Below are positions 1 to 64,000 of a stretch of 64,000 bases of DNA, in pieces. The stretch is from assembly GCF_006345805.1 (NCBI RefSeq), contig NC_043005.1, forward strand, positions 85,250,001-85,314,000, in the 5' to 3' direction. The translations under genes were made by a program, and so were the position numbers. The stretch comes from Octopus sinensis (lineage: Eukaryota). Below the pieces are notes generated by a model. That model saw only the letters and a program-made list of their open reading frames with translations. It made no database searches and was not told the DNA's origin. Within the stretch, counting starts at the first letter, position 1. The number at the start of each line of letters is the position of its first letter.

Positions 1-53
1 CATGGAAGATGGACGTTAAACGATGTTGATGATGATAATACATATGTAATTAT

Positions 54-116
<63 letters not shown>

Positions 117-245
117 AACACACACATACACACACTGGTGATGTATAGCATTTATAATGTGTATATAAATGTTCAACGCCAACAGCTGTAATATTTGGTC
201 TCAGAGAAACACTTCAAAGTGGCTTGCTTGTTAAAAACACAGGGC

Positions 246-296
246 TTCATACAGAACGCCAGTGTTTCGACCTGCTTTGGTCTCCTCAGTGTTGAA
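246..296 (-). ncRNA. Minimal type-I hammerhead ribozyme-like motif (degenerate)
   Basis: Minus strand reads ttcaaca-CTGAGGA-GACC-aaagca-GGTC-GAAAC-actggc-GT(T)C-tgt(a)tgaa: CUGANGA and GAAA core, perfect 4-bp stem II, bulged stem I, one extra base at the cleavage triplet. Confidence 0.6.
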
Positions 297-852
297 TATC
301 TCAGACAACTTGAGCTACACTGAAAATGCTTATTGCAGTACAGAAATTGGTGGCGAAAACATTTACTGATTTGTGCAAAGGCTAATCAAGCCACTGTAAA
401 TTAGTATAATACTAGCCTTTATTTCCAATAGTTTATGCTTTTCGTTTCTAATAGACTCTGGCCATGTTTATCATATTGCTCTGCTATTAGCAGATGAGTT
501 ATGGTCTTATGATCCAGTATTTCTCAACTCTGCTGTTTCTCTACCATTTCTCTTTTGGATATCTTGATACAACTTACACAGGGTCTTCAGCATTTGTTAG
601 TCTGGCTTGGATGCGCTAAATCAAGTTGTAACTAATATGTTGGTACATATTCTGCGAGTGGAAAGTAAAAACTTAGCAACAAAATATGTCTAGACTCAAG
701 ACATGTTCTGTCTAAATTTAGTGAGATAGAGTCAACCATTATTTATGATATATTTAGACTCAAGACATGTTACATCCAAATTTAGAGAAGCTGCAGTTTA
801 AAATATTATGTACACCAAGTTTGATTGACTTACAAATTGATTGACTTATAAA

Positions 853-1045
853 TATAGTGAGAATTTACAAAAAAGAAAAAAAAAAGACGAAGACGATGTG
901 TAAACAACAAACAAATATATTAGTTTAACGCTCAGGAAGTAAGAAAGTCTTTCACGTTTCGAGCCTAAGCTCTTCAACAGAAAGGAACATGAGAAATAAA
1001 CAGGGAGAGAAAATAGAAAAAGGTTTAGTGGATAGTGATCTATCT
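853..1045 (-). mobile_element. Short non-autonomous repeat with degenerate hammerhead (Penelope pLTR-like); related copies at 59098-59180 and 60715-60885
   Basis: Minus 984-949 reads cttt-CTGTTGA-a-GAGC-ttag-GCTC-GAAAC-GTG-aaag. The flanking sequence (ttcctgagcgttaaactaat...gtaaattctcacta) recurs in diverged form at the two other sites. Confidence 0.55.
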
Positions 1046-1156
1046 ATAGATATAGATATATATATATATACATACATATAAACATACATACATATATGTA
1101 TATTTATATATATATAAAATTTTTATATACATATATATATATAAAATTTTTTTGCG

Positions 1157-1505
1157 TAATGAGATTAGAAACTGCTTTCAGCTGACGAAAATGACACTCG
1201 GGTTTCAGTTGCACAAGGACCTCTAGATGGTGTTGAGGAGGATGAAAACTTTTTGAAAACCCTACGTTTGTCTCTGAGCAGGAATTACCAAGCTTTTGGC
1301 AAAATTTTATGCAGATTCTCTGCTTAATTTTTTCTGTTATGGTCACTGCAACAAGCACACACTACACACCTTTCTTCCAAGCACTGCTGTAGGCAACGGA
1401 AGTGGGCTAGAACATTAAAACTGAGTGCACATGCACAGCAGAGTTTAAGGTCAATCTGTGCCAAGCAGCTTCATTCTGTATGCGTTAACTTTGTTACTAT
1501 GGCAA
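1157..1505 (-). mobile_element. Mariner-like transposon remnant (transposase N-terminus, internally deleted)
   Basis: ORF 1104..1358 contains EKIKQRICIKFCQKLGNSCSET, resembling the mariner HTH start (QRxxIKFCxKLGK). A TIR-like acgtagggttttcaaaaagttt lies at 1266-1245. Confidence 0.55.
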
Positions 1506-1818
1506 CAATCCGTATATGTGTGCAGGTGTGTGTGTATGTGTGCAGGTGTGTGTGTATGTGTGTGTGTGTTTGTATCTTTATTTGTCCCCCGCCAACAATT
1601 GACAACTGGCATTGGTGTGTTTACTTCCCTGTCACTTAGCAGTTCACCAAATAAAGACTGATAGAACAAGTACCAGGCTTAACAGAAAGAAATAAATCCT
1701 GGGATCAATTCATTCAACTAAAATTCTTCAAGCTGCTGCTCCAGTATGGCCACAGTATAATGATGTAAACAAGCAAAAAATAGCTTCACATAACATTCTT
1801 ATATCTTAAAATGGTAAA

Positions 1819-2218
1819 AGACAGCAAGCTGGCAGAATCATTAGCATGCTGGGCGAAATGCTTAGCGATATTTCGTCTGCCTTTACATTCTGAGTTCAAA
1901 TTCTGCTGAGGTCAACTTTTGCCTTTCATCCTTCCAGGGTCAATAAATTAAGTACCAGTTACGCACTGGGGTCGATCTAACTGACTTAATCCCTTTGTCT
2001 GTCTTTGTTTGACCCCTTTGTGCTTAGCCCCTTGTGGGTAGTAAAGAAATTGGTATTTTGTCAGTCTTTATATTCTGTGTTCAAATTCCGCTGAGGTCGA
2101 CTTTGCCTTTCATCCTTTCAGGGTCAATAAATTAAGTACCAGTTGTGTACTGGAGTCGATCTAATCGACTAGCTCCCTCCTCCAAAATTTTGACCCTTGT
2201 GTTTAGAGTAGAAAAGAA
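1819..2218 (+). mobile_element. SINE family B (tRNA-like head, MetaSINE-like core), tandem dimer
   Basis: A-box agctggcagaa and B-box gagttcaaattc; the core gtcgactttgcctttcatcctttcggggtcgataaa..aagtaccag occurs twice. More than 15 related copies in the window (e.g. 6768-7120, 13250-13455, 20325-20715, 21395-21590, 22850-23070, 47105-47615, 62840-63610). The Meta-domain assignment is from recall. Confidence 0.85.
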
Positions 2219-2618
2219 TATATCTTAAAATGGTAAGTTGTGCATTGACGGAATTTAACAGTGGATATCAGCAGGTCAAACAAAAGCCTCAAGCCCCATC
2301 TCCCTTTAGGGTTCACAGCTGTGAGAAATATATTTAGCTAATACCACTGGAATATACTTTAAAAATAACAGGACATAAAGCCCTGCATGTTTCTGATGGT
2401 GGCTGTGGATGGTGAGATTTCCTACCGCTGTTCTCTCCCTCCCTCTCTCTCTCTCTCTCTCTAGTTGCATCACTTCTTAAATATTTATTGTCAGATAATT
2501 GTGTTTAACGATACAATCAGGTAATAATTACGAAATATAGTGTAAACATTAGATCGCACACGTTAATGGTTTTTGTGTTTTAACTGCCTCCAGGAATATC
2601 CTTTGCACTCCGTTCTAT

Positions 2619-2921
2619 CTTCTCCTCCTCCCCCTCCTCCTCCTCCTCTTCCCACTCCTCCAGCCTCTTTGTTGAACATCGTTGTCGTTGCATTTGCAAT
2701 CTTCATCACAATCATCGTTAATGTCGTGGTCGTCGTTGCGTCATCACCATTATTGCTGTCACTACCACCACCACCACCACCACCACCACCACCAGCATCA
2801 CCATTACTACCACCACCCTCACAGCCGCCGCCACCACCACCACCACCACAGCCACCACCACCACCACCACCACCACCACCATATCCACCACCACCACCAC
2901 CACCATCATCATTATCATCAC

Positions 2922-2953
<32 letters not shown>

Positions 2954-3161
2954 ATAACATTACTATGAAATTGTTTATAGTTTTGCTGTGGCTGAAATAA
3001 TTAGTAGCTTCGTTAATTTCATGAGAAATAATCATTAATGTTGTATTTAACAAATAAAAGAACATTAAACAAAAACATTTCGGAAGGTTTCTATTATTTA
3101 TATTCTTTGCATATTTCTCTGTTATTAGTATTCTTCGTATCATCAGCAACATCATCATCAT

Positions 3162-3204
<43 letters not shown>

Positions 3205-3345
3205 TCCATCATCATCATGATGATCATCATCATCAGCAACAACATCATCATTATCATCATCATCATCATCACCATCACCATCACCATCATCATCATCATC
3301 ATCATCATCATAATCATCATGATTGTCCTCATTATTATTATTAGT
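2619..3345. repeat. Compound triplet microsatellites (CCT)n/(CCA)n/(CAT)n
   Basis: Directly visible; they explain the poly-P/H/M/V ORFs at 2573-3531. Confidence 0.95.
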
Positions 3346-3929
3346 TGTATTAGTTGTGTTATTATTTACTTATTCCTTAATTATTCGCGTTGCAGTTTAT
3401 TTTTAGAGCGAGTTATTCTTATTGTTTCATTCATGTTTTTTTTTTCCTTTTTACTGTTTCTTTTTTTGCTTTTCTATTTTTCGACTTCCAGTAGCAAACA
3501 CTTCACTGTTTGTCTTTCAATGAATATTTAATTAACATCGCAAGTAATTATCTCTTTAATGACCTTACAGTTTATGTTCCATATATTAAACATGGCGAAA
3601 TAAGAAAAAAGAACAAGGGGGAAAAGTTGAGAGAAGCAGAAGACCAGACTATTACTGTCATACATTTAAATATTATTGATAGAATGTTCTTGATGTTATT
3701 GTCGTTGATAAGGCATACACTGGGAGATAATTTATCAAAGGAATTCTAGTCACAAATATCTTATATCTTTGGATAATCCGGCCTGCCATTACTTTTTCTC
3801 CATTTTGAAGATGGCAGAACGTGACTTGAGGGAGAAGCCATTTTTGTTTCTGGTGTAACCTTCTGGCGATCTCCATATAAGCAATCTTGTTGGGCAGTAT
3901 TGCTGTCATTTATCAGCAATTTCAACCTT

Positions 3930-4290
3930 CATCATCATCAACATCATCATCGTTTAATGTCCGCTTTCCATGCTAGTATGGGTTGGACGGTTGAACTGGG
4001 GTCTGGGAAGCCAGATGGCTGCACCAGGCTCCAGTCTGGTCTGGCAGTGTTTCTACAGCTGGATGCCCTTCCTAATGCCATCCACTCCGAGAGTGTAGTG
4101 GGTGCTTTTTACATGCCAGATGAGGCCGGCAAACAGCCACAATCGGATGGTGCTTTTTACGTGCCACCGACACGGAGACCAGACAAAGCTGGCAATGGCC
4201 ACAAATCGGATGTTGCTTTTTACATCCACCGGCACGGAGACCAGACGAAGCTGCCAACGGCCACCAATCGGATGGTGCTTTTTACATTTA
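3930..4290 (-). mobile_element. Family C: RTE-LINE 3'-end-derived repeat with internal ~62-bp minisatellite and (GAT)n tail
   Basis: Conserved block gtggttggcgttaggaagggcatccagctgtagaaac...ccaacccatgctagcatggaaagcggacgttaaacgatgatg. Other copies at 1-35, 11591-12072, 25325-25862, 29915-30300, 31280-31580, 34718-34915, 36591-37668, 52280-52750, 56615-56985, 59422-59712, 60278-60640. Confidence 0.8.
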
Positions 4291-4331
4291 TCTATCATTA
4301 TTTATCTATATACATTGATAGATAGTATCAT

Positions 4332-4720
4332 AGGTGCAGGAGTGGCTGTGTGGTAAGTAGCTTGCTTACATTACACATGGTCCCGAGTTGAGTCCCACTG
4401 CATGTCAGCTTTGACAACTGTCTTCTACCATAGCCTTGTGAGTGGATTTGGTAGACGGAAACTGGAAGAAGCCCATTGTATATATACACATATATATATG
4501 TGTGTATGTATGTGTGTGTACATGTTTGTGTATTTGTGTTTGTCCCCCCCAACATCACTTGACAACTGATGCTGATGGGTTACTTAGCGGTTTAGCAAAA
4601 GAGACTGACAGAATAAGTACTAGGCTTACAAAGAATAAGTGCTGGGGTCGATTTGTTTGACTAAAGGCAGTGCTCCAGTATGGCTATAGTAGAAGACACT
4701 TTCCCAAGATGCCATGCAGT
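4332..4720 (+). mobile_element. SINE family A copy
   Basis: Head ggtgcaggagtggctgtgtggtaagtagc, internal (TA)/(TG) tract and the conserved 3' body. Confidence 0.85.
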
Positions 4721-4754
4721 TCCACACAAGATATCTATCTATCTAACTATCTAT

Positions 4755-4974
4755 ACTTTTTTACTCTTTTACTTGTTTCAGTCATTTGACTGCGGCCATG
4801 CTGCAGCACCGCCTTTAATCAAGCAACTCGACCCCGGACCTTATTCTTTGTAAGCCCAGTACTTATTCTATCAGTCTCTTTTTGCTGAACCGCTGAGTGA
4901 CGGGGACGTAAACACACCAGCATCGATTGTCAAGCAATGCTAGGGGGACAAACTCAGACACACATACATACACG

Positions 4975-5026
<52 letters not shown>

Positions 5027-5197
5027 CATATATACGATGGGCTTCTTTCAGTTTCCGTCTAACCAAATCCACTCACAGGGTTTTGGTCAGCCCGAGGCTA
5101 TAGTAGAAGACACTTGCCCAAGGTGCCACGCAGTGGGACTGAACCCGGAACTATGCGGTTGGTAAACAAGCTACTTACCACACAGCCACTCCTGCAC

Positions 5198-5198
<1 letters not shown>
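4755..5198 (-). mobile_element. SINE family A, full length (tRNA-like head, internal microsatellite, (AAAGAGT)n tail)
   Basis: A-box TGGCTGTGTGG and B-box GGTTCAGTCCC on the minus strand. Further copies at about 1512-1782, 8330-8721, 16060-16230, 22238-22650, 44490-44846, 45635-45812, 49422-49645, 59844-60241, 62116-62372. Confidence 0.88.
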
Positions 5199-5229
<31 letters not shown>

Positions 5230-5703
5230 ATCTATATATATATATAGCAATATATATATATGTACTTAAATGTACCTATGTGTGTGAATAGATACAAATA
5301 TGTATACATATATGCAGAATAAAGAGAAGAACACACAAAAACATGAGTATGTGTGTGTACATATATATGTGTACACACACACATATATGCACATGCGTTG
5401 TATGTTTAGATACAGCTGTGTAAGCATGTGTATACGTATATTTGTTTCCAAATATAAGAACATACACCTATACATACATACACACACCACATGCACACAC
5501 ACACACACAATTTTATATTTACATTTAACTACATACACACACATAACAGGCATTCACATATTTATATATTTTTATACACACACACACCCACATTCACACA
5601 CACACATACATAATACACAGACACACACATTCTCACCACCCAGTATGTATGTATGTGCGTGTGCGTGTACATACACATATCTATGTGCTGGGTAGCAAGA
5701 AAG

Positions 5704-5738
<35 letters not shown>

Positions 5739-5939
5739 ATGTGTGTGTGTGTGTGTGCGTGTGTGTGTGTGCATGTGTGTGCATGTGTGTATACACCACA
5801 TCTCCTTGTATCAGAACTGTAATTTACCCTTTGAAGACAAATTAAATTCCTGATATATAATTTCCTGGTGTATGTAATATCGTCTTTGAAACTGCTTCCA
5901 TACACAGAACAACAATATGGTAAGAATATGGTAAGAAGA

Positions 5940-6049
5940 TGGAGGAATGACAAGAAGGAAGAAGAAGAAGAAGGAGGAGGAGAAGAAGAAGAAGAAGAAG
6001 AAGAAGAAGAAGAAGAAAAAGAAGAAGAAGGAGGAGGAGGAGGAGGAGG

Positions 6050-6080
<31 letters not shown>

Positions 6081-6330
6081 AGGAGGAGGAGGAGGAGAAG
6101 AGGAAGAAGAAGAGAAGAAGAAGAAGGAGGAGGAGGAGGAGGAGGAGGGGGAGAAGGAGAAGTAGAAGAAGAAGAAGGAGGAGGAGGAGGAGAAAGAGAA
6201 GTAGAAGAAAGAGAGGAAGAAGAAGAAGAAGAAAAAGAAGAAGAAAAAGAAGAAGAAAAATAGGAGGAGGAGGAGGAGGGGGAGAAGGAGAAGTAGAAGA
6301 AGAAGAAAAAGAAAAAGAAGAAGAAGAAGA
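5940..6330. repeat. (GAA)n/(GGA)n polypurine tract
   Basis: Directly visible; source of the poly-E/K/S ORFs. Confidence 0.95.
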
Positions 6331-6478
6331 GCCCTGCTACCAAAAAATGTGATGATGTGGAAAAAACTGAATAAGAAAATGATGGAGTTTTGCAGAAAAT
6401 GGCCGACTCATGCTATACAAGAATGAGTTTGGATGGTATAAATACAATGGCACTGGCATTGTTGTGTTTTCTTGTGGT

Positions 6479-6706
6479 TTAATTCTTCAGCAATTAAATC
6501 AGCCTTAATTTGGTCCAAATATTCTCTGCTTTATGTTCAGACTGGCCAGATCAGGCATCTCATGCCTACCCTACAACACCATTCTAATAATAGACAATCA
6601 CAACATCAAAATTCCGATGCCATGAGATAAATCCTGATTAGTATAATCCAATGTGGATAAATAAGCTTTGTGTTTGGCAGAGTATTCCTGAATGCTAAGG
6701 GGTAAA
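6479..6706. mobile_element. Possible old TTAA-type (piggyBac-like) MITE
   Basis: Degenerate inverted ends ttaattcttcagcaatt / gaatgctaaggggtaa. Confidence 0.3.
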
Positions 6707-7229
6707 TTCAAGGCCGGCACTGATCAGAAACACCTATGGTCAGTCATGGCAGTGACCATCATATATTCATTTCTTTATTGCCCACAAGGGGCTAAACATA
6801 GAGGGAACAAACAAGGACAGACAAAGGGATTAAGTCGATTACATCGACCCCAGTACATAACAGGTATTTATTTTATCGACCCCAAAAGGATGAAAGGCAA
6901 AGTCAACCTCAGAGGAATTTGAACTTAGAAAGTAGCAACGGGCAAAATACAGCTAAGCATTTCATCCAGCGTGCTAACGATTCTATTCTACTCTATGTAC
7001 AAGGCCTGAAATTTGATTTCAGTTGATTAGATCAACCCCAGTACACAACTGGTACTTCATTTATGGACTCCAAAAGGATGAAAGCAAAGTTGACCCCGGT
7101 GCAATTTGAACTCAGAACACAACATGGCCACAGTCAAATGACTGAAACAAATAAAAGAATAAAATCTCAAAAGAATGACAATAATAGCAAAAACGACACA
7201 CAAAATGCAAACACTCAAAATAGGCCAAA

Positions 7230-8330
7230 GAAACCAAACAAAAAATCACATGACCCAATTTTTGGATTGCTGATATCATCGAAGACAGGTAAACAATTCC
7301 TTGCAGCATTAGACAGGTGCTTTCCTAAAACACATAAATACCTTTGTATCTTCATCAATCATGTAGTGAAAGTATCGAATGCCATGTTCAACAACATGAG
7401 GTACATAAATACAACAATAAAAAAATATGCTTGCAAACAAAGGCTATAGACAAGGAACAAACACATCAAAACAACACAGGGGATAGGAACAATAACAAAA
7501 ATGAACACAATAGGGATCACAAAAAACATGGATTGCAACCCTGACAGTTGAAATAGGATTCAAACAAAGACTGAAAGAAGAAACGGCAAAATAAGTTTTA
7601 GCATCAAGGACACACCAGATGCCGCAAATCAACAAGAGCATCACGAAAACAAAAAGTTACCAGAGAGAACTACAAAAATAGTAAAAGTGCAAATAATTGC
7701 AGCTGTTGCAGGAAATCTGCATGTCGACTCTAGAATCGATGCATGCAAAAATATATCATAGACAAATGCCCAATCACCACACCTATTTCTTTACTACCCA
7801 CAAGGGGCTAAACACAGAGAGGACAAACAAGGACAGACAAACGGATTAAGTCGATTATATCAACCCCAGTGCATAACTGGTACTTATTTAATTGACCGCG
7901 AAAGGATGAAAGGCAAAGTCGACCTTGGCGGAATTTGAACTCAGAATGTAGTAGCAGATGAAATACCTCTAAGCATTTCGCCCGGTGTGCTAACATTTCT
8001 GCACAATCACCACACCGCCGCATGAGTATGCAGACATAGGAGCCTCTGAAAACCAATTTAAGGTCCATTATAGCAACCATATCTCCTTATTTTGAAAGAT
8101 AAGCCGGTGACATGCAGCATCACTAGTGAACTTAATATGGAAATTAAAAGAAGGAAAAATAAAATACGAAATAGAATGGTCAAAAATAAAAAAATGCACA
8201 TCCATATAATACACTATCTGGCATATGTGTCTTGTGTCTTGAGGAAGCCTTCTGCATCCTGTTAAGTAAGAAAAATTTGGAAAACAAGCATGCTGAGAAG
8301 ATAGTGAGATGTTGCCACCATGCCAAATTC
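7230..8330 (+). pseudogene. Penelope-like element remnant: linker, Cys-rich knuckle and GIY-YIG endonuclease, interrupted by a SINE
   Basis: Translates to GKQFLAALDRCFPKTHKYLCIFINHVVKVS; NNCSCCRKSACRL*NRCMQKYIIDKCPIT; EYADIGASENQFKVHYSNH; LVNLIWKLKEGKIKYEIEW; CVLCLEEAFCI. Multiple stops. Confidence 0.8.
7784..8003 (-). mobile_element. SINE family B inserted in the Penelope remnant, 13-bp TSD
   Basis: caatcaccacacc duplicated at 7771-7783 and 8004-8016. Confidence 0.88.
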
Positions 8331-8939
8331 TTTTCTTTTATTCTTTTATTTGTTTCATTTGACTACGGCCATGCAGGAGCACCACCTTTAGTCGAGCAAA
8401 TCGACTCCAGGACTTATTCTTTGTAAGCCTAGTACTTATTCTATCGGTCTCTCTTGCCAAACCGCTAAGTGACGGGAGCGTAAACACACCAGCATTAGTT
8501 GTCAAGTTATGTTCGGGGGGGGGACAAACATATGCATATATATATATATTTTTATATATATGTATATACAACGGGCTTCTTTCAGTTTCCGTCTACCAAA
8601 TCCACTCACAAGGCTTTGGTTAGCCCAAGGCTGTGGTAGAAGACACTTGCCCAAGGTGCCACACAGTGGGACTGAACCCGGAACCATATGGTTGGTAAGC
8701 AAGCTACTTACCACACAGCCACACAGCCAATATGCATTTTCAAGATTCAGCACTGTGAATTAATAACAATTAATAATTCAGTGAACTCTCTCTCCTCTTC
8801 CCCCCACCCATGTGTGCTTGTGTCAGATTGTATTGCTCCCTATATGTATATATGCCTGTCTGTGTGTTTACTATGCATGAATGTATGTACATATATTTGT
8901 ATATGTGTATGAATGTGAGTGCACATACATATCCATTTA

Positions 8940-9010
<71 letters not shown>

Positions 9011-9512
9011 TATATATATATGAAGATGTTTATATACATATGTGTGTGAGTGTGTGCATGTGTGTGTATGTGTCCAAATGTTAGTAATCTTAAGGCCAGT
9101 TAAGGACAATCACATGTGTAACCAATCATGGAGCCCAAATCAACAGTACAATGAAATAAAATGCTACTTTAACAGTACTAGAATCACCGTCCCACTACAT
9201 TTACACATTCAAAGCAGTTTGCTAACGGCTCTTCAGCAACAATATACCCTGATAATTTCAGTGACTACTACTAAATTCAGACCACAGCAGACTGAGAGAA
9301 TGTTCTTGAAGCTGAAGATTTTGAACTTACAGACACAATATTTACATATCACCTGAGGAAACAACAAGGACTTGTAATGCAGGGAAACAGTTACATAATC
9401 AAGTACCTGCATGTCATGAGAACTACGTTGCATAGAAACAATTGCAGAGATTAAAAAACAAATGTCCAACCATACTTCTTCTTGTTGATTCCAATTCTTT
9501 CAATTATATATA

Positions 9513-10758
9513 CAAGGGTTGGACAAAATAATGGAAACACCTAGCATCATACCATCATAATTTTGAGATCTGTATAAAACCATCAAAATCTTGTTTATTT
9601 TTATGTTTCTTGATTTATTATTAGCGTTGCTTAATATGATTTGCTAAAATTGATGTTTCTTTTCAAATATCATCAAAAAAAGGTAATTGAAATTCATTAG
9701 AATGACAGATCTATCGGACTTTCAAAGAGGTCAAATTGTTTGTGGTCGTATGGCAGGTGCTAGCATAATGAAAACAGCTGAAATGTTTGTTGTATCAACA
9801 AGTATTGTCTCAAAAGTAATGACTGTCTTTGAGAAAGAGGGAAAAATCTCCTTGTCAAAACAAAACTCCGGAAGAAAACCAAACCTTTCAGAGAGGGACT
9901 GTCGGACTCTTACGCGAATTGTTAGAAAGGATCACAAAAGTACAGCTCCCAAAATTACTATAGAGCTTAATGTTCACCCCGAGAACCCAGTTTCCTCAAA
10001 AAGTGTTTGTTAGGAGCTGCACAAAGCCGGATTTCACGGGAGGGCTGCAATCAGAAAACCACAACTTTCAAAAACAAATGTTGCAAAGCGTTTAAAGTGG
10101 AGTAAAAATCTACAGAATTGGTCCCTAGATCAGTGGAAAAATGTTATTTTCTTGGAAGTGTCATCCTTTACCTTATTTCTGACCACTGACCAAATATAAG
10201 TGTGGAGACAGCCAAAAAAAGCGTTTGACCCAGACTGCCTTCTTTCAACAGTTAAACATGGATGATCTGAGAGGCTATATCTTGGAAATTCACCAGTCAA
10301 ATGGTTTCCTATCATGGCAGAATTAATAGTCAAGACTAAGCATTTTATCTGATCAAATTTTATCTCATCTATAGTTGCGGAACTGTTTCCAGAGGGAAAC
10401 ACAATCTTTCAGGATGATAATGCCAAACTAAATTTGTTACTGAATAGCACAAGAAACATTCTAGTGAATTTGAACATCTTATCTGGCTACCACAGTCACC
10501 AGACAGTTCAATATTATCGAACATTTATGGTACATTTTAGAAAAACAAGTAAGGAGTCGATATCCTCCATCATCACCACTACAAGAACTGGAGACTGTTT
10601 TAGCTGAAGAATGGACAAAAGTTCCTTTGGAAACAATTCCAACTTTGTATGAGTCCATCATAGAATTCATGCTGTAATTACTTCCAAAGGTGGTCCTACC
10701 CCATATTAAGATAAATTTGTTTGAAAATTTAAGGTGTTTCTATTATTTTTCCCAACTC

Positions 10759-10761
<3 letters not shown>
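9513..10761 (+). mobile_element. Full-length Tc1-family (DD34E-type) DNA transposon, inactive
   Basis: 30-bp TIRs caagggttggacaaaataatggaaacacct / aggtgtttctattatttttcccaactcctg (25/30 match), TA on both sides, about 1.25 kb. Confidence 0.93.
9702..10709 (+). pseudogene. Tc1 transposase pseudogene
   Basis: Starts MTDLSDFQRGQIVCGRMAGAS...SGRKPNLSERDCRTL; later FQDDNA, PPQSPD, IIEHLW and terminal KGGPTPY*. Stops and frameshifts throughout. Confidence 0.9.
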
Positions 10762-10794
<33 letters not shown>

Positions 10795-10845
10795 AGCTTC
10801 TTCCAGTTTTTGTCTACTAAATATATATATATATGTATATATATA

Positions 10846-11227
10846 TGGCTGTGTGGTAAGTAGCTTGCTAACCAACAACATGGTTCCGGGTTCAGTCCCA
10901 CTGCGTGGCATCTTGGGCAAGTGTCTTCTGCTATAGCCCCGGGCCGACCAATGCCTTGTGAGTGGATTTGGTAGACGGAAACTGAAAGAAGCCTGTCGTA
11001 TATATGTGTTTGTGTGTCTGTGTTTGTCCCCCTAGCATTGCTTGACAACCGATGCTGGTGTGTTTATGTCCCCGTCACTTAGTGGTTCGGCAGAAAGAGA
11101 CCGATAGAATAAGTACTGGGCTTACGAAGAATAAGTCCCGGGGTCGATTTGCTTGACTAAAGGCGGTGCTCCAGCATGGCTGCAGTCAAATGACTGAAAC
11201 AAGTAAAAGAGTAAAAGAGTAAAGAGT
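10846..11227 (+). mobile_element. SINE family A, near full length
   Basis: tggctgtgtggtaagtagc...gggttcagtcccactgcgtggc...gactgaaacaagtaaaagagtaaaagagt. Confidence 0.88.
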
Positions 11228-12895
11228 ATATGGTGTGCATGGAAGTTTTGGCTTTGGCACTAGAAGTGAGGAGGGAACAAGGTTCTTGGAGTTCTGTGAT
11301 GCAAATGATTTGCAGTTCTGCAACACTAACTTCAGGAAACCAGTCAGGCCTGTCATCTAATCACTTATCAGTCTGGTAGGCACTCAAACCAGATTAACTA
11401 CACCCTCGTCAGAAACAGGGATAGACAGATGTTTATAAATACAAAGTCTTTTCCCAGAGAAGAATGTACAATTCAACATAAGTGGTCAGAAAATATAGAC
11501 TAAGGTTTGATGGACACTGAGATGCAAACCTGTTTAAAAAATGAAGTTATGGAAGCTGAGAGATCCATCAAACACTCAGAGGTTTAGAGACATCATCATC
11601 ATCATCATCGTTTAATGTCCGCTTTCCATGCTAGCATGGGTTGGTCGGTTTGACTGAGGGCTGGCGAACCAGATGGCTGCACTAGGCTTCAATCTTGATC
11701 TGGCAGAGTTTCTACAGCTGGATGCCCTTCCTAACGCCAACCACTCTGAGAGTGTAGTGGGTGCTTTTACATGCCACCGGCACGGGGCTAGTCAGGCAGC
11801 ACTGGCAACAACCTCACTCAAATCTTTTACACATGCCACAGGCACAGGTGCCAGTAAGGTGATGCTGGTAATAATCACACTCGAATGGTGTCTTTTACAT
11901 GCCACCGGCATGGAGGCCAGATAGCTGCTCTGGCAACGATCAATCTCGGATAGTGCTCTTAATACCCTACTAGCACAGGGCTCGAGTGCCAGTAATGTAA
12001 CGCTGGTAATGATGATGCTCGAATGGTGCCCTTTAAGTGCCACTGGCACGGAAGCCAGTTAGCTGCTCTGTCAAAGCATTTGGTGAGAACGAGAAGAAGG
12101 TTGTGATATATAACAAAGAGAACAACTGGAAGTTCCCATAAGACAACCTTCTGAAAGCTGCAGACCAAATCTGTAACTGGGGCAAAGTCTCAGCCAGACT
12201 GAGGGTGACCTGGTGGTAGAGCTGTGAGGTAGATAGAGCCATGAAGGTGAAGAGACAGGCTTTGAAAGATTGGAGACTGGAGTCAGCAAAGAACTAGATC
12301 AGGTTGTCAAGAGGGAAGCTAGGTGATAGGTTAACCTAGCAAGGGCAGAAACAGAACAGAAGAGGTTTGCCAACATCTTACAAAGTGAAGATCAAAGACT
12401 TGAGATGTTTAGGATTGTTAAACAGTGTGTTGGAGAATCGAGATGTGGGGGAGAAGTGTGTACATATAAATAATGGTATGCTTGCACTCAGTGACTCTGA
12501 AACAAAAGAGGTGTGGAAATGCTACTATGAAAAGCTGTTAAATGTGGAGAGTGAGTGGGAGAAGGGGTGTTTCCCATTTGGGAACCCAACAGAGGGTCAG
12601 GCTATTAGTGTTGACAGCACTTTGACAGATGAAGCAATTAAGGATATGAAGACAGGGAAAGCCTCTGGTCCCTTGGGAGTCACTGCTGAAGTGCTTAAAA
12701 TATCTGATAAAGTAGGATACAGTCTAGTCACCTGTATAATCAATCAAATTATTCGGGGGGGGGGGGAAGGGGCCATCGCCAAAGACTGGTGTAGCAACAT
12801 TATAGTCAGCTGCTACAAGGGTACAGGAGATGCTTTAGAAGTAATTACAGAGGCATCAGGTTGCTATACCAAGTCATGAAAGTTACAGAAAGAGT
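11228..12895 (+). pseudogene. RTE-clade LINE fragment (APE endonuclease C-half to RT N-terminus), interrupted by a family C copy at 11591-12072
   Basis: YGVHGSFGFGTRSEEGTRFLEFCDANDLQFCNTNFRKP; TYQSGRHSNQINY; ORF 12367..12879 AIKDMKTGKASGPLGVTAEVLK...DWCSNIIVSCYKGTGDALE followed by NYRGI in a shifted frame. Confidence 0.88.
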
Positions 12896-13639
12896 AATAA
12901 AATAATGGTCCTTCCTGAGTCCTGCCGATTCTTAAAGGCTGGTTTCTTGGTTTCCATGGCATCTAATTCTTCTACAGGATGGGACACTGGCCCATCACTC
13001 ATTCTTACCAGCTGAGTGGACTGGAGTGTGAAATGAAGTGTTTTGCTCAAGAACACAACACGTCACCTGGTCCAGGAATTGAAACCACAATCTTGCGATC
13101 ATGAGTCCAACACCCTAAACTCTAAGCCATGTGCTTCCACACAACCAAGCATAGGAAAAAAAAACACAAACATCGCCGCCACCACAATACTAAGATCTTC
13201 TACCTCTACTGCCACCGACACTGCTAATCCACAAGAACATCTCCCAACATTTATTTCTTTATTGCCCACAAGGGGCTATACATAGAGGGGACAAACAAGG
13301 ACAGACAAACGGATTAAGTCGATTACATCAACCCCAGTGCATAACTGGTACTTATTTAATCGACCCCGAAAGGATGAAAGGCAAAGTCGATCTCGGCGAA
13401 ATTTGAACTCAGAATGTAGCGGCAGATGAAATACTACTAAGCATTTCGCCCAGCACCAAATGATACCAACTACCACCATCAGCAACTACCAATGCCATCA
13501 GAAACTACACTACTTCCATCACCATCATCAAAAGTACCTTTAGTAGTTGTACAATGGGTAACCTTTGACCCTGGCAATAAAGGAAGCCATAATACAAACA
13601 ACAACAATAAAATTACTAAAGACTAACTAGAAAAGCTGC

Positions 13640-14400
13640 ATCCCCCACCACCACTGACACCATCGCTACCATTGCCCTCTTTATCCCCACCACCACCACC
13701 ACCATCACTACCACCACCACCACCACCACGGACGCCAATGCTACCATTGCCCTCTTTACCACCACCACCATCATCACCACCATCACCACCAATGACGCCA
13801 TCACTACCGTTGCCATTTTTATCACCACCACTGCCACCACCATCATCACCACCACCACCACCACAACCACCACCACCACCACAACCACCACCACCGACGC
13901 CATCGCTACCATTGCCATTTTTATCACCACCACCACCACCACCACCACGGACGCCATCGCTACCATTGCCCTCTTTACCACCACCACTGACACTACCACC
14001 ACCACCACCACAACCACCACCACAACCACCACCACTGACGCCATCACTACCATTGCCATTTTTATCACCACCACTGCCACCACCATCATCACCACTACCA
14101 CCACCACAACTACCACAACCATCACCACTGACGCCACCGCTACCATTGCCCTCTTCACCACCTCCACTGACGCCATTGTTAACATTGCCCTCTTTATCAC
14201 CACCACTGCCACCACCATCATCACCACTACCACCACCACAACTACCACAACCATCACCACTGACGCCACCGCTACCATTGCCCTCTTCACCACCTCCACT
14301 GACGCCATTGCTACTATTGCCCTCTTTATCACCACCACTGCCACCACCACCGCCATTACTAACAACAGCGACAACCACCGCCACGTTACTTCCAACACCG
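13640..14400. repeat. CCA-rich compound minisatellite with a 132-bp higher-order duplication
   Basis: About 10 units of ccatcgctaccattgccctctttatc separated by variable (CCA)n; 14064-14195 is repeated at 14196-14327. Confidence 0.9.
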
Positions 14401-15291
14401 ACCACCCCCACTGAAACTACTAAACCTCTATCAGTGACATTTACTAGCAATCACAAAAGGAACAGCAACCATAACACAAACAACCACCACCACCATCCAT
14501 ACCACCACCACCACCACCACTGCCCATACCACAACTAAAAACACAAACATAAACACACACACAAATATCCACATGAACAACCATCAGTGACGATGTGTGT
14601 GTGTGTACATGTGTATGTGTGTGAGTGTGTGTGTTTGTAATTCTATCAGTGTGTGTATATGTGTGTGTGAGTGTGTGCCTGCATGTATATGTGTGTGTGT
14701 TTGTGCCTATGTGAATGAGTGTATGTACGTGAGTATATTTACTGGTGTGTGTGTGCGTGTATTTGTGAGTATGCACGTGTATTTTATCGTGTGTGTGTAA
14801 ATTTGTATGTGTGTGTATTTGTATGTGTGTGTAGGTGCGTATATGTATGTGTGTTTGCGTGTGTTTGAATATTTGTTTGTGTGTGAGGTGAGTATTTGTG
14901 TGTGTATGTGTATTTGTATGTGTGTGTGTGTAAGTGTGTATTTGTGTGTGTAAGTGTGTGTGTGGGGGGTGTATTTGTGTGTGTGTGTGTAGGTGTGTAT
15001 TGTGTGTGTGTATTTGTATGTGAAGGGGGTGTATTTGTGTGTGTAATATATTTAGTAAAATAAAATTCTTCGAGACGCCATCGTCCGATTTCCTGCAATT
15101 AACGGTTCCTTTTTCTTCAATGTCTAAACCACTTCAGTGTAAAATTTCAAAAGACTTCTGATTTCTTTCAGAGTAAAAGCTTGTTTTTGTGATGTATTTA
15201 AGAATCTTCAGCAGGATTCATTCAACCGTTTTCTGAGTGGTTTCACACACACACACACATGCACACACACACACACAACACACACACACAT

Positions 15292-15330
<39 letters not shown>

Positions 15331-15766
15331 ACACACACACACACACACACAACACACACACACAGAAAGCTCAAGTAAATTTTTACTAAGCAATATATAA
15401 AACACCATTATTATTATTATCACCATCATCATCCTCATCATCATCCTCATCATCCTCATCATCCTCATCATCCTCATCATCATCATCATCATTATTGTAC
15501 ATTTTCATGTTATGATTATTATTATCATTATTACTATTATTATTGTTGTTGTTATTGTTGTTGTGGTGGTGGTTTTTCGTTTTTAATTCATTCTTTTATT
15601 TGTGATACTTTTCTGCTGGGTAGATAGAAAATGTGAAGTTGTGATGTTCATGGGATGCTCTTCCCAATAATCCGCAACAGAATTATTACCTACATCACAA
15701 GTATATATTTTATATTTGTATATGTATGAATGCATGCATATATGTGTGTGTATGTATGTATGTGTG

Positions 15767-15823
<57 letters not shown>

Positions 15824-15831
15824 TATATATG

Positions 15832-15864
<33 letters not shown>

Positions 15865-16010
15865 ACAATTGCAAATTAAACTTAAATGTTGAAGTGAATC
15901 GAATGGCTTTTGTGTGTTTCTTAAATGGCTTATAAACACCTTCCACGGTGCAATTGTTTTCGTTTCAGCACACGATCTCAGATCAAATTACTTGCTATGC
16001 GAGTACATCT

Positions 16011-16057
<47 letters not shown>

Positions 16058-16254
16058 TATTCTCTTACTTCTTTCAGTCATTTGACTTGCAGCCATGCTG
16101 GAGCACTGCCTTTAGTTGTAAGCCTAGTACTCATTCTATTGGTCACTTTGGCCAAGCTGCTAAGTTACAGGGACGTAAGCACACCAACATCGGTTGTCAA
16201 GCGATGGGGGGGGGACAAAAACAGACACAAATAACAAACACACACATACATATA

Positions 16255-16303
<49 letters not shown>

Positions 16304-16592
16304 CATCTCAATGCGTTATCCACAATTCTAAAAGGGATTTGAAGCTCATAGAATATGACTGTATTATTTATTTTAGATTCAGAACAATGTCTTCTGCGCT
16401 ATAAGCATCTTATGATTGAAAACCAGTCCAGCTGATGTCTCTGTCAGCTGCTTTTGAGCAAGTTATATCTTTGAAGCTTTCAATAGATTTCATTTTCCTC
16501 AATGAATTGCTTAAAATATTTCACAAAAATTACTCTCAATGTAACTGTGAAATAGCCATTGAAACACATATGTATACAAATATGTGTGTGTT

Positions 16593-16639
<47 letters not shown>

Positions 16640-16821
16640 ACTGAAAAGGCACAATAAAAATTTTTTTTCACAGTTTGAATTGTAGTGAAAAATATAAAAA
16701 AGATACAAAATGCATGGAAATTTTATTTTAGATAAAAAATATAAATATATCTTTATGAAATAAAACATTTACATTGTTGACTGATGTTGCTTGTGTTAAT
16801 CATCACTAACAAGTTAGTGAT

Positions 16822-17099
16822 ACATTATTTACATTATTTACATTTGATGGATATTTGTCCTCATCTTGTTTGTTGTTAACACGTTTCGGCTGATATGTCC
16901 TCCAGCCTTCATCAGGTGTCCTGGGTTCTCATTCCAAGACACCTGATGAAGGCTGGAGGGTATATCAGCTGAAACATTGTGTTAACAACAAACAAGATGA
17001 GGATAAATATCCGTCAAATGTAAATAATGCAAATAATGTAAATAATGTAAATAATGTAAATAATGTTCATAGTTCTTCATCTCATAAATATAGAACTGG
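16822..17099. mobile_element. Head-to-head inverted pair of hammerhead-plus-tail modules (same family as 17707-18653)
   Basis: 16822-16920 is the reverse complement of 16938-17040; both arms contain gacac-CTGATGA-a-ggctg...cagc(c/t)-GAAAC. Confidence 0.85.
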
Positions 17100-17146
17100 A
17101 AAGCTGTTTTTGTATTTCAATCATCTCCGGACTACACACACACACA

Positions 17147-17179
<33 letters not shown>

Positions 17180-17810
17180 GGCACACTTGTTTTACAAGTT
17201 TGGCAAAATGATTTGACTCTACTCGATCATGCAATTTCCCCTCGCTCTCTTCTTTATCTTTTTTCCTCTCTTTCTTCTCTTTCAAAACTCCCCTTGACTC
17301 TTTTCTAGTATCCGATGATGAAGAGAACCAGACCCAAAACGTTATATTTCTACTCTGCAACTTTTTCCTTCAGCATCAACCTAATAACACTCACAGTGAA
17401 CATTTCTTGAAATTTTGCTGTTTTTTGTATTTGCTTTGCTCCCCTTCTCCTTCCCCCTTCTCTGTCTGTCTGTCTGTCTCTCTCTCTCCCTCTCTCTCTC
17501 TTTACAGTGTAATCATCATTAAAATTTAAGTTTTCTATACCAGAAGTATTCCAGCCTTGGCTTGAAACCTAACAGTGTTGATAGCCCAGCATTCAGGTTG
17601 AGTGCTTCTCTGGAAATAACCCAGCTTAACACCCTACCTGACCTTATATAGGGATACATTATTTTATTTGATATGGTAACCACTACACCACATGCCCACG
17701 GCCCACGGGCATATGGCATAGTGGTTAAGATCGTGGGCTACTAATCCCAAGATTCTGAGTTTGATTCCCGGCAATGATGTGAGTAATAATAATAATAATA
17801 ATAATAATAA

Positions 17811-18457
17811 AGCCAGACATAGTCTTAATTGAGAAAGAAAACAAATTATGCTGAATCATAGTTGTGATTGATGAAAAAGGTGGTAGTAGTACAAATAATT
17901 GTCGAAGCCCTGGGAACAGTGAGTAAAAGTCTTGAGAAGTATGTGGAACAACTAGGGGCTGCAATAAGGGTGGAGCACTTGCAGAAAACAGCACTGCTTG
18001 GAACCACCCAAATACTCCAGAGGGTGCTCGAAAAATAAGAGGTGTTACCTTAGTTCACTGGAAGTGAACAGCTGACACTGTAGTACATCTCCAGCATTAG
18101 AAGCTGTGCTAAGGCAATCATAGTAATAATAATAATAATAATAAAGCCAGACATAGTCTTAATTGAGAAAGAAAACAAATTATGCTGAATCATAGTTGTG
18201 ATTGATGAAAAAGGTGGTAGTAGTACAAATAATTGTCGAAGCCCTGGGAACAGTGAGTAAAAGTCTTGAGAAGTATGTGGAACAACTAGGGGCTGCAATA
18301 AGGGTGGAGCACTTGCAGAAAACAGCACTGCTTGGAACCACCCAAATACTCCAGAGGGTGCTCGAAAAATAAGAGGTGTTACCTTAGTTCACTGGAAGTG
18401 AACAGCTGACACTGTAGTACATCTCCAGCATTAGAAGCTGTGCTAAGGCAATCATAG
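17811..18457 (+). pseudogene. Two tandem 334-bp copies of an R4/Dong-clade (RLE) non-LTR retrotransposon 3' end inside (TAA)n
   Basis: KPDIVLIEKENKLC*II (PD motif), then MKKVVVVQIIVEALGTVSKSLEKYVEQLG...LQKTALLGTTQILQRVLEK*. Units start at 17811 and 18145, each flanked by TAA repeats. Confidence 0.85.
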
Positions 18458-18520
18458 TAATAATAATAATAATATCAAAAAGTATCTTAGAATGAGAACC
18501 CACGTTCAAAATTTCCCTAA

Positions 18521-18566
18521 GACACCTGATGAAGGCTGGAGGGTATATTAGCTGAAACGTTGTGTT
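18521..18566 (+). ncRNA. Minimal type-I hammerhead ribozyme motif
   Basis: GACAC-CTGATGA-A-GGCTG-gagggtatat-TAGCT-GAAAC-GTT-GTGTT: 5-bp stem I, palindromic AACGTT stem III, GUU triplet, wobble pairs in stem II. Confidence 0.75.
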
Positions 18567-18969
18567 AACAACAAACAAGATGAGGACAAATATTCGTCAA
18601 ATGTAAATAATGTAAATAATGTACATAATTCCTCATCCTTTAAATATAGAACTGGCTTATATAGGACTGTATAGATATTTATATAGCAATTGATCAAACT
18701 GACAAAAAGTACAAAAACCCTACTCCCTCCCCTTTAATTTTCTCCATATATTTACCTGTTTTGTTTCGATACACTCACTCTTTTATGAAAAAAAAAAAAT
18801 GCCTTCAGCTGTTTTGCCTAAATTGTACATTCAATATTTGTTGGACATGACTTCTTTAAACAGCTCAACCAATACATTTAAAGTGGGAAGACCATTAAAA
18901 TATTTGTGATGTTCCGTATTTACTTCAATGAATTTTAAATATCATAAAGAAATAAGTAAAATAAAAGGA

Positions 18970-19292
18970 GCACTCTGTCGATTACGATGACGAGGATCCC
19001 AGCTGATATGATCAATGGAACAGCTTGCTCGTGAAATTAATGTGTAAGGGGCTGAGCAATCCACAGACATGTGTACCCCTAACATAGTTCTCAAGGACAT
19101 TCAGCGTGACACAGAGTGTGACAAAGCTGGCCCTTTTGAAATACAGGTACTACTCATTTTTGCCAGCTGAGTGGACTGGAGCAACGTGAAATAAAGTGTC
19201 TTGCTCAAGGACACAACACGTCGCCAGTAATTGAACTCACAACCTTACAATCGTGAGTCGAATGCCCTAACCAGTAAGCCACGTGCCTTCAC
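18970..19292 (-). mobile_element. SINE family D (tRNA head + CORE-like domain)
   Basis: Minus strand: ggcacgtggcttactggttagggcattcg...gagttcaattac...gtgttgtgtccttgagcaagacact. Other copies at 12905-13140, 20170-20885 (B dimer nested), 31232-31850 (C nested), 46770-47075, 54372-54612. Confidence 0.85.
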
Positions 19293-19534
19293 CTAATTAA
19301 AATAACTTTGTTGTTATTAGGTTGGTGTTAGGTACATAATTATTGCTGTTTTGAAGGAAGATTATAATTAATGACTTCTGAAAACAAGACGTTTGTACTA
19401 TTTAGCCCTGGGCGGTCTCAGATGGTTTGGCACCAAAAATATTAAACTACTGAGGATCAGGAAGAGAAACTGGCAGACTATACTTCAGCCATTTCTCATT
19501 GTGTTTCTGTTATGTTAAGCAATGTAACATTAAC

Positions 19535-19570
<36 letters not shown>

Positions 19571-19768
19571 CACCACCATCGCTGCTGCTGCTGCTAAAAG
19601 TGCTAATAGTACATTAAACAATGACAAATGGTTTCCCTGCCAAACAGCCTCTCGTTTCCTAGGATACAAAATATTAAATAATTCTCTCTGATTCACATGG
19701 AATTTTTGGAGCCATTCGTTGATTACCTGACACTTCTCAAAACTAAACAACTTCATTGATGATTGTTC

Positions 19769-19929
19769 AATAATTCATGGGGTGCCTAGAGAACAGCAAG
19801 AATCCAAATAATAATGTCTATTCATTCTTGATATGATCTGGAAAAAAGGTTCTGCCAGAATAGATTATGACTCAGTAGATATGTCATTGTTTGGATTCTT
19901 GTTGTTCTCTGGACACCCCATGAATTATT
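19769..19929. repeat. ~160-bp hairpin / MITE-like inverted repeat
   Basis: aataattcatggggtgcctagagaacagcaagaatccaaataat versus the reverse complement of 19886-19929 (about 4 mismatches in 44 bp). Confidence 0.75.
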
Positions 19930-21741
19930 ATCTATTTAACTCCCATCAATGAATAATTTGTGATTGGTTTATAAATAAAAGCACATACTTGTGTTAGATT
20001 CCTCATTCTGGAGGGGGCATACAAAAAGGTGAAACACTGGTGTATCAAAATCCTCTTACACCAGTGAATTACATGTGTTGTCTTAAAGGAGGGTTTTTTT
20101 TTCTGATGATGGGGAAGTAACAGTGATCAGCATATTCATGTTTAAATCTATCAGAACATGAACTGACAATCTGGTGGTTATGACGACGAGGGTTCCAGTT
20201 GATCTGATCAAGGGAACAGCCTGCTCGTGAAATTAACATGCAAGTGGCTGAGCACTCCACAGACACATGTACACTTAGCCTAGTTCTCAGGGATATTCAG
20301 AATGAAACAGAATATGACAAGGTTGGCAGAAACGTTAACATGCCGGGCGAAAGGCTAAGCGGTATTTTGTCTGCTGCTACATTCTAAGTTCAAATTCCGC
20401 CAAGGTCGACTTTGCCTTTTATCCTTTCGGGGTCGATTAAACAAGTACCAGTTACGCACTGGGGTCGATATAATCGACTTAATCCGTTTGTCTGTCCTTG
20501 TTTGTCCCCTCTGTGTTTAGCCCCTTGTGGATAGTAAAGAAATAGGTATCTTGTCTGTCTTTATGTTCTGAGGTCAAATTCTGCTGAGGTTGACATTGCC
20601 TTTCATACTTTCAGGGGTTGATAAATTAAGTATCAGTTATGTACTGGGGTTGATCTAATAGATTGGTCCCCACCACTCCCCAAAATGTCGGCCCTTGTGC
20701 CTAGAGTAGAAAATAATTACATGTACGACTCATTTTTGACAGGTCGGTGGACTAGAGCAATGTAAAATGGTCCCTAGAGCTCATTGAAATGAAATGCTCA
20801 AGAACTCAACATGTCCCTGGGAATCAAACTCACTACTTTACAATCATGAACCAAACACCCTAACCATTAAGCCACGTGCTTTCACACCAAAACATATTAA
20901 GAAAGAATCGATACATTTTTGCTTATTTGAATTATTGTTTAGTTATTACCATAAACGGATGTCTCCCTTCTTATAAATAATTCAAATCCCGTTAACTCTT
21001 ATATTTCCATAATGACACCGGAGTGTTATTAATCTGTTTTAAACTTTAATAGTTAACACCCTTCTTTCTTTTTCACTTATCTTTCCTGAATGTCAGCAAC
21101 ACATTGAGACAGATGTTTCTGGAGCTTATGCTTTTGAAGTTCTTTAAGTGTGTAATAAGCCTTTCACGTTCTTCTATAGAATATATTCACACCCTTAACA
21201 AAATCTCTCAGCAATTTTAAGGAAGACCATGTCTATCACAGAAAGTTTTACAAAATGACAGACTTTTCACTTCAAGTTTATTTTACTCTACAAACCAAAA
21301 TAGGTGGCTTCGTTCAAATTTAATTATAAAAAGTCGAGCAAAAATTAAACAATGAGTGAGATTCTTCATTGGTTGGTATATAGGCATTGGCTGAAAATTT
21401 TGGCACAGGGCCAGCAAGTTTGAGGAAGGGAGTATGTCAATTACATCGACCCCAGTGTGTAACAGGTACTTATTTTATTGACCCCGAAAGAATGACAGGC
21501 AAAGTTGACTTCAGTGGAATTTGAACTCAGAACACAAAGACGGATGAAATGCTACTTAGCACTGTGCTAACGATTCTGCCAATTTACTGCTTTAATTGGA
21601 ACATAGACATTATAATTGTACATTGGTAATTCTAATATATAACTAGTAAATCTAATACAAATATTTATGCTGCCACAAGATTCCTCTCCATAAAATATTT
21701 CCTCTGCAATTTCAGATCCAAACAAGTCTTTCTATGATTCT

Positions 21742-22053
21742 TTTTTTTTTACGCCCTTTTCAAGCCTAGCCAGGTTCATGGGCCTGGTTTCCCGGTTCCT
21801 GTGGTGTATGTGTTCCCCCCAGCTGGACGAGACGCTAGTCCATTGCAGCGTTACTCAAGAAACATTGAAGAGAGAGTGAGAGAAAGTTGTGGTGAAAGAG
21901 TACAACAGGGGTCGCACCCCCCCTGCCGGAGCATCATGGAGCTTTAGGTGTTTTCACTCAATAAACACATGCAACGCCCAATCTGGGAATCGAAACCGCG
22001 ATCCTCCGACCTCAAGTCCGCTGCCCTAACCACTGGGCCATTGCACCTCCACA
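21742..22053 (-). mobile_element. SINE family E, full length, 8-bp TSD
   Basis: Minus head gtggaggtgcaatggcccagtggttagggcagcgg...ggtttcgattccc, poly-A tail, TSD atgattct at 21734 and 22054. Confidence 0.85.
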
Positions 22054-24463
22054 ATGATTCTAGACTGACATAATAATCATAGCACTGTTTTCAAGCTTGA
22101 CATTTACTTTGAAGGATATGAAAAACAGAAACAAATATTAATGAATTCATCTCATTCGGGAGATTGAACCGATTCTTCTACCATCCACCTCTGCAAATTA
22201 ACAAGTCTTCTTTATTGTAAATATTATTTCTGATTCTAGGCACAGGTGTGGCTGTGTAGTAAAAAGTTTTGCTTCCCGATCACATGGTTCCGGGTTCAGT
22301 TCCACTGTGTGGTACCTTGGGCAAGTATCTTCTACTATTGCCTCGAGCCAACCAAAGCCTTGTGAGTGGATTTGGTAGACGGAAACTGAAAGACGCCTGT
22401 TGTATATGTGTGTGTGTGTGTGTGTGTGTCTTTGTGTATGTGTTTGTTCTCCACCAATGCTTGACAACCGATGTTGGTGTGTTTACATCCATGTAATTTG
22501 GTAGTTTGGCAAAAGAAACAAATAGAATGAATACCAGGATTTCAAAAAAGTAATAACTACTGCTGTTGATTCATTCAACTAAAAACTCTTCAACACAGTG
22601 CCCCAGCATGGCCACAGTCCAATGACTGAAACAAGCAAAAGATAAAAGATGTATGGGAATTATGAAAAGAGGGGTATTAGTGAAGACCAGAGACAAATGG
22701 TCCTTTAAATTATCAACTCTGATGGGGTGGAACATAAAGCTGACTTCAGCAAGATTTGAACTGGCAATATAAAGATCCAGAACAAATACTGCAAAAAATG
22801 TTACCAATTCTCTAACAATTTTGCCAATCTAACACCCTCCTTGTCAGAAATATTGGTTTCAAGTTTTAGCACGAGGCCAGCAAGTTTGAGTGTGGTGGTG
22901 GAGGGTTGGTTGAGTTGAGAACATCGACCCCAGTGATCAACTGGTACTTAGTTTATCTAAAAAACAAAAAAACAAAGTTGACCTTCAAACTCAGAATTTG
23001 AACTCAGAACATAGAGACAACTGAAATGCTTCTAAGAATTTTGCCTGGTGTGCTAACGATTCTGCCAGCTCGAAATATTAAGGAAGACTTTTAAACATTG
23101 TCATAACATTATAATTTTGGCAGAAAGACAAAATTGATTAAATTTACTTCAGTGTTTGAGTAAATGACATGTGATGGTCTCTGGAAAAGATAAAAGGCTA
23201 AAGTTGACCTGTCAACCTTGACACGATTTGAACTTGGAACATAAAGAGATGTGACTAAATACCGGAAAACATTCTGTCTAATGCTCTAATGATTCTGCCA
23301 GCCATCAACTTAATAGCAATTTTGCTAATAACAACAGATTTTGTTCTGACGGAAAATGAATTCCATAGAATGACAGGAAATGTTAAATATAGGAGACAAT
23401 TTTCCCTGGAACTTATTCTACAGAATATAAAGGAATTTTCTGTTTATTATGTATGTAATGTTTGGAAGTTAGAAGAGGAATATTGTAAAAGCCTTTTGTC
23501 GATTTTGGAAAGAAAGTGAATGAATAGTTATTGTAGAATGGTTTTATTTGGGAATTATTTTCTTCATTTATAATGATGCACAATGGAATGGAATAATATA
23601 TCATGGCAGACTATTGTATAAAATATGGTAACATGTGGAATCTGAAGAAACAGGAGATGGACTGTGTCATTGATAATTAGTTATGGATAAGTTCGTGAAG
23701 TTTGCTTGTTGTGATGAGTGAACATTCTAGCATATGAGATATTGCCTTTGGATTATTTTCCTTCAACTCTTGTTCCTCTGTTGTGAAGAATATGGCAGGA
23801 GAATATTAATTGAAGGAATGTACTTGTGATAAAAACTGAGTCTGGTGAGAACTAGAAACCCATTTGAGCAGTCAGTAGTTCATATCCTGTTGACAGTGTT
23901 GTGTATGGCACCAAAATACACAACTCTCAATGACAGAGTTCTTCTAAGTCTAAGTGGACACATATTTATTTCTTTATTGCCCACAAGGGGCTAAACATAG
24001 AGGGGACAAACAAGGACAGACAAAGGGATTAAGTTGATTACATCTACCCCAGTGTAGACAGAGGTTGAAACATTTTTCTTGCCGTTTGGGATTCATGTTA
24101 TCCCCAAGGTAAAGTCTTGTTTTGATTTCTATCTATAGGAATATTTCCCCTGACGAGATGAATGAGTCCCTTAAGAGGTCCCTAACATCAAAATTGCAAT
24201 AGGGAATTCACCAGTTATTTTCAAGTTGTGGATTCAATTTGTCATGTCACCCGCAGACAGTTTTTATCGTGAAAAGAAATAATATGAGTGATAAAATGGC
24301 TTTATAGCGGTGTTGGCTGCTATTTCTAACATGTAAAAATAGTATCCAGTTATAAATGTGACTTGTTCATAATTATAAACGTCCTTCTATGTATTTTATG
24401 ATAACACATTTGGCCATTAATATTTTCATAAATAATTATTAATTGTTTATAATATATCCTCTG

Positions 24464-24530
<67 letters not shown>

Positions 24531-26351
24531 AGAATAAGTCTTAGGGTCGTTTTGTTTGAGTAAATCCTGCCAAAGCAGTGCCCCAGCATGGCCACAGTCA
24601 AATGACTGAAACAAGTAAAAGGATTAACAAAAAAAGAAGTAATCATGTTTTTCAGAATAAAATTTCTTAGGGCAAATTTTCCTCCAGCAAAATTTATGGT
24701 GAAATTGCCTACAACCTTATGAGGCACTTTGAATGAGTTATTTTCATTCTCTCAAGTAAAACTGCTTTTGAATCAACCAAACAGAAGCAGTTCTTAAATA
24801 TAGAAAATCGAGTTGTGAATAATTTTCATCTGTAATAAGTTTTCCTTCAGTTATTCTATCTTCTAATATAATGATGAGTGTAGAGTTTTTATGTATTTGT
24901 CCAGAATAATACCGGACGTGGAGGAGGAGAGAAAATAGTAATTCAGTGAAGGAGAAGTAGTGAGAGTAATAGCCCTGACTGCAAGGGAGTGAGAGAAAGT
25001 AACAGCAATGAGAGAGAGGAAGGGGTGATAGATGAATAAGGAATGAAGGGGTGAAAAAATTCAGCATTTCAACTCTGTGTGAGTATATGTGTGCATGTAG
25101 AAGGGAAGTATGTGAAAGTTTTGTGATTATTATGTGCCTTGTGTATATATAAATATACTACAATTAGCCATCATTATTGACAGCACATGGTCAGCTCATA
25201 TATTAATAATTAAGATGATATCAGTCTGTTGGGCACAGATGGTGGAGTGTACTGAAGAAATTTGCTTCTCAATCAAGGGGTTTTGACACCAGTCATCTAA
25301 CATTTTCTGAGGTCTTCTATAGATTATTCATCATCATCATTTAACATCCGTTTGCTGTGCTAGCATGGGTTGGACAGTTTGACCGGGTTCTGGGAAGCCA
25401 AGGGGCTGCACCAGACTCCAGTCTGATCTGGCAGTGTTTCTACAGCTGGATGCCCTTCCTAACACCAACCACTCCATGAGTGTAGTGGGTTCTTTTTACG
25501 TGCCACCGGCACAGGTGCCAGGGGATGCTGGCAATGGCCATGATCAGTTGGTGCTTTTTACATGCCACCGGCACAGAAGCCAGTCAAGGCGGCACTGGCA
25601 TCGGCCACGTTCGGATGGTGCTTTTTATGTCCCACTGGCACAGGTACCACAACTACAATTTCCATTTGATATTTATTTTGATATTGATGTACTTGACTCA
25701 ATAGGTTTCCTCAAGCACAGCAGGTCATGTGCCAATGGCACAGAAGCCAGTCAAGGCAGTGCTGGCATCGGCCACGTTCAAATGGTGCTTTTTACGTGCT
25801 GCCAGCACAGGTATCGTAACTACAGTTTCCATTTGATATTTATTTTGATATTGATGTACTTGTATTATCATTATTATTATTGAAAGGCAGTGAGCTGGCA
25901 GAATTGAGAAAATGAGCTGGCACATTGGAGAAAATGCTTTGCAGTATTTCACTCGTTGTCACGTTCTGAGTTCAAATATTGCTCTGAGGTCGACTTTGCC
26001 TTTCATCCTTTCGAGGTTGATAAAAAAAGACCAGTTGAATCCTAGGGTCAATGTAACTGATTACCCCTCCCCAAATTACTGGCCTTGTGCCAAAATTTGA
26101 AACCAGTATAATGGTAGGTCAGCAGGACTGTTCACCCAAGAATGGAATGTGCAATGGTTCAAATCTCATTGTAGTTGTTAGTTTATCAGAGACAAAAAAA
26201 AAAATCCCTCAGTGGAAGCAATAAAGTTTTTTCCACTACATCCATTTTTATTTAATACAACATAAGAATTTAGCAAGTTAGAAATTTATGGTTCAAGTTT
26301 GGTTGTGAAGTTATCCCAGAGCCCTAACTTTTACTAGTATTATGAGACTTA

Positions 26352-26713
26352 CTGTACTTGATGGCCTATAAGATGCATGAGTGTATAGGACGCACCCTAT
26401 AGCCTAGGCTATACTTTGGTAAAATAAATTACTACTAAAATAATGTTTTAATTCCTCCACTTACCTGTATAACTTTATGTTATTACAGGTATTTATAAGC
26501 AATTTATTACATCCACATTCGATATAAACATATTGTAGGTGACTGTTCACCAATAGATGGCAGTACACATTTTGTAAACGTACATGACCTATGATGTATA
26601 ATTTTGGCCAACAGTTGCGAGTTTTGAGCCTACATTGAGTGCATAGGATGTAGGGGGGTTTTTAAATCCATTTTAGGTTTAAAATGGTGCATCCTATAGG
26701 CCATCAAATACAG
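26352..26713. mobile_element. Tc1/mariner-pogo-type MITE (362 bp, TA TSD)
   Basis: TA|ctgtacttgatggcctataagatgca ... tgcatcctataggccatcaaatacag|TA (24/26 TIR match). Confidence 0.85.
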
Positions 26714-27124
26714 TAGTTATTTTAGCAAGGAATTAATCAAGGAGTCAGTATGTGGTAGCCCTACTTAACGGACATACCATCAAAACCTTCCTTGTATCAC
26801 ATAATGGTTTCAAATTCTGTAACAAGGCCTGTAATTCTGAGGTGGAGACGGGTGATTAGATTGAAACCCAGTACCCAACTGGTTCTTGTGTTATGAAACC
26901 AAAATGGATGAAAGGTGAAGTGGACCCTTGGGAAATTTGAACTCAGAACATAAAAACTGATGAAATGCTGTTAAGGCATTTTGCCTGGCACAATAACCAT
27001 TCTGCCAACTCGTCCATCTTTCTTTATATCACACATTACCATCTTAAAAAGGATGGACTCATCAAATAGTGTAGTCCAAAATAACCAAGTCATGTCTGAT
27101 CAGCAGTGAATGGATATGAATTTA

Positions 27125-28135
27125 ATCTTTTACATGTTCCAGTCATCAGACTACGGCCATGCTGGGGTACCACCTTAAAGGATTTTAGTGAAATGAATCT
27201 ACTCCAGTGCTTATTTTTTCTACAGTCTGGTGCCTAAGCTATCAGCCTCTTTCACCAAATCACTAAGTTACAGGGATGTAAACACACCAACACCGGTTGT
27301 TAAGTGGTAGTAGGAGACAAACACAGACATGAAGACACATAGATGCACACACACACAGACAAACACACACACACACACACACACATACGATGGACTCTTT
27401 CAGTTTCCATCTTCCAGATCCACTCATGAAGCTTTGGTCAGTCCAAGGTTGTTGTAGAATATACTTGTCTGAGGTGTCATGCAGTGGGACTAACCCCAGA
27501 ACCATGTGGTTGGGAAGCAAACTTCTTATTTCTTTATTGCCCTCAAGGGGCTAAACATAGAGGGGACAAACAAGGACAGACAAAGGGGATTAAGTTGATT
27601 ACATCAACCCCAGTGCATAACTGGTATTTAATTTATCGGCCCCAAAAGGATGAAAGGCAAAGTCAACCTCGGCAGAATTTGAACTCAGAATGTAACGGCA
27701 GACGAAATACCTATTTCTTTACTACCCACAAGGGGCTAAACACAGAGAGGACAAACAAGGAGAAACAAATGGATTAAGTCAATTATATCGACCCCAGTGC
27801 GTAACTGGTATTTATTTAATCGACCCTGAAAGGATGAAAGGCAAAGTCGACCTCGGCAGAATATTGAACTCAGAAGGTAACGGCAGACAAAATACGGCTA
27901 CGCATTTTGACCGGCGTGCTAATGTTTCTGCCAGCTTGCCGCCCTATCAAAACAAACTGATTAAGTTGATTATATCAACCCCAGTGCGTAACTGGTACTT
28001 ATTTAATCAACCCCGAAAGGATGAAAGGCAAAGTTGACCTCAGCGGAATATTGAACTCAGAACGTAACGGCAGACGAAATACCGCTAAGCCTTTCGCCCG
28101 GCACGCTAACGTTTCTTACTACACAGCCACACCTG
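27125..28135 (-). mobile_element. SINE A copy with a nested tandem array (3-4 units) of SINE B at 27528-28112
   Basis: The A head is split at ...gggaagcaaacttctt | ttcttactacacagccacacc with ttctta duplicated; the B core is repeated at about 27600, 27790 and 27975. Confidence 0.82.
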
Positions 28136-29366
28136 TTCAAGAATAGTCGTCATATTTTTGTAGAATATCTCTCCTTTACAGGAGAGATATTATAAGAGCA
28201 AGTATCACCTTTTAGCAACTTAACAGATTCCAAGGCTACACAGCAATGGCAGTTGCAGCACTAGTAGCTGTAGTTGTACTACTGTTGTTGCCACGTATTA
28301 CTTCTTGGAGCCTGTGGGCACATTTTCTCACCTACTTCCTGGAAACAAAATGCATTTAAGCAGTCAGCAACACATACCATCGAAAATGTATGTAAGTATA
28401 GACATAAATAAACTAATAAAGGAAATATAATGATGTTGGTAACAGAAATAAAAATGAGTCTACTACCAATCAGTTTATTTGAAATAATTGTCTTTATCGA
28501 CAAAGTTGTATCCCAGAAGGATAACAGCAAGCATCGGAATGAAAATGAAATTGTTACACATAATCTAAGTAAAGAATCACAGCCAGAGGCTTCGAGGCAA
28601 CGTAAAGGAAAGAGCAGCAGGGGTGAATTATGAGAGAGAAAGAGGGGAGAAGGAAAGAGTGAGAGAGGAGACTGGGGTGAATGAAAGAGAGAAGGAATGA
28701 AAGAGTGAGAGAGTCTTGGAACTGGATCAAATCACAAGTGCCTGTCTTGAAAAATAAGAATTATATGTAAAGATTTGTTAAGGAATAAAGTCGTTTTCTA
28801 AATTTGGTAGTTCTTGATTAGTATAGCAGGCAGCATTGACCATTTGCCAAAGTTAGGAGATGGATGTTCTTTGAAGGAAAGATATCCTGCAAGAAAATTG
28901 TGCTTTCGTTGTCAATCAGATATAGAATTATTCGTATTGGTTTGGATAATTAAAAATCATTCTGTGAGGAAATGGGAGCTGATGCTTTTTTTTTTTTATT
29001 TGGTAAGGGAAAATTGTGATTAAAGAAGGAAAAAGTGAAATGTATTGATAAAGTATGGTTAGACAAGACGGAGGTGGTCTAAGAAATATAAAATGGTAGC
29101 TACGAAGAAATTGGCTCTGCTTGTGTGATGAGTTTAGCTGATATAATCTCACCATACTTATGTTTGTATTAAAGGAATCAATTTGTTCAAATTTACAGTA
29201 AGAGAAGTTCTAAGGGGGAGTAAGTGATTATGTAGGCCTATATTCTGCACACACAAGCACTCTATATTCTGCTATGAATAAAATGGTCTTCACTTCTCAG
29301 TTAAGTTTGTGTGCAAATGGTACCCAGTTAATAAGTGGGTACCATCTACAGACAAGTGAATGTAAC

Positions 29367-29756
29367 TTGATTTCACAATCTTGGATTCGTAACTCTGAAT
29401 TCGCATATTTTGGCTTCACCAAATTTGGCCTCACACAAAACCTGGCCTCACAAATTTAGTTTTTCAAACAATATGGATTCCGAAAATTTGGATTTCATAA
29501 AGTCTGGCTTCACAAATTCAGTTTTTCGAACCTTGAATTTCGAACCTTGATGCTGGTACCACATAAAAACACTGGTGATGGTTCCATGTAACAAACACGG
29601 TGCTGGTGCCACATAAAAAGCACTAGTGCTGGTACCACATGGAAATGTGCCCTGGCTGCCTTTCTTCTCCCATATTCTCTGTCTCTGTACCTATGCTGAC
29701 CCCTTTGATCAACCTTCCTTCACCAAATTGTAGGATCCCCAATAAAATCAATCACC
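29367..29756. repeat. Left arm of a ~390-bp inverted duplication (partner 34291-34654)
   Basis: Reverse-complement match including a ~15-bp-period minisatellite and its junction to a C-like segment. Confidence 0.85.
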
Positions 29757-29914
29757 CTGCTAAGGTATTCAAAACAATGTCTCTTTTCAAATTTCCTTTC
29801 ACCTGACTTTAACCGACACAAAAAATATCAACATTTCTTAAACTTTATAAATTCTATTAACAACAAAATTCCAACCAAAATTCAACCCACATGTACAGCA
29901 CATATGAAATAAAC

Positions 29915-30300
29915 AAAATGGCAAAGTGGCTGAGTTCCTTTCAAGCATTGGGATTCACAGAGGCAATGGCCGAGACCTTTGGCATTATGTTATTTTTGAG
30001 AAGAAGACCCATTAAGCTGAACAAAATCACAGTTGTGGCAGATACCAGCGTCACACAAATGGCACCCATGTTAGTGGCACATAAGAGTACCCCAGTATCA
30101 TCCAAATAGTACCCGTGTTAGTGACATGTAAAAGCACCCACTACGCTCTCGGAGTGGTTGGTGTTAAGAAGGGCGTCCAGCTGTAGAAACACTGCCAAAT
30201 CAGACTGGAGTCTGGTGCAGCCTTCCAGCTTGCCAGCCCTGGTCAAATCATCCAACCCATGCCAGCATGGACAACGGACGTTAAATGATGATGATGATGA
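29915..30300 (+). mobile_element. Family C copy retaining the end of the RTE ORF
   Basis: An RTE-ORF-end-like segment (ALGFTEAM / RDLWHYVIFEKKTH*) precedes the C body and matches the RTE C-terminus at 55143-55392 (DLQMLGLTEESTRDQEMW). Confidence 0.7.
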
Positions 30301-32690
30301 TTACTATGAGGCAACTGTTGAACAATTTAAAATCCCTCAATGATGACTTTATAAGATGTAATGTCTATTGGTCTTTTATTGCTAACTGCAATATTCCCCA
30401 GCTTTACACCATTGATATCATTTCATTCAGTCTGAGGGGGCCACGAAGATCTTGAAACATCAGTGGACTTAAGAATGCTATAACTAAAAACTCAATCGAA
30501 CAACTCTCAGCAGAAGGCCTGAAATATTTTGGGGGTGGGGGAGGCTCTGGTTGATTGCATCGACCCCAGTATTCAACTGGTACTTATTTTATCAACCCCA
30601 AAAGGATGAAAGGCGATGATGACCTTGGTAGAATTTGAACTCAGAACATTAAAGATGCACTGCAGCAAAGCATTTTGCATGGCACTCTAATATGATAGGA
30701 CAGTGTTATAATGTTATAGGACACTAATTTATAGGACATGAAATGAGAACATTAAATAAGCTGTATCACATTGTCTCAGTGTCCTATTTATAGGACACCG
30801 AGTATTTCCATTTCTACTTGAAGTAAAGGAGTTTTAATAGTTATTTTTAAAAATTCTAACCTATTTTCAATCATCTGTAAAACTTTTAAAGTAATATCAA
30901 GATTGGAGCCTGGTGAAGCCATTTGGTTTGCCAGTCCTTAGTCAAATCGTTCAACTCATGCTAGCATGGAAAGCGGATGTTAAACGACGACATTGATGAT
31001 GATGATAATTTAGAAATTTAAGTACTCTAGAACAACTAATTATGGAAATTGAAGAAAAAAAACAACACCTTTAATAAGGTTGTTAAACTGAAACACAACC
31101 AGTACTTCAGTATTATGTGTTTGAAAGACATCTTTCCCATACAAGCATGAGCATACATAATTCTGTATGCATGATGCACACACATGCAAACATGCATGTG
31201 TGTGTGCATGCATGTAGACATGCTCACTTTGGCACTCTGTCGGTTACGACAATGAGGGTTCCAATTAATCTGACAACGAAAGCACCATCCGTTCGTGGCC
31301 GTTGCCAGTCTCGCCTGGCCCCCGTGCCGATGGCACATAAAAAGCACCATCCGATCATGGCTGTTTGCCAGACTCGTCTGGCACCTGTGCCGGTGGCACG
31401 TAAAAAGCACCCACTACACTCATGGAGTGGTTGGCGTTAGGAAGGGCATCCAGCCGTAGAAACATTGCCAGATCAAACTGGTCCTGTTGCAGCCTTCTGG
31501 CTTCCCAGACCCCAGTTGAACCGTCCAACCCATGCTAGCATGGAAAGCGGACGCTAAACGATGATGATGATGATGATGATGAATAGAACAACCTGCTTTT
31601 GAAATTATTGTGCAATTGGCTGAGCACTCCACAGATGCATGTACCCTTAATGTAGTTCTCAGGGAGATTCAGCAGGATACAGGATGTGACAAGGCTGGCC
31701 CCTTTTGAAATACAGGTACAACACATTTTTGCTGGTTGAGTGGACCAAGGCAATGTCAAATAAAGTGTCTTGCTTAAGGACACACTCGCCTCAGGAATTG
31801 AACCTTACAACTGTGTGCAAAATATCCTAATCACTAACTTTGGTACCTTCACAACACACACACACACACATTTATTAACTTTTACAAGCAAAAGGTGGAG
31901 AATGACTGAAGTTTTGGCTTGCTTGCCTTCATCATTCTGTGTTTTACATGGGTTCCTTTTTGGCTTTATATAGTCTTTGGGAAGTTATTTTTGTGGGGTA
32001 GGTGGAGCTATGTGAATGGCTATTAGCTGTGGTATAGGTGAACTGTGAGAATAGCTATGTAGGAAGAGGGGATAGGGGAGGATAGGAGGAAAGTAGATGT
32101 ATTTGCAGAGTACAGAGTGATAAGAAGTTATGACAAGTAAATTTATTTCTTAACAGAAATCGTATAAAATCAAGACCAATCCAATTTCAATCTGCCGTAT
32201 GTTGTGTGACCAACCGATTTGTCAAAAACACATTCTTTTGTGAATTCTAAAACACAACCAAGATGAAATTTCTACTTAAAGCATGTCAGGACCTGAATTT
32301 GGCACATCATTTTCATGCCTGACTGAATTCTGAATACTGACAAAATTCCCACACCAAACCAAAATAAATCTCCTCACCATAACTTAGTTATATCAACCCA
32401 CAATCTATAAACATATACTTTTGAATTACTTCTTTCATCCCCCACCTCCAACACAATACCTTCTTGGGTCCACCTACACTACACTTAATTAGCATTTCCA
32501 ATAGCTACACCTATCCAAAACAAATTTCCAAAGAACACAAATGCACTGTTTCATGAAGGTGAGCAATCCAAAACTTTGCAGAGACTGTTAATCAAGTTAA
32601 AAAATACGTACTTTATTAAATTGCATTGAGAAATCTTTCATTTTAATGGTAAATTATTATCTATGACCTTGATATAAAAATGAACAGTAA

Positions 32691-33085
<395 letters not shown>

Positions 33086-33738
33086 TCAGGAAGAAAACAT
33101 TTAAATACTAAATTATAATTTAATTCTAAAATTGTTTTATATATGTTATGAAATTGTAATTGAAGCTTAGTTACATGAAGCAATTTTTATTATATCTTAA
33201 ATCAATTTTCATTAAAATGACTCTTTTATTATTATTATTATTATTACTTCCATGCTTATACCTTTTGTCTTCATTATCATCATCAACATCATCATAACCA
33301 TGATCCTTATTGTCAACATCATCATCATTGTTTTTTGCAAAAACGAATCACACAAATGTGTTGTGTGTTATCTTATATTTTTATTCTATGTTATTACTAT
33401 ATATTGTTGTTGTTGTTTCTCTTGTTGTTATTTAGCATATTCACCTGCAAATATTGTGATTATTCTGTGTTTGCAAAAAGGGAAAAATGTTATATTCGAA
33501 TTTATCATTAACTACACATTATTAAAGACTGTTTGAATTTGTGAAGAAATTTCCATTCTTATTTCCATTTACACAGAGAATCTTGATGCAAGTCACCGAC
33601 TGATGAATGGGGTAAAAGGATGGAAAAATACAGTTGAAACTAAAGGTGCATTGCCTGTGAACAATACCTTTACAGGTTATTATGGAAGCCTATACTCAAA
33701 AAAACTCTCTTGAACACAAGCACACTTTCACATAGGTA

Positions 33739-34055
33739 TCTTCTTCTTCTTCTTCTTCTTCTCTTTCTTCTTCTCTTTCTTCTTCTTCTTCTTTTTCTTC
33801 TCCTTCTTCTTCTCCTTCTTCTTCTCCTTCTCCTTCATCTTCTCCTCCTTCTTCTTCATCTTCTTCTCCTCCTCCTTCTTCTCCCCCTTCCCCTTCTCCA
33901 GCTCCTTCTTCTTCACCTTCTTCTTCTTCTTCTTCTTCTTCTTCTTCTCCTCTTCCTCCTCCTTCTCCCCTGCTCCTGCTCCTCCTCCTCCTTCTTCTTC
34001 ACCTTCTTCTCCTTCACCTTCTTCTCCTTCTTCTTCTTCTTTTCCTCCTCCTCCT
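33739..34055. repeat. (CTT)n/(CCT)n polypyrimidine tract
   Basis: Directly visible; a similar tract lies at 58075-58480. Confidence 0.95.
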
Positions 34056-34290
34056 CATTTAACATTTGTTTTCCATGATGGCATGTGTTGGATGGCTTGA
34101 CAGGTGCTGGTAACATCAGAGCGCTTCACCAGGCTCCATTATCTGTTTCTATGGCCGTACGTCCTCTCTACTGCCAACAGCTTTACAGAGAATACTGGTG
34201 GTTTTTTTACATGATGCCATCACCAGTACTTTTTATGTGGCACCAGCACCAGTATTTGAAGCGAAATTGTTTAGAAGTAATACCTTAGAC

Positions 34291-34654
34291 GGTGATCGAT
34301 TTTATTGGGGATCCTGCAATTAGGTGAAGGAAGGTTGATCAAGGGGATCAGTCTAAGGTACAGAGACAGAGAATATGAGAGAAGAAAGGGAGAGAGGTTA
34401 CATTTCCATGTGGTACCAGCACTAGTGCTCTTTATGTGGAACCAGCATTGTGTTTGTTACATGGAACTATCACCAGTGTTTTTATGTGGTACCAGCATCA
34501 AGGTTCGAAAAACTGAATTTGTGAAGCCAGATTTTATGAAATCCAAATTTTTGGAATCCATATTGTTTGAAAAACTAAATTTGTGAGGCCAGGTTTTGTG
34601 TGAGGCCAAATTTAGTGAAGCCAAAATATGTAAATTCAGAGATTGTGAAATCAA
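34291..34654. repeat. Right arm of the inverted duplication (partner 29367-29756)
   Basis: ggtgatcgattttattggggatcctgc...cagagattgtgaaatcaa is the reverse complement of the left arm, roughly 90% identical by eye. Confidence 0.85.
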
Positions 34655-35257
34655 ATTAGTGAAGCCGGGTTTTCTGAGTCCTAAATTCTGAACTATATAT
34701 ATATATATATATATATGCCAGGGGCGTTGAGTCGCCCCGTGCCGGTGGCATGTAAAAGCATCCACTACACCCTCAGAGTGGTTGGCATTAGGAAGGGCAT
34801 CCAGCTGTAGAAACTCTGCCAGATCAAGATTGAAGCCTAGTGCAGCCATCTGGTTCGCCAGCCCTCATTCATTTGTCCAACCCATGGTAGCATGGAAAGT
34901 GGACGTTAAACGATAAAGAAGATTACATTTATAAATATTTTGTCTGTGTATCTAGTGTAGCTTTAATTTATTCTTGTTTGTATATATTTGTTTTGTATGT
35001 AGGCTGTTTTTTTTATGCTGACACTTAATTTTTAATAATATTTTACAAAAACTTCATGGTGTGTTGTTGTTTTGGGTTCACCCCAACCTTGTTGGTTGTG
35101 TAAATTCAGGTTATGGCCACCAGTGTCTTTTATGTGGCAACAGCACCAGTTTTTGTTACAAGGAACCATTACCAGTGCATTTTATGTGGTACCAGCACCA
35201 GTTATTTTTTATGTGGTACCAGCACTGGTGTTTTTTATGTGGCACTTGCACTGACAG

Positions 35258-35621
35258 CATTCAAGCTTTGGTGTTGGAGAAGACTTTTACAGATTCCATG
35301 GACAGTGAGGCTCACCAATGGAGAAGCTCTTAACCAGATCAAGCTGAAACTGTTGCTAGAAGCTAGGATCACCAAGCATAGATTGGCATATTTTGGTCAT
35401 ATTATGCAGAGAAAATCCCTGGAGAAGGACATCATGCTCGGAATGGTCAGTAGTAAGAGAGAAGAGGCCGACCAAGAACCCGCTGGCTTGACACCATCAA
35501 GAGTGATACCGGAATGGACATAGCCAATCTGAAAGAAGCGGCCCAGGATAGAACTGGCTGGAGGACACTGATCCATTGAGTAACCAAGCGTCGACTTCGA
35601 TTGAGTGGATAGACAGATATA
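35258..35621 (+). mobile_element. 5'-truncated BovB-like RTE LINE 3' end, 10-bp TSD
   Basis: AFKLWCWRRLLQIPWT...RLAYFGHIMQRKSLEKDIMLG; GRPRTRWLDTIK...AQDRTGWR. TSD gcactgacag at 35248 and 35622; (GATA)-like tail. Confidence 0.9.
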
Positions 35622-36047
35622 GCACTGACAGGGTTACTTGCAAGACAAAATACTCTTCAGCTGTGAGGGAGAGTATTAGTAAGGGGGTGGGGGCTTTGTG
35701 CCAGTTGATGACAGTGAGTTAAGGGAAATAACTCTGAGTGGCCATTGATGTGTGTTTGTGTGTGTTTTTGTGAGTGTGTGTGTGTGCAAATATGGCATTG
35801 ACTTGGTTGGGGAAATTAAAAAGGTTTCCTCCATTATCACGTGGTTTCAGGTTCAGCTCCACTAAGTGGCACTTTGAGCAAATGCTTTTAATTTGTCCTG
35901 GGCTGACTGATGTTTTGTGAGTATGTTTGGTATTTGGAAACTGTGGGAGAGCCAGTCATGTGGATGTATATGCATATATGGGGAGAGAATTGGGAAAAGG
36001 AGAGAGTGAAATAATAAGTTCTGTGAGCACACACAAAGCATACACAT

Positions 36048-36082
<35 letters not shown>

Positions 36083-36558
36083 CACACATACACACATACT
36101 CACATACCATACACACGCAAACGCACACATTCACTTGCACACACATGCACACACTGACACACACACTCACACACAAAACACACACACACTCACACACATG
36201 CACACACACACACAACACGCATGCAGCCAAACACACAGCTAGGTAAGTGTGTGCATGGGGTTATTGAGTTCTCTTGCTTTCCTGTGTCAACAATAGTTTC
36301 CCGAAGAGAGTCATTGCTGATATAGGAGTCTGCAAGAGAAACAAGAGCAGGCTGTTGCTTGATAACCTGGGAAATTCTTACCCCACTTGGAAACATGTGA
36401 GGGCCGGCAACAGGAAGGCTGTCCAGCCATAGAAACCTTGCCCCATCAGTGTACTCACGTATGACCAATGGACACTTAATTGACGTTAAGAATGAATATG
36501 TGTGTGAGTGTGTTTATATATGCGTATTTATATATATATATATACATATATATATATT

Positions 36559-36594
<36 letters not shown>

Positions 36595-37121
36595 ATCATC
36601 ATCATCATCGTTTAACGTCCGCCTTCCATGCTGGCATGGGCTGGACGAATGACTGAGGGCTGGCAAACCAGATGGCTGCATCAGGCTTCAGTCTTGATCT
36701 GGCAGAGTTTCTACTGCTGGATGCCCTTCCTAACGCCAACCACTCCGAGATTATGGAAGAGCATAATTGTTGCCAGGGCCACAGATTGGCAGTGTCGCTT
36801 CACTGGTACATGTGCTGGTGGCATGTGGATCCCATGCAGGTAACACGTAAAAAAACACCTTTTGAGCGTGGTCGTTGCCAGAACTGCCTGACTGGCCCTC
36901 GTGCTGGTGGCATGTAAAGGCACCCACTACATTTTCGATGTGGTTGGCGTTAGGAAGGGCATCCAGCTGTAGAAACCCTGCCAGATCAGATTGAACCTGG
37001 TGCATCCTTCTGGTTCACCACTCCTCAGTAAAGCCATCCAACTCATGCTAGCATGGAAAGTAGACGTAAAACGATAATGATGATATATATAGACGTATTG
37101 AGTCAGGTGAAATCATTGTCA

Positions 37122-37500
37122 TGGCCGATGCCGGTACCGCTTGACTAGCACCTGTGCTGGTGGCATGTAAAAAGCACCATTCAAGCATGGTCATTAACAG
37201 TGCCGCCTGACTAGCTCCCATGCTGGTGGCATGTAAAAAGCACCATTCGAGCATGGTCATTAACAGTGCCGCCTGACTAGCTCCCATGCTGGTGGTATGT
37301 AAAAAGCACCATTCGAGCATGGTCATTAACAGTGTCGCCTGACTAGCTCCCATGCTGGTGGCATGTAAAAAGCACCATTCGAGCATGGTAATTAACAGTG
37401 CCGCCTGACTAGCTCCCATGCTGGTGGCATGTAAAAGGCACCATTCAAGTATGATCATTGCCAATGGCATCTGACATCTGTTGTACTGGTGGCATGTAAC
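37122..37500 (+). repeat. 66-bp minisatellite (~5.5 units) inside a family C copy (37095-37668)
   Basis: ttaacag recurs at 37194, 37260, 37326 and 37392; the units are near-identical. Confidence 0.92.
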
Positions 37501-38130
37501 AATCACCCACTATATTATCGGTGTGGCTGGTGTTGGGAAGAGCATCCAGTCATAGAAACCTTGCCAGATCAGATTGGAGTCTGGCGCAGCCTACTAGCTT
37601 TCCATATGTCAATCAAACTGTCAAACCCATGCCAGCATGGAAATCAGACGTTAAACGATGATGATGACATGTTCATGCGTGCACACACTCATATTTACAC
37701 GTACACATGTGTATATACATAATTATACACCCTCCAGTGCCTATTGAGGTGTGCCATTGTGGGTGTATATTTGGCTTCATGTATTCTAAGTTCAATTGTT
37801 CAAGAAAATATAGAAACAAAAGGAAGTGTCTGGCATTTAACAATTAACTGTAGGAGAATAATAACCTCTTAGCTTTAATACCTATTACAAGAATGATGGA
37901 ACACACCTTTATCTTCTGGGAGTAATTACTTACCAGAAGTACAGATTCTGGCATCAAGAAACGACCACAAGAAACAAACAAATTAAAAAAGATAAAACGG
38001 AAAAGAAGAGTTGAGAAGAAAATAAATTTGTCTTTGAATATTCCCAGAACAAATCTTATAGAATGGAATTCTCATCTTAATTTACAATTGGCCCATCCAT
38101 CTTTGAAGGAAATGAATATGCCAAAGTGAG

Positions 38131-38417
38131 TAATTATTTTTGCCATGTTGCATCAAAAAAAGTATAACCGAAGCTCGTTAGAAATATAAATGTTTTCTGA
38201 AGCAATTATGATGCAAGTCAGCATACGACGTCAGTTTTGGGGGGTGAAAGTGGGGGTGGTGGATGAAGCCATCAGAGATCACTTTGTCAACACATTAGCA
38301 GAGGAGCAGAGCAGGATATATCTTGCAGATGACCAAATCGATAGAAGCAGTCACTTCAAGACATTACACACTTAAACTACTTCATATGACAAATGCTGAA
38401 ATTATAGCCATACATAC

Positions 38418-38496
<79 letters not shown>

Positions 38497-38908
38497 GTGT
38501 GTGTGTATATATATATGTATGTATATGTATATATATACATATATACAAATATATACACATATATATACATTATATATATCTATACATATGTATATATATA
38601 TAGGTGTATATATACATTTATATATATCTATACATGTGTATATAAATGTGTTTGTTGTGTGTATATCTATATTTATATCTTTCAATCTATTTATCTATCA
38701 ACATATATATATATACATGCTCGCTTACATTCATAGTGTGCTGAATTTTTCTTGAGAATAATTCTTAGTGGTTGAGACACTTGCAGATCTATCTTTAGCA
38801 TAAGAGCGTCTACATAGTGGATTCTCTCCCCATTTTTGTGTATATATATATATATATATATAATATATATATATTATATATATAGATATATATATATATA
38901 TATATATC

Positions 38909-38946
<38 letters not shown>

Positions 38947-39197
38947 ATACTGCTTCTATCGATTTGGTCATCTGCAAGATATATATTTCTTTGGTCATCT
39001 GCAAGATATATCCTGCTCTGCTCCTCTGCTAATGTGTTGACAAAATGATCTCTGATGGATTCATCCACCAACCCCACCCTCACCCCCCAAAACTGACGTC
39101 GTATGCTGACTTGCGTCATAATTGCTTCAGAAGACATTTATATTTCTAACGAGCTGCAGTTATATTTGTTTTGATGCAACATGGCAAAAATAATTAT
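38131..39197. repeat. ~220-bp inverted repeat (38131-38351 / 38949-39197) around a microsatellite-rich spacer
   Basis: ORFs 38190+ and 38874- give near-identical peptides; the right arm carries an extra ~28-bp tandem duplication. Confidence 0.88.
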
Positions 39198-39199
39198 AT

Positions 39200-40135
39200 A
39201 GTATCGAATAAATACTATAAATACTATAAATATAATTATCAATGGGAATAACTAGCGAATATCAATTTAAAAAGACAATAACTAAGTTATGCTATTAAGT
39301 TAGACATGGCCTGGACCAATCTTTAGTCGAAACATATCTAAGTTTATCAAAGTTTATCTAATTTTAATTATAAGAAATTTAGAACTACAATTAATACTAT
39401 TAATACATGTATATACAAAAGCCTAACTTTAGACACCTCGTATACTTGCTATCAAACAAAAAATCTATCGCTAAGTAATATCTTACGAATAAACTTAAAT
39501 TTAATATCTAATAATATAGAAAATTACGATAATTAAATCATAACATAAACAACGATATTTACATAAGTTTTAAATTTCTAGTGTGATAATAGAGTTTATT
39601 ATAAGTAAATTATTATATTATTTATATCTTAAAAATATTGTTTAAATATTTCTGATTATTTTAAAAATATTTCAATTAACCTGAAGATTGAGTGTAACTA
39701 TAACTCAAATTATTAATTGAATTTAAATTATTGTTATTCGAATTGGTACAGCCATGAAACGATCGTAGTGTTTTACTCTTTATCTTTTATTAAACTTTTA
39801 ATACTTTTGATATTTAAAAATAAGAATAATAAATAAATAAATTTATTAAAAAATAAAATAATATATAAATATAAAAATATACATGCATGCATATATATAT
39901 TTGTATATATATATAAAATTTATAAGTTTAAATTATTTAAGTAATTTTTTATTTTTAACTTTTATATTCTTAAATTAATTTTATGTATTGGCTTATGTTT
40001 TTCACTGTTTGATTTGCCTAATAGTGGTTTTATCTCTAATTTAATATAATATAATATAATATATTTATACTATATAATTGGATTTAATCCTAAATCTAAT
40101 TTTTCCCTGTAAGTTTGGATTTATTCCCTAATATT
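39200..40135 (+). mobile_element. Very AT-rich probable Penelope-type 3' remnant with a hammerhead-like motif at 39676-39772
   Basis: CTGAAGA (39681) ... GAAAC-GATC-GTA with palindromic ACGATCGT stem III; long, poorly paired stem II; upstream coding signal is too decayed to read. Confidence 0.4.
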
Positions 40136-40718
40136 ATATATATATATATATTATATTATATATAAAAGCTTTCCGTGTGTCTTGCAACTTAGCAATAGGC
40201 ATTGACGCTGTCTGTTACCCAAGGTATGTTCTTTTTGTTTGTTTGTTTGTGCACATGCGTGTGGGTCAGTGTGCATGTGCATGAACATATGTATGTATGT
40301 ATGCATGTATGTGTGTGTGTGTGCATCTATATGTTTGTGTATGCATATATATATGTATGTGTGTGCATTTGTATGTATTCTGCATATTAATATGTTTGAG
40401 TTTGTTTGTGTGTTTGTATATGTGTGTGTGTGTGTGTACATGTGTGTGCATACCTCCGTGTCCTTGAGTGTGCATGTCTGAGTGTGTCTGTGTATGGGTT
40501 TTTATGACTATGCACGTGCATCTGTTATATATGAATGTGTGTCGCCATATGTGTTGTGTGAAAGGAAGTGTGTTTGTGTGTGTATGGTCATGTGTTTCAG
40601 TCTTCATTTGCGTATTCATGTGTGTATGTGTGCTTGTCTGTTCATATTACCTATGTACCTATCTATCTGTAGTCTATCTGTTTACACTCATATCCATTTA
40701 CCTACATATATATGCATA

Positions 40719-40817
<99 letters not shown>

Positions 40818-41006
40818 GAGCGTATTTTTACCTTGTTAACAATTAACACGGAAAAATAAATAAATAGTTACCAGGGCAGCAAAAATCTCACAAGTAAAGG
40901 TGTTGTAACTCCTTGTTTATAAAGGTAGAAACTTCGTGTTTACGTTGAATATTTTGAATAATATGAATAAAAAATGGAGTTAACGCAGGTGTAAACAAAT
41001 ATTTTT

Positions 41007-41092
41007 ACTTTCGACACATGTTTCGAAAATTCCACTGATACTATTCAAAAAGATAAATGGTATAAACAATGCAATCTTCTCCTCAGGAAAGT
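41007..41092 (-). ncRNA. Type-I hammerhead ribozyme in the Penelope pLTR
   Basis: ACTTTC-CTGAGGA-GAAGATTGCATTG...CAGTGGAATTTTC-GAAAC-ATGT-GTC-GAAAGT: 6-bp stem I, ~13-bp stem II, intact core, GUC site. Confidence 0.85.
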
Positions 41093-41343
41093 GAAAAGAC
41101 GAAACTCGTCAATAAAACATTTTAGCAAAAAATGATGGATTTGTATAGCGATAGACAGAACGCTATTAATATTCTTTAAAAAAAGGTTACATGATATAAC
41201 GTCATAAGTAGCTAACAGAAAGAGTAGGGATATTAATAGTGAATGTTAAATATAAAGGAAATTAAAGTTTAATTTATATATAATGATAGAGACTACTTAT
41301 ATGCACTAAATGTATGTTTTTGCCAATGCTTACATCTGTATGC

Positions 41344-42300
41344 TCACTCTATAACCGTGTTTACTAGAGTATTTTTAGAAAAAATAATGAAAAATAGCTC
41401 AGAATTGCAGAGAAGACAGAATTTCTTGCCTTTGTCATATGGTATCGAAATTGAGAGGATCAACCATTCTAAATGAAATTGTTCATTGTGGTCTTTTAAA
41501 TCCCAAATCAGTTTGCTGAGACCGGTACTATTCCGTTTATTTCTATCCCTAAATGTTGAGTAATGGATAGAAATTCTTTTAGATAACTCTAACGATGTGC
41601 TTCCAATGTAAAATCGTACTTTATTACGAGTAGTGATTATACACTGGTATAGAGAATTTTTAATCTTAGAGTTACTTGACATAAATTTAATTCTATTGGA
41701 ATTGACTTCAGATACAATAACCTTGTTATTAATATTTCTAGAGGTTGGATGGTATTAGCTAAATTAATGTTAGTATTAGTAAATGTATTAATATTTAACA
41801 GTTTGTTATTATGAGAAGATATAATTTGCAAGAGATTTTTTGTGTTTGAAAAACCTATCCTAACCTTATGTGAATTAATTATAGAGTAATGTCTAGAATT
41901 GTTTGGAAAATTCCTAGCAATAGCTTGACGAAACAGCAGTGGGAGATTAGATTTAATTTGTCTCCCGTAAGGAATTATTAACCAAATATTTTTACTAGTA
42001 TTCATAGCGTAATTACTTTTGAAGGTTTTATATTTACTTTTGGATCGATAATAGGGGATAAAATAAGGGTTATCTGCCTTCATTCGCTTTGTATCGGTGC
42101 GTAAGTTATGTTTGTTATCAATAATTCTTTTACGACTAGAAATCTTATCTACATTATTGAATTTACAATTAGACTGAGCAGAATCAACGTAGGAATTTTT
42201 TTTCTGTATAACCTGCTTTGATTAAGGCAGAGTTATAGAATTCAGCGTTATTGTTGAAAATATCAACATTAGCAGATAATTTAGATAATCTAAATGAAAT
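41344..42300 (-). pseudogene. Penelope ORF 3' part: RT thumb, linker and GIY-YIG endonuclease (frameshifted)
   Basis: ISFRLSKLSANVDIFNNNAEFYNSALIKAGY; KNIWLIIPYG...NFPNNSRHYSIINSHKVRIGFS...IISSHNNKLL; SLYQC...FYIGST...KRISIH...TGLSKLIWDLK...PYDKGKKFCLLCNSE. Confidence 0.88.
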
Positions 42301-42766
42301 ATTCTTAGGGATAGAAATAAACGGAATAGTACCGGTCTCAGCAAACTGATTTGGGATTTAAAAGACCACAATGAACAATTTCATTTAGAATGGTTGATCC
42401 TCTCAATTTCGATACCATATGACAAAGGCAAGAAATTCTGTCTTCTCTGCAATTCTGAGCTATTTTTCATTATTTTTTCTAAAAATACTCGAGTAAACAC
42501 GGTTATAGAACGAGCATACAGATGTAAGCATTGGCAGAAACATACATTTAGTGCATATAAGTAGCCTGTATCATTATATATAAATTAAACTTTAATTTCC
42601 TTTATATTTAACATTCACTATTAATATCCCTACTCTTTCTGTTAGCTACTTATGACGTTATATCATATAACCTTTTTTTTAAACAATATTAATAGTGTTC
42701 TGTCTATCGCTATACAAATCCATCATTTTTTGCTAAAATGTCGTACTGACGAGTTTCGTTTTTTTC

Positions 42767-42853
42767 ACTTTCCTGAGGAGAAGATTTGCATTGTTTATAC
42801 CATTTATCTTTTTGAATAGTATCAGTGGAATTTTCGAAACATGTGTCGAAAGT
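42767..42853 (+). ncRNA. Type-I hammerhead ribozyme in the inverted pLTR copy
   Basis: Same motif on the plus strand, with a 1-nt insertion in stem II. Confidence 0.82.
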
Positions 42854-43052
42854 AAAAATATTTGTTTACACCTGCGTTAACTCCATTTTTTATTCATATA
42901 TATATATATGTATATATATATATGCATATATATAAGTATATATATATATATATATAGATTATAGATATATATGTGTATATATATAGAGTTTATAGATATA
43001 TATGTGTATATATATATAGATTGTATATACATATATAGATTATATATATATA

Positions 43053-43103
<51 letters not shown>

Positions 43104-43143
43104 TATATATATACCACTACATTCACAAAATTTCATTCTCACC

Positions 43144-43177
<34 letters not shown>

Positions 43178-43258
43178 TACATATTGTTGTTCCCCTATCG
43201 TGGTTTATTATTTATAACCTATAATAGTTGAGGGATTACTCTATGTGTGTGTGTATAT

Positions 43259-43310
<52 letters not shown>

Positions 43311-43378
43311 CATAATAAAAAGAGACAACAAAGCGAAGGCTGCATGGAATTTTCAGGACACTGATAAAGAGAAAGTTA

Positions 43379-43426
43379 GTCTTATATCTGTTTCTGGGAT
43401 ATTAGGGATATCCCTTCATCAGAGAC
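43379..43426 (-). ncRNA. Degenerate minimal hammerhead motif in another pLTR-like repeat (~43320-43960)
   Basis: gtct-CTGATGA-a-GGGATAT-cccta-ATATCCC-a-GAAAC-agat-ATA-agac: 7-bp stem II, 4-bp stem I, mutated stem III. Confidence 0.6.
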
Positions 43427-44235
43427 GATGTGAGATCGTTAAATAGTGGTTAATAGCAGAGTTCAATATAAGGAGTTATTTTCGAAATGATGGAAATAAG
43501 AAGCAGAAAGGGAAATAAGAAATAGATATATGTGTAGGATGTTATAGTTGTAGTTCTATTATCCAAGGAAAGTGTTGTGTAGAAGTGGTAGAAATGCTTC
43601 TTGTCTGACAGGAGTTCATATTCTGATAGAAGTTCATATTTTGTCATTACAAATGGAAAGTGTGGAGATGTAAATTCCAAGTGCTCTTCATTCAAAGGAG
43701 TCTTGTGGTTAGAATGAAATTTTGTGAATGTAGTGGTAGTATTAAGTATATAGAGAGGAGAGAAAAGATGTGCATGTTTAAATGAGGAGAATGGTCAAAA
43801 GGAGTAGGTGAGGAAAGAAGAAAGACAGAGGAAAGAAAACGTAAACAGGAATGTTAGTTGGTGGTCAAAATATTACGAGGGGTATGGGAGAGGAGTAGGG
43901 GAGGGATAGGAAGAGATAAGAATGTAAGGAATGAATATTTGTGGGAGGTGGGGTGATATGTTTGAAAGGCACAAAGGTAGAAGTAATGACATCAATAATA
44001 ATTCTAACTACTATCAGCCAATTTTCGCAGGCTTATTTTAGGAAAAATAATATATGTAGTGAAATGCAGACCCCCTAGCTGAATATATCACACTTTCGGC
44101 ACCCACCCCATTTCTATGTCACTGTATAACTATATCTTGCTCTGCTGGTAAAATTTCCATGAATGAGAATCATGAAAATTTAGGCTCATACCCTTTGGTA
44201 AGCTTTTATACCTAAAAATACAATGCATCGCAGAG

Positions 44236-44402
44236 CAGTGGTTTCCAACTTTTTCACTATCAAGGACCCCTTTTATTTAAATGAGTTTTTCCATGGACCC
44301 CGGAATATTATTGAAAGGTCTGTCAGCTTTATATGCTGATGTACCCCAGTACTACATTTGAGGATCACCAGGGATCCACAGACCACAGGCTGGGAATGAC
44401 TG
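44236..44402. mobile_element. hAT (Charlie-like) MITE
   Basis: Ends cagtggtttccaac / gctgggaatgactg; imperfect 8-bp TSD tcgcagag / tcatagag. Confidence 0.65.
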
Positions 44403-45195
44403 TCATAGAGTTACCAAGGAAACTTCAACCTAAAGATATATATGTGCGTATATATACATATATATATATATATATATCTTTTATTCTTTGTCTTTTACTT
44501 GTTTCAGATACTAGACTGCGGCCATGCTGGGGCACTGCTTGAAGAGTTTTTAGTCAAATGAATCGACCCCAATACATTTTTTTAGAGCTTGATATTTATT
44601 CAATCAAACTCTTTTGCCAAACAACTAAGATACAGGGATGTAAATACACCAACACCAGATGTCAGTCAATGGTATGGTACGAACACAACACAAAGCACAC
44701 ATATACTGGGCTTCTTTCAGTTTCCCTTAATTGGGCTTCTTTCAGTTTCCCTTAATCAAATCCACTTACAAGGTTCTGGTCGGTATAAAGCTATAGTAGA
44801 AGACACTTGCCCAAGGTACCATACAGTGGGACTAAACCCAGAACCCAGAGTTTAGATCATAAGTTGATAAAAGATCAGTTGAGGAATGTTAGTTCGAATT
44901 ATAGGTGTTAAGCATAGCTGGTCATTGTAGGTAGAATCGTAAGCCGGATGAGAAGAAAGGAAGAAGATATGCAAATAGTCTCTTACAGCTGTTTCAAAAA
45001 CAGATTTACTGAGGGTGCATTTCCCTGAAAATGATTGGCAGCTAACATTGTTTTGCAATTATTTGCAGGAAAATGTCATGATCTCATCTGAAACCATTGT
45101 TTGTCTATTTATATTCATATTCTATTCTATATATAGAATATTCGTTTTTGGAATTGGTTTGCAAGATTCTTTATATGAGTTCGTGTGTTGAAACA

Positions 45196-45445
45196 TATAC
45201 TGTTGTGTCTGGGAAGAGTCATTTTCTTTTTGTGCCTTATAATATAACACACTCACCGGTAAAATTTCCACTTTTTTCTTATTTTCATTTTCCTAAAATT
45301 TTTGTTGCGTCTTGCAACCTTTCCAATAGTTTTGACTATTGAAAAAGGTTGCAAGACGCAACGAAAAAGTGGAAATTTTACCGGTGAGTATGTTGTTATA
45401 TTATAAGGCACAAAAAAAATGACTCTCCCCAGACACAACAGTATA
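45196..45445. repeat. ~250-bp fold-back palindrome with a 4-nt loop
   Basis: Centre caatagt-tttg-actattg (45331-34); the arms match except for a ~27-bp deletion in the right arm. Confidence 0.88.
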
Positions 45446-46231
45446 TATATATATATATATATAAAATCATCATCATCATTATCATCATCATCATCTTCAT
45501 CATCATCGTCTTCCTCATCATCATCATTATCATCCTTCTCATCATCATGATCATCATGACCCTCCTCCTCCTCATCATCATAATCATCAACATCATTATC
45601 ATCATCTTCATCACCATTTGACGCCTGATTTCCATGCTGATGTGTTTATATCCTCATAACTTAGCAGTTCAGCAAAAGTGACTGATAGAATAAGTACTAG
45701 GCTTACAAAGAATAAGTCCTGGGAATGATTCGTTCGACTAAAGGCAGTGCTCCAGCATGGCCACAGTCAAATGACCGAAACAAATAAAAGAAAAAAGAAA
45801 AAGAAAAGAAAAGATGCATACGAACTGTGTAACTATGAATCTGTGAGAAAAAAACCATAAAACTATGTTATAGATTATTTCACACAATGGAACATCTGAC
45901 GGTTTTACTTATTTATTAAGAGGATATGTATTGAACACTTAATATAACCTGAAAGCTGACAGATTAACGATATTAAGTGATTAATAACAAATTCCAATTA
46001 GATTCGTTAAACATTTCTGTAATCAAACTGTTTTCATTCATCGTCACCATTTTTTTTTCTCTTTGGAAACTTGACAGTGTTCAAACATGGTGAGTCTTAT
46101 TTCTGTGTATTTCTTGAGGAACGAATTATCTTTGAGTTTATATAGTGACTCTAGAAGCTGAAGTATTCCAAGGAAGACATGTCCATATGGTTTAAATATT
46201 TATTCAAGGTACACAGAGCATGCTTAGATGG

Positions 46232-46714
46232 TTACTCTTTTACTTGTTTCGGTCATTTGACTGTGGCCATGCTGGAGCACCGCCTTTAGTCGAGCAAATC
46301 GACCCCAGGACTTATTCTTTGTAAGCCTAGTACTTGTTATATCGGTCTATTTGGCTGAACCGCTAAGTTACGGGGACGTAAACACACCAGCATTGGCGTG
46401 TTGGGGGGGGGCAAACAAGACACACAAACACACACACACCACACACACACACACACATATATATATATAATATATATATATATATTATATATATATATAT
46501 ATTATATATATATATATATTATATATATATACATATATATATATATACATACATATATACGACGGCTTCTTTCAGTTTCCGTCTACCAAATCCACTCACA
46601 AGTCTTTGGTCGGCCCGAGGCTATAGCAAGACACTTGCCCAAGGTGCCACGCAGTGGGACTGAACCCGGGACCATGTGGTTGGTAAAGAAGCTACTTACC
46701 ACACAGCCACTCCT
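46232..46714 (-). mobile_element. SINE family A, full length
   Basis: Tail tactcttttacttgtttc to head cacagccactcctg, with an expanded internal (CA)/(TA) tract. Confidence 0.88.
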
Positions 46715-47271
46715 GTCATTTAAATTAATCACAAATCATATCTGACCTTTTAAAGGGGTAAGTGTACATAATAACAATGGACTTGACCATTGAAGCTTTT
46801 GTATGAGGGTTCAGGTTTCGCTGAATGACCTGTGCAGACGATTTGTTTATAGGGGTCAAATGTATGAGCCATACATTCGCTCGCTCCCTCCATCAGATTG
46901 GTGTCACCTGAATAGGTGCAACAGGTGTGCCATGTGTCAGGAGTCGAAGTGATTGCAGTTCAATGTTAAAAAGAGTGTTTTGCTCAAGAACACAATGCAC
47001 CACCTGGTCTAGGAATTGAAACCATGATCTCGAGATCGTGGGTAGAAATCCCTAACCATCAAGCCATGCATCGTCATATAATAATAATGATAATAATAAT
47101 TATTATTTCTAATTTAGGCACAAGGCCTTGAAAATGTTGGGGGAAAGGGGCTAGTCGATTACATCGACCCCAGTGCATGACTGGTACTTATTTCATTGAC
47201 CCTGAATGGATGAAAAGCAAAGTCAACCTTGGCAGAATTTGAACTCAGAATTTGCCTTAACGACAATATAA

Positions 47272-47316
<45 letters not shown>

Positions 47317-47350
47317 CAGCAGCAGCAGTAGTAGTAGTAGCAATAGTAGT

Positions 47351-47410
<60 letters not shown>

Positions 47411-47624
47411 CCTTTCTACTAAAGGCACAAGGTCTGAAATTTCAGATAAGGGGGTTAAGTCAATTGCATTGACCTCAGTGCACAACTGGTACTTATTTTA
47501 TTAACCCCAAAAAGATGAAGGGCAAAGTTGACTTTGACAGAATTTGAACTTGGAATGTAAAGACAGACAAAATGCCACTTAGCATTTTCTCCACTGTGCG
47601 AACGATTCTGCCAGCTTATCACTA

Positions 47625-48310
47625 CAAATTCAAGGGTCAAGTCTAAGAAAGGGCAAGTGTCTCCATTGTTTGAAATCTGTTACAGAGTTGATGAAAGCAT
47701 TGCTCATATTGTGAGTGAATGGCCGAGATTTGCTCAAAACCATTAAAAGCTGTAACCTGGACCTAGTGATGGTGGGTAAGGTGAACAACATGTGATGTAT
47801 AACTGATTTTGTGTGTCCCTTTGACCAATGAATAGTGAAGAAGGACGGGGAGAAATAGACATGTATAACCTTCTTAAATACGAGATATTGGCCTTCTTCA
47901 GTAAGCCACATGATATGGCCTTCCTTGGCCTTGTCAATGGGAGATACCTAAAGCTGTCATCATAAATATCAAGTAGGCTTGTTAAAAATTAATCAATAGT
48001 GTCTTTTAAGTGGGTATAAATGCTATAAGATTTTATCTTTTTGCCAGGAATATAGAGAAAATGCAAGAAAAAAAAAATCCTAGTTCTGAAGAATAGGAAA
48101 TTGGTATGAATAGAAAACTCATCTTTCCTGATTCTGACCATATTTGTAAAGTCAATGTACAGTAATAGGTGAAGTATTTGATGAAAAATCAGTTGTAGAT
48201 AGTCTATATGTGTGCGTGTGTGATGCGTGTCTTTGAATAGTTTTCCGAATAGAATTGTCTCGGCAGGGAACAACTGTGTGGGTCCTGTTGCAGTTTTAAT
48301 AGATTTTGGG
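47625..48310 (-). pseudogene. Highly decayed CR1/L2/Jockey-like LINE RT 3' fragment
   Basis: Scattered motifs (KARKAI..GLL, RRLY, CCSPYP, FEQI) across frames; weak. A similar weak remnant (FPRVITRIWNK) is on + at 55950-56360. Confidence 0.35.
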
Positions 48311-48387
48311 GAGTAGCAGACATGCAACAATATACATAAAAAAACATAATTCTGATGTATCACTAGAAACCCCAGATAATTACACAC

Positions 48388-48436
<49 letters not shown>

Positions 48437-48620
48437 CACACACACACATATATATGTATATATATATATAACACTTTCACTTGCAATTATATAAATATCT
48501 ATAAATACAAAATCACTCTCTCTCTGTAACAATCTATCTATCTACACACACACACGTAGATTTATGTACATACAACAGACCATTCTACAACATACATGAT
48601 AAATATATAGGCACATATAT

Positions 48621-48945
48621 TAAAGACTCCGCCGGTTACGACGACGAGGGTCCCAGCTGATACGATCAGCGGAACAGCTTGCTCGTGAAATTAACGTGCA
48701 AATGGCTGAGCATTCCACAGACACGTGTACCCTTAACGTAGTTCTCGGAGATAATCAGCGTGACACAGAGAGTGACAAGGCTGACCCTTTGAAATACAAG
48801 TACAACTCATTTTTGCCAGCTGAGTGGACTGGAGCAACGTGAAATAAAGTGTCTTGCTCAAGGACACAACGCGTCGCCGGGAATCGAACTCACAACCTTA
48901 CGATCATGAGCCGAATGCCCTAACCACTAAGCCACGCGCCCTCAC
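48621..48945 (-). mobile_element. SINE family D, young full-length copy with 12-bp TSD
   Basis: Intact A-box TGGCTTAGTGG and B-box GAGTTCGATTCC; CpGs retained; TSD aggcacatatat at 48609 and 48946. Confidence 0.92.
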
Positions 48946-49653
48946 AGGCACATATATATATATATATAGAACAGTATACATATATGCAAATATAAATACA
49001 TCATCATCATTTAACGTCTGTTTTCTATGTATATATAGATATATACCTGTATATCTATCTGTGTGTGTGCATATTTAAATATATATATATTGGTGTATGT
49101 ACATCTTTAAAAATACACACACACCACACACATTGGATTATATTTCACCATAATGTGTCATCTAATTTTCTCCCAACCAAACCGTGTGAACTGACTATGG
49201 AGTTTGCAGAACACTTTCTTTTTCCTCTGAAGAAATGGTTAAATCAATTATTGATAAACAAATCTTCTTATAAGTTTTCTATAATTTCACATTTATTTGT
49301 ATTTTTTTTATTGTCTCTTTAACAGATTCTTTTTTCATCATCATTTTCTGGACTTACCATGGGGTTGACATAAAGGTTGTGTGAATATATATGTGTGTGT
49401 GTGTGTATGTATTTGTGTGTGTAGGTGCAGGAGTGGCTGTGGTAAGTAGCTTGCTTACCAAACCACATGGTTCTGGGTTCAGTCCCACTGCGTGGCACCT
49501 TGGGTAAGTGTATTTTACTATAGCTTCAGGCTGACCAAAGCCTTGTGAGTGGATTTGGTAGACGGAAACTGAAAGACGCCTGTCATATATATGTATATAT
49601 ATATGTATGTGTATATATTTGTGTGTCTGTGTTTGTCCCCCCTGCCACATGAT

Positions 49654-50295
49654 ATACATGTGATGGTTGCTACAGAGACCAAGCTGGGCAGTTTACAAAC
49701 CTTCTCACCCCTCCTGAATGGCTATGAGAAAATCATCTCTCCTAGCCAGACCGGAGGCCGAGGGGGTGTAGTAGTACTCGTCCGAAAAGGCTTGACTCTG
49801 CAGACAAGTACAGTCTATGTGGACCCTGAAAGTGGGCTGGTCCTCCTTGACATGATGTACAGTGGTAGAGCCTTCAGGTTGATCGGAATCTATGCACCTT
49901 GTGCTACAGAATTACAAACTGATTTTTATCCGCGCCTAGAGAACTTTCTTGAAACGTCAAAGACATTAGTGGTGTTAGGTGACTATAACGCTATCGTTGA
50001 TGCACGCATCGATAGTGTAGGCTCGATTGATAGAAAAACGAACTAACGTCTCATAGATCTGCTTAAGCGATTTCAGCTAGCAGATCGTTACAGACTTGAC
50101 CATCCGAATGTCCCAGAGTGGACCTGGATGAATGGCGACGGAAGGTTCAAGTCTTACTTAGATAGGATAGTAATAAGAGCTAGAGATAAGGCTAGCTTTA
50201 GTTGTCCACAGCTTGTTCAGGTATCCAATACGGACCATAGAATGGTTAAGTGTAGGCTGAACGTAGATAGTGCAGTTAAAGAGAGGATCCAGTTA
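49654..50295 (+). pseudogene. Tx1/L1-clade LINE ORF2 APE endonuclease fragment
   Basis: VATETK...GRGGVVVL...FRLIGIYAP...LVVLGDYNAI...WTW...KSYLDRI...TDHRMV; one internal stop. Confidence 0.9.
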
Positions 50296-52240
50296 TGAAT
50301 GGCTCTTTTGAGGGCGAACCACCACCGGTTATTAACCACGGAGCCGGTTAACGCCCTCTGTACTAATTCCTTAACCCGGCTACGGTATGCCTCACAAGTC
50401 AAAATAGACTTGTTCAGCTTCCAGTAACTGGATCCTCTCTTAACTGCACTATCTACGTTCAGCCTACACTTAACCATTCTATGGTCCGTGTAGGATACCT
50501 GAACAAGCTGCGGACAACTAAAGCTAGCCTTATTTCTAGCTCTTGATACGTCCTTCCAAATAATTGTCTTTAGAGTCATATTCAATTAAAATTGTTTCTT
50601 CATTCTTTTGTGAATTTTTTTTCTGGGGCGGTGGAGCGGGGTCTTTTTTGTTATCTGTGGTGTAAGGTTGTCTTTTTTTTCCTGTGGGGTATGTTGGTGG
50701 GGAAGGTGTGTGCAAACGTTTGTGCACTGTCGTGAATTCCCCTTCAGACACCCCCATGGTGTCGTCTGTGGGCATTGTATTTGAAACACAAGGTGCCTCA
50801 GAAATCAGGTGGGCGGGTTTTTTTATAATTAATGTGGGGGGTTGTGTATGCTGGGGTTGGGTCTTTTCATTACTTTGTTTGGGGGGCAGCACCATAACAG
50901 GGGAGGGGAGCATTTGTTTTTGTGGGGGCTAGTGTATGTGTGGGTTTGGGGATGTTTTGAATAGTTGTGGGGACTTGTGTCTAACAGTTTTTTCTCTTTT
51001 TTCTTGTTTTCCTCTTCTTTCTTTTTTGTTTCACAATCGCTTCGAATGTGGCCTTTTTTCCGACTTTCGAAGCAAGTAACCTTTTTACCCTCTGCTTGAA
51101 CTCTAAGAGTAACTTTCTCACCTACGTGTACCCGCTCCGGAAGATTTTCAATGTCTTCCGGTTTCCCTTGGATGGTGGCTGAAATGCTCTGTCCTGTCCA
51201 GTATTGGGAGGCAGAGCATGAAATTTGGAGAAATTGTATTTTGTCTGTCCTGTTATACCACAGGGCAGCCATCACCACCCGAAGGTCTATTTCCGGCGGC
51301 ACATCCATCACCCTCACACGAGAAGTACGTCTTCCCCTGTAAGAGGGTAGAAGCGCCACCTCCTTTGTCTTCAAGGGGCAAACCGAGTACTCCTGTGTCA
51401 ACTTCTCCGTCTTGAAATGGACTTCAATGTTTGCATAAACTTCGCCCCTTGCAATATGAGTAATATCGTTTCACACCGGGGCGAGGCATTTTTCAATAAT
51501 ATTTTCTTTGAAATATCTAAAACGTCTTCCTTCCAAACAGAAGGATCTGAAGACCACAGTTCTCTTCTCTATTTCTTCAGTATCAAACCTGGGCGTTATT
51601 TTGATATCCCCGTCTTCCTCCTTCATCTTGGAAAAATAATCTTTCAAATCTACATTACTCAACACAATGGTCTTTGTTTCCATGGCGGCAGCGCCAGCAA
51701 ATTTTTTGTTATTAACGTAACTCTCATTGAGAGTGCTTTCAGAAATGTTTTCTTTTAAAATTTCTACCGACATGTTTGGTCAAAATTATAGATGCACAAA
51801 AGCAGTTTTGTAAAGTGTTCACCAAATTAGTTTCAATTTTGCCCCACCCCCTTTACGGGGCGAGGCACAAGAAAAAACTTACGACGGCTTGAAAAAGGTT
51901 TCAATTGCACGAAAAAAAGTGTTTTGCCTTACCTTCCCAATAGAGAAACAGAAAAAATCCAAAGTACACGTAATCCACGCAATAACAACGAATCTTGCCC
52001 CCCCCTCCTTGGGGGCGTAGCACAAAATACTTACAACGGCTTGAAAAAAAGTTTCAATGCCCAATTGAAGTTAAAAATGTCTTTATACCCTATCTCCCCT
52101 ATAGGAAAGCATAAAAATCCAAAAAACATGTATATCCACAAGAATTGAACTCCAACAAACACAAACAGTTAATCCACAATGACAAGTTACGTCTTACTTG
52201 CTCCAAAATGGCGACTACAGTAACTGGAAGCAGTCTCCAA
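50296..52240 (-). mobile_element. Tx1/L1-clade LINE 5' part: repetitive 5'UTR, ORF1 (51773-50536, Zn-knuckle), fused to the endonuclease C-terminus
   Basis: ORF1 pieces 51471..51773, 50829..51401 and 50536..50913 with CFESRKKGHIRSDC (degenerate CCHC); then TDHRMV...RGSSYWKLNKSIL; ~155-bp duplicated unit at 51841/51996. Confidence 0.85.
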
Positions 52241-53279
52241 AATGGAGGTAAGCAGGCTACTTACTACACAGCCACTTCTATATCAAATCGAATCAAAATT
52301 GCTGACGTAGCTGATGACAGCACATCTGAGTGTGTGATCATTGTCAGGGCCACGGATTGGCTCCCATGCTGGTGGCACGTAAAAAACATCCTTTGAGCAT
52401 GATCGTTGCCAGCATTGCCCTACCGGCACGTGTGCCAGTGGATGTATAAAATAACATTCGAGCGTGGTCGTTGCCAGTGCTGCTGGACTGGCTCCTGTGC
52501 AGGTAGCATGTAAAAAACACCTTTTGAGCGTGGTCGTTGCCAGAACCGCCGACTGGCCCTCGTGCCGGTGACACGTAAAAGCACACACTACACTCTTTAT
52601 GTGGTTGGTGTTAGGAAGGGCATCCAGCTGTAGAAACTTTGCCAGATCAGATTGAGCTTGATGCAGCCTCTGGCTTACCAGTCCTCACACAAACCGTCCA
52701 ACCCATGTGAGCATGGAAAACGGATTTTAAACTATGACGATGATGATGATATATATATGATATATATATATATATGATATATATATATATATTATATATA
52801 TATATATATATATGTATGTATATATACATGTATATATATATGTGTATATATACATGTATACACACACACTCACACACATATGTATGAGTGTATGTACATA
52901 CAACAAATACACTTGGAAATATTTAATAGACAGCGAACCAATAGTTTAACTATAAACCTAATTCAAATACTTATCATAAATGGATTGATAAATATCAATA
53001 AATATATCAGGCAGACATTTGTTTTGAGGAGAATTATCTAAGCCAGTGCCTACTTTTTGCTATTTTCCTGCCTCGCCATAAAATGACGGTCCACACTGCT
53101 AACATAGACTGTTTATGGCTACTGCAGGGATGGGCATCTCATAAACCAGCATTTATAGGTAAGTTACTTTAAACATTAGCAATATATATATATATATATA
53201 TATATATATCTTATAACATTTTATAAGCACAATGTTGTATATATATATATGTATATATATGTATATATATATATATATG

Positions 53280-53330
<51 letters not shown>

Positions 53331-55142
53331 TATATATTATATAACATTGTGTTATAAGATGTTATCTTTTGTTATATATATATATTTCTCCTCCTATATA
53401 TATGTGTGTGTGTACCGTGGTGTTGACCAGACTATCAGATGTGAGGCATCTCTAGTCGCAATACACTTTACATTGCTTTAACTTTCAAATGATGCCACCC
53501 TGTTATATGTTTATATGTGTATATATATTATAAAACCAGCTGGACAACTTGACTCAAATAATACATAAATGTTGCATGAATATTTATATAAAAATATGAG
53601 CAGAAGTTATGTCGAGGTCACCCTGAGGAGATGAAAATATAAAGAGTGGCTCAGATTATGGTTAAAGAAAGAAAATACTGAAATAGATCATGGCAGTTTT
53701 AGAAGTCTTTGGATATGAAGGACAAATATAAAAATCATGATGCAATAAATGAGAATAAGAGAAAAAAACATTGTTCACAAATTATGTAAATATTGATGAT
53801 ATAAATTAATGGTAAGAGTGAATTAATTGGCATTAATCCATTAGCTGTAACAGAAACGAGCTGTAGTTTTTATGTGAAAACCGATTATATAAAAATGTGA
53901 TTCAGAAAAGATATATAACAACTGATTAGAGTTTTTAGAATATAGCAGCAACTTGGGGACAATGTTAGGTTTACAATGATCTGGAGTTGTAAGAGGATTT
54001 TTGATGTTAGAAAACTGTTATAAAATAGATTTTGCAGGTTAAATAAAAGTTGTAATAAATATAAGACAACTGAAAATATCGATAGATTCGTATAAATGTA
54101 TTGATATAAACATAAAGAAGAAAATCATTACAAGTTGTTCTGTTTTCAAAGAGAACTGAAAAAAAAATGTGAAAAAAAAAGTTTGGAAAAGGAACAAAGA
54201 AAACAAAATGGATTCTTAGAATGATGAGAAATTTTAAAGGAAATTAAAAGGAAATGGAATAAAATATTTGGGAGGATTTATTATACTATATCCATATATC
54301 AGGAGAAATCTTTGCAGAGTTAGCAGAAACAGTTGATTGAGAATGATTGAGAGTTACAGAACTGCGCTTCTAGTGGAGGTACATGGCTCAATGGTGAAGG
54401 TGTTGGAATTATCATCGTTAGATTGTAGTTTCGATTCCTGGACTGGGCAACGCATTGTGTTCTTGGGCAAAGCACTTTATTTCCTCTTACTCCAGTCCAC
54501 TCAGCTGGCAAAAGTGAGTAATCCTGCGATGGACTGGCGTCCCATCCAGGTGGGGGAATTTATTCGCCATGGAAACCAAGAAACCAGTCCTTATGAATCT
54601 GTATAACTTGAGAAGGTAACTGTACCTTATTTTTTTACACAATCTTCTAAAGGTTTCTGTAAACACTGAGAATGAAGGTTCCTCTGACATCTGCTAAAAA
54701 CCACTGTCTGCCCTAATATGAATGGTAAGTGTCTTTTATTATAACTCCAAGCAAGCCAATATTTTGTGAGTGGATTTGGTAGATGGAAACTGAGAGAAGC
54801 CTGTCTTATATGTGCATATCTGTATCTCATGAGATAGTTATAAAAGAATGTCACTGTTATATAAGTAGTAGCATTCATTTCCAGAATTCTGCTAGAACAT
54901 GTCTGGTTTAGAAGGAAATAGTACCTTGGTTGGAAACAGGTAAGGGTTGGTGAGAGGAGGCGAATCCAGGTGAGAAGAAGAGCATCCAGGTGAAAGAAAG
55001 AGTATTCAAATCTACCTGAATAAACACCATTCAACACATGCAAGCATGAAAAAGTGGACAAGGAGACAATGATGGTTATATATATATATATAAATGCTTG
55101 CAAATACAGTTTTGATAAAAGGATGCAATAAAATACAGCAAA

Positions 55143-55392
55143 TCACCACATCTCCTGGTCCCTTGTAGATTCTTCAGTGAGGCCCAACATCTGAAGATCT
55201 TTTCTCATCACTTTGTTCCACGTTTTCCTGTGTCTACCCCTTCCATAGGTTCCCTCCATAATTAGAGCACAGTACTTCTTTATGCAGCTGTCCTCATCCA
55301 TACACATCACATGACCAAACCAGTGCAACCTTTTCTCTTGCACACAACATCTGATGCCTCTTATGACCAGTTTTCCTCTTAAATCACTTCAT
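55143..55392 (-). pseudogene. RTE LINE ORF C-terminal fragment
   Basis: KRLHWFGHVMCMDED...GRGRHRKTW...KDLQMLGL. Confidence 0.85.
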
Positions 55393-55456
55393 CACTCAAA
55401 TTGTATTAAAGTGGTGAGTTAGCAGAATCTTTAGCAGCATGCCAGGCAAAATGTTT

Positions 55457-55741
55457 GTTCCTTCTTGAGCCACGCCTAGCTCATAAGGGCCGGTTTCCCG
55501 GTTTCCTTGGCGTATAGGTTCCCCACCTGAATGAGACGCTGGTTCATTGCAGGGGAGCTGCAAGATGCAGGAGGAAAGAGTGAGAGAAAGTTGTAGCGAA
55601 AGAGTCAGCGGAAGTTCACCATTACCTTCTTCAGGAGATGTGTTTCGCTCATCAATACACATATCACCCGGTCTGAGACTCGAACCTGTGATCCCTCGAC
55701 CACGAATCCGCTGCTCTAACCACTAGACCATGCACGTCCAC
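55457..55741 (-). mobile_element. SINE family E nested in a SINE B head
   Basis: Homologous to 21742-22053; ~16-bp TSD gccaggcaaaatgttt / gccaggtaaaatgctt. Confidence 0.82.
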
Positions 55742-57509
55742 GCCAGGTAAAATGCTTAGTGGCATTTCGTCCATCTTTACATTCTGCCGCTACATTCTGA
55801 GTTCAAATTCCGCTGAGGTCGACTTTACCTTCCATGCTTTCAGGAGTCGATAAAAATAAGCACCAGTTGAGCACGAGGTCAATGTAATGAAATAAGCTAC
55901 CTCCCTGAAATTGCTGGCTTTGTGCTCTAATTTGAAAGCAATATAAACATGGTATGCCATGGAACTCCATCAAGTTTTGAAGCAATGCAAAATGTCAAAA
56001 ACCTGGACAGGGAATGACATGAAACAGCTAACAGCACAATAGTGTAGACTTCTGGAATGCATTTGCCTCCTTTGGATGAATGCCTGATAACATTCTCAAC
56101 AAACAGGCCCAAAATGAAGTGCTTAGATTGCCATAGAGAGGACTAATAGTTCATACACAGGACACTGTAGCGGTTGTGTTAAAGAAAGTGATGACAAGCC
56201 ACAACTACAACTGTTTATTATTCCTTGTAAAAATGTCAATCATCATAATATAAGGAATTGTACATTCCCATGGACTCAACTCCCATAGTGAAGAAACATT
56301 TTGCTAACAATCTTTCCTCGTGTAATTACCAGAATTTGGAACAAATGTAGTGGAACTGTTACCTTGGCCACATCACCTGGTTAATATTGCACCAGTTGAG
56401 GTGCTATAGTAACATTCAGAGGTTCAGACTATAGACTGAGTGTATAGAAAAATCTTACCACTCACACAAAAGGGTGGCCTCTCAGAATGATATTGTTTCT
56501 CAGTATGCAAATGATGACCGTCTCACTTTGCTATATACTCTCAACCATTGTGCCACCTCAAATCGATCATAACCACCCTCTTACATTTTGCTAAACTTAT
56601 CATCCTACACAAGATCACCTCCTCCAATGTCCCCGCCCTTCAAGAATTTTTTTTTGTCTTGCAAAGTACTTGGTGACTCTGTCAGTGCAGGTGCCACTTA
56701 AAAGCATCCAGTCTACACTGTAAAGCGGTTGCCATTTGGAAGGGCATCCAGCTGTGGAAACCTTGCCAAAACTGACCTCACTTGTGCTTGTGCCATGTAA
56801 AAGCACTAAGTCCACTCTGCTGAGTGGTTGGTGTTAAGAAGGGCATCCAGCTGTAAAAATCCTATCACAACAGTCACAGAAGTCAGGTGCAGGCTTCTGC
56901 CTAGCTGGTTGTTGTGAAACTGTTCCACTCATGCTAGCATGGAAGGCGGATGTTAAATGATGATGGTGACAATGATGATGATGTCTCCACTCAAAACTTC
57001 TTGATTGAGGGAAACTTCTACTTGCAAGTCTCTGAGATTGCTAAGAAAACCAGAATGTGCTTCACCCACACCAAACTGTGTGTTGGTTATACTGAGATTA
57101 CCCCGATTATTCTCACAGTTTACTGACCTTGGGTCAGAGATAAACAGTCACTATATTAATAAATGTATCAGCACCAGCTTCCTCATCTGTGAACAACACA
57201 ACACATCTTTAAAATTCATTTCCTTTAGTTCTGACATGCAATTTCATTTCTCAACATCTCCATCACCTTTTATGCAACCTCTTTCATTTCAACACTAGAG
57301 CCATCTCTGAAACTTATCAACTCTCACTTCTACCCCTCTCATCTCAAACACTCCTCCTCCTGCACTCAGTTGCTTTGCATCTCACATCTCTCTCTGGTGA
57401 CGATGGTCATTCTGAGACTCAATTCCATCTTAGAACATAACCCAGCACTCAATTCAGAGTGGACACACCTTTCCAATTCCTAATGCATCCTCACCTTTAC
57501 ATGATACCT

Positions 57510-57691
57510 ATTTCTTTACTACCCACAAGGGGCTAAACACCGGGAGGATAAACAAGGACAGACAAACGGATTGAGTCGATTATATTGACCGCAGTGCGTA
57601 ACTGGTACTTATTTAATCGACCCTGAAAGGATGAAAGGCAAAGTCGACCTCAGCGGAATTTGAACTCAGAACGTAGCGGCAGACGAAATCG
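57510..57691 (-). mobile_element. 5'-truncated SINE B with 16-bp TSD
   Basis: cctttacatgatacct at 57494-57509 and 57692-57707. Confidence 0.88.
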
Positions 57692-58810
57692 CCTTTACAT
57701 GATACCTTCACCCTCATGACCACACCACCCGCAACAGCCTTCCATCGCCTCTTGCCCTGCAGTCCTTTCCAACATACTTTACTAGATGCATTCTGAATCC
57801 CTCAGTCTGACTCCACAACTTTCCACAATATCCCTATCTCCACCTCCCCCTCTTTTAAATGTCCCTTTAATCTGCATGACCTGCTCATCCATTGTTCCCT
57901 CCCAACTCCCTGCACCTCATATTTCCTCCACTTTTGCCCTTGTATGTTTGAAACCCCGTTGCTTTCCTATCACTTCCAGTCATTTCCAATTTTACCTGAC
58001 ACACACCAACACATATTTCTCCATTGATTCTGTTCTATCTTTACACTTCCCAATTTTAAGAAGAGAAATAAGATATTCTTCTTCTTCTTCTCCTCCATCT
58101 CCTTGTCTTCTTCTGCTGCTGCTTCTTCTTCTTCTTCTTCTCCTCCTCCTCCATCTTCTTTTTCTTCTTCTTCCCCTTCTTCTTCTTCATCTTCTACTTC
58201 TTCTTCTTCATCATCTTTTTCTTCTTTTCCATCTACTTCTTCTCCTTCTCTACCTTCTTCTCCATCTTCTTCTTCCTCTCCTCCTCCTTCTACTACTCCA
58301 TCTTTTTCTTCTTTACCATCTTTTTCTTCTTCTTCTCCATCTTCTTCTCCCTCTCCTTTTCTTCTGCTTCTCTCCCTTCATCTTCTACTTGTACTCCTCC
58401 TCCTCCTCCTTTTCTTCTTCTTCATCTTCTCCATCTACTTCTTCCTCCACCTCTGCCCTCCCTCAGCTCCTCCCCCTTTCTTTACCTTGTTATCCCCTCC
58501 TTCCAACTATAAATATTTGTTCCACTGAGGCTAGTATTGTTACTCTTATAATTATTATTCATCGACTTATGTTGCTGTTGTTGTTGTTGTTGTTGCTGTT
58601 GTTGTTGTTGTCATTATTATTTATGCCAGTTGTCATGTTCTGTTGTCGATTCATTCCAAAATATTCCTTTTTAGGAAATGAAATGTTTAAGATTTAAGGG
58701 ATCTAATAACGTATAATTAGTTACCAGAAGGAAATTCTAGAAAACAAAATGGGTATTTTGGTTTCTATATGTGCATAACTAACTAACTAACTACACACAC
58801 ACACACACAT

Positions 58811-58841
<31 letters not shown>

Positions 58842-58941
58842 CACACACACACACACACGTGTGTATGTATATATATTTACATGCATAAACATGTATGTAT
58901 TAATTCATACAAATACATGCATGTGGACGCACAAACACACG

Positions 58942-58992
<51 letters not shown>

Positions 58993-59175
58993 ACACATAT
59001 TTGTAAACAGAAATTAGTGTATAAATATATGCATGCATGTCCATACATATGTATATATAATATATATATATACATATGTATATATATATATATATAATTC
59101 CCGAGCGTTACACTAATGCATCTGTTTGTTTTGTACACTACCTGTTTTTGTGTTTTGTTTTTTTTTGTGAACTCT

Positions 59176-59217
<42 letters not shown>

Positions 59218-60596
59218 AGAGTTCACAAAAATATACTTTATTTGAAAGCAGCAGAAATATAACAGAACCTGTTACTCAGAGTTTCATGTTCCAGTTTGTT
59301 GGATAGTTTTATTAAAAAAAAATTTTTTAACATAAATAATAAAGCATATTACTCTACCTCTGGTATTTGAGTACTCTTTTTTCCACCTTGTTTTACATTT
59401 ATGTGCTTACTCCGGTATATATCATCATCATCATCATCATTTAGCGTCCGCTTTCCATGCTAGCATGGGTTGGATGGTTCAACTGGGGTCTGTGAAGCCA
59501 GAAGGCTGCATCAGGCCCAGTCTGATCTGGCAGTGTTTCTACAGCTGGATACCCTTCCTAACGCCAACCTCACCGTGAGTGTAGTGGGTGCTTTTTACGT
59601 GCCACCCGCACAGGTGCCAGACGGAGCTGGCAAACGGCCACGAACGGATGGTGCTTTTACGTGCCACCGGCACGGGGGCCAGGTGAGGCTGGCAACGGAC
59701 ACAAATGGATGGTGATATATTCATATATATGCATACCTATATATATATATACATATATACGTACATATATATATATCTTTCTGTATACACATCTGTGTGT
59801 GCATATATACATACACACACACATTCACATGCATGCACACATATACTCTTTTACTTGTTTCAGTCATTTGACTGTGGCCATGCTGGAGCACCACCTTTAG
59901 TCAAGCAAATTGACCCCAGGATTTATTCTTTGTAAATCTAGTACTTATTCTATCAGTCTATTTTGCCGAACCGCTAAGTTATGGGGATGTAAAAACTCCA
60001 GCATCAGTCGTCAAGTGATGTTCGGGGGACAAACACAGACACACAAACACACACATATATATATACATATACATATATACGACAGGCTTCTTTCAGTTTC
60101 CATCTACCAAATCCACTCACAAGGTTTTGGTCGGCCCAAGGCTATAGTATATATTCTGTATTGCCCAATGTGCCATCCAGTGGGACTGAAACCAAAACCA
60201 TGTGGTTGGTAAACAAGCTACTTACTCCACAGCCACTCCTGTATGTATATGCACTCACATATATATAATATATATTAGCCTTGACCGGCTTCTGTGCCGG
60301 TGGCACGTAAAAAGCACCATCCGAACGTGGCCGGTGCCAGCGCAGCCTTGACTGGCTTCCGTGCTGGTGGCACGTAAAAAGCACCAACCAATCGTGCCCG
60401 CTGCCAGACTCCCCTGGCACCTGTGCGGGTGGCACGTAAAAAGCACCCACTACACTCACGGAGTGGTTGGCGTTAGGAAGGGCATCCAGCTGTAGTAACA
60501 CTGCCAGCTCAGACTGGAGCATGGTGCAGACTCCTGGCTTCCCAGACCCCGGTCGAACTGTCCAACCCATGCTAGCACGGAAAACGGACGTTAAAC

Positions 60597-60641
<45 letters not shown>

Positions 60642-61356
60642 AATGCATGTGTGAGTGCATATGCATACAGGAGTAGCTGTGTGGTAAGTAGCTTGATTAT
60701 ATATATATATATTGGCCCACTGAACTCAACACATTTCTTTTCCTTCTCTCTCTATTTATTTCCTCTTATTCCTTTCTGCTGAAGGCTCAAAATGTAAAAG
60801 ACTTTTCCATTTTCCCTAAGCATCAAACTAATAGACCTACATGTTCCTACACCTGTCTTTGTTTTTCTATAAATTTGAACCATATATATATATATATATA
60901 CATACGTGTGTGTGTGTGCTCCTTAGACTTCAACCTACATTGGATTTTTAGAAATGAACTATTTTGATATATTTTTAATTGAGGAGTAAAACCATTTTTC
61001 AATCGACTGACATGCTTTAGTAATTCATTTTGATTACTTATTGTTAGTCAGTTGTAAATACCTTTTCTTGATAGGCCTCTCTATATATTTTGTATTTTTA
61101 TTTGCATATATATCTTTTACCTTCTGTTTTTTTATATGTATTCGTTTTATATGTTGAAGACCATGGTAGTATTTATATATGATGAAATGAATGGAAGCAT
61201 GGTGTTATATAAAGTCTTTGACTTAAATTTGAAATTTGTTCTCTAATGTTTTATATATATACACACACACATATATATATACATACATATACATATACAT
61301 ACGTACATATATATATATACATACACATATATATATATATATATATACATACACAC

Positions 61357-61417
<61 letters not shown>

Positions 61418-62765
61418 CATTCATATATATACATACATACATATATATATATACATACATATATATGTATACATAGATATATACATATACATACATATAT
61501 ATATGTGTGTGCGTGTGCATATATATATATGTATATATGTGTGTGTGTGTCTTTGTGTGTTGACAACTGATGTTGATGTGTTCATGTACCCATGACCGAG
61601 CAGTTCGGCACAAAAGATTGATAGAATAGGTACCAGGCTTAAAAAATGAATAAGTGCTTGGGTTCAGAGCCCTCCATATGAAGAACAGCAACCACCACCA
61701 CCACCACCACCACAACAACAACAGTAATACATTCCATAACAAAACAGTCTACAATGAAACAATAAGACAGACCCATCGCAGTTCTTTAATCCGTGACTCA
61801 AATTACGTCAAATGATATCATCCATATTCTTAGAATGAAATTACACGCTGAGTGATATGGTACTTGAAACAATATGTTTGGGAACAACAGATGGAATGGT
61901 CAGGATTAGAATGTCTCAGAGCAGAGATTAGCTTAATCAAAACATCTTAGAAATAAATACCAGCAACTACACCAAATATAAGAAAGAAGGTTTGATAAAG
62001 GTATTCACTTTATCCTGCCCCTGGGTATATTGTGGAAAAATGAGAGAGGGAATCTGATGAATATACAGTTCTATACACATAAGCAGATTTCCATATGTAT
62101 GTATATATGTATATGTTACTTAGCGGTTCAGCAAAAGAGACCGATAGAATAAGTACTGGGCTTACAAAAGAATAAGTCCCGGGGTCGAGTTGCTCGATTA
62201 AAGGCGGTGCTCCAGCATGGCCGCAGCCAAATGACTGAAACAAGTAAAAGAGTAAAGAGTATATATGCACACACGTACACAAGTACACAAGTATAGCTGT
62301 GTGGTAAGAAGCTTGCTTCCCAACTACATGGTTCTGGGTTCAGTCCCACAGTGTGGCACCTTGGGCAAGTGTGTGTCTCTGTGCACGTCTCTATGTGTGT
62401 GTCTCTGTGCACGTCTCTATGTGTGTGCGTATATACATGTGTTTGTGTGTGTGAGCCGTTTTTGATTGGTCCCAGAGTTTATTGTGGCATGTGTATATGG
62501 GTCTGTGTGTGTTTTATATTTGGTAGGATGGTGTGTGTGTATATATGTGTGCATCGGTGGGTACGTGTGTATGTTCCTCTGTTTTGTGTTGGTGGGGATG
62601 TTATGTGTGTGTATGTGAGTGTGTATGTGTGTCTCTGTCTGAGTATGTGTTATAATTGTCTTTGACATTCTCTCTCTCTCTCTCACGTGTACATATATAT
62701 ATTGAAATATGTTCTTATGAAATGAAAATAATTTTGCTCACATTTCTAACATCTGCTATTTGTTG

Positions 62766-62819
<54 letters not shown>

Positions 62820-62949
62820 TTACCAGAATCATCAATGTATTGGACAAAATGCTTAGTGACATTTCATCCTTCTTTACATTCTGGGTTTTAACTTGCTGCC
62901 TTCCCTGAGATTGCTGGCCTTGTGCCAAAATCTGAAACCATTATTAATA

Positions 62950-62995
<46 letters not shown>

Positions 62996-63680
62996 TATCA
63001 TCATCATCATCATCATCATTATTATTGTGATGAGTTGGCAGAACTGTTAGCACTTTGGACAAAATGCTGCCATGGTTGACTTTTCCTTCCATCCTTTCAG
63101 GGTTGATGAATATATATAACAGTTGAGTCCTGGGGTCAATGTAATCGACTAGTGCATCCCCACAAAATTTCAGGCCCAATGCCTATAGTAGAAAGAATTA
63201 TTATTATTAAAGCAGCAGACAGGCAGGATCATGACCATATTGGGCAAAATGCTTGGCAGCATTTCATCCAACTCTCTACGTTCTGAGTTCAAATTCCACT
63301 GAGGTCGACTTTGCCTTTCATTCTTTGAGATTTATTCATTAACAGCATCAGAACCCTGCTTAAAATCAAACTCCACTTCACTCTCACAATACATATGGAA
63401 CCTAATACAGGGGAGAAAAAACATCCTTTCAACTATAGGTGTAAGACCTGAAATTTAGGGGTAGAGGGTTAGGCAATTACATCGACTCCCAGCACTCAAC
63501 CAGTTCTTTATTTTATCAACCCAGAAAGGATGCAAGGCAATGCTGACCTTGCCAAAATTTGAGCTCAGAACATAAAAGAGTGATGAAATGCCGCTAAACA
63601 TTTCTTCCAGTATGCTCTCCAAGACAAATAAATGTTCTTAGAGTAAATTGTCTTTCCAGTCACCAACATGATATATATTA

Positions 63681-63804
63681 CAGTTCTATATTTAAGGGAT
63701 GAGGAATTATGTACATTATTTACATTATTTACATTTGACGGATATTTGTCCTCAACTTGTTTGTTGGTAACCACTACGCCATATGCCCATGGTGTAGTGG
63801 TTAA
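63681..63804 (-). mobile_element. Internally deleted copy of the tRNA-head/hammerhead element with an inverted head fragment
   Basis: Minus strand: gggcatatggcgtagtggtta joined directly to caacaaacaagttgaggacaaatatccgtcaaatg...aaatatagaactg; 63789-63804 is an inverted head piece. Confidence 0.8.
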
Positions 63805-63831
63805 TAGGCACAGAAGTGGCTGTGTGGTAAG

Positions 63832-64000
63832 TGATGATGATGGCAATCCCTCAAGGTCGAGGATGATGGCCTTCGCGCAAATTTACTGGTGAGTCCGTAG
63901 GTGACCGATAAGACCAATTCTTGCTTGAAAAGATCGGTCGTAGTGCGGACATCTAGTGCCGGAAGGGAGAGTCGCACGTGGTTGTTGTTGGCGCTCCTTC
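63832..64000 (-). mobile_element. RTE-clade LINE 3' end with terminal C2H2-like finger, inserted in a SINE A head; runs off the window
   Basis: KERQQQPRATLPSGTRCPHYDRSFQARIGLIGHLRTHQ*, short 3'UTR and (CAT)n tail. Confidence 0.85.

Follow-up and report, generated by a model that had tools for sequence, protein, structure and literature searches.

The best comparison for the repeat unit analysed here is PAc, the Poseidon element of Anolis carolinensis described by Frangieh et al. (2024, PMC11167929), a Penelope-like element (PLE) with pseudo-LTRs (pLTRs) and an ORF that joins a reverse transcriptase (RT) to an endonuclease (EN) of the GIY-YIG type at the C terminus. Its ORF start overlaps a hammerhead ribozyme, and reverse transcription starts internally at two sites within the ORF start, the sequence between them being an optional tail of 30-40 nt that is bounded by two 3' ends. 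Both strands are cut and extended, inverted arms are found, the first 172 nt of the ORF are required and ribozyme cleavage is dispensable. In the portion of the paper that was available, the element is described without a tRNA-derived module or a Pol III promoter. The minimal hammerheads of metazoan PLEs were characterised by Cervera and de la Pena (2014, PMC4209133); according to the available text, these lack loop III and display a palindromic 15.2-16.2 segment, a short stem I and an extra nucleotide before stem II, which is 7-8 bp long for S. mansoni.

A Pol III-type promoter or tRNA beside a hammerhead is known from the SM-alpha and Sj-alpha repeats of Schistosoma and from non-LTR retrozymes (PMC6765202, PMC4918200, PMC7229834), the Schistosoma repeats being SINE-like combinations of the hammerhead with a Pol III promoter (PMC6765202), for which a tRNA-Glu is named (PMC4918200). 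As far as the accessible parts of these sources go, SM-alpha and the retrozymes consist of tandem units that do not encode protein and that have canonical ribozymes and circular RNAs, and PLEs have been proposed as the mobilisers of retrozymes (PMC7229834, PMC11722881). By the SINEBase definition (PMC3531059, available text), SINEs are Pol III elements dependent on LINEs, the tRNA-derived ones being short, present in very many copies and equipped with an A box and a B box at a distance of 10-15 nt to the 5' end, and autonomous retrotransposons are Pol II units. Last, Helenus, Ajax and Cassandra (Kojima 2024, PMC10886601) are, in the accessible part of that account, non-autonomous LTR elements with a small-RNA-gene sequence inside the terminal repeat.

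The window, a stretch of 64,000 nt from the Octopus sinensis genome, holds a unit that the first-pass annotation had taken for a separate non-autonomous element, in which a tRNA-derived head, a (TAA)n tract, a hammerhead and a fixed tail would be mobilised by borrowed Penelope machinery. That machinery was indeed found, in the form of an RT + GIY-YIG ORF element that carries the unit, but the separateness of the unit found no support: almost certainly, the whole of it, including the head, forms the pLTR of a Penelope/Poseidon-type element that is autonomous, with the ribozyme and the tail in the frame of its ORF. The octopus element shares with PAc the single ORF for RT and GIY-YIG EN, the pLTRs, the overlap between ORF start and hammerhead, the pair of 3' ends within the ORF start that delimit an optional tail, and the inverted arms, and differs from it in a tail of about 25 nt, in a sense strand devoid of TTTT and in that most copies start at the tRNA-derived module. 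Unlike SM-alpha and the retrozymes, the unit is part of a coding element, contains a minimal ribozyme, is rarely arranged in direct tandem and has its ends off the cut site. It resembles tRNA-derived SINEs in length, boxes and abundance, whereas it lacks a LINE partner and a simple-repeat 3' tail, has few target-site duplications (TSDs) and is common end to end with an autonomous PLE, a context that also sets it apart from Helenus, Ajax and Cassandra. Octopuses reportedly possess tRNA-derived SINEs of their own, OK, OR1 and OR2, said to have been described by Ohshima and Okada in 1994.

The earlier suggestion that such a combination was undescribed survives in part. A Pol III promoter next to a hammerhead is already known in Schistosoma, and a literature search conducted mostly outside subscription papers found no tRNA-derived promoter in an autonomous PLE in the texts as available; the family may be deposited as a Penelope or a SINE. 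What appears to be new is the candidate Pol III module inside an autonomous PLE, not the pairing of tRNA and hammerhead as such. To our knowledge, beyond D. virilis Penelope there is little information on how PLEs are transcribed. With a putative Pol III module in a PLE and tens of thousands of SINE-like products, the octopus family would blur the line between SINEs and autonomous elements; it is a candidate origin for PLE-mobilised tRNA repeats and offers a sharp candidate start site, and copies of such PLEs can be mis-annotated as SINEs.

Anatomy of the unit in the window

Family coordinates take as their zero the G with which the tRNA-like sequence opens (window position 17707), which puts the unit end at 268; features are on the plus strand unless stated otherwise. 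The tRNA-derived head (17707..17780) contains an A box TGGCATAGTGG at 17714-24, an anticodon-like loop CTACTAA at 17738-44 and a B box GTTTGATTCC at 17759-68, the last being a CpG-decayed form of GTTCGATTCC, the commonest B box among family copies, in which the commonest A box is TGGCGTAGTGG. The A box, the 33-nt spacer, the B box and the 10-15-nt distance to the 5' end agree with the Pol III consensus for boxes and spacing in the available text of PMC8969392, which upholds the earlier description of a tRNA-like, Pol III-type head. A 6-nt leader GCCCAC (17701..17706) constitutes the 5' end of the window copy, falls within the pile-up of 5' ends at -9..+9 treated below and marks the putative Pol III start region. 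Upstream of it, the opening 21 nt of the head recur in inverted orientation as a partial copy (17677..17697, minus strand), a PLE-type inverted 5' arm.

When the head was scored against 43 tRNA sequences of 11 types, Arg-TCT came out best as a candidate parent, with Cys close; a short pattern search for a tRNA-Thr-type parent found nothing. ARAGORN called no tRNA in the window, and the folding of the head was not significant (z 0.0 and 1.09), with an acceptor stem that pairs poorly and no tRNA fold. Rfam returned no tRNA or hammerhead family among the 150 of 176 window matches listed, nor among the 7 matches of a clean copy, so the identification of both head and ribozyme rests on motifs and pairing. 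A TATA-like TTTATAA at -36..-30 was not counted, since none stood out by eye upstream of 27 tRNA genes. Elsewhere in the window (48876-48934, minus strand), a different tRNA-like SINE head is 75% like that of the unit over 59 nt.

The (TAA)n tract (17784..17808) varies in length among copies and is often the target of later insertions. It is followed here by an insert foreign to the element (17809..18457), made up of two tandem 334-bp units (17788-18455) that are identical at 333/334 bases; it can be read as a broken 3' end from a non-LTR element with a REL endonuclease, presumably Dong/R4, and has no Pfam match. The two units look far younger than the host copy, their near-identity reflecting either a recent tandem duplication or an assembly artefact. 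Beyond the insert, an ATG (18492..18494) opens the PLE ORF where the frame is intact, the window copy having one frameshift and one stop. The minimal type I hammerhead (18521..18566) overlaps ORF codons and is succeeded by further N-terminal codons with 9-nt ATGTAAATA repeats (18567..18629), position 18629 corresponding to the first 3'-end cluster, and by the tail (18630..18654) between the two 3'-end clusters, which in tandem copies continues directly into the ORF body. The A box, loop, B box, TAA tract, hammerhead, tail and inverted head copy were all located where the first-pass annotation had put them, save that the tail end, itself confirmed, lies at 18654, one base further on.

The same annotation had pointed to two further copies. 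At 16821-17099, the ribozyme does recur, in a tail-less arm (16821..16925, minus strand) and, head to head with it, a tail-bearing arm with expanded 9-nt repeats (16934..17099), and the tRNA head is absent. At 63681..63788 (minus strand), the proposed linkage of head and tail is real in that 21 nt of the head are fused to the post-ribozyme part and tail, and an internal deletion has left no hammerhead; a short opposite arm of the head (63789..63804, plus strand) adjoins it. Counting these arms and that at 17677-97, a 5' inverted duplication is present at all three loci, as had been asserted.

In the hammerhead, GACAC at 18521 pairs with the GTGTT that ends at 18566 to form stem I, and the core motifs are CTGATGA at 18526 and GAAACGTT at 18554-61. 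The result is a 5-bp stem I, an extra A before stem II, a palindromic AACGTT and no loop III, as in other metazoan PLEs, with a stem II of only 5-6 bp and a predicted GUU cut after 18561. Its designation as a minimal PLE-type hammerhead was borne out by the motif being intact at the majority of the copies' columns; both core halves are intact in 31/136 aged copies, and among the 44 long and 70 short arms the CTGATGA/CTGAAGA variants occur in both classes (28/5 and 32/8). When folded as a single strand, the window ribozyme gave no significant result (z 0.23) and copy L379 a z of -2.1; by prediction, cutting would require a dimer or assistance from protein. Formation of the 5' ends by the ribozyme was considered and rejected with 1/30 of the 5' ends at the predicted cut site; no footprint of self-cleavage is seen, and the ribozyme is probably not needed for insertion.

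Of 80 loci of relatives on metagenome contigs, 44 were examined; two related assemblies supplied most of them, and their identity to P0001, one of the closest proteins, is 30-54%. A hammerhead-like motif lies 3' of the ORF in 24 of the 44 loci, and the relatives L291, L295 and L300 have GUC as the cut triplet in place of the GUU of the octopus unit. No tRNA module was found between ORF and ribozyme in the 44 loci, except for a weak B-box-like match in L299.

The autonomous element and its pseudo-LTR

Sequence upstream of the head proved common to 7 of the first 58 loci, and a search with it yielded 30 loci (including the query locus and four copies of one locus), in 29 of which the head directly follows, the 3' part also being present in 29. 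The head begins ~30 nt after the stop of an RT + GIY-YIG ORF in 29/30. The near-full copy L121 (duplicate L122) has a broken ORF of about 2.3 kb, in which the RT matches PF00078 (E 9e-9) and the C-terminal domain matches a profile made from Pfam GIY-YIG-positive loci (E 1e-4). Pfam itself offered no family for the EN or the N-terminus, and a PDB sequence search gave just weak group II intron-like RT matches. By fold, the C-terminal domain resembles the I-TevI catalytic domain (probability 0.94, target TM 0.72, E only 0.43), in a structure model with a pLDDT of 64 overall and about 90 in the GIY-YIG-like domain. The order within the single ORF is RT and then C-terminal GIY-YIG EN, and all copies examined carry ORF-breaking stops or frameshifts. 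The EN has the CCHH motif and lacks the CX2-5CxxC linker, which is the Penelope/Poseidon pattern in the available text of PMC8557442, and it is by this motif pattern that the element is placed as a Penelope/Poseidon-type PLE.

A search with the ORF start likewise gave 30 loci, with the sense pLTR, represented by the 3' end of the unit, directly upstream in 25. The pLTR reaches the head in seven of them, four being true tandems that extend into the previous EN, and the arrangement in L437 is pLTR-ORF-pLTR. In the natural copy L398, no stop interrupts the frame between the ATG and the ORF body, ribozyme and tail included, and its N-terminus matches relative P0003 at 45/96 residues (E 4e-23); the hammerhead and the supposed fixed tail are the first ~55 codons of the ORF. 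Given the L398 frame, the tandem loci and the position of the head after the ORF stop, the ribozyme and tail are read as coding sequence and the unit as a pseudo-LTR. An autonomous Penelope sharing the tail, as envisaged in the first-pass annotation, is thereby at hand, the tail being its ORF start.

Exact 18-mers from the head (+29), the ribozyme (+140) and the post-ribozyme part (+197) occur 5,447, 7,943 and 12,900 times in the 2.72-Gb genome, and the reversed-pattern controls have 0 matches, so the unit is not a product of chance. The +29 and +197 counts calibrate to ~23,000-36,000 arms and the +140 count to a noisy 57,000, which gives the unit a copy number of the order of 10^4; two family loci were met in 15 arbitrary 10-kb stretches. 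Non-CpG divergence of the copies from the majority is ~5-6%. Head and 3' part co-occur on the same strand in 28/29 best-hit loci, and 50/59 unselected head hits are linked to a 3' part within ~780 nt, 8 of the 9 unlinked ones breaking off inside the TAA tract. Four loci within 1.8 Mb of contig C1 (L226, L227, L229 and L230) have identical insertion junctions and are a segmental duplication carrying one copy.

Where copies start and end

The sample of 5' ends comes from contig C1, where exact head matches were taken in the order of their listing; nine of the first 71 were passed over, some as already sampled, and the 60 regions obtained gave 62 head hits, or 59 after four copies of one locus were collapsed. 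There are 37 ends in -9..+9, 11 in +10..+28, 3 in -10..-29, resembling short fold-backs, and 8 further upstream, one of whose positions was judged by eye. Expressed as per-base 5'-end loss, this amounts to 5.9% (-9..+9), 1.0% (+10..+28), 1.6% (-10..-29) and 0.64% (-30..-450), and about 85% of head-bearing copies (51/59) start at the head. Copies without an inverted arm behave similarly, 20/29 ending at -8..+5. The exact end positions are blurred because the 5' end lies on a small hairpin, TGCCC-AC-GGGCA, at which some copies fold back. Genome-wide, the 18-mer count jumps from 1,006 at -28 to 5,447 at +29, or from about 2,700 to 23,000 after calibration; the 18-mer at -191 has 958 exact matches and was exact in 0/9 of the calibration set. 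Among the seven ORF-start loci whose pLTR reaches the head, three start at -7, -2 and +3 and run 419, 339 and 861 nt into the ORF, respectively, and RNAs with a 5' end at the head are thus not limited to the short unit; among 20 extended loci, none has a copy that stretches from the head across the complete ORF into the 3' pLTR.

The 3' ends of 128 arms gather in two clusters ~25 nt apart, 55 at 235-244 and 61 at 260-268, about 130 and 155 nt after the ATG. In three copies (L431, L434 and L446), the end falls within the ORF body at position 419-421, which may represent a third priming site of minor use. The 41 head-to-head pairs, which include one locus counted twice, comprise 40 with one tail, none with two and one scored as tail-less, against an expectation under independence of ~9 two-tailed, 20 one-tailed and 11 tail-less. 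The exception is the 16.8-kb pair of the window, whose plus arm does carry the tail, split off by repeat expansion. With a single tail in 40/41 pairs, the model of internal priming at two sites is confirmed by a large set of natural copies. The predicted excess of inverted 5' junctions is apparent in 33/62 head hits with an inverted neighbour, and direct neighbours in tandem number 2, versus the 41 head-to-head pairs. TSDs are few, direct repeats of at least 7 nt flanking 3/20 simple copies (control 0.3%), and the 3' ends are fixed and free of a simple-repeat tail, with a PLE as the partner. The insertion marks are those of PLEs.

A probable Pol III promoter within the element and the rival readings

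The preferred reading, to which a probability of roughly 0.65 is assigned on the strength of sequence comparisons, is that the tRNA-derived head serves as an internal Pol III promoter of the element and that the short SINE-like copies are by-products of the element's RNA. Pol III would start 3-8 nt before the tRNA-like sequence in the upstream pLTR and read on through ribozyme, tail and ORF. By analogy with the in vitro results for anole Poseidon in the available text of PMC11167929, the RT/GIY-YIG protein would then nick AT-rich DNA and prime internally at the two sites bounding the tail. Priming in the 5' pLTR would yield a ~270-nt head-to-tail SINE-like copy, priming in the 3' pLTR a long and usually 5'-truncated one, and extension of both nicked strands the head-to-head pairs. 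The short copies would probably be dead ends for the most part, since the part of the ORF downstream of the priming sites is missing from them.

A further pointer is the deficit of TTTT in the sense strand. L121 contains 0 in 2,618 nt where 5.7 are expected (P 0.002, base or triplet shuffles), although it shrinks to a modest one when a synonymous-codon null is applied (2.6 expected, P 0.046), and freeing the Phe codons gives P 0.011. In copies amounting to 27,250 nt, TTTT makes up 8/194 runs of three or more T, none of them at column majority, versus 45/199 in ten relatives (0.29 versus 3.0 per kb), the copies being non-independent and the ancestral test coming down to 14 such runs at column majority. 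Another PLE family of the same genome has 6-9 TTTT per ORF, and 23/27 tRNA genes of this genome have TTTT within 40 nt downstream; the relative L292, also with 0 TTTT in 1,577 nt, is a counter-case. The lack of TTTT is hence suggestive of Pol III transcription and falls short of proof. Two points weigh against a Pol III transcript, namely the translation of an uncapped RNA and the LINE-like internal promoter with intron of D. virilis Penelope (PMC2377424, available text). In the contigs of four runs, which come from four organisms, every one of the 30 element bins is covered; these contigs carry no start, strand or level information. The bolder proposal that the whole element (about 2.6 kb) is transcribed end to end by Pol III from a captured tRNA gene, its ORF having been purged of TTTT, is tentative and rather doubtful; if true, it would provide a route from Penelope elements to tRNA SINEs and tRNA-bearing retrozymes.

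The prevalence of head-started copies, many of them with intact A and B boxes in a unit without TTTT, could also be explained by a true SINE offshoot, in which Pol III transcribes the intact-box short copies themselves and the PLE protein mobilises them anew in trans, putative non-autonomous PLE derivatives being on record (PMC8557442, available text). Such an offshoot is unlikely, for in a small sample there is no position with a differing majority base between 44 long and 70 short arms, and their divergence is alike (4.9% versus 6.3%), with the proviso that the short set was picked by exact pattern and a young short-only subfamily could escape ~100 arms. Past the tail, moreover, the bases agree over 2-5 nt with the way the ORF continues (T 36, A 38, T 23, T 24 and A 23 of 46), an agreement to which AT-rich targets could contribute. 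Together, these observations are in line with an origin of the short copies from the element's own RNA, at its 5' pLTR. The rarity of tandem short arrays and the ORF sequence beyond the priming sites that anole Poseidon requires (PMC11167929, available text) are likewise hard to accommodate in an offshoot.

About as improbable is a Pol II or read-through transcript, the 5' ends at the head then arising from RNase P-type cutting or from cDNA snap-back at TGCCC-AC-GGGCA. It would account for the 6/59 ends at the first base of the tRNA-like sequence and for the fold-back junctions, and since 4/7 loci are true tandems that extend upstream of the head, longer RNAs must sometimes be templates. Nevertheless, 14 ends are found at -8..-3 and thus upstream of where RNase P would cut, the acceptor stem pairs poorly, the head does not adopt a tRNA fold, a structural block would be expected at the 3' side of the fold, and the TTTT deficit is left without account. 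The idea of ordinary 5'-truncated PLE copies with a passive tRNA or SINE remnant in the 3' UTR, in keeping with the heavy 5' truncation of PLEs (PMC8557442, available text), the likeness of head + (TAA)n to a simple retroposed tRNA and the relatives whose ribozyme lacks a head, is largely refuted and very improbable, as the 5'-end rate at the head is 6-9 times that on either side and the genome-wide 18-mer counts step there.

Other PLE-like sequences were met along the way. A genome search with PF01541 recovered other PLE families, 0/30 loci sharing the head or the tail; one of these families is large and younger (L067, L068, L082 and L088), with open frames of up to 883 codons and a pLTR that contains a hammerhead-like core of the U3-A8 variant (TTGATAA...GAAAC). 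Within the window, a hammerhead-like motif unrelated to the pLTR family lies at 43391-43422 on the minus strand (CTGATGA, stem GGGATAT/ATATCCC, GAAAC). A PLE-like fragment of a different family (41175-42682) has minus-strand frames, with a GIY-YIG match below the threshold (PF01541, E 0.0013), enclosed by inverted arms of 378 bp (98%), and a further pair of 207-bp inverted arms (95%), 652 nt apart, is found at 38131-39196.
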